This document shows positions 1 to 45,728 of a stretch of DNA of 45,728 nt, piece after piece. How positions within the stretch are numbered: position 1 is the stretch's first letter; each line of letters opens with the position of its first letter. The notes under the pieces are model-generated. The model was not told where the DNA came from. It did no database searches and saw nothing but the letters and a program-made list of their open reading frames with translations. A program made the position numbers and the translations under genes. Origin of the DNA: Clostridia bacterium (GTDB lineage Bacteria; Bacillota; Clostridia; Oscillospirales; CAG-272); NCBI GenBank assembly GCA_017390195.1, contig JAFPCR010000015.1:1-45728 (forward strand), read 5' to 3'.

Positions 1-96
1 AATGTAACACAACGCAAGAATTATCTTACACCGTGGGTCGATACTGTGCAAAATCGATTGGGCGGGATAATACTGCCCTATTGCTATATTTTTCAT
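1..96 (-). CDS. ecfT: Energy-coupling factor transporter transmembrane subunit EcfT, first 32 codons only (gene runs off the left edge)
   Basis: Too short to appear in the ORF track. The minus-strand ATG at 96..94 translates to MKNIAIGQYYPAQSILHSIDPRCKIILALCYI. This fits the conserved EcfT N-terminus (G-x-Y-x-P-x-x-S-x-x-H-x-x-DPR-x-K). It lies 70 nt downstream of ecfA2 in the canonical ecfA1-ecfA2-ecfT order. Confidence 0.6.
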   Translation of the reverse strand, partial: MKNIAIGQYYPAQSILHSIDPRCKIILALCYI

Positions 97-166
97 CTGA
101 TCAAACAATAACCTTAAAAAGGATCCTTTCAAGCGGAATGTTATGGCGTTCGGGGCAAACGCACAG

Positions 167-1039
167 TCAATCTGTTATGTTTTTGCGTTCGAACATTTCG
201 AGTATTTGCTTTTCCGCTTCGTCTACAGTGTATATTGATTTGCCCTCAAGCAGACCTCGCTTTGTAAGTATATCGGTGAGCTTGGTTATTTGAGGAACGT
301 CAAGTCCTATTTTAGGAAGCTCTTCGGAATGTGAAAAAATCTCGTCGCAGCTTCCGCTGAGAAAAATACGTGATTTTGACATTACTATCAAATTGTCGCA
401 CACCGCCGCCATATCCTCCATACTGTGACTCACTATTACAACGGTCGCTGACGTATGTGCTTTATAATGTTTTATACATTCGAATATAACATTTCGACCT
501 CTTGGGTCAAGACCTGCGGCAGGCTCATCGAGAACCAAAACGTCGGGACGCATCGCAATAACTCCTGCTATCGCAGCACGGCGTTTTTCACCGCCCGACA
601 GATCAAAGGGAGACCTGTCCAAAAGCTCTTTGTCAAGTCCGACCAATTCTGCTGCTTCCTCGACCCTTGCATCTATCTCTTCCTTTGAAAGCCCCATGTT
701 TCGAGGTCCGAAGCCTATATCTGCACGTATCGTTTCCTCGAACAGCTGATATTCGGGATACTGCATGACAAGTCCGACCTTGAATCTGACATCTCCGATC
801 TTCTTGGGATTCTCCCAAATATCAAGACCGTCCAACAGAACCTGGCCCGATGTGGGTCTTTCAAGACCGTTGAAAAGCCGAACGAGCGTTGATTTTCCCG
901 AACCGGTATGTCCGATTATCCCCGTTACCTTGCTACTCTCAATACCGATATTTATATCGTCGAGAGCCTTTATCATAAACGGAGTATTTTGACCGTATAT
1001 ATAATTTACATTTTTAAGTTCAATCTTTATCTGTGACAT
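167..1039 (-). CDS. ecfA2: ECF transporter ATP-binding subunit EcfA2
   Basis: 290-aa ABC ATPase with Walker A GHTGSGKST, signature LSGGEKRR and Walker B VLVLDEP. It is the second of two tandem ECF-type ATPases and is followed by ecfT. Confidence 0.9.
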   Translation of the reverse strand: MSQIKIELKNVNYIYGQNTPFMIKALDDINIGIESSKVTGIIGHTGSGKSTLVRLFNGLERPTSGQVLLDGLDIWENPKKIGDVRFKVGLVMQYPEYQLFEETIRADIGFGPRNMGLSKEEIDARVEEAAELVGLDKELLDRSPFDLSGGEKRRAAIAGVIAMRPDVLVLDEPAAGLDPRGRNVIFECIKHYKAHTSATVVIVSHSMEDMAAVCDNLIVMSKSRIFLSGSCDEIFSHSEELPKIGLDVPQITKLTDILTKRGLLEGKSIYTVDEAEKQILEMFERKNITD

Positions 1040-1132
1040 TTTTATAATAAAATCTGTGTTTGCTTGGCAAACCTGTCCTTTCCGTGAAGATCGGTCAATC
1101 CCGAAATCAACGAGATCCGAAAGACCTTGCCA

Positions 1133-2011
1133 TCAAGCCTGTCTTTCTGCAAAAGCCTCACATATCATATCGGCACACGCTTCGAGATCTGTTATATCAT
1201 CTCCCTCAAGCTTGATCCCTTTTGCACGCAATCTTTGTATAAGGTCTGTACATTGAGGTACAGCAAGTCCTACGCTTCGAAGCAGGTCGGGCTTTGAGAA
1301 AACTTCGGCAGGCGTTCCGTCGATCAGGATCTCCCCGTCATTGATGACTATAACTCTGTCTGCCAAAACAGCCTCCTCCATATAGTGCGTTATGTTTATT
1401 ACCGTAATGTTCTGTTCTTTATTCAGCCTTTTTATCGTGTCCAAGACCTCACGACGACCTACGGGGTCGAGCATGGCGGTAGACTCGTCAAATATCATAC
1501 ATTTGGGTTGCATAGCAAGTATTCCGGCGATCGCAACTCTCTGCTTTTGTCCGCCCGAAAGTCTGTGCGGCTCATGCTTTGCATATTCGGATATTCCGAC
1601 GGTAGCCAAAGCGTCGTCAACACGCTTTCTTATCTCGTCTGACGGAATACCGAGGTTCTCCGGTCCGAAGGCAACATCTTCTTCCACGATCGTTGCAACC
1701 AGCTGGTTGTCGGGATTTTGGAATACCATTCCGACTCGTCTTCGTAACTCGTAAATGTCGTCCTCGGTTATGTCATCGGATGACAGATCTGTCCCGTCGA
1801 TTATTATTCTTCCAAACGTTGGTTCAAGTATCATATTCAAAAGCTTTGCAAATGTGGACTTTCCCGAACCGTTATGACCGAGTACCGCCACATATTCGCC
1901 CTCGTTTATCTGAATACTTACATTCAGGAGTGCTGGAATCTTTGACGGATTTCCCTCGTCGTCATCGTATGAATATGTTAATTTGTCTGTTATGATAAAT
2001 GGATCTGCCAT
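1133..2011 (-). CDS. ecfA1: ECF transporter ATP-binding subunit EcfA1
   Basis: ABC ATPase with Walker A GHNGSGKST, signature LSGGQKQR and Walker B CMIFDEST. The ORF-track start at 2038 is a TTG. I prefer the ATG at 2011 (MADPFIITDKL), although its GAGGAG sits 13 nt upstream, so the start is uncertain. Confidence 0.85.
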   Translation of the reverse strand: MADPFIITDKLTYSYDDDEGNPSKIPALLNVSIQINEGEYVAVLGHNGSGKSTFAKLLNMILEPTFGRIIIDGTDLSSDDITEDDIYELRRRVGMVFQNPDNQLVATIVEEDVAFGPENLGIPSDEIRKRVDDALATVGISEYAKHEPHRLSGGQKQRVAIAGILAMQPKCMIFDESTAMLDPVGRREVLDTIKRLNKEQNITVINITHYMEEAVLADRVIVINDGEILIDGTPAEVFSKPDLLRSVGLAVPQCTDLIQRLRAKGIKLEGDDITDLEACADMICEAFAERQA

Positions 2012-2050
2012 TAAAAATAAACAACTCCTCTGTGTCAAAATATGCGATCA

Positions 2051-2917
2051 TCAGTCCTCTGACCACCAACGTGAGCTTGCCCCGCACGGCAAAAACCTTT
2101 CTGTCTTTGCAACAGGCAATGCAAGCTCCTCGGATGCGAGCTTACCACCATGCTTTTCGGCAACGTGTAAATTAAGTATATAATTCATAGTCATAGGAGA
2201 CAGTCCCGTTGTATATGAATTTATCAAGAAGAACAGCGGTCTGTCGGACAGAAGCTGTGCAGCCAATGCAACGAAATCGTCAATACAGTCCTCAAGCTTC
2301 CAGACCTCTCCGCTCGGACCTCTGCCGTATGACGGAGGATCCATGATTATTCCATCGTACTTGTGACCTCTGCGTATCTCTCGCTCTACGAACTTGCGGC
2401 AGTCATCGACGATATATCTGATGTGTGCCTGTCCGAGACCGCTCATTTCGGCATTTTCCTTTGCCTGAGCGACCATACCCTTTGAGGCATCGACATGAAC
2501 GACATCTGCCCCTGCTTTTGCCGCCATTACCGTTGCTCCTCCCGTATACGCAAAAAGATTAAGTACATTTATCTTTCTTTTCGAGTTACGGATAAGCTCA
2601 GAGAACCAATCCCAGTTTGCCGCTTGCTCGGGAAAAAGTCCGGTATGCTTGAATCCCATAGGACGAAGCACGAATTTGCAGTCCCCGTAGCCTATGCTCC
2701 AATTCTCGGGCATCTTACTCTTTACCCATCTTCCACCGCCGGTAGATGCACGTTTGTATACGCCGTCGGCTTTATTCCAAAGAGGATTCTTTTTCTCGGA
2801 CTTCCAAATGATCTGAGGATCGGGACGTATGAGGATATATTTTCCCCAGCGTTCAAGTCTTTCACCGTCAGATGTATCTATCAATTCGTAGTCTTTCCAT
2901 TTATCGCTGTACCACAT
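2051..2917 (-). CDS. Class I SAM-dependent methyltransferase, RlmI/RlmK-like (PF10672-type)
   Basis: 288 aa. It has the SAM-binding motif VLNLFAYTGGATV and the IIMDPPSYG (DPP-aromatic) motif typical of rRNA large-subunit methyltransferases of this family. The exact substrate cannot be assigned. Confidence 0.7.
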   Translation of the reverse strand: MWYSDKWKDYELIDTSDGERLERWGKYILIRPDPQIIWKSEKKNPLWNKADGVYKRASTGGGRWVKSKMPENWSIGYGDCKFVLRPMGFKHTGLFPEQAANWDWFSELIRNSKRKINVLNLFAYTGGATVMAAKAGADVVHVDASKGMVAQAKENAEMSGLGQAHIRYIVDDCRKFVEREIRRGHKYDGIIMDPPSYGRGPSGEVWKLEDCIDDFVALAAQLLSDRPLFFLINSYTTGLSPMTMNYILNLHVAEKHGGKLASEELALPVAKTERFLPCGASSRWWSED

Positions 2918-2932
2918 ATCAAAAATATCCTC

Positions 2933-3430
2933 TCATTTGTTGTAAAAATCGGCAAGCCGTGAGCAACCGCTGTGTGCGTGGCAAACGGCTATTGAAAGTG
3001 CGTCGGCGGTATCGTCGGGCTTGGGTGCTGCCCGCAATCCCAAAAGCTTTGTTACCATTGTAATGACCTGCTTCTTTTCTGCACGTCCGTAACCGACTAC
3101 TGCTTGCTTTACCTGCAATGGCGTATATTCGAAGATCTTCAGCCCTTTTTGCTCTCCGCACAAAAGTATGACCCCTCTTGCCTCGCTTACACGGATTCCC
3201 GTAGTTATGTTTGTGTTAAAAAAAAGCTCTTCGACCGCCATACATTCGGGGTGATATCGGTCTATGATCTCACCAAGACTTTTATATATTTCAGCCAAAC
3301 GCTGTTCTGTTTTCATTTCTTTTGGAGTTTGTATAGAGCCGTATGCCAGCGTATTGAATTTAGTCAGATTATAATCTATAACTCCCCAGCCCACTATGGC
3401 AATTCCGGGGTCGATCCCGAGAATTATCAT
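2933..3430 (-). CDS. ruvC: Crossover junction endodeoxyribonuclease RuvC
   Basis: MIILGIDPGIAIVGWGVI carries the catalytic Asp motif, and DTADALSIAVCHA is near the C-terminus. I moved the start to the ATG at 3430 (AGGAGG lies 10 nt upstream) rather than the ORF-track start at 3478. Confidence 0.9.
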   Translation of the reverse strand: MIILGIDPGIAIVGWGVIDYNLTKFNTLAYGSIQTPKEMKTEQRLAEIYKSLGEIIDRYHPECMAVEELFFNTNITTGIRVSEARGVILLCGEQKGLKIFEYTPLQVKQAVVGYGRAEKKQVITMVTKLLGLRAAPKPDDTADALSIAVCHAHSGCSRLADFYNK

Positions 3431-3609
3431 ACGCCTATGCCCTCCTAAACAAAAAATTCTCGCCCGTGTCCGAAACACAGTATTTCAGAGCAAACAATTA
3501 CAATATATTATATCACAATACACGCTCTCTGTCAAACAGAATTTGCCGTATTTTGCCTATTTTGGCGACGAATTTTTTTGCCTTTTTAAAATCCTTCGAC
3601 AGACTTTTC

Positions 3610-3638
3610 TTGATTTGAATTTTTCTAAATGATAATAT
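3610..3638 (+). promoter_or_regulatory. Candidate sigma-A promoter for the LRR lipoprotein gene
   Basis: TTGATT (3610..3615), a 17-nt spacer, then TAATAT (3633..3638) preceded by TGa (extended -10). It sits about 55 nt upstream of the ATG at 3692. Confidence 0.45.
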
Positions 3639-3691
3639 AATTTTGCCGTGAAAACAAACAAGCAAAAATAACAAAGGAGGATACTTGATTC

Positions 3692-4420
3692 ATGAAGTAC
3701 ATAAGTTATATTTCCCTGCTCATCTGTCTTTTAATAATGCTCGTCTCATGCTCAAACGCCAACACGCAGAAAACCGTCTCCGATTCCAAAGAAGATATCG
3801 CATCTGTGGCAGTATATCTTGAACGGATAAATTATTACCGAAACATTATAGAGGAATACGAGGACGAGATAATCGACCTTAAAAAGGAGATATACGTCAG
3901 TAAATACGAATATGAGAGCCGCATAGAGCATTTGGAAAACATTATAAATAACTCGGAAAGCGAAAAAGAGACCTTATCGCCGACAAGACCGAACGAAAGC
4001 ACGTCGGGGGCGGTCGAAACAGATTCTGTGCAGGTATCAACAACGCCTAAGTCAGACGATTTTAAATTTATATATACCGAGGCAAGCAAGACCGCAATAA
4101 TATCCGCTTATACGGGAAGTGCGACAGTCGTTACTGTTCCCGAAAGCATAGACGGATACAGGGTCGTGGGGATCGCAGATAAGGCTTTTGACAAAAATAC
4201 GGCCGTAACCGAAATATCACTTCCGAAAGGAATAGAAAGCATCGGTTGGTTCGCTTTCAGAGGCTGTTCTTCGTTGCAGACGGTAAGCATCCCCGACAGT
4301 GTAACAGCTATAGGTTACGGAGCTTTTGATGCCTGCACGTCAAAGCTGAAGATGCTTTGCAGTACCGACTCTTATGCACACAGATATGCTGTCAGCTACG
4401 GGCTGAACGTAAAAAGTTAA
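3692..4420 (+). CDS. Surface lipoprotein with a coiled-coil region and BspA-type leucine-rich repeats
   Basis: The signal peptide ends in the lipobox LVSC. There is an E/K/Y-rich coiled-coil segment. The C-terminal repeats (VTVPESIDGYRVVGIADKAF / EISLPKGIESIGWFAFRGC / TVSIPDSVTAIGYGAFDAC) are typical of the LRR_5 (BspA-like) family. AGGAGG precedes the start. Confidence 0.75.
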   Translation: MKYISYISLLICLLIMLVSCSNANTQKTVSDSKEDIASVAVYLERINYYRNIIEEYEDEIIDLKKEIYVSKYEYESRIEHLENIINNSESEKETLSPTRPNESTSGAVETDSVQVSTTPKSDDFKFIYTEASKTAIISAYTGSATVVTVPESIDGYRVVGIADKAFDKNTAVTEISLPKGIESIGWFAFRGCSSLQTVSIPDSVTAIGYGAFDACTSKLKMLCSTDSYAHRYAVSYGLNVKS

Positions 4421-4425
4421 AATGT

Positions 4426-4476
4426 GGGGTGAGTCAAATGCAAAAATGCATTTGGTACTCACCCCGTCGTTTACTT
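4426..4476 (+). terminator. Rho-independent terminator of the lipoprotein gene
   Basis: Long hairpin GGGGTGAGT-CAAATGCA-aaaa-TGCATTTG-gt-ACTCACCCC (4426..4465), followed by a T-rich tract. Confidence 0.6.
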
Positions 4477-4535
4477 TCGGTCAAAAACCGCAAATTCTGT
4501 GAGGACTGCGTAAATGACGCAGCCCCCCTAAAGAG

Positions 4536-6179
4536 TCAATCGTGAATTGCTCTGCCCTTGTGTTTTTTTATAATATCCGATATTACGGACGATGCTACCA
4601 ACGTAAGAGAAAATGCCGCCAAAATATATACAAACGTATTACCTATGATGCTGTATAGAGTACGGCAGGAAAGAAACTCTGCATCGTTTGTGACCTGCCC
4701 CTCAACAAGCGGCGGGAGCGATGTTAGTACTTGTCCGTTATCGTCAATAACAGACGATATTCCCGTATTACCTGAACGTACTATATATCTTCCGCATTCG
4801 ATGGCTCTCAACTGTGCTTGTCTGTTGTGCATATACACAGCAGTCGAATCGAGAAACCATGAATCGTTTGTAGGTATGATAATAAGCTCTGCCCCGTTTC
4901 TTACAGAATCGAGTGCCAGATCCTCAAATACCGAATCGAAGCATATCAAAGCACCGATATTTCCGTACTCGGTCTTATAGATGCTTGCCGATTGCCCGGG
5001 AAAAAGCTCCTCTTTGAACATTGACATCTCACCAAGTGACGGAATGATGCTCAGAAAAAAATCACGTGCAGGAAGATACTCACCGAAAGGCACGAGGTGA
5101 CGCTTTGAATATGTGATGTCATTTCTGCTTCCGTCGGGTCTTATCTCTATAATTGAATTATAAGTTTTGCCGTCCTTCAGCTCAAACACCCCGACAAACA
5201 GTGTTACATTGTTATCTTTTGCCAGGTTGGTCATGTGTCGGTAGTATGTTGGCTCATCCAAAAGATAGATAGGCATAACGGTTTCGGGCATAATTATAAT
5301 TTTTGCACCGTTTTCCACGGCTTGGGCAACATATTTATCCACACGTTCCAACGTTACGGTAAGAATCCCCGACCATTTTTCGCTCGAATCTATATTGGGT
5401 TGTATTGTCGAAAATGTTACGGTGTTGTTTTTTGCTTCGGTTATAGAGGTCTCGTTTTGAGAGATAAGAGAGGGGGTCATATAGACAACTCCGAAAACAG
5501 CGTTAAAAGCAAATATAGATGCTGCCGTTACACCTGCAAAGGAACGGATTCTTTTAAATACTATAGCTTCTGCTATCAACATATTTACGGCCACTATCAA
5601 AAACGTTACGAAGTAAGAGCCGAAAAGCGATGCACTTTGAACGAAAGGAAGAAATCCGACCTGCCCGAGTGAAAGTCTTCCCCACGGAAAAGCGAGCCAT
5701 GTCAGAGTTTTCAGCCATTCGAACACCGCCCACAGTGAGGCCGTCAGGATCGGAAGAAAGATCTTTTTTAATCTCTCGGACACAAAAGAGCTTCTCATAA
5801 ACAAGTATACCAAAACAGTCATAAACGCATCGAGCAGCGAGTGGAACAACGAAAGTCCGAACCAAGCGAGAGCAATAACAAAGATCGCATCTGTTTTGCT
5901 CATACCCGTAAACGACAAAGGATAGAGGCTAACAAAGAATGAGTATATCGCAACATAATATCCTAATGAAAGCAAAAATCCTTTGCGATAGACCGCACGC
6001 AATTTCAGTTCCTTGTTTTGATAAAGCTTGATAAGTACACAAAACGCAAGCGAGAGCGATACCCATTCAATTATTCCGATCGCAGGATATGAAACTGCAA
6101 GTCCGGTCAATAATCCGCTGAAGACAAGTATGATATTGAGTATTAAGTTGTTCCTTTTGGTCGTCTTTGTCGTTAACAT
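4536..6179 (-). CDS. lnt: Apolipoprotein N-acyltransferase (Lnt-like: polytopic membrane domain plus CN-hydrolase domain)
   Basis: 547 aa. The hydrophobic N-terminal half has multiple TM segments. The C-terminal nitrilase-fold domain has a candidate Glu-Lys-Cys triad in IIMPETV, YSKRHLVPFGEY and GALICFDSVF. Confidence 0.8.
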   Translation of the reverse strand: MLTTKTTKRNNLILNIILVFSGLLTGLAVSYPAIGIIEWVSLSLAFCVLIKLYQNKELKLRAVYRKGFLLSLGYYVAIYSFFVSLYPLSFTGMSKTDAIFVIALAWFGLSLFHSLLDAFMTVLVYLFMRSSFVSERLKKIFLPILTASLWAVFEWLKTLTWLAFPWGRLSLGQVGFLPFVQSASLFGSYFVTFLIVAVNMLIAEAIVFKRIRSFAGVTAASIFAFNAVFGVVYMTPSLISQNETSITEAKNNTVTFSTIQPNIDSSEKWSGILTVTLERVDKYVAQAVENGAKIIIMPETVMPIYLLDEPTYYRHMTNLAKDNNVTLFVGVFELKDGKTYNSIIEIRPDGSRNDITYSKRHLVPFGEYLPARDFFLSIIPSLGEMSMFKEELFPGQSASIYKTEYGNIGALICFDSVFEDLALDSVRNGAELIIIPTNDSWFLDSTAVYMHNRQAQLRAIECGRYIVRSGNTGISSVIDDNGQVLTSLPPLVEGQVTNDAEFLSCRTLYSIIGNTFVYILAAFSLTLVASSVISDIIKKHKGRAIHD

Positions 6180-6208
6180 TATATCAAAAACCTTTCCGGA
6201 TCTTGAAC

Positions 6209-7171
6209 TTAAATAAATTTATCCAAAAACCAAACTTCTTTATTCGGAATACGGAACTCACGGCCGTTGAGATAGCGGAGAACACCGTCATCATTCAAGC
6301 CGAAATTGAACCTCAAGCGGTATGCGTACAGTGCCTGATATTTATATCCTTTGGATCGGTCAAGTGAATTTATTCCGTATTTTCCGTCTCCGACCAACGG
6401 ATATCCGATATGTGCAAGGTGGGCACGGATCTGATGTGTACGTCCCGTAACCAGCTCTATCTCAAGCAAGGAATCTCCGTTTTTTTCGGATATTACCTTG
6501 TATTTTGTTATTATCTCCTTTGCCCCGTTTACTTTTTTGTCGTAAACAGTGACCTTGTTATTTTTTGAGTCTTTTTTCAGATAGCCGTGCAATGTATCTG
6601 CTTTTTTGGGCATTTTTCCATGCACACAGCAGTAATAGAACTTTCCTATCTTGTCGTCCTTTATCTTTTGATTCATTTCACGGAGTGCGGCGGCATTTTT
6701 TGCGGCGATCACTATTCCACCCGTGTTGCGGTCGATGCGATTGCAGAGTGCAGGTGAGAAGGATTGCTCATCGTCGGGGTTATACTCACCCTTTTGGCAC
6801 AGATATGCTTTTATGTGCATGATCAGGGTGTTATCTGCCCCGTCGGTATCTTCGTGTACCAACACACCGGGACGCTTGTTACAAAGCATAATATTATCGT
6901 CCTCATATATTATCGACAGCTTATGCTTTATTGTATAAAGAGCAGATTCGTCCTTTTCGGGAGATTCAAAAAATTCATCTTTAATAAAAAGCTGTACCTC
7001 GTCACCCTCACACAAAATATAATTCTGTTGTGTACGGGCTCTGTTTACCTTTATTTTCTTTGTGCGTATATCTTTATACATCATAGACATCGGCAGTCCT
7101 TTGACGGCCTTAGTCAAGAATTTATCAAGTCTTTGACCTGCGTCGTTTTTGCCTATCTTTAAAATTCGCAT
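6209..7171 (-). CDS. RluA-family 23S rRNA pseudouridine synthase (RluC/RluD-like, with N-terminal S4 domain)
   Basis: It has an S4-like N-terminus (GQRLDKFL), the catalytic motif NRIDRNTGGIVIAAK and GRTHQIRAH. I set the start at the ATG at 7171 (MRILKIG), which has GGAGGT 4 nt upstream. Confidence 0.85.
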   Translation of the reverse strand: MRILKIGKNDAGQRLDKFLTKAVKGLPMSMMYKDIRTKKIKVNRARTQQNYILCEGDEVQLFIKDEFFESPEKDESALYTIKHKLSIIYEDDNIMLCNKRPGVLVHEDTDGADNTLIMHIKAYLCQKGEYNPDDEQSFSPALCNRIDRNTGGIVIAAKNAAALREMNQKIKDDKIGKFYYCCVHGKMPKKADTLHGYLKKDSKNNKVTVYDKKVNGAKEIITKYKVISEKNGDSLLEIELVTGRTHQIRAHLAHIGYPLVGDGKYGINSLDRSKGYKYQALYAYRLRFNFGLNDDGVLRYLNGREFRIPNKEVWFLDKFI

Positions 7172-7261
7172 TATTACCTCCGAGTATGGATCACCGACCA
7201 AAAAGCATCAGGGAGAAGGCTATATACGGCATTCCCTCAAGATCGGGTGAAACAGATGGGA

Positions 7262-7894
7262 TCATTTTGTTCCGAAGATACGATCTCCTGCATCTCCAAG
7301 TCCGGGTACGATATAAGCATGTTCGTTAAGTCTTTCGTCGAGTGCGGCAACAAAGATATCAACGTCGGGATGCTCGGACTGCACCTTCTCAACACCCTCA
7401 GGTGCGGCAACGATATTGACAAGAATAATATCGGTACACCTGTATTTTTCCTTGAGCAAGGAAATGGCATCACAAGCAGATCCGCCTGTTGCAAGCATGG
7501 GGTCTACGACAATTATCTTTCTGTCGCACACCTTGTCGGGCATCTTGCTGTAATATTCGATAGGCTCATGCGATTCATGGTCTCTGTACATGCCTATATG
7601 CCCGACATTTGCGGTCGGGATAAGACGTTGAAATCCGTCTGCCATTCCGAGTCCTGCACGTAAGATCGGAACGATCGTGATCTTCTTTCCGGAAAGCATT
7701 TTAGCATTCATCTTGGTTATGGGAGTTTCGATCACTATATTTTCTAAGGGTAGGTCCCGTGTTACCTCATATCCCATAAGCATTGAAATTTCACTGAGGA
7801 GTTCACGGAAATCCTTTGAACCTGTCTTTTTGTTACGCATGATCGAAAGCTTATGAGTAATTAAAGGATGATTTACGACATTAAGTTTTCCCAT
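7262..7894 (-). CDS. upp: Uracil phosphoribosyltransferase
   Basis: [20 protein letters not shown] is the typical Upp N-terminus, and the PRPP loop is [13 protein letters not shown]. The 31 codons upstream in the ORF track are probably not translated. Confidence 0.9.
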
Positions 7895-8071
7895 ATTAAT
7901 AACCGTGACATCAAAGATGCCACACTTCCTTTCTGCGAAAATGCGGTGTGATAATTTGTTTTTTATCCTATAATCATGTTTATACAAAATCCTCTTTACA
8001 AATCTAATTATACAACTTTTTGTCTTTTTTTCAATAGTTTTTTCTCTGTTTTACAAAATTCGTTTGGGTTA

Positions 8072-8100
8072 TTTACAACGGCAAAAAATAATGGTAAAAT
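8072..8100 (+). promoter_or_regulatory. Candidate sigma-A promoter for mtaB
   Basis: TTTACA (8072..8077), a 17-nt spacer, then TGg-TAAAAT (-10 at 8095..8100). It lies inside the ORF-track N-terminal extension, which supports the ATG at 8162 as the real start. Confidence 0.45.
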
Positions 8101-8161
8101 AGCAGTGGATTTTACCGAAAGAAAGGCAGCTCGCTTCACCGAGCTGATTACGGTACGATAT

Positions 8162-10669
8162 ATGTTTGAAGATAAAAAATATAGTGTTGGAATATATACT
8201 CTCGGGTGCAAGGTCAATCAATATGAGTCCGAAGCGATCGCCGAAGAATTTGAGGCAAGAGGCTTTACAGTTTTAAATGCCGCTGAAGTGTGCGATGTAT
8301 ACGTAATAAATACCTGCACCGTCACGTCGGAGTCAGACCGAAAGGCAAGGCAGTTCATTCGCCGTGCGGTCAAAGAAAATCCCCAAGCACATATTCTCGT
8401 TACGGGTTGTTTTGCTCAAACGCAACCCGAAAACATAGCCGCAATTGACGGCGTAGATTACATATGCGGAAATACAGATAAGATCTCGGTCGTTTCAGCC
8501 GCTGAGACGCTGATAGCATCACATAAAAAAGAAGATACAGTTAAGATTTGTGTGTCTGACATTGAAAATGCCGAATTCGAACAAATGAAAATAACCAAGT
8601 TCGACAGAACACGTGCCTATGTAAAAATAGAGGACGGGTGTGAAAACAAATGCACGTATTGCATTATCCCGAGTGCAAGAGGACGGGTGCGTTCAAAGTC
8701 TCCCGATGATGTGATAGCGGAAGTGACAGGCCTTGTTTCGAACGGATGCCGTGAGGTCGTTTTGACGGGGATAGAAACTGCATCTTACGGCCGAGACCTT
8801 GACGGAACAGATCTGGCGGATCTGCTCTGCTCTGTTGATAAGATCGAAGGAATAGAGCGAGTCCGTCTCGGGTCTCTTGATCCGTCGCTTATTAAGCAGG
8901 ATTTTGTTGACCGTATATGCAAGCTAAAGTCGCTTACACCTCATTTTCACCTTTCACTGCAAAGCGGCAGCAACCGTATCCTTGCCGCAATGAAACGCAA
9001 ATACAACCGTGAGATGGCTCTTACCGCCATCGAAAGACTCAGAGCCGCTATGCCCGATGTTCAGTTTACAACAGACATTATCGTGGGTTTTCCCGGCGAA
9101 ACGGAGGAAGACTTTGCTGATACCGTTGACTTCGCAAAAAGAGCAAGATTTATAAACATACACGTTTTTACATATTCAAAGCGTGAAGGAACCTTGGCGG
9201 CGGTTATGGAGGATCAGATACCCGAAGACGTAAAGCACCGCCGTTCTGTAGAACTGAGTGAATGTGAGCGTCATATACGTGCAGAGATACTCAACGGGTT
9301 TGTCGATCAAAAGTTTGAGGTACTGTTTGAGAGTTATGAGGACGGTTTTGCATACGGACATACCGCATCGTTTGTTGAGGTTAAAGTAAGGAGCGACAAG
9401 TCACTTCATTCTCAGATACACACGGTAAGGATACTGTCGGCAGACGATAAGATGTGCGAGGGCATGATCGTACCTAAGACCAAAAGACACAGATCGTACG
9501 ACGGATTTACCTCTATGTCTTCGGACTCTCTTGGCGTAATGAAAAATGAGTTGGGACTTGCTGTATCGGTATCCACGATGAGATATTGGCAACAGATATA
9601 TTTGTCATATGTAAAGCGTGAGCCTTGTCTTGATGAGATATATTTGCTTGACCGTTTGTTTTTTATCTGCGGTTCACGCCCTGAATGTATCTCCGTATCG
9701 TCATTCAATTCGGAATCTTCTGAATTGTGTTCTTTGTTTGACGACTTGATGTCAAAGCACAAACAAATGTATTCATATATAAAAGCTCCCTGCTCGCTTT
9801 CCGATGCCGCAAATACGGTGAAAAGGTATTTGACCGAATATACCGGATTCTTAAAAAGTGACGGCATAGATAGTTGGAGCAAAAAAACAGGAAAGCTCGG
9901 CAACGGAGACATACTCATTCTCATATCTCCAAATGTTGACGGTGATAACGAAAGCTCCCAAAGTATCATTTCGGAATTTATGTCAAGGCATGCTAAAAAC
10001 ATAGGCTTTGCTCGAAAAGTAGGATATGCCGGTGTGATCGGAACGCTCGCAGAATTCAATATAGGAGCGGCGATCGATCTGTCCTCACTTGCAGGTCCTG
10101 ATGAAAAAGAGCGTATGTATATACAGTCTGAGCTGTTGTGCGACAGTGAGTTTACAAAAAACAAAATTTTGATCTCGGTCAACGGAAAGCATATAGCTGA
10201 AGCAGAACACGACCTGAACACTAAAGGAATCAAGTTCAAAAGGTGCGGTTCAATTAACTCTCTGAACGCTGTTTTTGCACGTTGCCAAAACGCTAAGTCC
10301 GTAACCAATATTCAAATCCCCTTGATCGCAGTACAAAAAGCAATGAGCAAAATACCGCTGGATTTTGATATTCCCTGTTGTGACGAAAGTGGTTTGATAA
10401 ATGTCCCGAATATCGATCCTGACGGAACGGTCGTATGCTCATTAGGTCGAGCGGCGTACAAGGAAGCCGAAAACGCACTTTCCTTTGCCCAAAGCACAAA
10501 AAAAGAAATAATCAGGATAGAGTACCACACCAGAGATCGAAACACCGCTCTTGCGGCAATACTCGGTGCGTATAAGGTACAGGCAGGATACAACCTCGTT
10601 CCCCGCTCCTCTGAGATCATATGTGATACGGCGTTTGGGGCGGATAAGATCGATATCTACACAAAATAA
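8162..10669 (+). CDS. mtaB: tRNA (N6-threonylcarbamoyladenosine(37))-methylthiotransferase MtaB fused to a 398-aa degenerate PurL/AIR-synthase-like C-terminal extension
   Basis: Residues from the ATG at 8162 (MFEDKKYSVGIYTLGCKVNQYES) form a complete MtaB of about 437 aa. It has the UPF0004 cysteines, the radical-SAM motif CENKCTYCIIP and a TRAM domain ending ..KMCEGMIV at 9472. The frame then continues without a stop to 10669 (see findings). Confidence 0.85.
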   Translation: MFEDKKYSVGIYTLGCKVNQYESEAIAEEFEARGFTVLNAAEVCDVYVINTCTVTSESDRKARQFIRRAVKENPQAHILVTGCFAQTQPENIAAIDGVDYICGNTDKISVVSAAETLIASHKKEDTVKICVSDIENAEFEQMKITKFDRTRAYVKIEDGCENKCTYCIIPSARGRVRSKSPDDVIAEVTGLVSNGCREVVLTGIETASYGRDLDGTDLADLLCSVDKIEGIERVRLGSLDPSLIKQDFVDRICKLKSLTPHFHLSLQSGSNRILAAMKRKYNREMALTAIERLRAAMPDVQFTTDIIVGFPGETEEDFADTVDFAKRARFINIHVFTYSKREGTLAAVMEDQIPEDVKHRRSVELSECERHIRAEILNGFVDQKFEVLFESYEDGFAYGHTASFVEVKVRSDKSLHSQIHTVRILSADDKMCEGMIVPKTKRHRSYDGFTSMSSDSLGVMKNELGLAVSVSTMRYWQQIYLSYVKREPCLDEIYLLDRLFFICGSRPECISVSSFNSESSELCSLFDDLMSKHKQMYSYIKAPCSLSDAANTVKRYLTEYTGFLKSDGIDSWSKKTGKLGNGDILILISPNVDGDNESSQSIISEFMSRHAKNIGFARKVGYAGVIGTLAEFNIGAAIDLSSLAGPDEKERMYIQSELLCDSEFTKNKILISVNGKHIAEAEHDLNTKGIKFKRCGSINSLNAVFARCQNAKSVTNIQIPLIAVQKAMSKIPLDFDIPCCDESGLINVPNIDPDGTVVCSLGRAAYKEAENALSFAQSTKKEIIRIEYHTRDRNTALAAILGAYKVQAGYNLVPRSSEIICDTAFGADKIDIYTK

Positions 10670-10699
10670 AAAAGAAAAAGAAAAAATTCAAAAAAACTA

Positions 10700-10728
10700 T
10701 TGCATTTCTTTTTGTGTTATGGTATAAT
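10700..10728 (+). promoter_or_regulatory. Candidate sigma-A promoter for rpmB
   Basis: TTGCAT (10700..10705), a 17-nt spacer, then TGg-TATAAT (-10 at 10723..10728). Confidence 0.55.
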
Positions 10729-10795
10729 AACCAACGTTATGTAAATAAATTACCAATTATAGATGCAGTAACTGTGCATTGAGGAGGTGTCAAGG

Positions 10796-10975
10796 ATGGC
10801 AAAATGCAGTATTTGCGGAAAGGGCGTTGTTTTCGGACAGAATGTTTCCCATTCGCACAGAAAAACCAACAGAACTTGGAAGCCTAATATTCGCAAGGTA
10901 AAGATGGAAGTAAACGGAACAGCTAAAACTGTTGCGGTTTGCTCTCGTTGCTTACGCACACTCAAAAAGGCGTAA
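10796..10975 (+). CDS. rpmB: 50S ribosomal protein L28
   Basis: MAKCSICGKGVVFGQNVSHSHRKTNRTWKPNI... is a typical L28 sequence. GAGGAGG lies 8 nt upstream of the ATG at 10796. The ORF-track start at 10787 is a GTG inside the RBS. Confidence 0.95.
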   Translation: MAKCSICGKGVVFGQNVSHSHRKTNRTWKPNIRKVKMEVNGTAKTVAVCSRCLRTLKKA

Positions 10976-10997
10976 GTTAAAATTTGATAAAGATCTT

Positions 10998-11028
10998 GGC
11001 AGACCTTGTGTCTGCCGTCTTTATTTTT
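10998..11028 (+). terminator. Rho-independent terminator of rpmB
   Basis: GGCAGAC-cttgt-GTCTGCC followed by gtctttattttt. Confidence 0.7.
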
Positions 11029-11043
11029 GTGAGGTTTTGTTTT

Positions 11044-11754
11044 ATGCTCGCTGTTTTAGATATCAGAACACCCTATCCTGCACAGAAAAAACTTGAATCG
11101 CTTGGCATTGAGGTGATCCTTTTGCCACCATTTTCACTTCTTGCAGAACAGGTCGCATCACACCCCGATATGTTGCTGTTCCCTTTTGGAGACAAAATAA
11201 TATGCCACAGTAAATATTATAACGAGGCAAGATCCGAGATAGATAAGATCGCAAAAGATAAAGAACTTATTTTGTCCGACGAATATGTCTCACCCGTATA
11301 TCCGCATGATGTGCTTTTTAATGCCGCTGTTTTGGGAGACAGATATTTGATATGCAACAAAAAAAGAGTATCTTCAAAAATACTCGATGCGGCTTCAGAA
11401 TATGATCTGTCAGTCATTCACGTAAATCAGGGATATTCGAAATGCTCCTCCTGTATCGTATCGGATAACGCATTGATCACTTCCGACAAGACTATATTCG
11501 ATTCGGCAAAGAAATTGGGAGCTGACACGCTCTTTGTCGAAAATAAAAACATATCGCTCCCCGGATATGACTGCGGATTTATCGGCGGTTGCAGCGGTCT
11601 GTGTGAATATACCAACGAGATATTTTTTTGCGGTGACGTCGGATCGCACCCGAACGGAGATGAGATTATCTCGTTTTGCAAAAATCACGGTAAAACTCCC
11701 GTGATGCTTACACAGGAACGTCTTTTCGATATTGGGAGCATATTTTTTATATAA
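11044..11754 (+). CDS. Conserved uncharacterised protein, possibly DUF6873 / guanidino-group-modifying-enzyme-like fold
   Basis: 236 aa from the ATG at 11044. The upstream part of the ORF-track ORF overlaps the rpmB terminator. Features include HPDM near the N-terminus and FIGGCSG near the C-terminus, a candidate His/Cys pair. The family assignment comes from memory of sequence patterns and not from a search. Confidence 0.45.
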   Translation: MLAVLDIRTPYPAQKKLESLGIEVILLPPFSLLAEQVASHPDMLLFPFGDKIICHSKYYNEARSEIDKIAKDKELILSDEYVSPVYPHDVLFNAAVLGDRYLICNKKRVSSKILDAASEYDLSVIHVNQGYSKCSSCIVSDNALITSDKTIFDSAKKLGADTLFVENKNISLPGYDCGFIGGCSGLCEYTNEIFFCGDVGSHPNGDEIISFCKNHGKTPVMLTQERLFDIGSIFFI

Positions 11755-11763
11755 CAAAACAGA

Positions 11764-11808
11764 CAAAACAGGTCATTGCCCAAAAGACGGCAATGACCTG
11801 TTTTTTGT
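11764..11808. terminator. Bidirectional terminator between the DUF6873-like gene and glgD
   Basis: 13-bp perfect stem ACAGGTCATTGCC / GGCAATGACCTGT (11768..11801) with an A-run on the left and a T-run on the right. Confidence 0.75.
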
Positions 11809-11815
11809 TGTAGAA

Positions 11816-12943
11816 TCAGAGTTTTCTTCCCTCTTCTACCATAATGGGAAGTGTCGGAATTCCAAGCAGTGATACATTTTCGCCTATCATCACGTTTTTG
11901 TCTGTGATGACCGATGAAAGGCACGTGTTGCATCCTATATATGTATCAGAGAAGATTATACTGTTCTTTACGCTACTTCCGCTCGCTATATGCACACCCG
12001 GAAAAATTATGGAATTTTCAACGTTTCCGGCGATATAGCACCCGTCTGCAATAAGTGAATTATGAACACTTGCGGTCTTTGTATACCGAGTAGGTGCAGA
12101 ATTTGTTACCTTTGTCATAACAGAGAAGTTACTGCGTTCGAACAGAGAAAAATAAAGATCTTTGTCTTCTACGATCGCCATTCCGGCATTGTAATAATCA
12201 ATAAGTGACGATACACCTATGAATGTTTCAGCAAATCTGTATGTTCCTATCTTATCCTTATGCTCTGTCCTTCCTCTCAACAGCATTTCATGCGAGAAAG
12301 AGGAGTATCCTCTCATCATGGCATCATTTATCATGCTTATAAGATGTTCACGGGTAGCAACGTATATATTAAGATTGACGCTGTCGGAATCGGTCTTGCC
12401 TACGTTCTTTGCAATCCCGGTAATAAATCCGAATTCGTCAGTCTCGACTATTGAGTTGTCTGCCGAATCTGTGGCTCTTCCTATTCCGAGCGTAATATCC
12501 GCACCGCTCTTTATATGTGATCTGACTATATCGGTCAGATCGGTGCTGAATATCCTGTTACAGTCACAGAGAACTATGTATTCATTCTTTATTTTTGATA
12601 TTGAGTAGCTTATGCTTTTAAGCGATTCGAGTCTTGAGACATACTGCTCCGAGTCAGATGTTGCATATGCAGTTATATAGGGAGAAAGCATTTTTATTCC
12701 GCCGTTATGCCTTGCCAGATCCCAATCCTTTCCCGAACCTATATGCTCGACAAGCGAGTTATAATTGTGATGTGAAATAACGTATATATCGTCAATACCC
12801 GAATTTACCATTGATGAGAGCGGGAAATCAATAAGTCTGTATCTTCCGCCGAACGGTATTGCACCTGTAGTCCTCTTTTTTGTAAGTTCATGGATGTTTC
12901 TGTCGTGAAGATTTGAAAAAATAATTCCTGAAACTCCGGTCAT
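11816..12943 (-). CDS. glgD: Glucose-1-phosphate adenylyltransferase, regulatory subunit GlgD
   Basis: 375-aa GlgC paralogue that lacks the GGxGxRL loop (its N-terminus is [15 protein letters not shown]). It has a left-handed beta-helix C-terminus. Its start overlaps the glgC stop by 4 nt. Confidence 0.85.
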
Positions 12944-14136
12944 ATGCCGTTACCTCCTGTTCCCGTGACAGTAAAATTGTCCTTTATTATTTTCCTGTCT
13001 CCTATAACGGTAAGCTCGTTTGCAATTCCCGCCTGGCGTCCTATCTGAGCCTTTTTACCTATTACGCTGTCACTTCCGACGATCGCATTTGTAACTATCG
13101 CTCCGTCGCCTATAAAAGCGTTAAAAAGTATTACAGAGTCTCTTACACAGGCGTTTTCAGAAACGGTTGCTCCGCTGAAGATCACAGAATTTTCGACCTG
13201 TCCGTATATATGACAGCCCTCCGTAATGACTGAGTTGCGTATTGATGAGTCCTTACCTATTACCTGCGGAGGCAGAGCTTCATTTCTTGATAGTATCTTA
13301 GGCATATCTAAAGAAAACAGGTCAAAATCGGGATCTTCACCAAGTAATTCCATGTTTGCCGACCAAAAGCTTTCGGGAGTTCCAACGTCTTTCCAATATC
13401 CTTCGAACTTGTATGCGATCATCTTACAGCCGTCGGAAAGCATTTTCGGAATGATATTCTTTCCGAAGTCCTTTGATGATTCGGGATCGTTTTCGTCAGA
13501 CACGATATATCTCAGCAATGCCTCTGTTCTAAAAACATATACGCCCATTGAGGCAAGTGTAGACTTAGGCTCTTTTGGCTTTTCGGCAAATTCGGTTATT
13601 TCGTCGCTTTCATTGACAGACATTATTCCGAATCTGCTCGCCTCGGAAAGCGGAACATCTATAACGGCTATCGTACAGTCGGCGTTCTGCTCCTTATGGC
13701 GTGTTATCATCTCCGAGTAATCCATTCTGTAGATATGATCTCCCGACAGGATCATAACGTTATCGGGTGAATATCTGTTTATAAAGTTTATGTTTTTGTA
13801 TATGGCGTTGGCTGTTCCCGTGTACCATTCTATACCCTTGCCCGACTGATACGGTGGAAGTATAGTTACGCCACCTCGGTATCTGTCAAGATCCCACGGC
13901 TGACCGTTACCGATATACTCGTTAAGCTCGAGTGGCTGATATTGGGTGAGTACACCTACGGTGTCTATTCCCGAATTAACGCAGTTTGAAAGAGTGAAGT
14001 CGATAATTCTGTACTTCGCTCCGAAAGGAAGTGCAGGTTTGGCTGTGTTCTGAGTAAGCTCCCCGAGGCGGCTTCCCTGTCCGCCAGCCAAAAGCATGGC
14101 AATAATACTTTTTTTAAAGGTTTTAATATGTATCAT
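12940..14136 (-). CDS. glgC: Glucose-1-phosphate adenylyltransferase GlgC
   Basis: Motifs [20 protein letters not shown] and an LbH C-terminal domain. The start codon is uncertain because the SD abuts the ATG at 14136 (see findings). Confidence 0.9.
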
Positions 14137-14225
14137 CTCCTCTTGTAATGATCTATTTCAATAAGTATCCTTTTACTTTCCGATATGTATAGGTGGTTCT
14201 GCCATTGGCTTTGTCCCACTCGGCT

Positions 14226-14231
14226 ATTATA
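14226..14231 (-). promoter_or_regulatory. Candidate -10 box (TATAAT) of a glgCD promoter
   Basis: Perfect TATAAT on the minus strand, about 90 nt upstream of glgC. The -35 (TGGACT with an 18-nt spacer) is only weak. Confidence 0.3.
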
Positions 14232-14284
14232 GTAAACATTGTATGTTATAGTCCATCGAATTATGTCTTATAGTAAAAAATAAG

Positions 14285-14320
14285 CAAAAAAATATGCCGA
14301 GTCATTTTGACTCAGCATAT
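14285..14320 (-). terminator. Rho-independent terminator of the yebC-family gene
   Basis: On the minus strand, ATATGCTGAGTCA-aaa-TGACTCGGCATAT is followed by TTTTTTT. Confidence 0.7.
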
Positions 14321-14344
14321 TTTTACTTGATATCAGATTTTAAA

Positions 14345-15070
14345 TTAGTTTTCCCAGTTGTGGTAGACGTTCATTACATCGTCGTCTTCCTCGAGCTTTT
14401 CGATAAGCAGTTCCATAAACTTGATATCATCCTCGTTATCGAGCTTGACATATGTCGAAGGAACCTTTTCTTTATCTGCCGACTCAACGGTATATTTCTG
14501 TGCCTTGAGTTCATCTGCTATCGCATACACATCATCGGGTTCGGTGTATATCTCAAAAACTCTACCGTCGGCGATGAAATCGGCTGCACCTGCTTCAAGG
14601 GCTACCTCCATAAGCTTATCCTCATCAACCTCCTCGTCCTCGTCGGTGACAATGATCACGCCCTTTTCTTCAAACATATATCCGACGCATCCGGTGTTTC
14701 CGAGGTTTCCGTGATATTTTGAGAAGTAAGAACGAACATTTCCGGCAGTACGGTTTCTGTTATCGGTAGTAGTTTCAACTATAACCGCAATACCTGCAGG
14801 TCCGTATCCCTCATATGTGATCTCCTCAAAGGATTCTCCTGTTGCCCCTGCCGCCTTTTTGATAGTACGTTCGATGTTCTCGTTGGGAACGTTGTTTGCC
14901 TTCGCTTTTTGGATAAGGTCACGAAGCTTGGAGTTTGACGCAGGGTCTGAACCACCCTCTTTTACCGCAACCGCAAGCTCCTTACCTATTTTGGTAAACA
15001 CCTTTGCCTTTTGAGCGTCTGTTTTCTCCTTCTTGTGCTTTATGTTAGCCCATTTGCTATGTCCTGACAT
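14345..15070 (-). CDS. YebC/PmpR-family DNA-binding transcriptional regulator
   Basis: MSGHSKWANIKHKKEKTDAQKAK... is the hallmark N-terminus of this family. Length 241 aa. Confidence 0.9.
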   Translation of the reverse strand: MSGHSKWANIKHKKEKTDAQKAKVFTKIGKELAVAVKEGGSDPASNSKLRDLIQKAKANNVPNENIERTIKKAAGATGESFEEITYEGYGPAGIAVIVETTTDNRNRTAGNVRSYFSKYHGNLGNTGCVGYMFEEKGVIIVTDEDEEVDEDKLMEVALEAGAADFIADGRVFEIYTEPDDVYAIADELKAQKYTVESADKEKVPSTYVKLDNEDDIKFMELLIEKLEEDDDVMNVYHNWEN

Positions 15071-15108
15071 ACTGAAATACCTCTTTATATTACTTAATTT
15101 ATTTTAAT

Positions 15109-16845
15109 TTATATTTTGTCTGCTTTTCTCATGCAGATGAGTTCAAATGCCTCTCCGAGAACGGTTTTTGTTGCGAGTGTGAGCTTAAGCCTCGTTGCAA
15201 CGACATCGGGATCGGGAGACGTTAATATCGCACATTCGTGATAGAAACGGTTGAAATCGGTCGCAATGTCAAGTATGAATCTCGTTATTATCGAGGGTTC
15301 ATACTCTGCGATCGCACTTCTTACCTTTTCTTCAAAACGGCAAAGCGTCTTTGCAAGCCTTGCCTCCTCGGGAGCGGTAAATTTAAGTTCTCCGTCAGTG
15401 CTTGTGTTACCTGCTTTTTCGAGCACCGAGCAGGTTCTTGCATAGGTGTACTGAACATAGGGACCCGTATTTCCGTCAAAGCTGAGAGCGTCCTCTAACA
15501 TGAAGTTGATATCCTTCATTCTGTTATTTGACAGATAGTAGAATATTATCGCACCTACGCCGACGATCTCGGCGGTCTCGTCTTTGTTGGGCATATTGGG
15601 GTTTTTCTCGTCCATGATCGCTCTGACCTTTTCTATTGCCATAGCGAACAGGTCTTTGAGAAGCACGACATTTCCTGTTCTTGTCGCAAGCTTCGCTCCG
15701 TTGATGCTTACCGTACCGTACGGAACGTGAACTAACTTATCGAACCAATCATATCCCATAAGCTCAACTACCTTGAACCACTGTGCAAAATGCAGACTCT
15801 GACCTGCACTTGTAACGTAGATACACTTGTCAAAGTCATAGGTTTCCTTGCGGTATACTGCGGCGGCAATGTCCCTTGTCGGATAGAGGGTCGAGCCATC
15901 ACGCTTGAGTATAAGGCAGGGTGGCATACCGTACTGTGAAAGGTCAACGATCGATGCTCCGTCGTCGATCTTCATAAGTCCGCTTTGACGGAGCTTTTCG
16001 ACCTGTGCGGGCATCTTATCGGTATAAAAGCTCTCGCCTGCATAACTGTCAAAGGTTATGCCGAGTTGGCTGTATGTTTTCTGATATTCGGCAAGGCTTA
16101 TCTCAACAAACCATTTCCACAGAGCGATATTCTCCTCGTCGTTGAGTTCGAGCTTGTGGAATTCCTCACGTGACATATCGGCAAGATTTGAGTGCTTGGA
16201 GTCACTTGCCTCTTCCTCAGCCTTGATCTCATTGTTGATACGGACATAAAGCTCGACCAGCTTGTCGATCCCGCCCTCTTCTATCTCGGTCTTATTTCCC
16301 CATTTCTTGTAGGCAACTATCATTTTTCCGAACTGAGTTCCCCAGTCACCGAGGTAATTTATTCCGACGCACTTGTATCCTGCAAACTCGTGTAGCTTCT
16401 TTATGGAGTGACCGATGACCGTCGTTCCGAGGTGTCCTATATGGAAGGGCTTTGCGACGTTTGGAGAGGAATAGTCGAGTACTACCGTTTTTCCGTGTCC
16501 TATGTCGGGAGCTCCGTATCTGTCGCCCTTTTCGAGGATCTCACCTATGACATTCTCGCAAAGGTATTTGTCGCTGATATAAATATTAAGATATCCGTTT
16601 ACCGCCTCTGCTCTGTCTATTACGGCATCGTTGAGCGTAGGAGCAAGCTCGGCTGCTATCTGGACGGGTGAGCGGCGTAACATCTTGCTCAATTTAAAGC
16701 AAGGAAACGCAAGGTCTCCCATGTCAGCATTAGGAGGATATTCGAGCAACGCCTCTATTTCCGACACCTCTGTTTCGGCATTCGGGTTTGCATTTTTGAT
16801 CGTTGTAAATATGTTTTGTGCGATTCTTCTTTTTATTTTAAGCAT
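15109..16845 (-). CDS. argS: Arginine--tRNA ligase
   Basis: Class I HIGH motif (PFHIGHLG) and an anticodon-binding C-terminus ending ..CMRKADKI. I placed the start at the ATG at 16845 (MLKIKRRI), which has GGAG 6 nt upstream. Confidence 0.9.
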   Translation of the reverse strand: MLKIKRRIAQNIFTTIKNANPNAETEVSEIEALLEYPPNADMGDLAFPCFKLSKMLRRSPVQIAAELAPTLNDAVIDRAEAVNGYLNIYISDKYLCENVIGEILEKGDRYGAPDIGHGKTVVLDYSSPNVAKPFHIGHLGTTVIGHSIKKLHEFAGYKCVGINYLGDWGTQFGKMIVAYKKWGNKTEIEEGGIDKLVELYVRINNEIKAEEEASDSKHSNLADMSREEFHKLELNDEENIALWKWFVEISLAEYQKTYSQLGITFDSYAGESFYTDKMPAQVEKLRQSGLMKIDDGASIVDLSQYGMPPCLILKRDGSTLYPTRDIAAAVYRKETYDFDKCIYVTSAGQSLHFAQWFKVVELMGYDWFDKLVHVPYGTVSINGAKLATRTGNVVLLKDLFAMAIEKVRAIMDEKNPNMPNKDETAEIVGVGAIIFYYLSNNRMKDINFMLEDALSFDGNTGPYVQYTYARTCSVLEKAGNTSTDGELKFTAPEEARLAKTLCRFEEKVRSAIAEYEPSIITRFILDIATDFNRFYHECAILTSPDPDVVATRLKLTLATKTVLGEAFELICMRKADKI

Positions 16846-16925
16846 ATCTAACTCCATACCGCATTTGCGGCTCAAATAATACTGAATTTCGGATCGTTTT
16901 GTTTAGAAACAAAAACACTTTTGCC

Positions 16926-16954
16926 ATTATACTACAAAGGAAAGCTTTTTTCAA
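16926..16954 (-). promoter_or_regulatory. Candidate sigma-A promoter for argS
   Basis: On the minus strand: TTGAAA (16954..16949), a 17-nt spacer, then TATAAT (16931..16926). The leader is about 75 nt. Confidence 0.6.
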
Positions 16955-16976
16955 GTATCTTTGCAGATTTAAGGCA

Positions 16977-18653
16977 TCAATAGTTTTTTCTTTCGCAGAG
17001 CAGCTCTGCGGCGGTCTCTCTCTGCTTGTCGGTTATATTGATGCCGCCAAGTATACGTGCGATCTCCTCGATCCGCTCACTTTGGTCAAGATAGCGTACA
17101 GATGTCTCTGACCGACCTTCGTTTTCCTCTTTGACGATATTATAATGGTTATCGGCAAGCGATGCGATCTGCGGAGAGTGGGTTATACACACCGTTTGAA
17201 CTTCCTTTGATATTTGTCGTAGCTTTATTCCGACTTTCTGCGAAGTTTTTCCGGAAATCCCCGTATCTACCTCGTCGAATATTACCGTATCTACACCGTC
17301 ACGGTTGTTAAGAACGCTTTTGAGAGACAGCATTATACGTGAAAGCTCTCCGCCAGAGGCTATCTTTATCATGGGAAGAAGCGGTTCTCCGGGATTTGTT
17401 GCGATCAAAAACTCCACATCGTCCGCTCCGTCTGCACCAAAATCCTCGCATGACTTGACGGAAACGTCGAATCTTACCTTCGGCATATCGAGAAAAACAA
17501 GCGACTGAGCAACAGACTCGCTTATTTGCCGTGCGGCAGTCTTTCTTTTTTCGGTAAGAACCTCAGCAAGTCCCTTTATATTCAAAAGCTCTGTTTCTAT
17601 CTTTTCATCAAGCTCTTCCTTGACGCTCTCACTGTTTACGATCTCATCAAGACGTGTTTTTGCCTGACTGCAAAATTCAAGAATGTCGGCAACAGTTGCA
17701 CCGTATTTGCGTTGAAGCTTGGATATAATATCGAGTCTTGTCTCTATCTCGTCAAGCCTTGCGGTCGGATCGTCACAATCGCTGTCGATCGCATCTAAGA
17801 CAGTTTCGGCAATATCCTCTATGTCATATCTCATTGCCGTCAGCTTTTCGGACATTTCGGGAAGCCCGTCGGTAACATCTGATATCTGCTGTAACGCCAA
17901 AACTGCTCTGTCGATAAGGCTTGTTACCGAGATACCGCTGTCGTTTCCGTGCAGAACCTTATACGCAAAATTGCCCTGTTTTGTTATTCTTTCGAGATTC
18001 TGGATCTTTACCCTCTCTGCAAGAAGCCTTTCTTCCTCACCGTCAACTAGCTTTGCGGAATCTATATCCTTTATTTGATATTCGAGCATCTCTTGCATTC
18101 GCAATCTCTCGGATTCGTTATGTTCAAGCTGCCTTTTTTTGCTCTTTAATTCCTGCAAGACTGCAAAAGCGTTTTTGTATACTTCAAGATCATCACCGTT
18201 GTCTGCAAAGGCATCAAGCAATTCAATATGCGATTCCTTTTGCATAAGCCTTTGATTGTCGCTCTGACCGTGAATGTTTATCAAAAGCCTGCCGACCTCA
18301 CGCAAAATCGACTGTGTAACTGTTCTCCCGTTCAGCTTGGCGGTTGACTTACCGTCTGACGTGATAGATCTCTGTACAAACACCGTACCGTCGGTACATT
18401 CAAATCCCAAATCCTCTATTTCTGTTTTGGAGCGATCGGAAACATCTTCAAAAACGGCAGATACCAATGCGTGATCTTCTCCGTTGCGGATCAGACTTCT
18501 TGAGGTCTTGTTTCCCATAAGCATATTGATACTGTCTATTATGATGGATTTACCCGCACCCGTCTCTCCGGTGAGAACGGTAAATCCGTTTTCAAAATCA
18601 ATATCCGCACATTTGATAACGGCAACATTTTCAATATGCAATGATCTCAGCAT
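16977..18653 (-). CDS. recN: DNA repair protein RecN
   Basis: 558-aa SMC-like protein with Walker A GETGAGKS, a long coiled-coil centre and a C-terminal ABC signature/Walker B (SGGELSRIML, VIFDEVD). Confidence 0.9.
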   Translation of the reverse strand: MLRSLHIENVAVIKCADIDFENGFTVLTGETGAGKSIIIDSINMLMGNKTSRSLIRNGEDHALVSAVFEDVSDRSKTEIEDLGFECTDGTVFVQRSITSDGKSTAKLNGRTVTQSILREVGRLLINIHGQSDNQRLMQKESHIELLDAFADNGDDLEVYKNAFAVLQELKSKKRQLEHNESERLRMQEMLEYQIKDIDSAKLVDGEEERLLAERVKIQNLERITKQGNFAYKVLHGNDSGISVTSLIDRAVLALQQISDVTDGLPEMSEKLTAMRYDIEDIAETVLDAIDSDCDDPTARLDEIETRLDIISKLQRKYGATVADILEFCSQAKTRLDEIVNSESVKEELDEKIETELLNIKGLAEVLTEKRKTAARQISESVAQSLVFLDMPKVRFDVSVKSCEDFGADGADDVEFLIATNPGEPLLPMIKIASGGELSRIMLSLKSVLNNRDGVDTVIFDEVDTGISGKTSQKVGIKLRQISKEVQTVCITHSPQIASLADNHYNIVKEENEGRSETSVRYLDQSERIEEIARILGGINITDKQRETAAELLCERKNY

Positions 18654-18692
18654 TTCAGTATCTCCAAAACATTTTTTGTTTAATATCTTGCA

Positions 18693-19148
18693 TCAGATGC
18701 TCTTTATGATGTCCTTCATCTTCAGGCTTATTTCTTTTGCACTTTCCTCGTCCGATGCTACTGCGATGATAGTGTCATCACCTGCTACACAACCGAGTAT
18801 CTGCGGCATATTAAGTGCGTCTATGCTTACTGCAACTGCCTGTGAATGTCCCGGATATGTTTTGAGAACGACAATGTTCTGTGCATAGTTTACACCGATT
18901 ATCGACTCTGCGATGGCATTATTGAATTTTATGCCTATAGGATTGTCGTATCTGACGGGGAGGATATATCTGTACGTTCCACGTCCTGTCATGACCTTTG
19001 AGAGCTTCAACTCTCTTATGTCACGGGATATCGTTGCCTGTGTGACTCTGAACCCCGAAAGGTTTAATTTTTCTATAAGCTCGTCCTGAGTCTCGATCTC
19101 GTATCTTGCAATAAGATCAAGGATCTTTTCGTGTCTGTTGTTTTTCAT
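18693..19148 (-). CDS. argR: Arginine repressor ArgR/AhrC
   Basis: 151 aa with a winged-helix N-terminus (TQATISRDIRELKL) and a C-terminal oligomerisation/arginine-binding motif (GCVAGDDTIIAV). Confidence 0.9.
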   Translation of the reverse strand: MKNNRHEKILDLIARYEIETQDELIEKLNLSGFRVTQATISRDIRELKLSKVMTGRGTYRYILPVRYDNPIGIKFNNAIAESIIGVNYAQNIVVLKTYPGHSQAVAVSIDALNMPQILGCVAGDDTIIAVASDEESAKEISLKMKDIIKSI

Positions 19149-19159
19149 CTGAACCGCCT

Positions 19160-20038
19160 TTAATTTGTATATTCGTTCATCTTTTTACGCAGTCTGGTAT
19201 AAAAACCGCTGTCTGTCAAACGCACAAGTCTTGTTTTCAAATTTGATTTGGTTATTCTGACCGTATCGCCTATGTATACCTCATAATTGTTTCTTCCGTC
19301 AAGAGTCAGATACAGCAGCTTTTCACGCACACATGTATTTTTGACCTCAAGCACTGCGTTATCAGAGAAGATGATCGGACGTGCCACAAATGAATGAGGA
19401 CAGATCGGTGTTACGCACAGGCAGTTGACTCTCGGGTCTGTTATAGGCCCTCCTGCCGACATTGAATATGCCGTTGAACCTGTCGGTGTTGAAACTATAA
19501 GCCCGTCAGCACGGTAATTGGAGATCAAAACTCCTCCCTCGGAAAGCTCAAGGTCAATTATACGTGCGACAGAGCCATTTGAAATTACGGCATCATTTAA
19601 AGCAAAGGCACTTACGGTCTTTTTGCTTTTTGACGAAATGATCTCTACCGAAAGCATAGATCTTTCCTCTACCTTATAATCACCCTCAAAGAGCTTTGAG
19701 AGCATATCAAGCTCATAAAGCTCGAGCTCTGCCATATATCCAACTCTGCCGAGATTTATTCCGAGTATCTTTAACTGCTTTTCAGCGGCACGTCTCGCCG
19801 CTTCAAGAATAGTTCCGTCTCCGCCCAGTACGATTATTACGTCCGATTCTGAATATATCTTTTCGGTCGGAACATATTCGATCATACCGTCATCACACTT
19901 TGTACGTTCTATTCTTGATCTGTTGAACGATGCCACCCGGATATGACAGTCATATTGCAGCAGCTTGTTTATAACCGACATTGCGGCAGTAACTTTGTCG
20001 GGTATATTAAAATTTGTTACGATTGAAACATTCATCAT
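19160..20038 (-). CDS. nadK: NAD(+) kinase
   Basis: GGDGT motif (VLGGDGTILEAARR), an NDAVI-type segment and STPTGSTAYSMSAGGP. Confidence 0.9.
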   Translation of the reverse strand: MMNVSIVTNFNIPDKVTAAMSVINKLLQYDCHIRVASFNRSRIERTKCDDGMIEYVPTEKIYSESDVIIVLGGDGTILEAARRAAEKQLKILGINLGRVGYMAELELYELDMLSKLFEGDYKVEERSMLSVEIISSKSKKTVSAFALNDAVISNGSVARIIDLELSEGGVLISNYRADGLIVSTPTGSTAYSMSAGGPITDPRVNCLCVTPICPHSFVARPIIFSDNAVLEVKNTCVREKLLYLTLDGRNNYEVYIGDTVRITKSNLKTRLVRLTDSGFYTRLRKKMNEYTN

Positions 20039-20118
20039 TTCTCTTAATTTCTCCCTTAAAGTCTGTTAAAAAACACTTTCGACGGGCATACCTTTCTGAT
20101 GATTTCACGTCAATGGTT

Positions 20119-20940
20119 TTATACGTTTTTTGTCATTTTAAAAAATTCGGAGACCGAAGTGTTTATATTTTCTTGAGTCTGACCACCATCGACGCACTGC
20201 TTTGAACGAACAAAATATGCAAGGTACTCAATGTTTCCGTCTCCGCCCTCGATAGGAGATCTCATCAGTCCCATCAGTTCAAATCCGCACTCGGTGGCAC
20301 ACAAGACCACCTTTTCTACCGCTCTTTTTCTGTCCGAAATCAAACGCACGATCCCGCCCTTATCAAGAGCCGCCGCACCTGCTTCAAACTGCGGTTTTAT
20401 AAGGCTTATGAAAATTCCGCCGTCTTTTAATACCGAGTATACGTTTGGGATTATGTATGTTTGAGATATGAATGATACGTCCATAACTGCAACGTCAGCA
20501 CACATATGCTGTGATATGTCCTCGGGCTTTAAATTTCTTGCATTGAACTTTTCACGTGAAAGCACACACGGGTTTGATGCAATTTCCTTGACAAGCTGAT
20601 CCTTGCCCGAATCAAAAGCATACACAAACCTTGCTCCGTGCTGAAGAAGACAGTCCGTAAAGCCTCCCGTAGATGCACCTATATCAACGCAAACACTTCC
20701 GCTTACATCTATTTTGAAGTTTTCGATAGCCCCTTCGAGCTTCAGCCCGCCACGGCTTACATATTTTTCAAAGCTCATCAATTCGACCTTGTGGGATATC
20801 CCTTCCCCTGTCGGCACTTCCCACGACGGCTTCTTTATGACAACTCCGTCAAGCACGACATTTCCCGATTCGATAAGCTCTTTTGCTCGGCTTCGACTTC
20901 GTGTATATCCGTTGTCGGTCAAAAAAACATCAAGTCTCAT
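20119..20940 (-). CDS. tlyA: TlyA-family rRNA 2'-O-methyltransferase (S4 plus FtsJ domains)
   Basis: MRLDVFLTDNGYTRSRSRAKELIESGNV is the S4 domain. The SAM motif is VDIGASTGGFTD. Confidence 0.85.
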   Translation of the reverse strand: MRLDVFLTDNGYTRSRSRAKELIESGNVVLDGVVIKKPSWEVPTGEGISHKVELMSFEKYVSRGGLKLEGAIENFKIDVSGSVCVDIGASTGGFTDCLLQHGARFVYAFDSGKDQLVKEIASNPCVLSREKFNARNLKPEDISQHMCADVAVMDVSFISQTYIIPNVYSVLKDGGIFISLIKPQFEAGAAALDKGGIVRLISDRKRAVEKVVLCATECGFELMGLMRSPIEGGDGNIEYLAYFVRSKQCVDGGQTQENINTSVSEFFKMTKNV

Positions 20941-21416
20941 ACTAACGGAACGATTCCCACGCTATCGGTGATTATATAGACCATGACCGCAACCATGATG
21001 CCGACAGCCATACCTATTATGACCTGCAAGGGAGAGTGTCCTATCTTTTCCTGTAGCTTTATATCAACATCGGAGTTTATCTCATCTGCCAAGGTGTTGA
21101 GAAGCTCTGCCTGCTTTCCTGCCTCACGTCTGACTCCTGAAGCGTCACGCATAACGACAAGGGCAAGGATTATGGAGATAGCAAATGCCGCCGAATCCAT
21201 TCCGTAATATATTGCGGCGGATGCGGCAAGGGCAGAAACGCATGCCGAGTGAGAGCTCGGCATTCCTCCGCTTTCAAATATCAAAGAGACGAAATTTATC
21301 TTTTTCTTTCCGCATGAGATCATTCCGGTAAATATCTTACAGATCTGGGCAACGAGCCATGCCGCTCCTGCCGAGATAAGCATATAGTTACTAAACAGTT
21401 TCAAAAAAAACTCCAT
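20937..21416 (-). CDS. Divergent PAP2-family (DUF212) membrane protein
   Basis: 159-aa polytopic protein with GGMPSSHSA and RDASGVRREAG motifs. Its stop overlaps the tlyA start by 4 nt. Confidence 0.75.
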   Translation of the reverse strand: MEFFLKLFSNYMLISAGAAWLVAQICKIFTGMISCGKKKINFVSLIFESGGMPSSHSACVSALAASAAIYYGMDSAAFAISIILALVVMRDASGVRREAGKQAELLNTLADEINSDVDIKLQEKIGHSPLQVIIGMAVGIMVAVMVYIITDSVGIVPLV

Positions 21417-21467
21417 AAAATCTTCCTTTCACTAAAAAATCATACCAAGTCTTTATCAGATCAACGA

Positions 21468-22370
21468 TCAATAAAGACGTTTTGACAGATATTCTGCCAA
21501 CTCTGTCAAAATTTCGGATCCCTTGTATGAGGCAATATGCTCTATCGCACTTTTCGTAAGAGCTTTGACGGTTTCTTTTGCCTCTTCAACACTGTAATAT
21601 GTCATAAACGTTGTCTTGGTTTCGGGATCGGTCCGATTTTCAAAATCCAAAATATCATCGGTGATCTGGAACGCCAGACCAATATTTCGTGCGTACGCAC
21701 ATATATTTGTCATTCTTTCGTCGCCTTCGTTAACACCTGCGGCTATACAACCGAGCTTGGCGGATGCTTCGATCAGCTTACCTGTTTTCAAGGATACCAT
21801 CTTTGTAAGCTTTTCAAGGGAAAGACGTTCTGTATCGCCCCTCAAGTCCATCACCTGTCCGCCTACCATGCCAAATGTCCCTGCCGCTTCTGCTAAAGCA
21901 CGTACCGCACGTATCTTGTCGGTATCTGATATTATATCGCCTTTTGAAATGACCTCAAAGGCATATGTCAGCAAGGCATCTCCCGCCAAGACCGCTCCCG
22001 ATTCTCCGAATATCTTGTGGCACGTGGGATTTCCCCGCCTGAAGTCATCGTCATCCATACACGGAAGATCGTCGTGTATAAGAGAATAGGTATGCACCAT
22101 TTCAATTGCACTGCCCAATTGCAGAGCCGCCTCGTCTCTGCCTCCAAACAGACGGCAGACCTCCAGGGTGAGCATTGGCCGTATCCTTTTTCCACCGCTC
22201 GAGATGCTGTAGATCTGGGCATCTGTTAAAGACTTCATATCATCATCTTGCAAAGCAAAATATCCTTTGACGGCAGAGTCTATCAAATTAACGTTTTCGT
22301 TTATACGCTCTTTTATCATAATTCTTAGCTGTAACTGTTCCTTGTCGTATTTATCCCGATAGTTAGTCAT
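21468..22370 (-). CDS. ispA: Polyprenyl (farnesyl/geranylgeranyl) diphosphate synthase
   Basis: First Asp-rich motif LIHDDLPCMDDDDFRRG and second Asp-rich motif QITDDILD. Confidence 0.85.
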   Translation of the reverse strand: MTNYRDKYDKEQLQLRIMIKERINENVNLIDSAVKGYFALQDDDMKSLTDAQIYSISSGGKRIRPMLTLEVCRLFGGRDEAALQLGSAIEMVHTYSLIHDDLPCMDDDDFRRGNPTCHKIFGESGAVLAGDALLTYAFEVISKGDIISDTDKIRAVRALAEAAGTFGMVGGQVMDLRGDTERLSLEKLTKMVSLKTGKLIEASAKLGCIAAGVNEGDERMTNICAYARNIGLAFQITDDILDFENRTDPETKTTFMTYYSVEEAKETVKALTKSAIEHIASYKGSEILTELAEYLSKRLY

Positions 22371-22608
22371 TGCCTTTAAAATCCGTTTCGGTCACCGTTC
22401 CGTCGGGATTCTTCGACAGCATCTTTATTTTTAACTCTGCATTGTCGAGCTTTGAGTTACATATTCTCAAAAGAGATACACCCTCCTCGTAAACAGAGAG
22501 AAGATCGTCGAGCGGAGCCTTTCCGTCTTCAAGCAATTTTACTATTTCGTCGAGTCGGGCGATCGCCTGCTCGAATGTAACACTGTCATTTTTCTTGTTC
22601 ATAACCAT
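22363..22608 (-). CDS. xseB: Exodeoxyribonuclease VII small subunit
   Basis: About 80-aa helical protein (FEQAIARLDEIVKLLEDG). It overlaps the ispA start by 8 nt. The start may be Met3 at 22602. Confidence 0.85.
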   Translation of the reverse strand: MVMNKKNDSVTFEQAIARLDEIVKLLEDGKAPLDDLLSVYEEGVSLLRICNSKLDNAELKIKMLSKNPDGTVTETDFKGND

Positions 22609-22637
22609 ATCACCTCAAATATCTGCGATTTCTGTCT

Positions 22638-23834
22638 TTACCTTATCTGTGCCTCAAGCGAACCGTCAGAGAATCTTATCTCGACCGTATCCGATGATCT
22701 CACTGAGTTTACGGACGAAACACCTTTTCCGTCGTGTGTTACATATGCAAATCCACGTGTAAGCACCGACAGCGGATTAAGTGCCTCCATACCCGAGGCA
22801 AGAAGAGAAAATTTCTCTCGCTTTTGCCGTAATATACGGTCTGCGGCAGAGCAAACACAGTTCTCGGTATCGGACAGCCTCATTCGGTACTCGTCAAGCA
22901 TTCTGAGCGGAGATGTCAGAGCAGACGAGCTTGAGATGATCTTAAGCCTTTGTGCAAGAGATTCGATATCTCTTTTTATATACAGCTTAAGCTTGTCACC
23001 CAGATCGTCAAGCTTGCGTTTTGTTTCATTTGAATCGGAAACAGCCAATTCGGCAGCTCCCGACGGGGTGGGTGCACGCATATCGGCAACGAAATCACAT
23101 ATAGTGAAATCGACTTCATGTCCGACTGCTGAAATAACAGGCAATCGGCACATAGCGATCGTTCGTGCAAGAGCTTCGTCGTTAAACGCCCACAGATCCT
23201 CAGCAGAGCCTCCTCCACGTCCGACTATGATCAGATCCACGCTTTGTGTCTCGTCAAAGTATCTGACTCCCCCTGCAATCTGTGCGGCTGCCCCGTCTCC
23301 CTGAACCTGAACGGGATAAAGAACTATCTCGGTCGACGGAGATCTGCGTCCGATAATATTTATCATATCATGTATAGCCGCACCTGTCGGAGAGGTCACT
23401 ATCCCTATCCTTGACGGATCTTTTGGCAGTTGCTTCTTTCTACTCTCGTCAAACAGTCCCTCTGCATACAGCTTACGCTTGAGCTGTTCAAATGCCATAT
23501 ATAACATACCCACACCGTCAGGCTGTAGCATATCGGCACAAAGCTGATAAACTCCACCCTTGACGTATTCGGTGATCCGTCCGCCGACTATAACCTTCAT
23601 GCCGTTTTCAGGAACGAACGTAAGGCTTTCCGCACTGCTGCGATACATTACAGCCCTCAACTGACTGTTTTCGTCCTTGAGCGTAAAGTACAGATGTCCC
23701 GAACTGTGATTGACGAAGTTGGATATTTCACCTTTGACCAAAACGCTCTTGAACATCGGATTTCCGTCAAAGAGCATTTTGACAAATTCGTTTATCTGGG
23801 TCACTGTGAGAATATTGGCTCTGTTATTTGTCAT
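22638..23834 (-). CDS. xseA: Exodeoxyribonuclease VII large subunit
   Basis: N-terminal OB fold (VKGEISNFVNHSSGHLYFTLKD) and a catalytic core (GRGGGSAEDLWAFNDE). Confidence 0.9.
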   Translation of the reverse strand: MTNNRANILTVTQINEFVKMLFDGNPMFKSVLVKGEISNFVNHSSGHLYFTLKDENSQLRAVMYRSSAESLTFVPENGMKVIVGGRITEYVKGGVYQLCADMLQPDGVGMLYMAFEQLKRKLYAEGLFDESRKKQLPKDPSRIGIVTSPTGAAIHDMINIIGRRSPSTEIVLYPVQVQGDGAAAQIAGGVRYFDETQSVDLIIVGRGGGSAEDLWAFNDEALARTIAMCRLPVISAVGHEVDFTICDFVADMRAPTPSGAAELAVSDSNETKRKLDDLGDKLKLYIKRDIESLAQRLKIISSSSALTSPLRMLDEYRMRLSDTENCVCSAADRILRQKREKFSLLASGMEALNPLSVLTRGFAYVTHDGKGVSSVNSVRSSDTVEIRFSDGSLEAQIR

Positions 23835-24795
23835 TTAAAAATTCCCTCCTGCACAGCAATGCCACTCCTGCGGCATTATCCGAAGAAAATTCGGGGCGTG
23901 CAAAGTAAGTATTATTTCTTTTGGACAAAACATCTTTTATCTTGGAATTGCTCATGACTCCGCCCGAATACACAATCGGTATATCGGGGTATTCAATGCG
24001 AAGATTTTCACTGAGCTTATCAAGCGTATTTGCAACAAATGAGAATGTGTAGTCACACACAAGTCCGATGTTATCGGTATTGGCATACAGTTTAAGAGCA
24101 AGATTTTCAAGTCCCGACATATTGCAATGAAGTGATTTCACGCAAATTCTCGGTTTCGGAATGCTTGCGTGAACCTCGGTAAAGCAAAGATCCTCCATCT
24201 GTTTTCCGCAAGGAAAGTCAAGTCCCATAGCGACCCCGATCCTGTCTATTGCCTGCCCTGCCGTGAGGTCGTCTGTGCCTCCTATCAGCTCAACGCAAAA
24301 TCCGTTGCCTGACGGTGTAACATCGAGTATCTCCATCGTGCCACCCGACACATGGAAAGCGGCAAAACGACTGTTTATAAGTTCTTCTGTCGCACCGCTC
24401 GAATAAAGAGCCGCCATGATATGCCCGTTTTGGTGCGAAAAACGCATAAGAGGCACTCCAAGCACCGCCGCTATCGAGGATGCGACTGCTACTCCCGTAA
24501 GGAAGCACGGCATATAAGACCCCTCTGCGTCTCTCGGATATGCCGAACAGCCGACCGCTATAGGTGTATATCCGCAAATAGCTTCCCTAAGCTTGTCCGA
24601 AAGCTGCGGAATATTTTTTATATGGGCAAACACCGCATCGCTTTGACGCAGTCCTCTTTCACCGTTCTCAACGAAAAGAAGCTTTTTGATATTGGCAATG
24701 ATGTTGCCGTTCATGTCGCATATTGCGACAGACGTGGTGTAATTGCTCGTATCAATTCCGATAAAACATTTTTTATTCATTTTCAGATACGGCAT
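23824..24795 (-). CDS. Kae1/TsaD-like ASKHA-fold protein (divergent paralogue; function unassigned)
   Basis: Colinear with TsaD motifs: GIDTSNYTTSVAI (GIETSCDET), SHQNGHIMAA (HHxxGH), HVSGGTMEIL (VSGGHTEL), DDLTAGQAIDRIGVAMGL (DDAAGEAYDKVAR), SGGVMSN (GGVAAN) and SSDNAAGVA (CTDNAAMIA). Its ends overlap both nusB and xseA. An alternative start is Met6 at 24780. Confidence 0.65.
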   Translation of the reverse strand: MPYLKMNKKCFIGIDTSNYTTSVAICDMNGNIIANIKKLLFVENGERGLRQSDAVFAHIKNIPQLSDKLREAICGYTPIAVGCSAYPRDAEGSYMPCFLTGVAVASSIAAVLGVPLMRFSHQNGHIMAALYSSGATEELINSRFAAFHVSGGTMEILDVTPSGNGFCVELIGGTDDLTAGQAIDRIGVAMGLDFPCGKQMEDLCFTEVHASIPKPRICVKSLHCNMSGLENLALKLYANTDNIGLVCDYTFSFVANTLDKLSENLRIEYPDIPIVYSGGVMSNSKIKDVLSKRNNTYFARPEFSSDNAAGVALLCRREFLNDK

Positions 24796-25219
24796 CTTCT
24801 GCCGCCTTTTCTTCTTTTTTGTTTGAAAGAGACTTATAGACCGAGTTCAAAACACCGTTGATAAACGCTCTCGCCTTTTCATCGTCATATTTCTTTGCAA
24901 GCTCGACCGCCTCGTTTATAGAAACGTTTTCGGGAATCTCCTTGACATACAGCATTTCGTATACTGCAAGTCTTATTATGCTGCGGGAGACGAAGGCAAG
25001 TCTGTTGGCACGCCATCCGTTCGAGTGTTCTCCTATGATCTTATCTATATCCTCGATATGCTCACAGATCCCAAAGTAGGTAGACTCTATGTATTTATCC
25101 TGGGCGATATCTCTGTCCTCACACGCAAGCTCGTAGATCTCACGGTAGTTTTCCCCGTTATGAAATTCGGTCTCGAAAACAAGTCCGAATACCGCTTCTC
25201 TTGCTTCTCTTCTTGTCAT
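24773..25219 (-). CDS. nusB: Transcription antitermination factor NusB
   Basis: 148 aa. MTRREAREAVFGLVFE... and the rest of the sequence fit an all-helical NusB. Confidence 0.9.
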   Translation of the reverse strand: MTRREAREAVFGLVFETEFHNGENYREIYELACEDRDIAQDKYIESTYFGICEHIEDIDKIIGEHSNGWRANRLAFVSRSIIRLAVYEMLYVKEIPENVSINEAVELAKKYDDEKARAFINGVLNSVYKSLSNKKEEKAAEDAVSENE

Positions 25220-25413
25220 AATTTATATATCCTGTCCTTTCGGTTGTCTTTCACATATGGTGGCTGTGCTTTTTGACACAATACCGCACTATATCACTGT
25301 ATATTATATATTACATACCCCGAATTGTCAATAAAAATATGAATATTATGTGATTTTTATACATTTTTCGGAATAGTATTGAAAAGACGAAAAAAAGCAG
25401 AACGGAGGTCGGA

Positions 25414-26463
25414 ATGAGAAAACAATTTGCGGTAATTTGCATGGCACTTGCCTGTATACATACAGTGATCCTGCCTTTTTGTGAATACAAGAATTCCCCG
25501 CTTGATATAACGGTAGGTGTTTCGGAAACGGAAAACAGCGAAAATGAAACAACAAATGAAAAAAAGTACATAAAATGGATAGATTTTACACCGTCGGCAC
25601 AGGCGCTTGAGGATGCCATGAAAACAGACATCAAGACCTACGGAAGTAAAAACCACATAAAATGGACAGAATTGCTTGCTCTCTATTCTTCGATATACGG
25701 CGGAAAATTTGAAAAATACAACACATCGGGCCTTAGCACTTTGGCAGAAAAAATACTCAGTGGTCAAAAGATCTCCGACTTGGTGGCAAACAAAAAATTA
25801 TTCGACTATTATCTTGAAGCATACGGTGCCGTGTTGGGCGGTATGCTCGGAGAATTTACTGAAATAACCGAAAATCCCGACGGAACTCAAAGTGCAGAGT
25901 CAAAATACGGTTTGCGTGTTTTTTCGCCTATAGCAGAGGGGTATTATTACAATGATTACGATGATTTCGGCGCGTCACGTTCATACGGATATAAACGTTC
26001 ACACCTCGGTCATGATATCCTCGGAAGCATCGGAACACCGATAATCGCAGTTGAGAGCGGATATATCGAGCATCTCGGTTGGAATCAGTACGGCGGTTGG
26101 AGGATCGGTATCCGTTCATTTGACGGCAAGCGTTATTACTATTACGCACACCTGCGTAAAGGTCACCCCTACACAGATCTGTACGAGGGGAAGATAGTTA
26201 ATGCCGGCGAGGTCATAGGCTATCTCGGAATGACGGGCTACAGTGCAAAAGAGGATGTCAACAACATAAACATACCTCATCTTCATTACGGTCTCCAAAT
26301 AATCTTCGACTCATCTCAGATCGACGGCTGGAATCAGATCTGGATCGATATGTATGAGCTTACAAAATTTCTTTCGAAAAACCGATCCAAAGTATATCGC
26401 ACTTCGGATTCAAGTGACTTTTTCAGCAAACGCTATTATGAATATCCCGAAACTCCGGATTGA
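25414..26463 (+). CDS. M23-family metallopeptidase (secreted)
   Basis: N-terminal signal/anchor. LytM-type zinc motifs HLGHDI (HxxxD) and PHLHYG (HxH). Confidence 0.85.
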   Translation: MRKQFAVICMALACIHTVILPFCEYKNSPLDITVGVSETENSENETTNEKKYIKWIDFTPSAQALEDAMKTDIKTYGSKNHIKWTELLALYSSIYGGKFEKYNTSGLSTLAEKILSGQKISDLVANKKLFDYYLEAYGAVLGGMLGEFTEITENPDGTQSAESKYGLRVFSPIAEGYYYNDYDDFGASRSYGYKRSHLGHDILGSIGTPIIAVESGYIEHLGWNQYGGWRIGIRSFDGKRYYYYAHLRKGHPYTDLYEGKIVNAGEVIGYLGMTGYSAKEDVNNINIPHLHYGLQIIFDSSQIDGWNQIWIDMYELTKFLSKNRSKVYRTSDSSDFFSKRYYEYPETPD

Positions 26464-26550
26464 AAAATTTGCATATTTGATATTTTTACTGTTGCAAAAA
26501 ATACGATTATGATGTAAAATATTATTCAGTAATCTGAAAGGGATGTTTAA

Positions 26551-26985
26551 ATGCTGAATCTTACAAAAAAAATCGCTCTGCACGCATCGGTATACTATTC
26601 GGTGTGTACAGTCGTATATACACTCATTTTTATGGCTTTAGGAGGAGAACAGCCGCACGCATACCGCTTGCTTATGCTCTCTTTGTTTGCAATATTTTTT
26701 GCATGGGCAAACTGCTTTTTCGGGCTTGAAAAATACTCGTTTTCAACAAGGGTAATAACTCACTATATTTTGACTGTGTCAGGACTTTATCTCGGTACGA
26801 TCTTGCCCACGGTGATAGGAAATCATACCTCGGCGAGAACGGCGTTTATCATGATGCTTTTGTATACGGTTGTATATTGTATCATTATGGTTCCCGTTTG
26901 CATTATTTCTTCGAGATCGAGAAAGAATAAAAGCAAAAGCACGGGTCGTGAGTATACTTCGATATACGCAAAGAAGAAAAAATAA
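26551..26985 (+). CDS. Small integral membrane protein (four predicted TM helices, basic C-terminal tail)
   Basis: 144 aa with four hydrophobic stretches and an RSRKNKSK...KKKK tail. It is possibly DUF3021-like, but I cannot confirm the family. Confidence 0.55.
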   Translation: MLNLTKKIALHASVYYSVCTVVYTLIFMALGGEQPHAYRLLMLSLFAIFFAWANCFFGLEKYSFSTRVITHYILTVSGLYLGTILPTVIGNHTSARTAFIMMLLYTVVYCIIMVPVCIISSRSRKNKSKSTGREYTSIYAKKKK

Positions 26986-27010
26986 CAAGAAGTTAAAGGT
27001 GGCTACGGAA

Positions 27011-27859
27011 ATGATACAGAATAATTCAGGCAGTAACAGGATATTCGACCTGCTTGCCAAAATCATACTCGGTCTTTGCGGAATTTGTCTAATACTGTTT
27101 GTCGTTGTCCTGTTCCGTAACTGCTCGTGTGCGGGCGGTGGTGCACAGGAGACCGAAAAAGAAAGCAGAGAGACCGAAAGCTCATCGCAGATACCTGCAA
27201 ACAGCGTAATTCTTAACACCGTAAACGAATACGATCAAGCATATATTGACAGTATAATATTTTTCGGAGAATCGACTACCGCACATATGCGTAGCCGAGG
27301 AGTTCTTTCGGGCGGGACAAACACAAAGCAGGTATGGGCAGATTCCTCTAATACGATGATGCTCGATATAGACATTGGTATCAAAAGTATAGTTTACCCC
27401 GACACAGGTAAGGAAATGACGGTTGCAGATGCCGTTGCACAAAAGAAACCCAGATACATCGTTTTAACGTTTGGTCTTAACGGTATCGTAAGCTTTCATA
27501 ACAACCAACAGCTCTTTGTAGGGTCATACAAAAAGCTCATAGAAACTATACAGGAAAACTCTCCGAACACAAAGATAATCCTCCAATCCGCATTCCCTGT
27601 TGCAGAAGCCAAATATCAATCGTCGTGGGCGTACTCGGCATCTCCCGATATGATAAACGAGTATATCGATACACTCAACGAATGGGCAATAGATATAGCA
27701 AAGTCGTTTGAGAACGTAAAATATATTGATACTGCACAATTGCTCAAGGACGCAAACGGGTATCTTAGACCCGAGTATCAGACAGACGGTATCCATCTCA
27801 CGGCAGATGCGTATAGGGCTATCCTCAATTATATAGGCACACACAAATACACCGATTAA
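27011..27859 (+). CDS. Membrane-anchored SGNH/GDSL-family hydrolase
   Basis: Start at the ATG at 27011 (MIQNNSG), after the preceding gene ends. It has one N-terminal TM segment, block I FFGESTTAH (Ser nucleophile), block III GLNG and block V DGIHLT (DxxH). Confidence 0.7.
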   Translation: MIQNNSGSNRIFDLLAKIILGLCGICLILFVVVLFRNCSCAGGGAQETEKESRETESSSQIPANSVILNTVNEYDQAYIDSIIFFGESTTAHMRSRGVLSGGTNTKQVWADSSNTMMLDIDIGIKSIVYPDTGKEMTVADAVAQKKPRYIVLTFGLNGIVSFHNNQQLFVGSYKKLIETIQENSPNTKIILQSAFPVAEAKYQSSWAYSASPDMINEYIDTLNEWAIDIAKSFENVKYIDTAQLLKDANGYLRPEYQTDGIHLTADAYRAILNYIGTHKYTD

Positions 27860-27886
27860 AACAAGATCAAGGACGGAATTAAAAAG

Positions 27887-28390
27887 ATGAAAACAAAACT
27901 TATATCATCGGCACTTGCCGTATTAACATTGCTCTCTCTGTTAACACTTCTCTGCTCTTGCGGTGCAAGTGTCGAATACAAAGACGATATAACATCAACG
28001 CATATAGTATCCGAGCTTGAAAAGATCTTGCCCAAGGACGACGGCTATGAAAAGTACAGCTCTGCATGGGTGGAGATAAGAGGGTTCGACACCGAAAAAG
28101 CCGTTGATTTCTGCGTTACACACGCAACCGCCGACATGAATGAATTCGGAGTTTTCCGTGCAAAAAATTCTTCTGACGCAGAAGCAATAAAAAAATCTGT
28201 TGAAAAATATATCCGCAACAGCTATGAGGACAAAAAGCAGTATGCAAGTCAGTACAAGGGTGCAACTGAACTCGAAAAAATCGAGGGGTCTTTCGTCAAA
28301 GTTTATGGGAACTATGTAGTCTACGCATATCTGACAAAGGCTGACGGAAACACCGCAACTCAGGCGATCGAGAATATGCTCAAAAAATAA
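27887..28390 (+). CDS. Lipoprotein, DUF4358-like
   Basis: The signal peptide has the lipobox LLCSCG. Length 167 aa. The composition and length fit the DUF4358 proteins often found next to SGNH hydrolases in Clostridia. The family call is from memory. Confidence 0.55.
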   Translation: MKTKLISSALAVLTLLSLLTLLCSCGASVEYKDDITSTHIVSELEKILPKDDGYEKYSSAWVEIRGFDTEKAVDFCVTHATADMNEFGVFRAKNSSDAEAIKKSVEKYIRNSYEDKKQYASQYKGATELEKIEGSFVKVYGNYVVYAYLTKADGNTATQAIENMLKK

Positions 28391-28396
28391 ACCATA

Positions 28397-28437
28397 ATAA
28401 AAAACGGCTTGTTTGATCAAACAAGCCGTTTTTTATT
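28397..28437. terminator. Bidirectional terminator (DUF4358 gene / ispE)
   Basis: Perfect 26-nt palindrome ACGGCTTGTTTGA/TCAAACAAGCCGT (28404..28429) flanked by an A-run and a T-run. Confidence 0.8.
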
Positions 28438-28439
28438 CT

Positions 28440-29354
28440 TCAAACAGGTTTGCATAAAAATGCTTTTGCTCCGCAGCACTCAAGCTCCCTGCAAGCGTTT
28501 TCAGCACTTTGGGAGTTCTCAAATATTCCGAAAACAGAAGGTCCCGAGCCGCTCATCATAGCATTTAATGCTCCGTTTTTCTTCATTATCTCCTCAAGCT
28601 CCGAAACGAAACCGTTCACGCCGGCGATCACATCTTCGAACACATTGAACATATTGTCGCACACCCCTCTGAGATCTTGGTCTTTCAATGCGTTCAACAT
28701 AAAGCTCAGCCGTTTTTCGGATTCTTTTTCCAAATTGCGGTCCGAGAAATTATCGTATTTTTTGTCGAGTTCTCCAAATGCCCACGGAGTCTTTACCCCT
28801 TCGCCTTTGATCGCCACAACGATAAAGCATTTCGGAAGCTTTGGACATTCACCTAGCATCCCGCCGATCCCACGTGCTGTTTTAGTGCCTCCTATGAGGC
28901 AAAACGGCACGTCTGCTCCTATTTTTTCGGAGAGCTTTACCAGATCATCAAGTGACATCTTCTTGTCATCCTTGCATAAACGGTTCAAAATATTAAGCAC
29001 TGCCGCCGCATCTGCACTTCCGCCTGCCATTCCCGCAGGTGACGGGATATTCTTTTTTATCCTTATATCGATTTTTGCACACTCACCTATGCTTGTCAAA
29101 AATTCCTCTGCTGCACGGTATGCGATGTTCCCTTTTCCCGAAGGTATCTCTACGTTAATTCCATCACTTTCGCATGACACGGAAATAGTTGTTTTATCCG
29201 AACTTTCATAGTCTACCTCCACGGTATCACAAAGCGAGATCTGTTGCATTATGCCGCACAGATCGTGGTATCCGTCAGGACGTTTTCCGACAATATCCAA
29301 ATACAGGTTTATCTTGGCATATGCGTTGTCATATGCCGATGAAGCAGTTTGCAT
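28440..29354 (-). CDS. ispE: 4-diphosphocytidyl-2-C-methyl-D-erythritol kinase
   Basis: GHMP kinase motif IPSPAGMAGGSADAAAV and an N-terminal YAKINLYLDI. Confidence 0.9.
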   Translation of the reverse strand: MQTASSAYDNAYAKINLYLDIVGKRPDGYHDLCGIMQQISLCDTVEVDYESSDKTTISVSCESDGINVEIPSGKGNIAYRAAEEFLTSIGECAKIDIRIKKNIPSPAGMAGGSADAAAVLNILNRLCKDDKKMSLDDLVKLSEKIGADVPFCLIGGTKTARGIGGMLGECPKLPKCFIVVAIKGEGVKTPWAFGELDKKYDNFSDRNLEKESEKRLSFMLNALKDQDLRGVCDNMFNVFEDVIAGVNGFVSELEEIMKKNGALNAMMSGSGPSVFGIFENSQSAENACRELECCGAKAFLCKPV

Positions 29355-29504
29355 AGACCCTCCGTTCCGACGTTTGCAACAGGCAAACGTCTATATGAGT
29401 GAAAAAATCAAACGGCGTTTGGTTTTTTGTATCTTCACATTGTATAATAATATCATATTACCGTAAAAATTTCAATATTTTTTATTATACTCACTTTGTT
29501 GCTA

Positions 29505-29533
29505 TTGACTTTTGTTGCCTGAAAGGTTAAAAT
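29505..29533 (+). promoter_or_regulatory. Candidate sigma-A promoter for the AI-2E permease operon
   Basis: TTGACT (29505..29510), a 17-nt spacer, then TAAAAT (29528..29533). Confidence 0.5.
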
Positions 29534-29589
29534 ATATAGTAATTATAATTATAATATAATTTAATAGAGCAATTGTAACGGAGGGCATT

Positions 29590-31134
29590 ATGGACGATAT
29601 GCAAAAGAATAATAGCAGTAATATTTCCGATGACAATTATTATAATAATGACAAGCACAAGGATAACCGCTCCCCTGCAAAAAACGATTCAAGCAAGTCC
29701 TCTGTGCAAAAAGGCAGAAATCGCACAGACAGTTTTCAAAAGAAAAAAGAGGAGTCTGCCAAAGATCAATATAAAAACGAAGATCCCGATTTCGAAAGCG
29801 GGATAAAAAAGGGCGGAAGAGTGAAGACCGCAGTTGTCGTCACCTTTGCTGTTGTCTGCTTGCTTATATACACGATAGTCAACAATCAGGTCATAACAAA
29901 TTGGTTTGCTTGGCTTTTAGGTATACTTGCCCCCATTTTGATCGGTGCCGCAATAGCATATATTGTAAACCCCATCTTGCATTTCTTCGAATATGTCGTG
30001 TTCAAACGTATGAAGATAGGAAAGTTGAGACGTGCAGTTTCCATGTTTCTTACATACGTTTTGGTTATTTTGATCATATTCCTGCTTGTTATTATGATCT
30101 TGCCGGAATTGAGCAGTGCATTCGCAGACCTTACTTCAAGGCTCTCGCACTATATTGATAATGCGATTGCTATCATAAACAATACACTCAACGGGATTTT
30201 TAATACTAACAAAGAATATCTCAATTCCGATTACATAAACAAAATTTTGGAAGACTTTATAGGAAGTCTCGGCAATATCAGCGATTTCCTAAACATCTAC
30301 GGTCGTGACATCATGTCGGCAATAAGGTCTATATACGATGTGTTCTACAACATACTCTTCGGTCTCATAATCTCGTTCTATATACTTGCGACCAAGGAAA
30401 AACGTATTGCACAGATAAAGAAATTCTCCCGTGCGATGTTCAAGGAAAAGACCTACAACGCTATTATGTCAGTAGGAAACATAGCGAACCGTTGCTTTGG
30501 CGGATTTATCAAAGGGAAACTGTTTAATGCACTTATTATAGGAATCCTGTCTTATATAACGTTCGTTATTTTCGGTATCCCCTATCCTATCATTATTGCA
30601 GTGTTTGTCGGTGCGACAGATATAATTCCCGTATTCGGTCCGTTTATCGGAGGAATTCTCGCAGGAATAATCGTATTCTTTGTAAGTCCTAACTCTCTTT
30701 TGGTTTTTATTATCTTAGTTGTAGTTATTCAGCAAATAGACGGAAACTTCATAGGTCCGAAGATCCTCGGAAGCAGCACGGGTATAAGCTCCCTTGCCGT
30801 AATTTCTGCAATCTTGATCATGGGTGGAGTCTTCGGAATAGTCGGAATGCTTATCGGTGTTCCCTTGTTTGCTTTGATAATCGAGGTAGTTAAAAACATT
30901 GTCAACAGCAGGCTCAAAGACAAGGGATATCCTCATCGAACAGGCTATTATTATCCCGAAAATTCGATCGTGCGTTCCTCTGACGACAAGGAGGATATCC
31001 TGCACAAGAAGATGGCTATAAACCGTGCGATCGACTCGGTATGGGCAAGGATCAAAAAGAAAGTCAAGTCACGTTCGGACAACAAAGGCAACTATAACAA
31101 GGACAAAGACAAGGATAAAAAAGATAAGAAATAA
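29590..31134 (+). CDS. AI-2E family transporter (PerM/YtvI-like permease) with low-complexity termini
   Basis: The polytopic core (about residues 85-440) resembles PF01594 members (..ATDIIPVFGPFIGG..). It has an N/K/D/S-rich N-terminal segment of about 80 aa and a KDKDKDKKDKK tail. Confidence 0.85.
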   Translation: MDDMQKNNSSNISDDNYYNNDKHKDNRSPAKNDSSKSSVQKGRNRTDSFQKKKEESAKDQYKNEDPDFESGIKKGGRVKTAVVVTFAVVCLLIYTIVNNQVITNWFAWLLGILAPILIGAAIAYIVNPILHFFEYVVFKRMKIGKLRRAVSMFLTYVLVILIIFLLVIMILPELSSAFADLTSRLSHYIDNAIAIINNTLNGIFNTNKEYLNSDYINKILEDFIGSLGNISDFLNIYGRDIMSAIRSIYDVFYNILFGLIISFYILATKEKRIAQIKKFSRAMFKEKTYNAIMSVGNIANRCFGGFIKGKLFNALIIGILSYITFVIFGIPYPIIIAVFVGATDIIPVFGPFIGGILAGIIVFFVSPNSLLVFIILVVVIQQIDGNFIGPKILGSSTGISSLAVISAILIMGGVFGIVGMLIGVPLFALIIEVVKNIVNSRLKDKGYPHRTGYYYPENSIVRSSDDKEDILHKKMAINRAIDSVWARIKKKVKSRSDNKGNYNKDKDKDKKDKK

Positions 31135-31158
31135 ACTCTCTGTATCAAGGTTTAATTT

Positions 31159-32166
31159 ATGACAAGATATAAAACCATTAAGAACGACATAGTAACCCCT
31201 CCCCTATCTAACGGCCTGTGCCGTGATTTAAACAATATTCTCAAGGATCTTGATGCAATAGACCATAGCGAGAGCAGACTTTTGGAATTGAGAACGGCGA
31301 AGATCAGGGAGATCGTACGAACGATACTGTCGAATCCGTTAGAACGAGAATGTATTTTTGACTTCTTTAAGCAACTGCGTCCCAAGCTTGATCTTAGTTC
31401 GAGCGATGCCTGCCATCTTAATTTTAATGAGCTTAATATGTTCTTTCGCCGTCTTTCTGCGATGGAGAGAATTACCGCTTGCCGTGAAATGTTCAAAATG
31501 GCGGCAAGACGGCGTAAGGTATCTATCTATGATTTCTTGGATGAGCCGTCAGAACAGGTGCCGAGCGAGTCAAAAGGAAAGATATCATACTTTAAAAATT
31601 CTTATGCGGATGAGGCTTTTATCGTATTCAATGAAAAATTCGGAGATCTGCGTTCTTCATATGCCGAATCATTTGCTCGGGCTTGTGAAAATGTGTACGA
31701 TGGTACTTGCGAATATTGTATCTTACCCATAGAAAGCTCAAAAGACGGAAAGCTTTCAACATTTTATTCACTGATAGACAAATACGAATTGAAAATAGAG
31801 GCGGTATGTGACATTGAGTTTAATGATACAGATCACAGTACGTCATTCGCTCTTCTGAAAAAGTCAATACGAAATATGTGGAGCGACAGTATGTCTAATA
31901 TGTTCTTCGAGATACGGTTTACTGTAGATCAACAATCCAAAATGTCACTGGCAGATATACTCACCGCCGCAGAATACTGTTCGATGCGTATTATAAAAAT
32001 AGATTCAGTTCCTCTGCCCTATTCCGACAAAGAATTTTCGCACTATATAGTGTTCGGAATAGACAGTGCAGAGCTTGTTCCGTTTCTGTTGTATCTTCTA
32101 ATCGATGCTCAGCATTGTATTCCAATAGGGATTTATAAAAAAATACGTCCCAAAAACTCTAAATAA
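31159..32166 (+). CDS. Prephenate dehydratase-like (lobe 1 only) plus ACT-like domain protein; probably non-catalytic
   Basis: KISYFKNSYADEAF...CEYCILPIESSKDGKLSTFYSLI aligns with the PDT N-lobe (GxxGxFS..vPiENSxxGxV). TSFALL sits in place of TRFxxL. The ACT-like C-terminus has IDSVP in place of ESRP. About 90 aa of PDT lobe 2 are missing. Confidence 0.5.
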   Translation: MTRYKTIKNDIVTPPLSNGLCRDLNNILKDLDAIDHSESRLLELRTAKIREIVRTILSNPLERECIFDFFKQLRPKLDLSSSDACHLNFNELNMFFRRLSAMERITACREMFKMAARRRKVSIYDFLDEPSEQVPSESKGKISYFKNSYADEAFIVFNEKFGDLRSSYAESFARACENVYDGTCEYCILPIESSKDGKLSTFYSLIDKYELKIEAVCDIEFNDTDHSTSFALLKKSIRNMWSDSMSNMFFEIRFTVDQQSKMSLADILTAAEYCSMRIIKIDSVPLPYSDKEFSHYIVFGIDSAELVPFLLYLLIDAQHCIPIGIYKKIRPKNSK

Positions 32167-32193
32167 TTTTTTACTGAAAAGGAAGGATATTCA

Positions 32194-32463
32194 ATGGATC
32201 AGATATCTTACTCACCTAAAGGCGTTTGCAGCCGAAAAATAGATATAACCGTAGACAAAGACAGCGGAGTTATCGACTCTGTTAAATTCACAGGCGGATG
32301 TGCAGGAAATACTCAAGGTGTCGCATCCCTTCTTGTTGGTATGAAGGTCGAGGATGCAATCTCGAGACTCGACGGAATAAGATGCGGATATAAGAACACG
32401 TCATGTCCCGATCAGCTTGCACAGGCACTGAAAGGATATTTGAATAACAATTCTAACAATTAA
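32194..32463 (+). CDS. TIGR03905-family four-cysteine TSCPD-domain protein
   Basis: 89 aa with FTGGCAGNTQG, GIRCGYKNTSCPDQLAQAL and an N-terminal GVCSR. AAGGAAGG RBS. Confidence 0.75.
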   Translation: MDQISYSPKGVCSRKIDITVDKDSGVIDSVKFTGGCAGNTQGVASLLVGMKVEDAISRLDGIRCGYKNTSCPDQLAQALKGYLNNNSNN

Positions 32464-32489
32464 GATCATCAATCAAGGAGCAATACAGA

Positions 32490-34214
32490 ATGTCAAATTA
32501 CACTGATAACTATTCAAAATGGCTTAACTGCGATATGCTTTCAAGCGAAGAAAAAGCAGAGCTTCTCGCAATCGCCGACAACGACTCGGAGAAAAAATCG
32601 AGATTTTCATCATATCTTTCGTTCGGCACTGCCGGACTCAGAGGCATAATGAAAACGGGTATGAATGCGATGAACATACATACAGTCGGTTATGCTACAC
32701 AGGGTATAGCTAACCTCATTATAAAGGAGAACAGAGTAAGCAGCGGAGCCGTTATTGCATACGACAGCCGCAACAACTCCGAGAAGTTCGCCAAAGTAGC
32801 CGCTTGCGTTCTTGCGGCTAACGGTATAACCACATATATATTTGACGGAGTAAGACCCACTCCCGAACTGTCTTTTGCTCTGCGTGAACTCAAATGTGTA
32901 GCGGGAATAAATATTACCGCTTCACACAACCCCAAGGAATACAACGGATACAAGGCTTACTGGGAAGACGGAGCACAGCTCCCTCCCGAGCATGCCGATA
33001 CCGTATCAAAGGAAATCGCAAAGCTCGACATATTTACCGATATTCGCACGACCGATTTTGATGAATCCGTAAAGAACGGTAAGATCAAGATCATCGGAGA
33101 TGAGATAGATGAGAAATATCTTGAGCAGGTTTTGATGCAGAGGGTAAACCCGAGTGCAATAGCTGCGGTTGCCGATGAACTCAAGATCGTATACACTCCC
33201 CTTCACGGTGCAGGACATAAACTTGTACCCGAGATTCTCAAAAGAAGCGGACTGAAGCACCTTTACACAGTATCTGAACAAATGGTGCTTGACGGAAACT
33301 TCCCCACGGTAAAGAAGCCCAACCCCGAGATCAGCGACGTATTTGACCTCGGAGTTAAGATCGCACAGAATATAGGAAGCGATCTCGTTGTTGCAACAGA
33401 CCCCGATGCCGACCGTGTAGGTGTCGTATCAAAGACAACTGACGGAAATTTTGTAACGATCAGTGGAAACCAGATGGGAGCATTGTTGCTCGATTATATA
33501 ATTACCGCATACGAAGAAACAAACACTATGCCCGACTCGCCCTATGCGGTTAAGACAATAGTTACTTCTGAACTTGCAACAAAGATATGCAATGCCCACG
33601 GAGTGCATATTTATAATGTTCTGACAGGATTTAAGTTTATAGGAGAGGTCATAAAGAAACACGAGCAGGCAGGAAAAGGATTCTACCTTCTCGGCTTTGA
33701 GGAAAGCTACGGATATCTTAAAGGAACATATGCACGTGACAAGGATGCTGTTGTAGCATCTATGCTTATCTGTGAAATGGCGGCTTTCTACAAGGCAAAG
33801 AATATGACTTTGCTTGATGCACTCAACGGTCTGTATGAGAAATACGGATTCTCTTATGAGACAAATATCGAGATCAATATGGACGGAGTCGACGGAAGCG
33901 AACGTATGGCGGCACTCATGGTATCACTGCGTGAGAACTCTCCAAAGTGCTTCGGCGGTGTTGATGTAGCCGTAGTAGGTGATTACCTCAAAGAGACAAT
34001 CACTGACTTGAATACAAAAGAGGTGGCTCCTACGGGACTTCCTAAATCAAACGTTCTCTATTATAAGCTGACAAACGGTGATGTCATCGTTGCAAGACCG
34101 TCGGGAACAGAACCTAAGGTCAAATTCTACTTCCTGCTCTCGGGAAAAGATTCCTCAGAGACAACTAAAAAGTTTGAAGCCTATAAAGAAACCGTATCGG
34201 TCTTGATTAAATAA
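32490..34214 (+). CDS. pgcA: Phosphoglucomutase / phospho-sugar mutase (PgcA-type, about 570 aa)
   Basis: Active-site phosphoserine loop TASHNPKEYNGYK, metal-binding loop ATDPDADRVG and sugar loop GFEESYGY. Confidence 0.9.
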   Translation: MSNYTDNYSKWLNCDMLSSEEKAELLAIADNDSEKKSRFSSYLSFGTAGLRGIMKTGMNAMNIHTVGYATQGIANLIIKENRVSSGAVIAYDSRNNSEKFAKVAACVLAANGITTYIFDGVRPTPELSFALRELKCVAGINITASHNPKEYNGYKAYWEDGAQLPPEHADTVSKEIAKLDIFTDIRTTDFDESVKNGKIKIIGDEIDEKYLEQVLMQRVNPSAIAAVADELKIVYTPLHGAGHKLVPEILKRSGLKHLYTVSEQMVLDGNFPTVKKPNPEISDVFDLGVKIAQNIGSDLVVATDPDADRVGVVSKTTDGNFVTISGNQMGALLLDYIITAYEETNTMPDSPYAVKTIVTSELATKICNAHGVHIYNVLTGFKFIGEVIKKHEQAGKGFYLLGFEESYGYLKGTYARDKDAVVASMLICEMAAFYKAKNMTLLDALNGLYEKYGFSYETNIEINMDGVDGSERMAALMVSLRENSPKCFGGVDVAVVGDYLKETITDLNTKEVAPTGLPKSNVLYYKLTNGDVIVARPSGTEPKVKFYFLLSGKDSSETTKKFEAYKETVSVLIK

Positions 34215-34225
34215 ACAATACAAAA

Positions 34226-34264
34226 AGAGGTAAACTCGTTTTTTATGAGTTTGCCTCTTTTTCT
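34226..34264. terminator. Bidirectional terminator (pgcA / cyclase gene)
   Basis: AGAGGTAAACTC-gttttttat-GAGTTTGCCTCT (one G-U pair) with an A-run upstream and a T-run downstream. Confidence 0.7.
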
Positions 34265-34278
34265 ATATTATATAACAT

Positions 34279-34854
34279 TTACTCCTGAATAAGAACAGCT
34301 CGGCAGGGAGAACCGTCCAGATCCCTCATCTTCAAAGGAAACGCACACAAAGTATACTCTCCTTCACCGACGGCATCAAGCTTTAATCCCTCTAAAATCA
34401 CAACTTCCGATTCGAGCAAAACTTTATGTGCCGATTGACAATCGTGAGCGACTGCGACACTTTGGTTCTCAACTCCGACAAGAACCATACCACGTTTGAC
34501 ACTCTCCTCTGCTCCGTCTGCCGTAAAGGTTGCTCTACCCTTAACGAGCAGACGTTTAACACCTATCGGCACTTTCGATGTGATAAAGCCCGAGTCTATA
34601 CTGTCGTCGTTGCACTCAACTACAAGTGCTTTGCCGTAACACTTTTCAAGATCTATGGCATCAACACCGTACCCGCTGTCGATAAAGTGAAACGGTGCGT
34701 CGATATGGGTAGCGTTGTGAACGCACATTGATACAGCGGTAAGATTACAAACTGCGTCATTCGATATTGACATTATTCGCTTTGCCTCGGGGCTTGGGTC
34801 GCCCTGAAAGACCACCGCCGAAAAGAGTTCACGTGTTATATCTATTATTTTCAT
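34279..34854 (-). CDS. Cyclase-family protein (kynurenine formamidase-like metal hydrolase, PF04199)
   Basis: MKIIDITRE... is the N-terminus, and the metal-binding motif is HNATHIDAPFHF. The preferred start is the ATG at 34854, with GAGGGG upstream. An upstream ATG at 34872 overlaps the regulator's stop codon by 1 nt. Confidence 0.8.
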   Translation of the reverse strand: MKIIDITRELFSAVVFQGDPSPEAKRIMSISNDAVCNLTAVSMCVHNATHIDAPFHFIDSGYGVDAIDLEKCYGKALVVECNDDSIDSGFITSKVPIGVKRLLVKGRATFTADGAEESVKRGMVLVGVENQSVAVAHDCQSAHKVLLESEVVILEGLKLDAVGEGEYTLCAFPLKMRDLDGSPCRAVLIQE

Positions 34855-34871
34855 ATAAGCAATTCCCCTCA

Positions 34872-35756
34872 TCAGTCGCCTGAAAGCAATTTTTCAAGCT
34901 GACGCATTTTGTTGTTTGAATGATCGTAAGCACCGTGGTAATCGTCAAGATTCTTAAAGCATTCCTCAAAGTCGCAATATATGTCATAAAGAACTGTAGG
35001 CGGGATCTTGTCTACACTGACAAACAGCTCGTCAAGTTGTTTCAAGGCTTCGGAATAATTTCTACCTTTCATACATCTCTTGATCTCTATATGCTTTTGA
35101 AAAAACTCCGTGCAAGTGTCCTGAGCTATTCTTCCACTGTCGAATGCACCGTTCTCAACGCCTTCAAGTGCAAGAATATAATTACAAAAGATATCATTAC
35201 AAACTACAATCGACGTTGATACATCATCAATGATATCCGAATTGAGCGTGGGAGATATCTTTCCTATATATCTAAAGCAAATACAGCACATACTTTCAAC
35301 TTCCGAGGTTCTATATACCGTCTTTTTAGCATATTCAAGCGATTCGTCGAGGTATCTTCTCGCATTGTGAAGATTTCCCGACAGTATTGCGTCGGTCGCT
35401 ATTCCGAAATCACACTCGGATATTATGTAATTTATCTCGTCATCGCTTTCATCAATCTCGCTTAATTTTGAGCATAAGCTTCTCGCAATTAAAAATTCAC
35501 GGTCGGAATATGCCTTTTTTATGTCGCTGATTATCGATATTTTTTGATACAAAAAAGCATCTTTATCATCTGCCAGCAAATACCCTGCCGGAATATTCAA
35601 TCTGTCTGCCAAGTAAACGACAGTCGGTACGGACGGTAATGCCGCACCGTTCTCTATTCTGCTCAGCATATTACGGGTTATCATATCCCCCGCCAACTGC
35701 TGTTGTGTCATCATCTTAGACTGACGCAGATCCTTTATCTTTTCTCCTATATTCAT
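34872..35756 (-). CDS. XRE-family HTH transcriptional regulator with an all-helical (TPR-like) C-terminal domain of about 230 aa
   Basis: The N-terminus IKDLRQSKMMTQQQLAGDMITRNMLSRIENGAALPSVPTVVYLADRLNIP is a Cro/C1-type HTH. The remainder is helical and repeat-like, so the architecture resembles Rgg/RNPP-type receptors. Confidence 0.8.
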   Translation of the reverse strand: MNIGEKIKDLRQSKMMTQQQLAGDMITRNMLSRIENGAALPSVPTVVYLADRLNIPAGYLLADDKDAFLYQKISIISDIKKAYSDREFLIARSLCSKLSEIDESDDEINYIISECDFGIATDAILSGNLHNARRYLDESLEYAKKTVYRTSEVESMCCICFRYIGKISPTLNSDIIDDVSTSIVVCNDIFCNYILALEGVENGAFDSGRIAQDTCTEFFQKHIEIKRCMKGRNYSEALKQLDELFVSVDKIPPTVLYDIYCDFEECFKNLDDYHGAYDHSNNKMRQLEKLLSGD

Positions 35757-35776
35757 ATGTTAAATGCCTCTCTGTG

Positions 35777-35801
35777 AAAAAGTAAATAATATTTACTTTT
35801 T
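35777..35801. promoter_or_regulatory. Perfect 25-nt palindrome; candidate operator of the XRE regulator
   Basis: aaaaagtaaata-a-tatttacttttt has 12-bp arms, a 1-nt centre and no mismatch. It starts 1 nt downstream of the predicted -10 box, so it spans the predicted transcription start. Confidence 0.4.
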
Positions 35802-35802
35802 G

Positions 35803-35831
35803 ATTATATCATATAAAATCACTTAATTCAA
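35803..35831 (-). promoter_or_regulatory. Candidate sigma-A promoter of the XRE regulator-cyclase unit
   Basis: On the minus strand: TTGAAT (35831..35826), a 17-nt spacer, then TGa-TATAAT (-10 at 35808..35803). Confidence 0.55.
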
Positions 35832-35842
35832 TACTTAACGAC

Positions 35843-35874
35843 AAAAAAAGGGCTGCGCTATTTACGCAGCCCCT
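35843..35874 (-). terminator. Rho-independent terminator of the hydCBA operon
   Basis: On the minus strand, GGGGCTGCG-taaatag-CGCAGCCC is followed by TTTTTTT. Confidence 0.75.
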
Positions 35875-35879
35875 TAAAA

Positions 35880-37634
35880 TTATTTATTGTTGTAAAGTCC
35901 ACGCTTTACATAGTGAGTGTGAAGGATCTCGTGAGCCTTGTGGCTGTTGGGTTCGCCGAAATATTCATCATAGATCTTCTTTACAGCAGAGCTTTCGTGA
36001 GATTTTCTGATGTCCTTCTGCTCGTCTGCTTTGTAAAGTATAGCCGCTCTGGTAGCTGCCAGATCTATCGAATTACGTACAGAAGCAGGCTGAATAGGCT
36101 GTCCGCCTCCGTTTACGCAACCGCCGGGACAAGCCATAACTTCAATAAACTGAACATCAAGCTCGCCTGCCCTTACAGCATCAAGTATCTTCTTTGCATT
36201 TCCTGAACCGCTTGCAACTGCAACGTTGAGGTTGATGTCGCCGATCTTATAAGATGCGAGCTTAACACCCTCTACGCCACGTACATCGTTGAATTCGACC
36301 TTCTCAAGAGGCTTGCCTTCGATAACCTCGGCAGCCGTACGGAGAGCAGCCTCCATAACACCACCGGTTGCTCCGAAGATAACACCTGCACCCGATGCAA
36401 CATTGAAAGGATCGTCGAAATCTTCATCTGCAAGGTCACGGAATTTGATTCCTGCTTTTTCTATCATTCTGCCGACCTCACGTGTTGTAACAGCAAAGTC
36501 AACATCGGGAACACCTGCTGCAGACTGACCGTCACGGCCTATCTCGAATTTCTTTGCAGTACAAGGAATTGCAGATACAAATACTATATCTTTGGGATCC
36601 CAGCCCATCTTTTCAGCATAATATGTCTTTGCGATTGCTCCGAACATCTGCTGAGGAGACTTACATGTAGAAAGGTTATCAACAAAATCGGGGTAGTAAT
36701 GCTCACAGAACTTGATCCAACCGGGTGAGCATGATGTGATCATCGGCAATGCCCCGCCGTTCTTTACTCTCGAGAGGAATTCATTTGCTTCTTCAAGAAT
36801 CGTAAGGTCTGCGGTGAAGTTCATATCGAATACACCGTCAAATCCAAGTCTTCTGAGTGCCGCAACCATCTTGCCCTCGCAATCGGTTCCGGGAGCATAT
36901 CCGAAGCATTCGCCTATCTGTGCTCTTACAGAAGGTGCAGTACAGATGAGGACATGCTTTGTCGGGTCTGCAATTGCATCAAATATCTTATCGGTATCAT
37001 CTCTTTCATAAAGAGCTCCAACAGGACAGGAAACGATACACTGACCGCAATTGATACATGATGTGGAAGCAAGATCCTGTCCGAAAGCACAGCTGATCTC
37101 TGTGTCGAATCCACGGTTGTTTGCACCGATAACTCCGACTCCCTGATTGTTACATGCACCTACACAACGGCGGCAAAGAATACATTTGTTGTTATCACGA
37201 ATGATCGAAACCGAAGAGTCATCGATCTTATACTCGTTGACAGTTCCCTTTATATATCCCTCATCAACACCGTAGTCACGGCAGAGCTTCTGAAGCTCAC
37301 AGTTTGTGCTGCGTATGCAAGAGAGACATTTCTTTTCGTGGTTGGAAAGAATGAGCTGGAGGTTCATCTTTCTCGATGCCTGAACACGGGGAGTGTTAGT
37401 GAAGATCTCCATACCCTCGTTTACGGGGTATACACATGCCGTAACAAGTCCTCTTGCTCCCTTAACCTCAACCAAGCAGAGACGGCATGCACCGATCTCG
37501 TTTATATCTTTAAGATAGCAAAGTGTGGGAATATCGATATTTGCGATTCTTGCCGCCTCAAGAACGGTAGAACCCTGAGGCACTGCGTATTCCACACCGT
37601 TAATTTTTACATTTACTGTTGCCATTTTTCGCAA
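35880..37634 (-). CDS. hydA: [FeFe] hydrogenase catalytic subunit HydA (M3 architecture; HydABC/Hnd-type context)
   Basis: It has an N-terminal 2Fe-2S domain (CRLCLVEV..C), a His-ligated 4Fe-4S (HEKKCLSCIRSTNC) and two ferredoxin motifs (CILCRRCVGAC, CINCGQCIVSCP). The H-domain has L3 EVMACPGGCVNGGGQP. L1 reads TSCSPGW and L2 reads IPCTAKKFE (see findings). Confidence 0.9.
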   Translation of the reverse strand: MRKMATVNVKINGVEYAVPQGSTVLEAARIANIDIPTLCYLKDINEIGACRLCLVEVKGARGLVTACVYPVNEGMEIFTNTPRVQASRKMNLQLILSNHEKKCLSCIRSTNCELQKLCRDYGVDEGYIKGTVNEYKIDDSSVSIIRDNNKCILCRRCVGACNNQGVGVIGANNRGFDTEISCAFGQDLASTSCINCGQCIVSCPVGALYERDDTDKIFDAIADPTKHVLICTAPSVRAQIGECFGYAPGTDCEGKMVAALRRLGFDGVFDMNFTADLTILEEANEFLSRVKNGGALPMITSCSPGWIKFCEHYYPDFVDNLSTCKSPQQMFGAIAKTYYAEKMGWDPKDIVFVSAIPCTAKKFEIGRDGQSAAGVPDVDFAVTTREVGRMIEKAGIKFRDLADEDFDDPFNVASGAGVIFGATGGVMEAALRTAAEVIEGKPLEKVEFNDVRGVEGVKLASYKIGDINLNVAVASGSGNAKKILDAVRAGELDVQFIEVMACPGGCVNGGGQPIQPASVRNSIDLAATRAAILYKADEQKDIRKSHESSAVKKIYDEYFGEPNSHKAHEILHTHYVKRGLYNNK

Positions 37635-37645
37635 TCTCCTTCCGT

Positions 37646-39547
37646 TTACTGTTTGCTGATTGCATCAAACTTACATCCGCTCATACAAGCACCGCACTTT
37701 ACGCACTTAGCGGCATCGATCGTAAGCGAAGGCAATTTGTGTCCCGGTGCAACATAATCTGTCTTTATAATTGCATCTGCAGGACAGTTCTTAGCACACT
37801 TTCCGCAACCGATACATTTCTCTTTGTCGATCGTATAGTTAAGAAGCTTCTTACATACGCCCGCAGGACACTTCTTATCCACGATGTGAGCGATATATTC
37901 GTCCTTGAAGTAACGCAGAGTAGAAACAACGGGGTTAGGTGCTGTCTGACCGAGACCGCAGAGGGATGCACTCTGAATATACTTGCAAAGTTCTTCCATT
38001 CTGTCGATATCCTCAAGCTCTCCGTTGCCGGAAATTATCTTATCGAGGATCTCAAGAAGTCTCTTAGTACCGACACGGCAAGGTGTACATTTTCCGCAGG
38101 ATTCGTCAACTGTAAAGTCAAGGAAGAATTTTGCGATATCAACCATACAGTTATCTTCGTCCATAACGATAAGTCCGCCTGAACCCATCATAGAACCGAT
38201 AGCAAGAAGGTTGTCGTAATCTATGGGGGTGTCTATGAGCGATGCGGGGATACAACCACCGGAAGGTCCGCCTGTCTGAGCAGCTTTGAACTTTTTACCG
38301 TTCGGAATTCCTCCGCCGATCTCCTCAATGACCTCACGCAGAGTCGTTCCCATCGGAATCTCAACAAGTCCTGTATTTACGATCTTTCCGCCAATAGCGA
38401 ATACCTTTGTTCCCTTTGATTTCTCAGTACCCATCGAAGCAAACCAATCTGCACCCTTGAGAATGATCTGGGCGATATTGGCGTATGTTTCAACGTTGTT
38501 GAGAATGGTGGGCTTACCGAACAATCCCTTAACTGCGGGGAACGGAGGACGGGGACGAGGCTCTCCACGCTTACCTTCAATAGAAGTCATAAGTGCAGTC
38601 TCTTCTCCGCAAACGAATGCACCCGCACCGAAACGGAGCTGAACATCAAAGCTGAAGTCTGTTCCGAAGATATTCTCTCCGAGCAAGCCCTCGTTGTGCG
38701 CCTGATCAATTGCGATCTTCAAACGGTGAATAGCGATCGGATATTCAGCACGTACATATATGTAGCCCTGATCAGAGCCAATTGCGTAACCTGCAATAGC
38801 CATTGCTTCGAGAACCGAGTGGGGGTCTCCTTCAAGAACCGAACGGTCCATGAATGCTCCGGGGTCTCCCTCGTCTGCGTTACAGCAAACATATTTCTTT
38901 CCGGTCGAGCCCATAGCGAATTTCCACTTCAAGCCTGTCGGGAATCCTGCTCCTCCACGTCCTCTGAGTCCGGAGTCCAGAATAGTCTGAACGACTTCCT
39001 CACGAGTCATTGATGTAAGAACTTTTCCGAGAGCCTGATATCCGTCTCTCGCTATGTAATCATTGACGTTTTCGGGGTCGATAACTCCGCAGTTGTGAAG
39101 AGCAACACGGTGCTGCTTCTTGTAGAACGTCATATCGTTGAGACCTGCAACGGCATGATGGTCACCTGTCTGTTCGTGGAATTCAAAACGTTCAACAGGT
39201 GTACCGCCAATGATATGAGAATCAACTATCTCCTCGATATCTGCGGGGGTTATTCTGCTATAGAAGGTGCTGTCAGGGTAAACGATCATAATCGGTCCAA
39301 GTGCACAGAGACCGAAGCAACCGGTGGTTATTACCTTAACTTCATCTGCAATTCCCCTTGCATCGAGAACCTGTTCGAGTTTTTCTCTGATGGTAAGGCT
39401 TCCAGAGGATGTGCATCCTGTACCTCCACAAATAAGAATGTGTTTGCGGATCTTTCCTTCTTTGGCATCGAGATTTCCTACACGCAGTCCGATGGTAGGA
39501 GCATATGCTTCTCTGGCCGCATTAAGGTCGGCTAATGTCTTAATCAT
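37646..39547 (-). CDS. hydB: NADH-binding flavoprotein subunit HydB (NuoF-like, with thioredoxin-like 2Fe-2S N-terminus and 2x[4Fe-4S] C-terminus)
   Basis: Motifs: FMN/NADH site GLRGRGGAGFPTGLKW, N3 cluster ESCGKCTPCR, N-terminal CGGTGC..CFGLCALGP, and C-terminal CIGCGKCAKNCP and CVKCGACMSGC. Confidence 0.9.
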   Translation of the reverse strand: MIKTLADLNAAREAYAPTIGLRVGNLDAKEGKIRKHILICGGTGCTSSGSLTIREKLEQVLDARGIADEVKVITTGCFGLCALGPIMIVYPDSTFYSRITPADIEEIVDSHIIGGTPVERFEFHEQTGDHHAVAGLNDMTFYKKQHRVALHNCGVIDPENVNDYIARDGYQALGKVLTSMTREEVVQTILDSGLRGRGGAGFPTGLKWKFAMGSTGKKYVCCNADEGDPGAFMDRSVLEGDPHSVLEAMAIAGYAIGSDQGYIYVRAEYPIAIHRLKIAIDQAHNEGLLGENIFGTDFSFDVQLRFGAGAFVCGEETALMTSIEGKRGEPRPRPPFPAVKGLFGKPTILNNVETYANIAQIILKGADWFASMGTEKSKGTKVFAIGGKIVNTGLVEIPMGTTLREVIEEIGGGIPNGKKFKAAQTGGPSGGCIPASLIDTPIDYDNLLAIGSMMGSGGLIVMDEDNCMVDIAKFFLDFTVDESCGKCTPCRVGTKRLLEILDKIISGNGELEDIDRMEELCKYIQSASLCGLGQTAPNPVVSTLRYFKDEYIAHIVDKKCPAGVCKKLLNYTIDKEKCIGCGKCAKNCPADAIIKTDYVAPGHKLPSLTIDAAKCVKCGACMSGCKFDAISKQ

Positions 39548-39577
39548 AATATTTTAAACCTCCAATATTCCATTTGC

Positions 39578-40075
39578 TTAGTCCTTGTATTTAGCAAGGA
39601 TCGTGGGAACATCTGCTTTTGTGAGTCGTCCGTAAACCTCACCGTTTACTGTGAGTACGGGAGCAAGACCGCATGCACCTATGCAACGTGTAGCTTCAAG
39701 TGAATATTTTCCGTCAGCAGATGTGCTTCCGACAGGAATGTCCAACAGCCTGGAGAACTCTTCGACTATATCGCCCGAGCCTTTTACATAGCAAGCTGTA
39801 CCGAGACAAACAGCAACTGCGATCTGTCCGTCGGGATTGAGCTTAAACTGTGCGTAAAAAGATACAATACCATAGATCTCTTCGAGAGCCACTCCGGTCC
39901 TTTCAGCTATAATGGTTTGAACTTCAATAGGAAGATAGCCGTAAATTTCCTGAGCCTCCTGAAGTATGGGCATCATTGCCCCCCTAACTCCGGCATACTT
40001 GTCAATTACAGCAATAAGTTTTTCTTCCTGCTCTTTGGTTCCTTTGAAGTTGACCGTAGTCAATTTCTTTTTCAT
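39578..40075 (-). CDS. hydC: 2Fe-2S thioredoxin-like subunit HydC (NuoE-like)
   Basis: 165 aa with CLGTACYVKG and CIGACGLAP cysteine motifs. It is the first gene of the three-gene operon. Confidence 0.9.
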   Translation of the reverse strand: MKKKLTTVNFKGTKEQEEKLIAVIDKYAGVRGAMMPILQEAQEIYGYLPIEVQTIIAERTGVALEEIYGIVSFYAQFKLNPDGQIAVAVCLGTACYVKGSGDIVEEFSRLLDIPVGSTSADGKYSLEATRCIGACGLAPVLTVNGEVYGRLTKADVPTILAKYKD

Positions 40076-40224
40076 AGAATAAACCTCCTGAATTGATATA
40101 AATTGAAACTCTTATAAAAAATAAATTTCAAACAACCTTAAATTTCTCGCAGCACCCGAGTATGCTCGATACTACCTCGTCGCCCGAGATCAGTACATTT
40201 ACAATGCACCATAGCATACAAATT

Positions 40225-40253
40225 ATTATAACACAATGTACAAGCAAAGTCTA
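40225..40253 (-). promoter_or_regulatory. Candidate sigma-A promoter of hydCBA
   Basis: On the minus strand: TAGACT (40253..40248), a 17-nt spacer, then TGt-TATAAT (-10 at 40230..40225). This predicts a leader of about 140 nt. Confidence 0.4.
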
Positions 40254-40378
40254 TACTTTTTCGAAGAAATTTTATCTTTTTTGCCTTATAATTTCAAATT
40301 ATTGCCTTGCTTTTCGATAAAAGCCGAAAAAGGTCATATCTGACACAGCGTTATGTCTGACAAGACCTTTTTATCGGA

Positions 40379-41338
40379 TCAAAATTCTTTTTTCAGCGAG
40401 CGTTCGAACAATTTGCTCATTGCCGATTCGGCACGTTCCCCGTTATAAAGAACGTCATATACGGCGTTGCATATAGGAAGCTCGACTTGATATTTTTTGC
40501 TGAGGTTGATCAATGCGGCAACCGTGTAATATCCTTCTGCCAACTGATCATATTTCTCTCCCCTTACGATCATCTCGCCGAACATTCTGTTGTGGCTGAA
40601 TTTGGAAAACACAGTAGCCTCATAGTCTCCCAGATGGCAAAGCCCGTAAGCCGACAGCTCATTTCCGCCAAGAGCTGAAATGAGTCTTGATATTTCACGT
40701 GTTCCACGAGACATAAGTGCCCCTTTGAGCGTTGAAAGATTAAGGCCGTCGAGAATTCCCGCAGCTATTCCTATAACATTTTTTGATGCAGCTCCTACTT
40801 CGTTTCCGATAAGGTCGGCTCCGTAATAAAAGCGTATGAGGTCGCTTGAAAACTCATTGACCAGTTTGTTCTTAACATTCTCATCTGCACTGTCTATGAC
40901 CATACAGTTTGGTATCCCCGCACAAAATTCCTGCGGGTGTCCGGGACCGAGCCAAACGGCAACACGGTTAGATTCATCAAGACCTTTTGAGGCGATCTCA
41001 GACAGACGTTCCCCCGTCTCTATTTCGATTCCCTTCATGCAAAGGACGAATATAGTGTTCTTAACGCCCTTTTCGTTTATCTCTTTGATAAGCGATCTAA
41101 GTCCTTGTGAGTTTATCGATATTACTATAACGTCGGGAGAATCAAGAGCAACATCAATAGAGGTTTCCAGCTTAACACTCTCGGGGAAAGTAACGATACC
41201 GTTTGTCCTTGTATTAAACAAAGATATGGTGTTATTGTTGTCCATCTTACTGTATACTGTCACAGTGTGTCCTATTTTATCAAGATACCAAGCAATGCAC
41301 GAGCCCCAACGTCCACATCCTATTACTGTAATTTTCAT
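40379..41338 (-). CDS. gpsA: NAD(P)H-dependent glycerol-3-phosphate dehydrogenase
   Basis: MKITVIGCGRWGS is the Rossmann fold, with GpsA-like core motifs (GPGHPQEF, NVIGIAAGILDGL). I set the start at the ATG at 41338, because the ORF-track extension covers the promoter. Confidence 0.9.
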   Translation of the reverse strand: MKITVIGCGRWGSCIAWYLDKIGHTVTVYSKMDNNNTISLFNTRTNGIVTFPESVKLETSIDVALDSPDVIVISINSQGLRSLIKEINEKGVKNTIFVLCMKGIEIETGERLSEIASKGLDESNRVAVWLGPGHPQEFCAGIPNCMVIDSADENVKNKLVNEFSSDLIRFYYGADLIGNEVGAASKNVIGIAAGILDGLNLSTLKGALMSRGTREISRLISALGGNELSAYGLCHLGDYEATVFSKFSHNRMFGEMIVRGEKYDQLAEGYYTVAALINLSKKYQVELPICNAVYDVLYNGERAESAMSKLFERSLKKEF

Positions 41339-41368
41339 ATATAAAACTCCAAGCTTTTTAACAATTTG

Positions 41369-41382
41369 TATATATATATATA
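41369..41382. repeat. (TA)7 dinucleotide repeat
   Basis: tatatatatatata at 41369..41382 overlaps the predicted -10 and transcription start region of gpsA. Confidence 0.9.
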
Positions 41383-41408
41383 TTATCACACCCTGCACCA
41401 ATTGTCAA
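41380..41408 (-). promoter_or_regulatory. Candidate sigma-A promoter of gpsA
   Basis: On the minus strand: TTGACA (41408..41403), a 17-nt spacer, then TGa-TAATAT (-10 at 41385..41380). Confidence 0.5.
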
Positions 41409-41458
41409 TAAATCAATACAGTATCTGCCAATTTATTTTGATTTAAAACAGAGCTAAT

Positions 41459-41494
41459 GCCGAATACCGACTGCAAATTTTATCGGTATTCGGC
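41459..41494 (-). terminator. Stem-loop downstream of the mini P-loop gene (probable terminator)
   Basis: 12-bp perfect stem GCCGAATACCGA / TCGGTATTCGGC with a 12-nt loop, 31 nt after the stop codon. The U-tract on the minus strand is not immediately adjacent, hence the moderate confidence. Confidence 0.45.
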
Positions 41495-41524
41495 ATTTAA
41501 ATAAGCTCTATTGTTTTTGTGAAA

Positions 41525-41932
41525 TTACATATGTTTCTTAATAAGGTCAGATGCTTCTTCAACAGGGAGAGAAGCTGTCATAACGATGTTAACTTTATGT
41601 GTTTCAGTAAGCTCGTCAAGCTCGAGAATCAATTTTTCAAAAGCTGCCATGTCCTGGTTGCAAATCTTCAGTGTAGAGTCTACGAAGAGGTCGGTTACAT
41701 CGTGATTTGCAGACATAACACCTGCAATAAATCCATAAAGTGACTGAGCATCAAAAATCAAATATTCATTAGAGTTAATGAGTCTGACCTGATACTTCAG
41801 ATCGTATCTGAGCTTAACTCCCTTTTCGATGCAAACGACAGAGCCTTGTGTCTTTTCGACTGCCTCGTTCACCATTGAGATGAGAGTCTTTGTTTTTCCT
41901 GTACCCTTAACTCCAACTATAAGTTTTAACAT
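41525..41932 (-). CDS. Small stand-alone P-loop NTPase-like protein (135 aa), family unknown
   Basis: Walker A GVKGTGKT at residues 7-14 and a possible Walker B in DLFVDS. GGAGGA RBS 8 nt upstream. It has its own promoter and hairpin. Confidence 0.55.
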   Translation of the reverse strand: MLKLIVGVKGTGKTKTLISMVNEAVEKTQGSVVCIEKGVKLRYDLKYQVRLINSNEYLIFDAQSLYGFIAGVMSANHDVTDLFVDSTLKICNQDMAAFEKLILELDELTETHKVNIVMTASLPVEEASDLIKKHM

Positions 41933-41976
41933 GATTTTTATCCTCCGGTTTCATCTTGTATCTTTTGGGTATTATG

Positions 41977-42005
41977 ATTATATCACAAAAAATACGGTTT
42001 TGCAA
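41977..42005 (-). promoter_or_regulatory. Candidate sigma-A promoter of the mini P-loop gene
   Basis: On the minus strand: TTGCAA (42005..42000), a 17-nt spacer, then TGa-TATAAT (-10 at 41982..41977). Confidence 0.55.
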
Positions 42006-42043
42006 GAGTTTTTTTGTATATTTTTTCGTATTTTGAACAAAAT

Positions 42044-43378
42044 TTACATTCTCTGCTCGAGAGCTTTCTTGTGTTCCTCATATCCGGGCTTTCCGAGAAG
42101 AGCAAACATGTTCTTCTTATATGCCTCAACTCCGGGCTGATTAAAGGGATTTACACCGAGCAGGTATCCCGATACAGCACAAGCAAGCTCGAAGAAGTAG
42201 ATCATATAACCGAGAGAATGCTCGCTTCTGTCCTCTACTTCGAGAAGAATATTCGGAACTCCTCCGTCGATATGAGCAAAGAGTGTTCCCTGCATTGCAG
42301 TCTTGTTTACAAAGTTCAAGTCCTTACCTGAAAGGAAGTTCAAGCCGTCAATGTTGTTGGGGTCATCGGGGATAATAAATTCGCTTGAGGGGTTAACAAC
42401 AGACACAACAGTCTCGAAAATGTCTCTTCTTCCCTCCTGTACGTACTGTCCGAGAGAATGGAGGTCGGTCGAGAAAATTACAGATGCCGGGAACAGACCT
42501 CTGTTGTCCTTTCCCTCACTCTCTCCGTAGAGCTGCTTCCACCACTCTTGGAGCATCTGCAAATAAGGCTCATATCCCACCATGATCTCAGTGGTCTTGC
42601 CCTTGCGATAAAGGATGTTACGGATCGCTGCATACTTAAAGCAATCGTTCTTTGCAATGTCGGGATCTGTAAGTTCCTTCCTTGCGTCGTTTGCACCCTG
42701 CATAAGAGCATCAATATCTATTCCTGCAACAGCGATAGGCAAAAGTCCTACAGCAGTAAGAACTGAGAAACGTCCTCCGACATCATCGGGAACGACGAAA
42801 GTCTGATATCCTGCTTCGTCAGAGAAGCTCTTGAGTGTTCCCTTTGCACGGTCTGTGGTAACAAATATTCTTTCTCTTGCACCGTCTTTGCCGTATTTTG
42901 ATTCGAGAAGATTTCTGAATACTCTGAATGCAACTGCGGGCTCGGTAGTAGTACCCGACTTTGAAATTACGTTGATGCAGACATCTTTTCCCTCGCAGAT
43001 CGAGAGAAGCTCATTAAGTGCCTGAGCACTTATATTACAGCCTGAGAAATAAATGTCGGGAGTTTTTTTGTTAAGATTGTTATAAAGAGGAGATTTCATA
43101 AACTCGATTGCAGCACGTGCTCCGAGGTATGATCCTCCGATGCCGATAACAACGAGTATATCGCAGCTTTCCTGAATCTTTTTTGCACTTTCCTTGATTG
43201 CGGCAAATTCAGCCTTATCGTAATTTTCGGGGAGGTCTACCCATCCGAGAAAATCGTTTCCTGCACCCGATCTGTCGACGATCATATTCTGTGCCGTTTT
43301 TACCATCGGCTGAATGTTTGCGTATTCTTCCTCACCGATAAATGATTTCAAATACTTATCGTTTAATTTCAAAGTCAT
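42044..43378 (-). CDS. pgi: Glucose-6-phosphate isomerase (Firmicutes-type, about 445 aa)
   Basis: Motifs [23 protein letters not shown] and a C-terminal [13 protein letters not shown] set the start at the ATG at 43378 ([10 protein letters not shown]). Confidence 0.9.
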
Positions 43379-43520
43379 TTTGCATACCTGCCTTGTTTTT
43401 AAAAAATTTACTTTATCATTTATTCTACTACTTTCAACAGAGTTTTGCAATATGTTTTTTCAAATATTTTATAATATTTTGTTAAATTGCAATTTTGATG
43501 CTGTGTTTTGGCAAGTGTGA

Positions 43521-44768
43521 TCATATCATCAAGAACCTTGCTGTCATTCGCATCAAAAGTTGAAAATAATTTATTTTCTCTACCGTTTCCGATGCCACGA
43601 TATCTACACTTCCTATCGTTTGCTCTCCTATAGAATATGTGATACTTCCGAGCTTTTCACCTTTTTTCAACGGTGCAGGAAACGATTCCTCCAAAGAGAC
43701 CGTTTTCTTCACTTCTGAGAGCTTCCCTTTAGGAACTACACACGAAAACGACTGAAATTCCACCGAACAAACATCCTTCACACCACCGATGACACCGACA
43801 TTTCCCATACTCTGTCCCTCACACTCGAAGACCGCATAATTCGCAAAACCCCAATCCAACAAGCTGACCGCCGCCGCATTTCTCACATCTCTTGTCGGAG
43901 AGCCTAAGATAACGCAGATAAGTGACATACCGTCACGTTCTGCGGTTGCCGAAATACAGAATTTTGCCTTTGAAGTAGATCCTGTTTTAAGACCTGTCGC
44001 ACCCTTGTAAAACCTGACAAGTCGATTTGTGTTGCTAAGTCCGAATGTTCCGTCTCTTACCGTGTCCATCCAGATCGAACTGTATTCAAGGATCTTTTTG
44101 TGGCTTATCAGTTCCCTTGATATGATTGCTATATCACGTGCCGACATAACATGGTTTTGTACTGTGTCGTCAAGTCCGTTTGTGTTTTCAAAACGGGCAT
44201 TTGATGCCCCAAGCTCAGCGGCACGTTTGTTCATCATCTCGACAAAGCCCTTTTCACTTCCTCCGATATGCTCGGCAAGTGCAACTGCCGCATCGTTTGC
44301 CGAAGAGATCACAACGCATTTTATCATGTCCTCTACCGTCATCTGTTCGCCCTCTTTTAAGTATACTTGAGAGCCTCCCATAGATGCCGCATTTGCACTC
44401 GTTGTCACCATATCATCTAATTTAATCTTCCCCGAATCTACGGCTTCCATTACCAAAAGCAGAGTCATAATTTTGGTTACAGATGCGGGGGGCAATGCTT
44501 CGTCGGCATTTTGCTCGTACAGTACAGTACCCGTTTTCGCCTCCATGAGCAATGCACTCTTGCAGTCCAAGCCAAGATCAACGTCTGCATCAAATAACAC
44601 ACCGTTTCCTATAACGATTTGATCAGAATTATTGATGCTTGTCGAGTCGGTCATACCAAGTGCAAAGGAAAGGATCGAAAGCGGTTGCACGATCATAATT
44701 ACAGCAACGGCAATTGTCAAAATCGTTTTTGCCCTTTTTAATAATTTAAACGCTTTAATCAATTTCAT
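43521..44768 (-). CDS. D-alanyl-D-alanine carboxypeptidase (S11 family, PBP5-like)
   Basis: Motifs SxxK (SVTKIM), SxN (SANDAA) and KTG (KTGST), with an N-terminal signal/anchor. I set the start at the ATG at 44768 (MKLIKAF). Confidence 0.85.
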   Translation of the reverse strand: MKLIKAFKLLKRAKTILTIAVAVIMIVQPLSILSFALGMTDSTSINNSDQIVIGNGVLFDADVDLGLDCKSALLMEAKTGTVLYEQNADEALPPASVTKIMTLLLVMEAVDSGKIKLDDMVTTSANAASMGGSQVYLKEGEQMTVEDMIKCVVISSANDAAVALAEHIGGSEKGFVEMMNKRAAELGASNARFENTNGLDDTVQNHVMSARDIAIISRELISHKKILEYSSIWMDTVRDGTFGLSNTNRLVRFYKGATGLKTGSTSKAKFCISATAERDGMSLICVILGSPTRDVRNAAAVSLLDWGFANYAVFECEGQSMGNVGVIGGVKDVCSVEFQSFSCVVPKGKLSEVKKTVSLEESFPAPLKKGEKLGSITYSIGEQTIGSVDIVASETVEKINYFQLLMRMTARFLMI

Positions 44769-44842
44769 CACCTCATGAAAATATATGAAACAAATCAAAG
44801 CATTATTTACTAAACATCATTTTAATATTGAAATATTCATAT

Positions 44843-44880
44843 AAAAAACGGATATCCGAAGAATCTGCTTCGGATATCCT
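44843..44880 (-). terminator. Rho-independent terminator of galM
   Basis: On the minus strand, GGATATCCGAAG-cagatt-CTTCGGATATCC is followed by GTTTTTT. Confidence 0.75.
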
Positions 44881-44885
44881 GTCTT

Positions 44886-45728
44886 TTACTCAGCAAAGAA
44901 CTGATATATTGTAGTCGTGTTGTATTCCTCTCCGACATCAAGTACGACCGAGGGGAAATTGCTATGGTTTATACTGTCGGGATATGCCTGTGTTTCAAGA
45001 CAAACAGCACAGTTTGCAGTCTGCACACGTCCGCCCTTGAACGGATACATTACATTATCCATAAAGTTCGCCGTATATACCTGCATACCCGGTTGGTCTG
45101 TAATGACCTTCATTGCTCTGCCACTTGCGGGGTCGCAAAGGATAGCTTTACAATCGAGTATTCCTGCACGGTTGAGACAGAAGTTATGGTCGTAACCCGA
45201 ACCCTTCTTAATATCCTCGTTATCTGCAAAGAAATCCTGACCAATCGTTTTTGCAGCTCTGAAGTCAAAAGGTGTTCCTTCAACACTGATGAACTCTCCT
45301 GTCGGAACAAGAGTGTCATCGGTAGCTGTATATGTATCGGCATCGATCCAAAGCGTATGACCGAAAATGGGTCCTGCGGCATATCCTGCAAGATTGAAGT
45401 ATGCGTGATTAGTAAGGTTTACGACCGTCTTTTTGTCGGTCTTAGCAAAGTAATTTATCGAGAGTCCGTTATCCTTAGTCAGCTTGTATGTCACGGTAAC
45501 ATCAAGATTTCCGGGATAATTTTCCTCTCCGTCAGGTGAAAGATAGTGGCATATAAGCTCAGGTTCTTCAAAATCCTTGATCTCGCAATTCCAAAGCTTA
45601 GAATCAAAGCCTTCCTTTCCGCCGTGAAGATGGTTCGCACCCGAATTTATGCAGAGATCGTATTTCTTGCCGTCGAGGGTAAAATGCCCCTTTGCAATTC
45701 TGTTGCCGCATCTTCCGATGATCGCACC
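44886..45728 (-). CDS. galM: Aldose 1-epimerase (galactose mutarotase), C-terminal about 280 codons; 5' end lies beyond the window
   Basis: The frame stays open upstream of the ORF-track start (a GTG at 45494) to the window edge. That stretch reads GAIIGRCGNRIAKGHFTLDGKKYDLCINSGANHLHGGKEGFDSKLW..., followed by LTNHAYFNLAG, which are classic mutarotase motifs. Confidence 0.85.
   Translation of the reverse strand, partial: GAIIGRCGNRIAKGHFTLDGKKYDLCINSGANHLHGGKEGFDSKLWNCEIKDFEEPELICHYLSPDGEENYPGNLDVTVTYKLTKDNGLSINYFAKTDKKTVVNLTNHAYFNLAGYAAGPIFGHTLWIDADTYTATDDTLVPTGEFISVEGTPFDFRAAKTIGQDFFADNEDIKKGSGYDHNFCLNRAGILDCKAILCDPASGRAMKVITDQPGMQVYTANFMDNVMYPFKGGRVQTANCAVCLETQAYPDSINHSNFPSVVLDVGEEYNTTTIYQFFAE

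Follow-up and report, generated by a model that had tools for sequence, protein, structure and literature searches.

An uncultured member of the Clostridia encodes the tRNA methylthiotransferase MtaB in a single reading frame with a second module, a truncated protein apparently derived from PurL (FGAM synthase), and this module, here called X, is probably a non-catalytic accessory module of MtaB. The gene lies on contig JAFPCR010000015.1, within the 45,728-nucleotide stretch of DNA that was analyzed as a whole (the window). What is new is the company that X keeps: in all 14 loci with a free-standing X gene, this gene directly follows mtaB on the same strand, and in two non-sister lineages the two genes are fused. 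The features of the region are:

8162 to 9472, plus strand: MtaB catalytic module (fusion residues 1 to 437), with the UPF0004/MTTase N-domain, the radical-SAM core carrying CENKCTYC, and a TRAM-like C-terminal barrel; assigned by TIGR01579, Pfam, and six invariant cysteines.
9473 to 10669, plus strand: the extension, 398 codons and a stop, a shortened representative of family X, which is derived from PurL and associated with MtaB; E=6.4e-57 against an HMM of 63 standalone X proteins, with FGAM synthetases as top Foldseek matches.
9473 to 9847, plus strand: FGAR-AT-linker-like helical block together with the initial strand and helix of what was the A1 domain (extension residues 1 to 125); TIGR01857 163-218, Salmonella PurL 183-228.
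9824 to 9889, plus strand: low-confidence spacer where PurL has its A1 catalytic core (extension residues 118 to 139); pLDDT <50, HMM gap ~130-160, and a colinear mapping without room for A1.
9905 to 10372, plus strand: predicted AIRS_C-type (PurL B1-like) alpha/beta domain (extension residues ~145 to 300); aligned by the family profile to PurL B1/B2, pLDDT 73-91.
10430 to 10633, plus strand: putative degenerate A2-type remnant with the family LGxYRxQxEL helix; HMM positions 403-435, i-E=1e-4.
10787 to 10975, plus strand: downstream gene for ribosomal protein L28; Pfam Ribosomal_L28, E=9.9e-24, in the same position in loci L004 to L007.
10984 to 11754, plus strand: DUF6873 gene; Pfam DUF6873, E=1.4e-66.

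The plus strand is open throughout 7976 to 10669 in the ORF listing of the window. The likely start, chosen by homology, is the ATG at 8162 (MFEDKKYSVGIYTLGCKVNQ), which yields a product of 835 residues ending at the stop codon at 10667-10669. The first-pass annotation of this DNA had described a complete MtaB that runs on for 398 codons without a stop, and this proved exact: after the sequence CEGMIV, which ends at 9472, the frame continues from 9473 to 10666 for precisely that number of codons. Since the genes are separate in most relatives, with a gap of only 0 to 80 bp, a single-base error could in principle join them, and two genes might have been merged if a stop near 9470 had been missed or the frame had shifted there. 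However, an independently assembled metagenome (L017, ERZ28633373) contains a fused ORF of 99% identity, and a different species (L016, SRR6824176) carries a fused ORF of 58% identity in identical synteny; the protein cluster of the fused form holds 41 member sequences. Between the window and L016 the junction is kept as CEG(M/V)IV, after which comes a basic stretch, and no trace of an X start codon is left. Since both a separate assembly and another species show the fusion, a missed stop or frameshift is excluded and the chance of an artefact is negligible; MtaB and its PurL-like extension are confirmed as one gene.

The MtaB part is an intact and presumably active tRNA t6A37 methylthiotransferase, judging from its profile match and its cluster ligands. 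Residues 1 to 437 score 459.5 bits against TIGR01579, above the curated equivalog cutoff of 357.05, with residues 11 to 424 spanning the entire profile (1-416/416), and Pfam recognizes both UPF0004 and Radical_SAM. The auxiliary-cluster (UPF0004) Cys trio and the radical-SAM CxxxCxxC are both present, and 33 aligned fused homologues show no variation at any of the six cluster cysteines (C16, C52, C83, C160, C164, and C167). A TRAM domain, also reported in the first pass, is not called by Pfam in this part of the protein, but the region is covered by the full-length TIGR01579 match and forms beta-strands at residues 384-436 of the predicted model. Characterized MtaB proteins stop after the TRAM domain, at about 430-450 residues; the first 437 residues of the fusion thus correspond to the full canonical MtaB (YqeV), whereas the fusion carries 398 residues beyond it. 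Public records of the fused forms carry the plain name "MtaB".

Multiple lines of evidence support the idea that the extension is a relic of PurL. When the AlphaFold model of the extension (pLDDT 71.9, pTM 0.64) was searched against the PDB with Foldseek, the top 26 matches were FGAM synthetases (best E=1.1e-9), in agreement with the PurL/AIRS fold proposed earlier, and these were followed by HypE, ThiL, PurM, and SelD (E 7e-5 to 1e-3). Among the best 50 of the 53 matches at E≤1e-3, 48 are named PurL, HypE, ThiL, PurM, or SelD, and the other two come from chains of 2yxz, an entry without a name. The TM-score is modest (0.43 on the query); structure comparison of the model points to an AIRS_C-type alpha/beta fold, recognizable at the level of the PurM superfamily. 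Extension residues 7-63 match TIGR01857 163-218 (E=0.021 with the whole extension, 0.0026 with its N-terminal piece), and a profile of the extensions aligns to Salmonella PurL 183-228, the helix pair just before SEHCRH, as expected from the earlier reading of this segment as a clostridial-type PurL linker. The block made up of the linker and the start of the former A1 domain is also the best-conserved region of the family (F12, P51, E55, D60, D91, K95, P106, and Y119), and extension residues 11-60 within it are modeled with pLDDT 87-93.

For the remainder of the extension, the link to PurL comes through its relatives. Searched against the PDB, the family profile matches only PurL (E=1.1e-6), and its B1-like segment aligns to Salmonella PurL 503-597 and 882-1009 and to T. 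maritima PurL 220-338. The stretches ARKVGYAGV and SELLCDSE, which had been likened to AIRS_C-type sequences, fall within the parts of the extension for which the family profile gives an alignment to PurL B1/B2. All 10 of 10 standalone members match TIGR01857 colinearly (E down to 6.9e-25), with the A2-type region and the next domain mapping to positions 708-931; Pfam AIRS_C is matched by 6/63 family members (best E=9.3e-9) and FGAR-AT_linker by some. The profile searches proposed for the extension gave a divided answer, in that it has no Pfam match by itself but does reach TIGR01857 through the linker; phmmer against PDB sequences and a word-indexed protein search gave nothing useful. The B1-like and C-terminal pieces, scanned separately, have no match in NCBIfam, so that it is the family profile and structure that assign them to PurL. 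Thus, the window sequence reaches PurL directly via the linker only, and elsewhere by transitive homology and structure. The missing Pfam and NCBIfam matches, the linker E-value, and the modest TM-score would also fit a generic alpha/beta-fold similarity arising by chance, with the extension an unrelated domain. Yet three independent routes, the structure search, the profile search of the PDB, and the curated HMMs, agree with one another and are colinear, and the match lists hold essentially only PurL and the PurM superfamily, which makes a chance likeness very improbable.

The same comparisons indicate what has been lost. Family matches to TIGR01857 start only at profile position ~150-165, and the match of the window is confined to 163-218; no PurS-like N-domain is found. 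Where TIGR01857 has about 200 residues (the A1 core), the extension has about 50, partly disordered. Direct reading of the translation finds no HCRH or HNHP motif, and the residue aligned to SEHCRH of Salmonella PurL is not a histidine. The earlier statement that A1 is mostly deleted and that the catalytic histidine motifs are gone therefore holds. The extension ends after the A2 remnant and contains no glutaminase (PurQ-type) domain; the extra C-terminal domain of the ~700-residue standalone X proteins was suspected to be a degenerate glutaminase, but gave no glutaminase match in a profile search of the PDB. X scores only about 1-8% of the cutoffs of every PurL model considered (TIGR01857, TIGR01735, PRK01213); for TIGR01857, with a cutoff of 1057, the best family member reaches 86.8 bits and the window extension 12.3-15.3 bits.

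Relative to the rest of its family, the window extension is shortened further. Its match to the standalone-X HMM covers positions 6-305 and 403-435 of 571, of which the N-terminal 300 residues contribute i-E=2e-52, and positions ~436-571, a B2-like terminal domain, are unmatched. The helix LGxYRxQxEL of the family reads LGAYKVQAGY in the window, so that the near-invariant R416 is replaced by K and E420 by G. The missing positions and the altered helix mark the extension as a truncated, degenerate member of X. The observation that its last ~170 residues match nothing is mostly correct, the exception being the weak A2-type helix remnant LGAYK within extension residues 355-387.

In its domain order, X is colinear with the clostridial-type FGAM synthase (TIGR01857) and with the large PurL of Salmonella (1t3t), the closest structural matches to the extension: linker helices before A1, AIRS_C-type B domain(s), and an A2-type helix region. 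Unlike these enzymes, X has no PurS-like N-domain, A1 core, histidine motifs, or functional glutaminase, and the window form also lacks B2; moreover, it is tied genetically to mtaB rather than to pur genes. PurM, HypE, ThiL, and SelD have the AIRS_C-type fold in common with X, but they are homodimeric, active, ATP-utilizing enzymes with intact N-domains, whereas the window X has no complete N-type domain.

An exhaustive phmmer search with the extension gave 69 matches; other direct sequence searches found no relatives. The relatives are free-standing "hypothetical proteins" of 500-750 residues, which keep the B2-type domain, in some cases with a small additional domain at the C-terminus, and whose spacing from mtaB ranges from a 4-bp overlap (L003/L004) to about 80 bp. 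Fused loci are the window, L016, L017, and L018/L019. The second fused clade is larger than that of the window, with at least 31 90%-identity cluster representatives, and the last domain is lost in both fused lineages. Monophyly of all fused forms was recovered in 0/100 bootstraps with the MtaB part and in 3/100 with the X part (the latter computed on bounded distances), which indicates that the two fused lineages are not sisters. To the question whether the fusion is conserved across a clade or also occurs as separate ORFs, the answer is both. The suggestion that a PurL-like domain had been recruited to a methylthiotransferase is accordingly upheld as to the origin of the module, but the recruitment is not a one-off event: a widespread free-standing gene adjacent to mtaB exists, of which the extension is a truncated copy. 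Some genomes can do without X, as at least one close relative (L001) has mtaB alone. A locus search with a narrower N-terminal X alignment returned 7 GTDB species, all MAGs, and for this reason the taxonomic range is given here as uncultured Clostridia/Eubacteriales. The DUF6873 gene follows mtaB(-X) in almost all of the related loci examined; L008 has tyrS instead. Neither Pfam nor NCBIfam contains a family that covers X, and literature searches combining MtaB with PurL or AIR synthase, or directed at FGAM synthase pseudoenzymes, found no paper describing X or the mtaB-X fusion, in line with the first-pass view that the architecture had no described example.

X is always adjacent or fused to mtaB, suggesting that MtaB has a previously unrecognized, dedicated partner. 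X probably goes back to a clostridial-type single-chain FGAM synthase that lost its PurS-like N-domain and its catalytic A1 core, and with A1 the histidine motifs SxHCRH and ETHNHP. What remains is the helices of the linker, an AIRS_C domain of the B1 type, and a remnant of an A2-type domain, to which free-standing forms add a domain of the B2 type. The usual state in this clade of uncultured Clostridia is a separate X, translationally coupled to mtaB; in the window lineage, loss of the mtaB stop codon and of about eight N-terminal X codons produced a single polypeptide, and the B2-type domain was lost as well. X would use its conserved linker and B1 part to associate physically with MtaB and would serve as a scaffold, a stabilizer, or a substrate- or partner-recognition element for ms2t6A formation, rather than carry out PurL-type chemistry. 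The conserved columns of the family alignment are mostly structural, with no conserved His, Asp-cluster, Gly-rich motif, or Cys, and the A1 region has shrunk to a disordered spacer; on these grounds X is apparently non-catalytic. The model of the full-length fusion has a pTM of 0.56 and thus predicts no confident interdomain packing, which speaks neither for nor against a fixed interface between the two parts. The missing X of L001 counts against an accessory role.

Some more specific roles were considered and set aside. The lack of any Cys conserved across the family speaks against a sulfur relay. With a median pI of ~5.3 the family is acidic, a property that speaks against simple binding of tRNA and disfavors generic RNA binding. 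Escherichia coli YcaO, once proposed as a "RimO accessory factor", offers a formal parallel, as a member of an ATP-dependent, amide-activating family thought to assist a sister methylthiotransferase, but it has no homology to X. The precedent is also weak and superseded: modification fell only from 99% to 84%, and the function to which YcaO is assigned today is thioamidation of uL16 (PMC13063428).

Two broader alternatives bear on the proposed role. The extension in the window lineage might be a neutral remnant that has been decaying since the mtaB stop codon was lost and is drifting towards loss altogether. The extensions of the two fused species, the window and L016, share 39.5% identity, compared with 75.7% for MtaB, and the extension evolves about three times faster; together with the loss of the terminal domain, the substitutions at R416 and E420, and the lack of X in L001, this would fit such a fate. 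The C-terminal decay and the faster evolution would fit a weakening function, which is a further point against the accessory model. On the other hand, 380 aligned codons (of the 398 in the window) have stayed open in both species despite this divergence, and pN is 0.42, well below a saturated pS of 0.76 (pN for MtaB is 0.16). The extension therefore remains under purifying selection despite its faster change. Its first 300 residues also still match the family, and the independently fused clade has kept the same truncation across its cluster representatives, at least 31 in number. These results make a neutral remnant unlikely.

Alternatively, X may still be a PurM-superfamily enzyme or nucleotide-binding module that adds a step to the pathway, for example ATP-dependent activation or cyclodehydration of the threonylcarbamoyl group (t6A/ms2t6A to ct6A) or ATP-dependent handling of a sulfur donor for the auxiliary cluster. 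In each of its fold relatives PurL, PurM, HypE, SelD, and ThiL, ATP serves to activate oxygen or a chalcogen, and the close coupling to mtaB is in keeping with a shared pathway. The standalone forms also keep the A2+B2 half, which in Salmonella PurL (1t3t) holds an auxiliary ADP site. In addition, ms2ct6A exists in Firmicutes (PMC5389704). However, the A1 core with the catalytic histidines of PurL has been deleted, no His, Asp-cluster, or Cys is conserved family-wide, both fused lineages have dispensed with B2, the window has lost R416 and E420, and scores against PurL models are a small fraction of their cutoffs. A retained enzymatic or nucleotide-binding function is thus doubtful. A specific form of it, in which X would bind ATP and perform or control a second step on the same nucleoside, either a PurM-like, ATP-dependent cyclodehydration to ms2ct6A that needs no E1-like TcdA or a loading of the auxiliary cluster with sulfur that is gated by ATP, is a long shot; if true, it would represent a new enzymatic route in tRNA modification, derived from a purine-biosynthesis enzyme.

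A non-catalytic accessory module of MtaB is the reading we prefer. To our knowledge, no radical-SAM methylthiotransferase (MiaB, RimO, or MtaB/CDKAL1) has a dedicated protein partner. X accounts for some 400 unannotated residues in many MAG proteins labeled "MtaB", as well as for a set of "hypothetical proteins", and defines a family currently absent from Pfam and NCBIfam. It would also be a clear case of PurL, an enzyme of core purine biosynthesis, having been put to a new use after duplication and loss of the catalytic core, and as such would be useful for the study of pseudoenzyme evolution. Together, the coupled gene pair and the two non-sister fusions point to a partner for MtaB in gut and environmental Clostridia.

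The MtaB-encoding frame of the window does not end with MtaB. It remains open past the residues CEGMIV (end 9472) for 398 more codons, to a stop at 10667-10669; the ORF listing and translation agree exactly with the coordinates and codon count of the first-pass annotation. The features of interest are:

7976..10669, + strand: fused mtaB-X ORF, with no interruption in the ORF listing
10984-11754, + strand: DUF6873 gene, 3' of mtaB(-X)(-L28)
11816-14136, - strand: adjacent pair of glgD- and glgC-like NTP_transferase/LbH genes (glycogen synthesis)

Here X denotes a PurL-derived family encoded either by free-standing genes next to mtaB or in fusion with it. The likely product is an 835-residue protein starting at the ATG at 8162, the start position of the homologues, which support this ATG as the probable true mtaB start. 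In the mechanical ORF and likewise in the public protein P0001 the start is the ATG at 7976, which would give 62 further residues of low complexity and an overlap with the listed upp ORF (7262-7987, -). That upp ORF probably also has its TTG start (7987) placed too far upstream, as its match to UPRTase sets in at residue 37. Residues 1-437 form a complete MtaB, scoring 459.5 bits against the MtaB model TIGR01579 (cutoff 357) over the whole profile, with UPF0004 and Radical_SAM domains found in Pfam and six Fe-S cysteines that are all invariant in an alignment of fused homologues. The 835-residue protein belongs to MtaB. An antisense ORF of 298 aa (9412-10308, -) lies wholly within the extension and is most likely a by-product of coding-strand composition.

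An assembly artefact, such as a missed stop or frameshift near the junction, is excluded as the source of the fusion, since an independent metagenome has the fused ORF, 99% identical, on a contig of 119 kb (L017), and another species has it at 58% identity (L016). The three loci share the order Lnt, RluD-like pseudouridine synthase, and Upp (-), followed by mtaB-X, (L28), DUF6873, and glgD/glgC. The DUF6873 gene lies downstream in nearly all related loci examined (L001-L007 and L016-L019, including L001, which has no X; the exception is L008) and may form part of one conserved operon with mtaB(-X). Of the related loci, only L016 and L017 are flanked by the glgD/glgC-like pair as the window is; the pair marks the window's sub-lineage.

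The first-pass annotation read the extension as a PurL/AIRS-type relic. Searched alone, the extension matches nothing in Pfam, among PDB sequences (phmmer), or in a word-indexed protein search. For the extension itself, the expected profile matches did not appear in Pfam; they did appear with TIGR01857, the model of the clostridial-type single-chain FGAM synthase (PurL), weakly for the extension (E=0.021, residues 7-63, its sole direct sequence signal) and far more strongly for its standalone relatives. In the proposed structure search, the AlphaFold model, for which 19 fused extensions were used (pLDDT 71.9, pTM 0.64), has FGAM synthetases as its top 26 Foldseek matches in the PDB, with Salmonella large PurL the best (E=1.1e-9) and T. 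maritima and T. thermophilus small PurL and human PFAS among them; HypE, ThiL, PurM, and SelD rank after these. Exhaustive phmmer searching revealed 69 free-standing proteins that align through their N-termini with the extension and are mostly 480-820 aa long. A profile of 63 of these matches the window's extension (E=6.4e-57) and, within the PDB, PurL alone at significant E-values (Salmonella, E=1.1e-6, both AIRS_C-type domains; T. maritima, E=1.1e-4). All 10 standalone proteins tested match TIGR01857 colinearly (E down to 6.9e-25), with X residues ~7-140 and ~376-605 corresponding to model positions 160-284 and 708-931, always at 87 bits or less against a cutoff of 1057; Pfam AIRS_C and FGAR-AT_linker are found in 6/63 and 3/63 members, respectively. 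Because structure, the relatives' profile, and curated models converge, chance similarity is excluded, and the X family therefore derives from a large PurL, in line with the first-pass reading of the extension as a PurL relic.

The extension is PurL-derived in fold and sequence, yet not PurL by membership: the window's protein falls short in score cutoffs, A1 core, N-domain, and glutaminase. The X family lacks the PurS-like N-domain. At the position of the A1 core, the AIRS-type domain that holds the histidine motifs of PurL, only ~50 partly disordered residues are left, and the site aligned to SEHCRH is not histidine, in line with the earlier claim that the catalytic signatures are gone and this domain is largely deleted. 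The window's copy covers X-profile positions 6-305 (linker and B1-type domain) and 403-435 (A2-type helix) and lacks the last ~135, the B2-type domain. About one third of standalone X proteins (P0130, P0138, P0157, P0174, and similar; 690-940 aa) have a further domain at the C-terminus (125-260 aa), in which strands and helices alternate, located where PurL has its glutaminase; its profile gave no glutaminase match in the PDB. Conserved X positions are mainly hydrophobic or Gly/Pro, with a few charged ones (E58, D63, D94, K98, R416, and E420, profile numbering), and include no Cys, His, or nucleotide-binding-like motif; the family is acidic (median pI ~5.3). The window's extension retains the N-terminal conserved set, with R416 replaced by K and E420 by G. 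The analysis thus shows an intact MtaB and, in X, a PurL derivative that has lost its catalytic core. These domain and motif losses speak against a residual ATP-dependent or ligand-binding activity of X, although such an activity would be compatible with PurM-family chemistry and with the occurrence of ms2ct6A.

Comparisons of the window with the other two fused loci gave the following values:

L016, MtaB part: aa identity 75.7%; pN 0.16; pS saturated (0.71)
L016, extension: aa identity 39.5%; pN 0.42; pS saturated (0.76)
L017, extension: aa identity 98.7%; pN 0.005; 6 synonymous and 5 non-synonymous changes

The extension evolves roughly 3x faster than MtaB, and its frame is open throughout. 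Neutral decay in the window's lineage is disfavoured by this maintained ORF and by pN < pS; judged from these substitution patterns, the extension is still under purifying selection.

The first-pass annotation had asked whether the fusion is conserved or X also occurs separately, and both are the case. In 14/14 loci with free-standing X (L002-L015), the gene directly preceding X is mtaB, in the same orientation; the two overlap by 4 bp in L003 and L004, and the widest gap between them is about 80 bp. Besides the window's fused lineage (window, P0001, and P0002), a large second fused clade comprises MtaB-X proteins of ~855-880 aa, with at least 31 representatives of 90%-identity clusters; its member P0049 is present on 14 contigs, and the window's synteny recurs in it. 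Each fused group is monophyletic (bootstraps of 100 and 100/100 for the MtaB part, 97 and 100/100 for the X part), whereas their joint monophyly is recovered in 0/100 and 3/100 replicates, respectively. The pattern favours two independent fusions over repeated fissions, which would be the less parsimonious account. Both fused lineages lack the B2-type domain. MtaB and X are genetically welded: their genes are adjacent, they show translational coupling, and they have fused in two lineages that are not sisters. In the close relative L001 (GCA_054291365.1, 6001-7491), mtaB is followed directly by DUF6873; some clade members thus either lost X or never acquired it, and X is not universally required. 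In the unfused locus L005, tsaE and a TsaD/TsaB-family gene of the t6A pathway, which makes the substrate modified by MtaB, lie ~1.4 kb downstream of mtaB-X (8521-9688). The MtaB homologue P0018 (814 aa, 60% identical over the MtaB part) has an entirely different C-terminal extension of dockerin repeats (PF00404) and Cys-rich segments; either this is another kind of fusion, or its 4.4-kb contig is chimeric.

Literature searches found no paper on MtaB with a PurL- or AIR-synthase-like protein and no description of an FGAM synthase pseudoenzyme, in line with the earlier statement that no described example of this architecture is known. The one known precedent for a methylthiotransferase accessory factor, YcaO-RimO, is weak and has since been reassigned. 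The X family has no dedicated Pfam or NCBIfam model; free-standing members are publicly named "hypothetical protein" and fused forms plain "MtaB". As far as sampled, the family is confined to MAGs of uncultured Clostridia/Eubacteriales. We rate both this MtaB-dedicated pseudoenzyme family and its fusion architecture as undescribed. The full-length fusion model (pTM 0.56) predicts no confident interface, and so we infer the MtaB-X interaction from gene fusion. On this reading X would be an accessory module of MtaB without catalysis of its own. Binding to MtaB would most probably involve the linker and B1 part, which are conserved and kept in both fused lineages, and X may have the role of a scaffold, a stabiliser, or an element for recognition.
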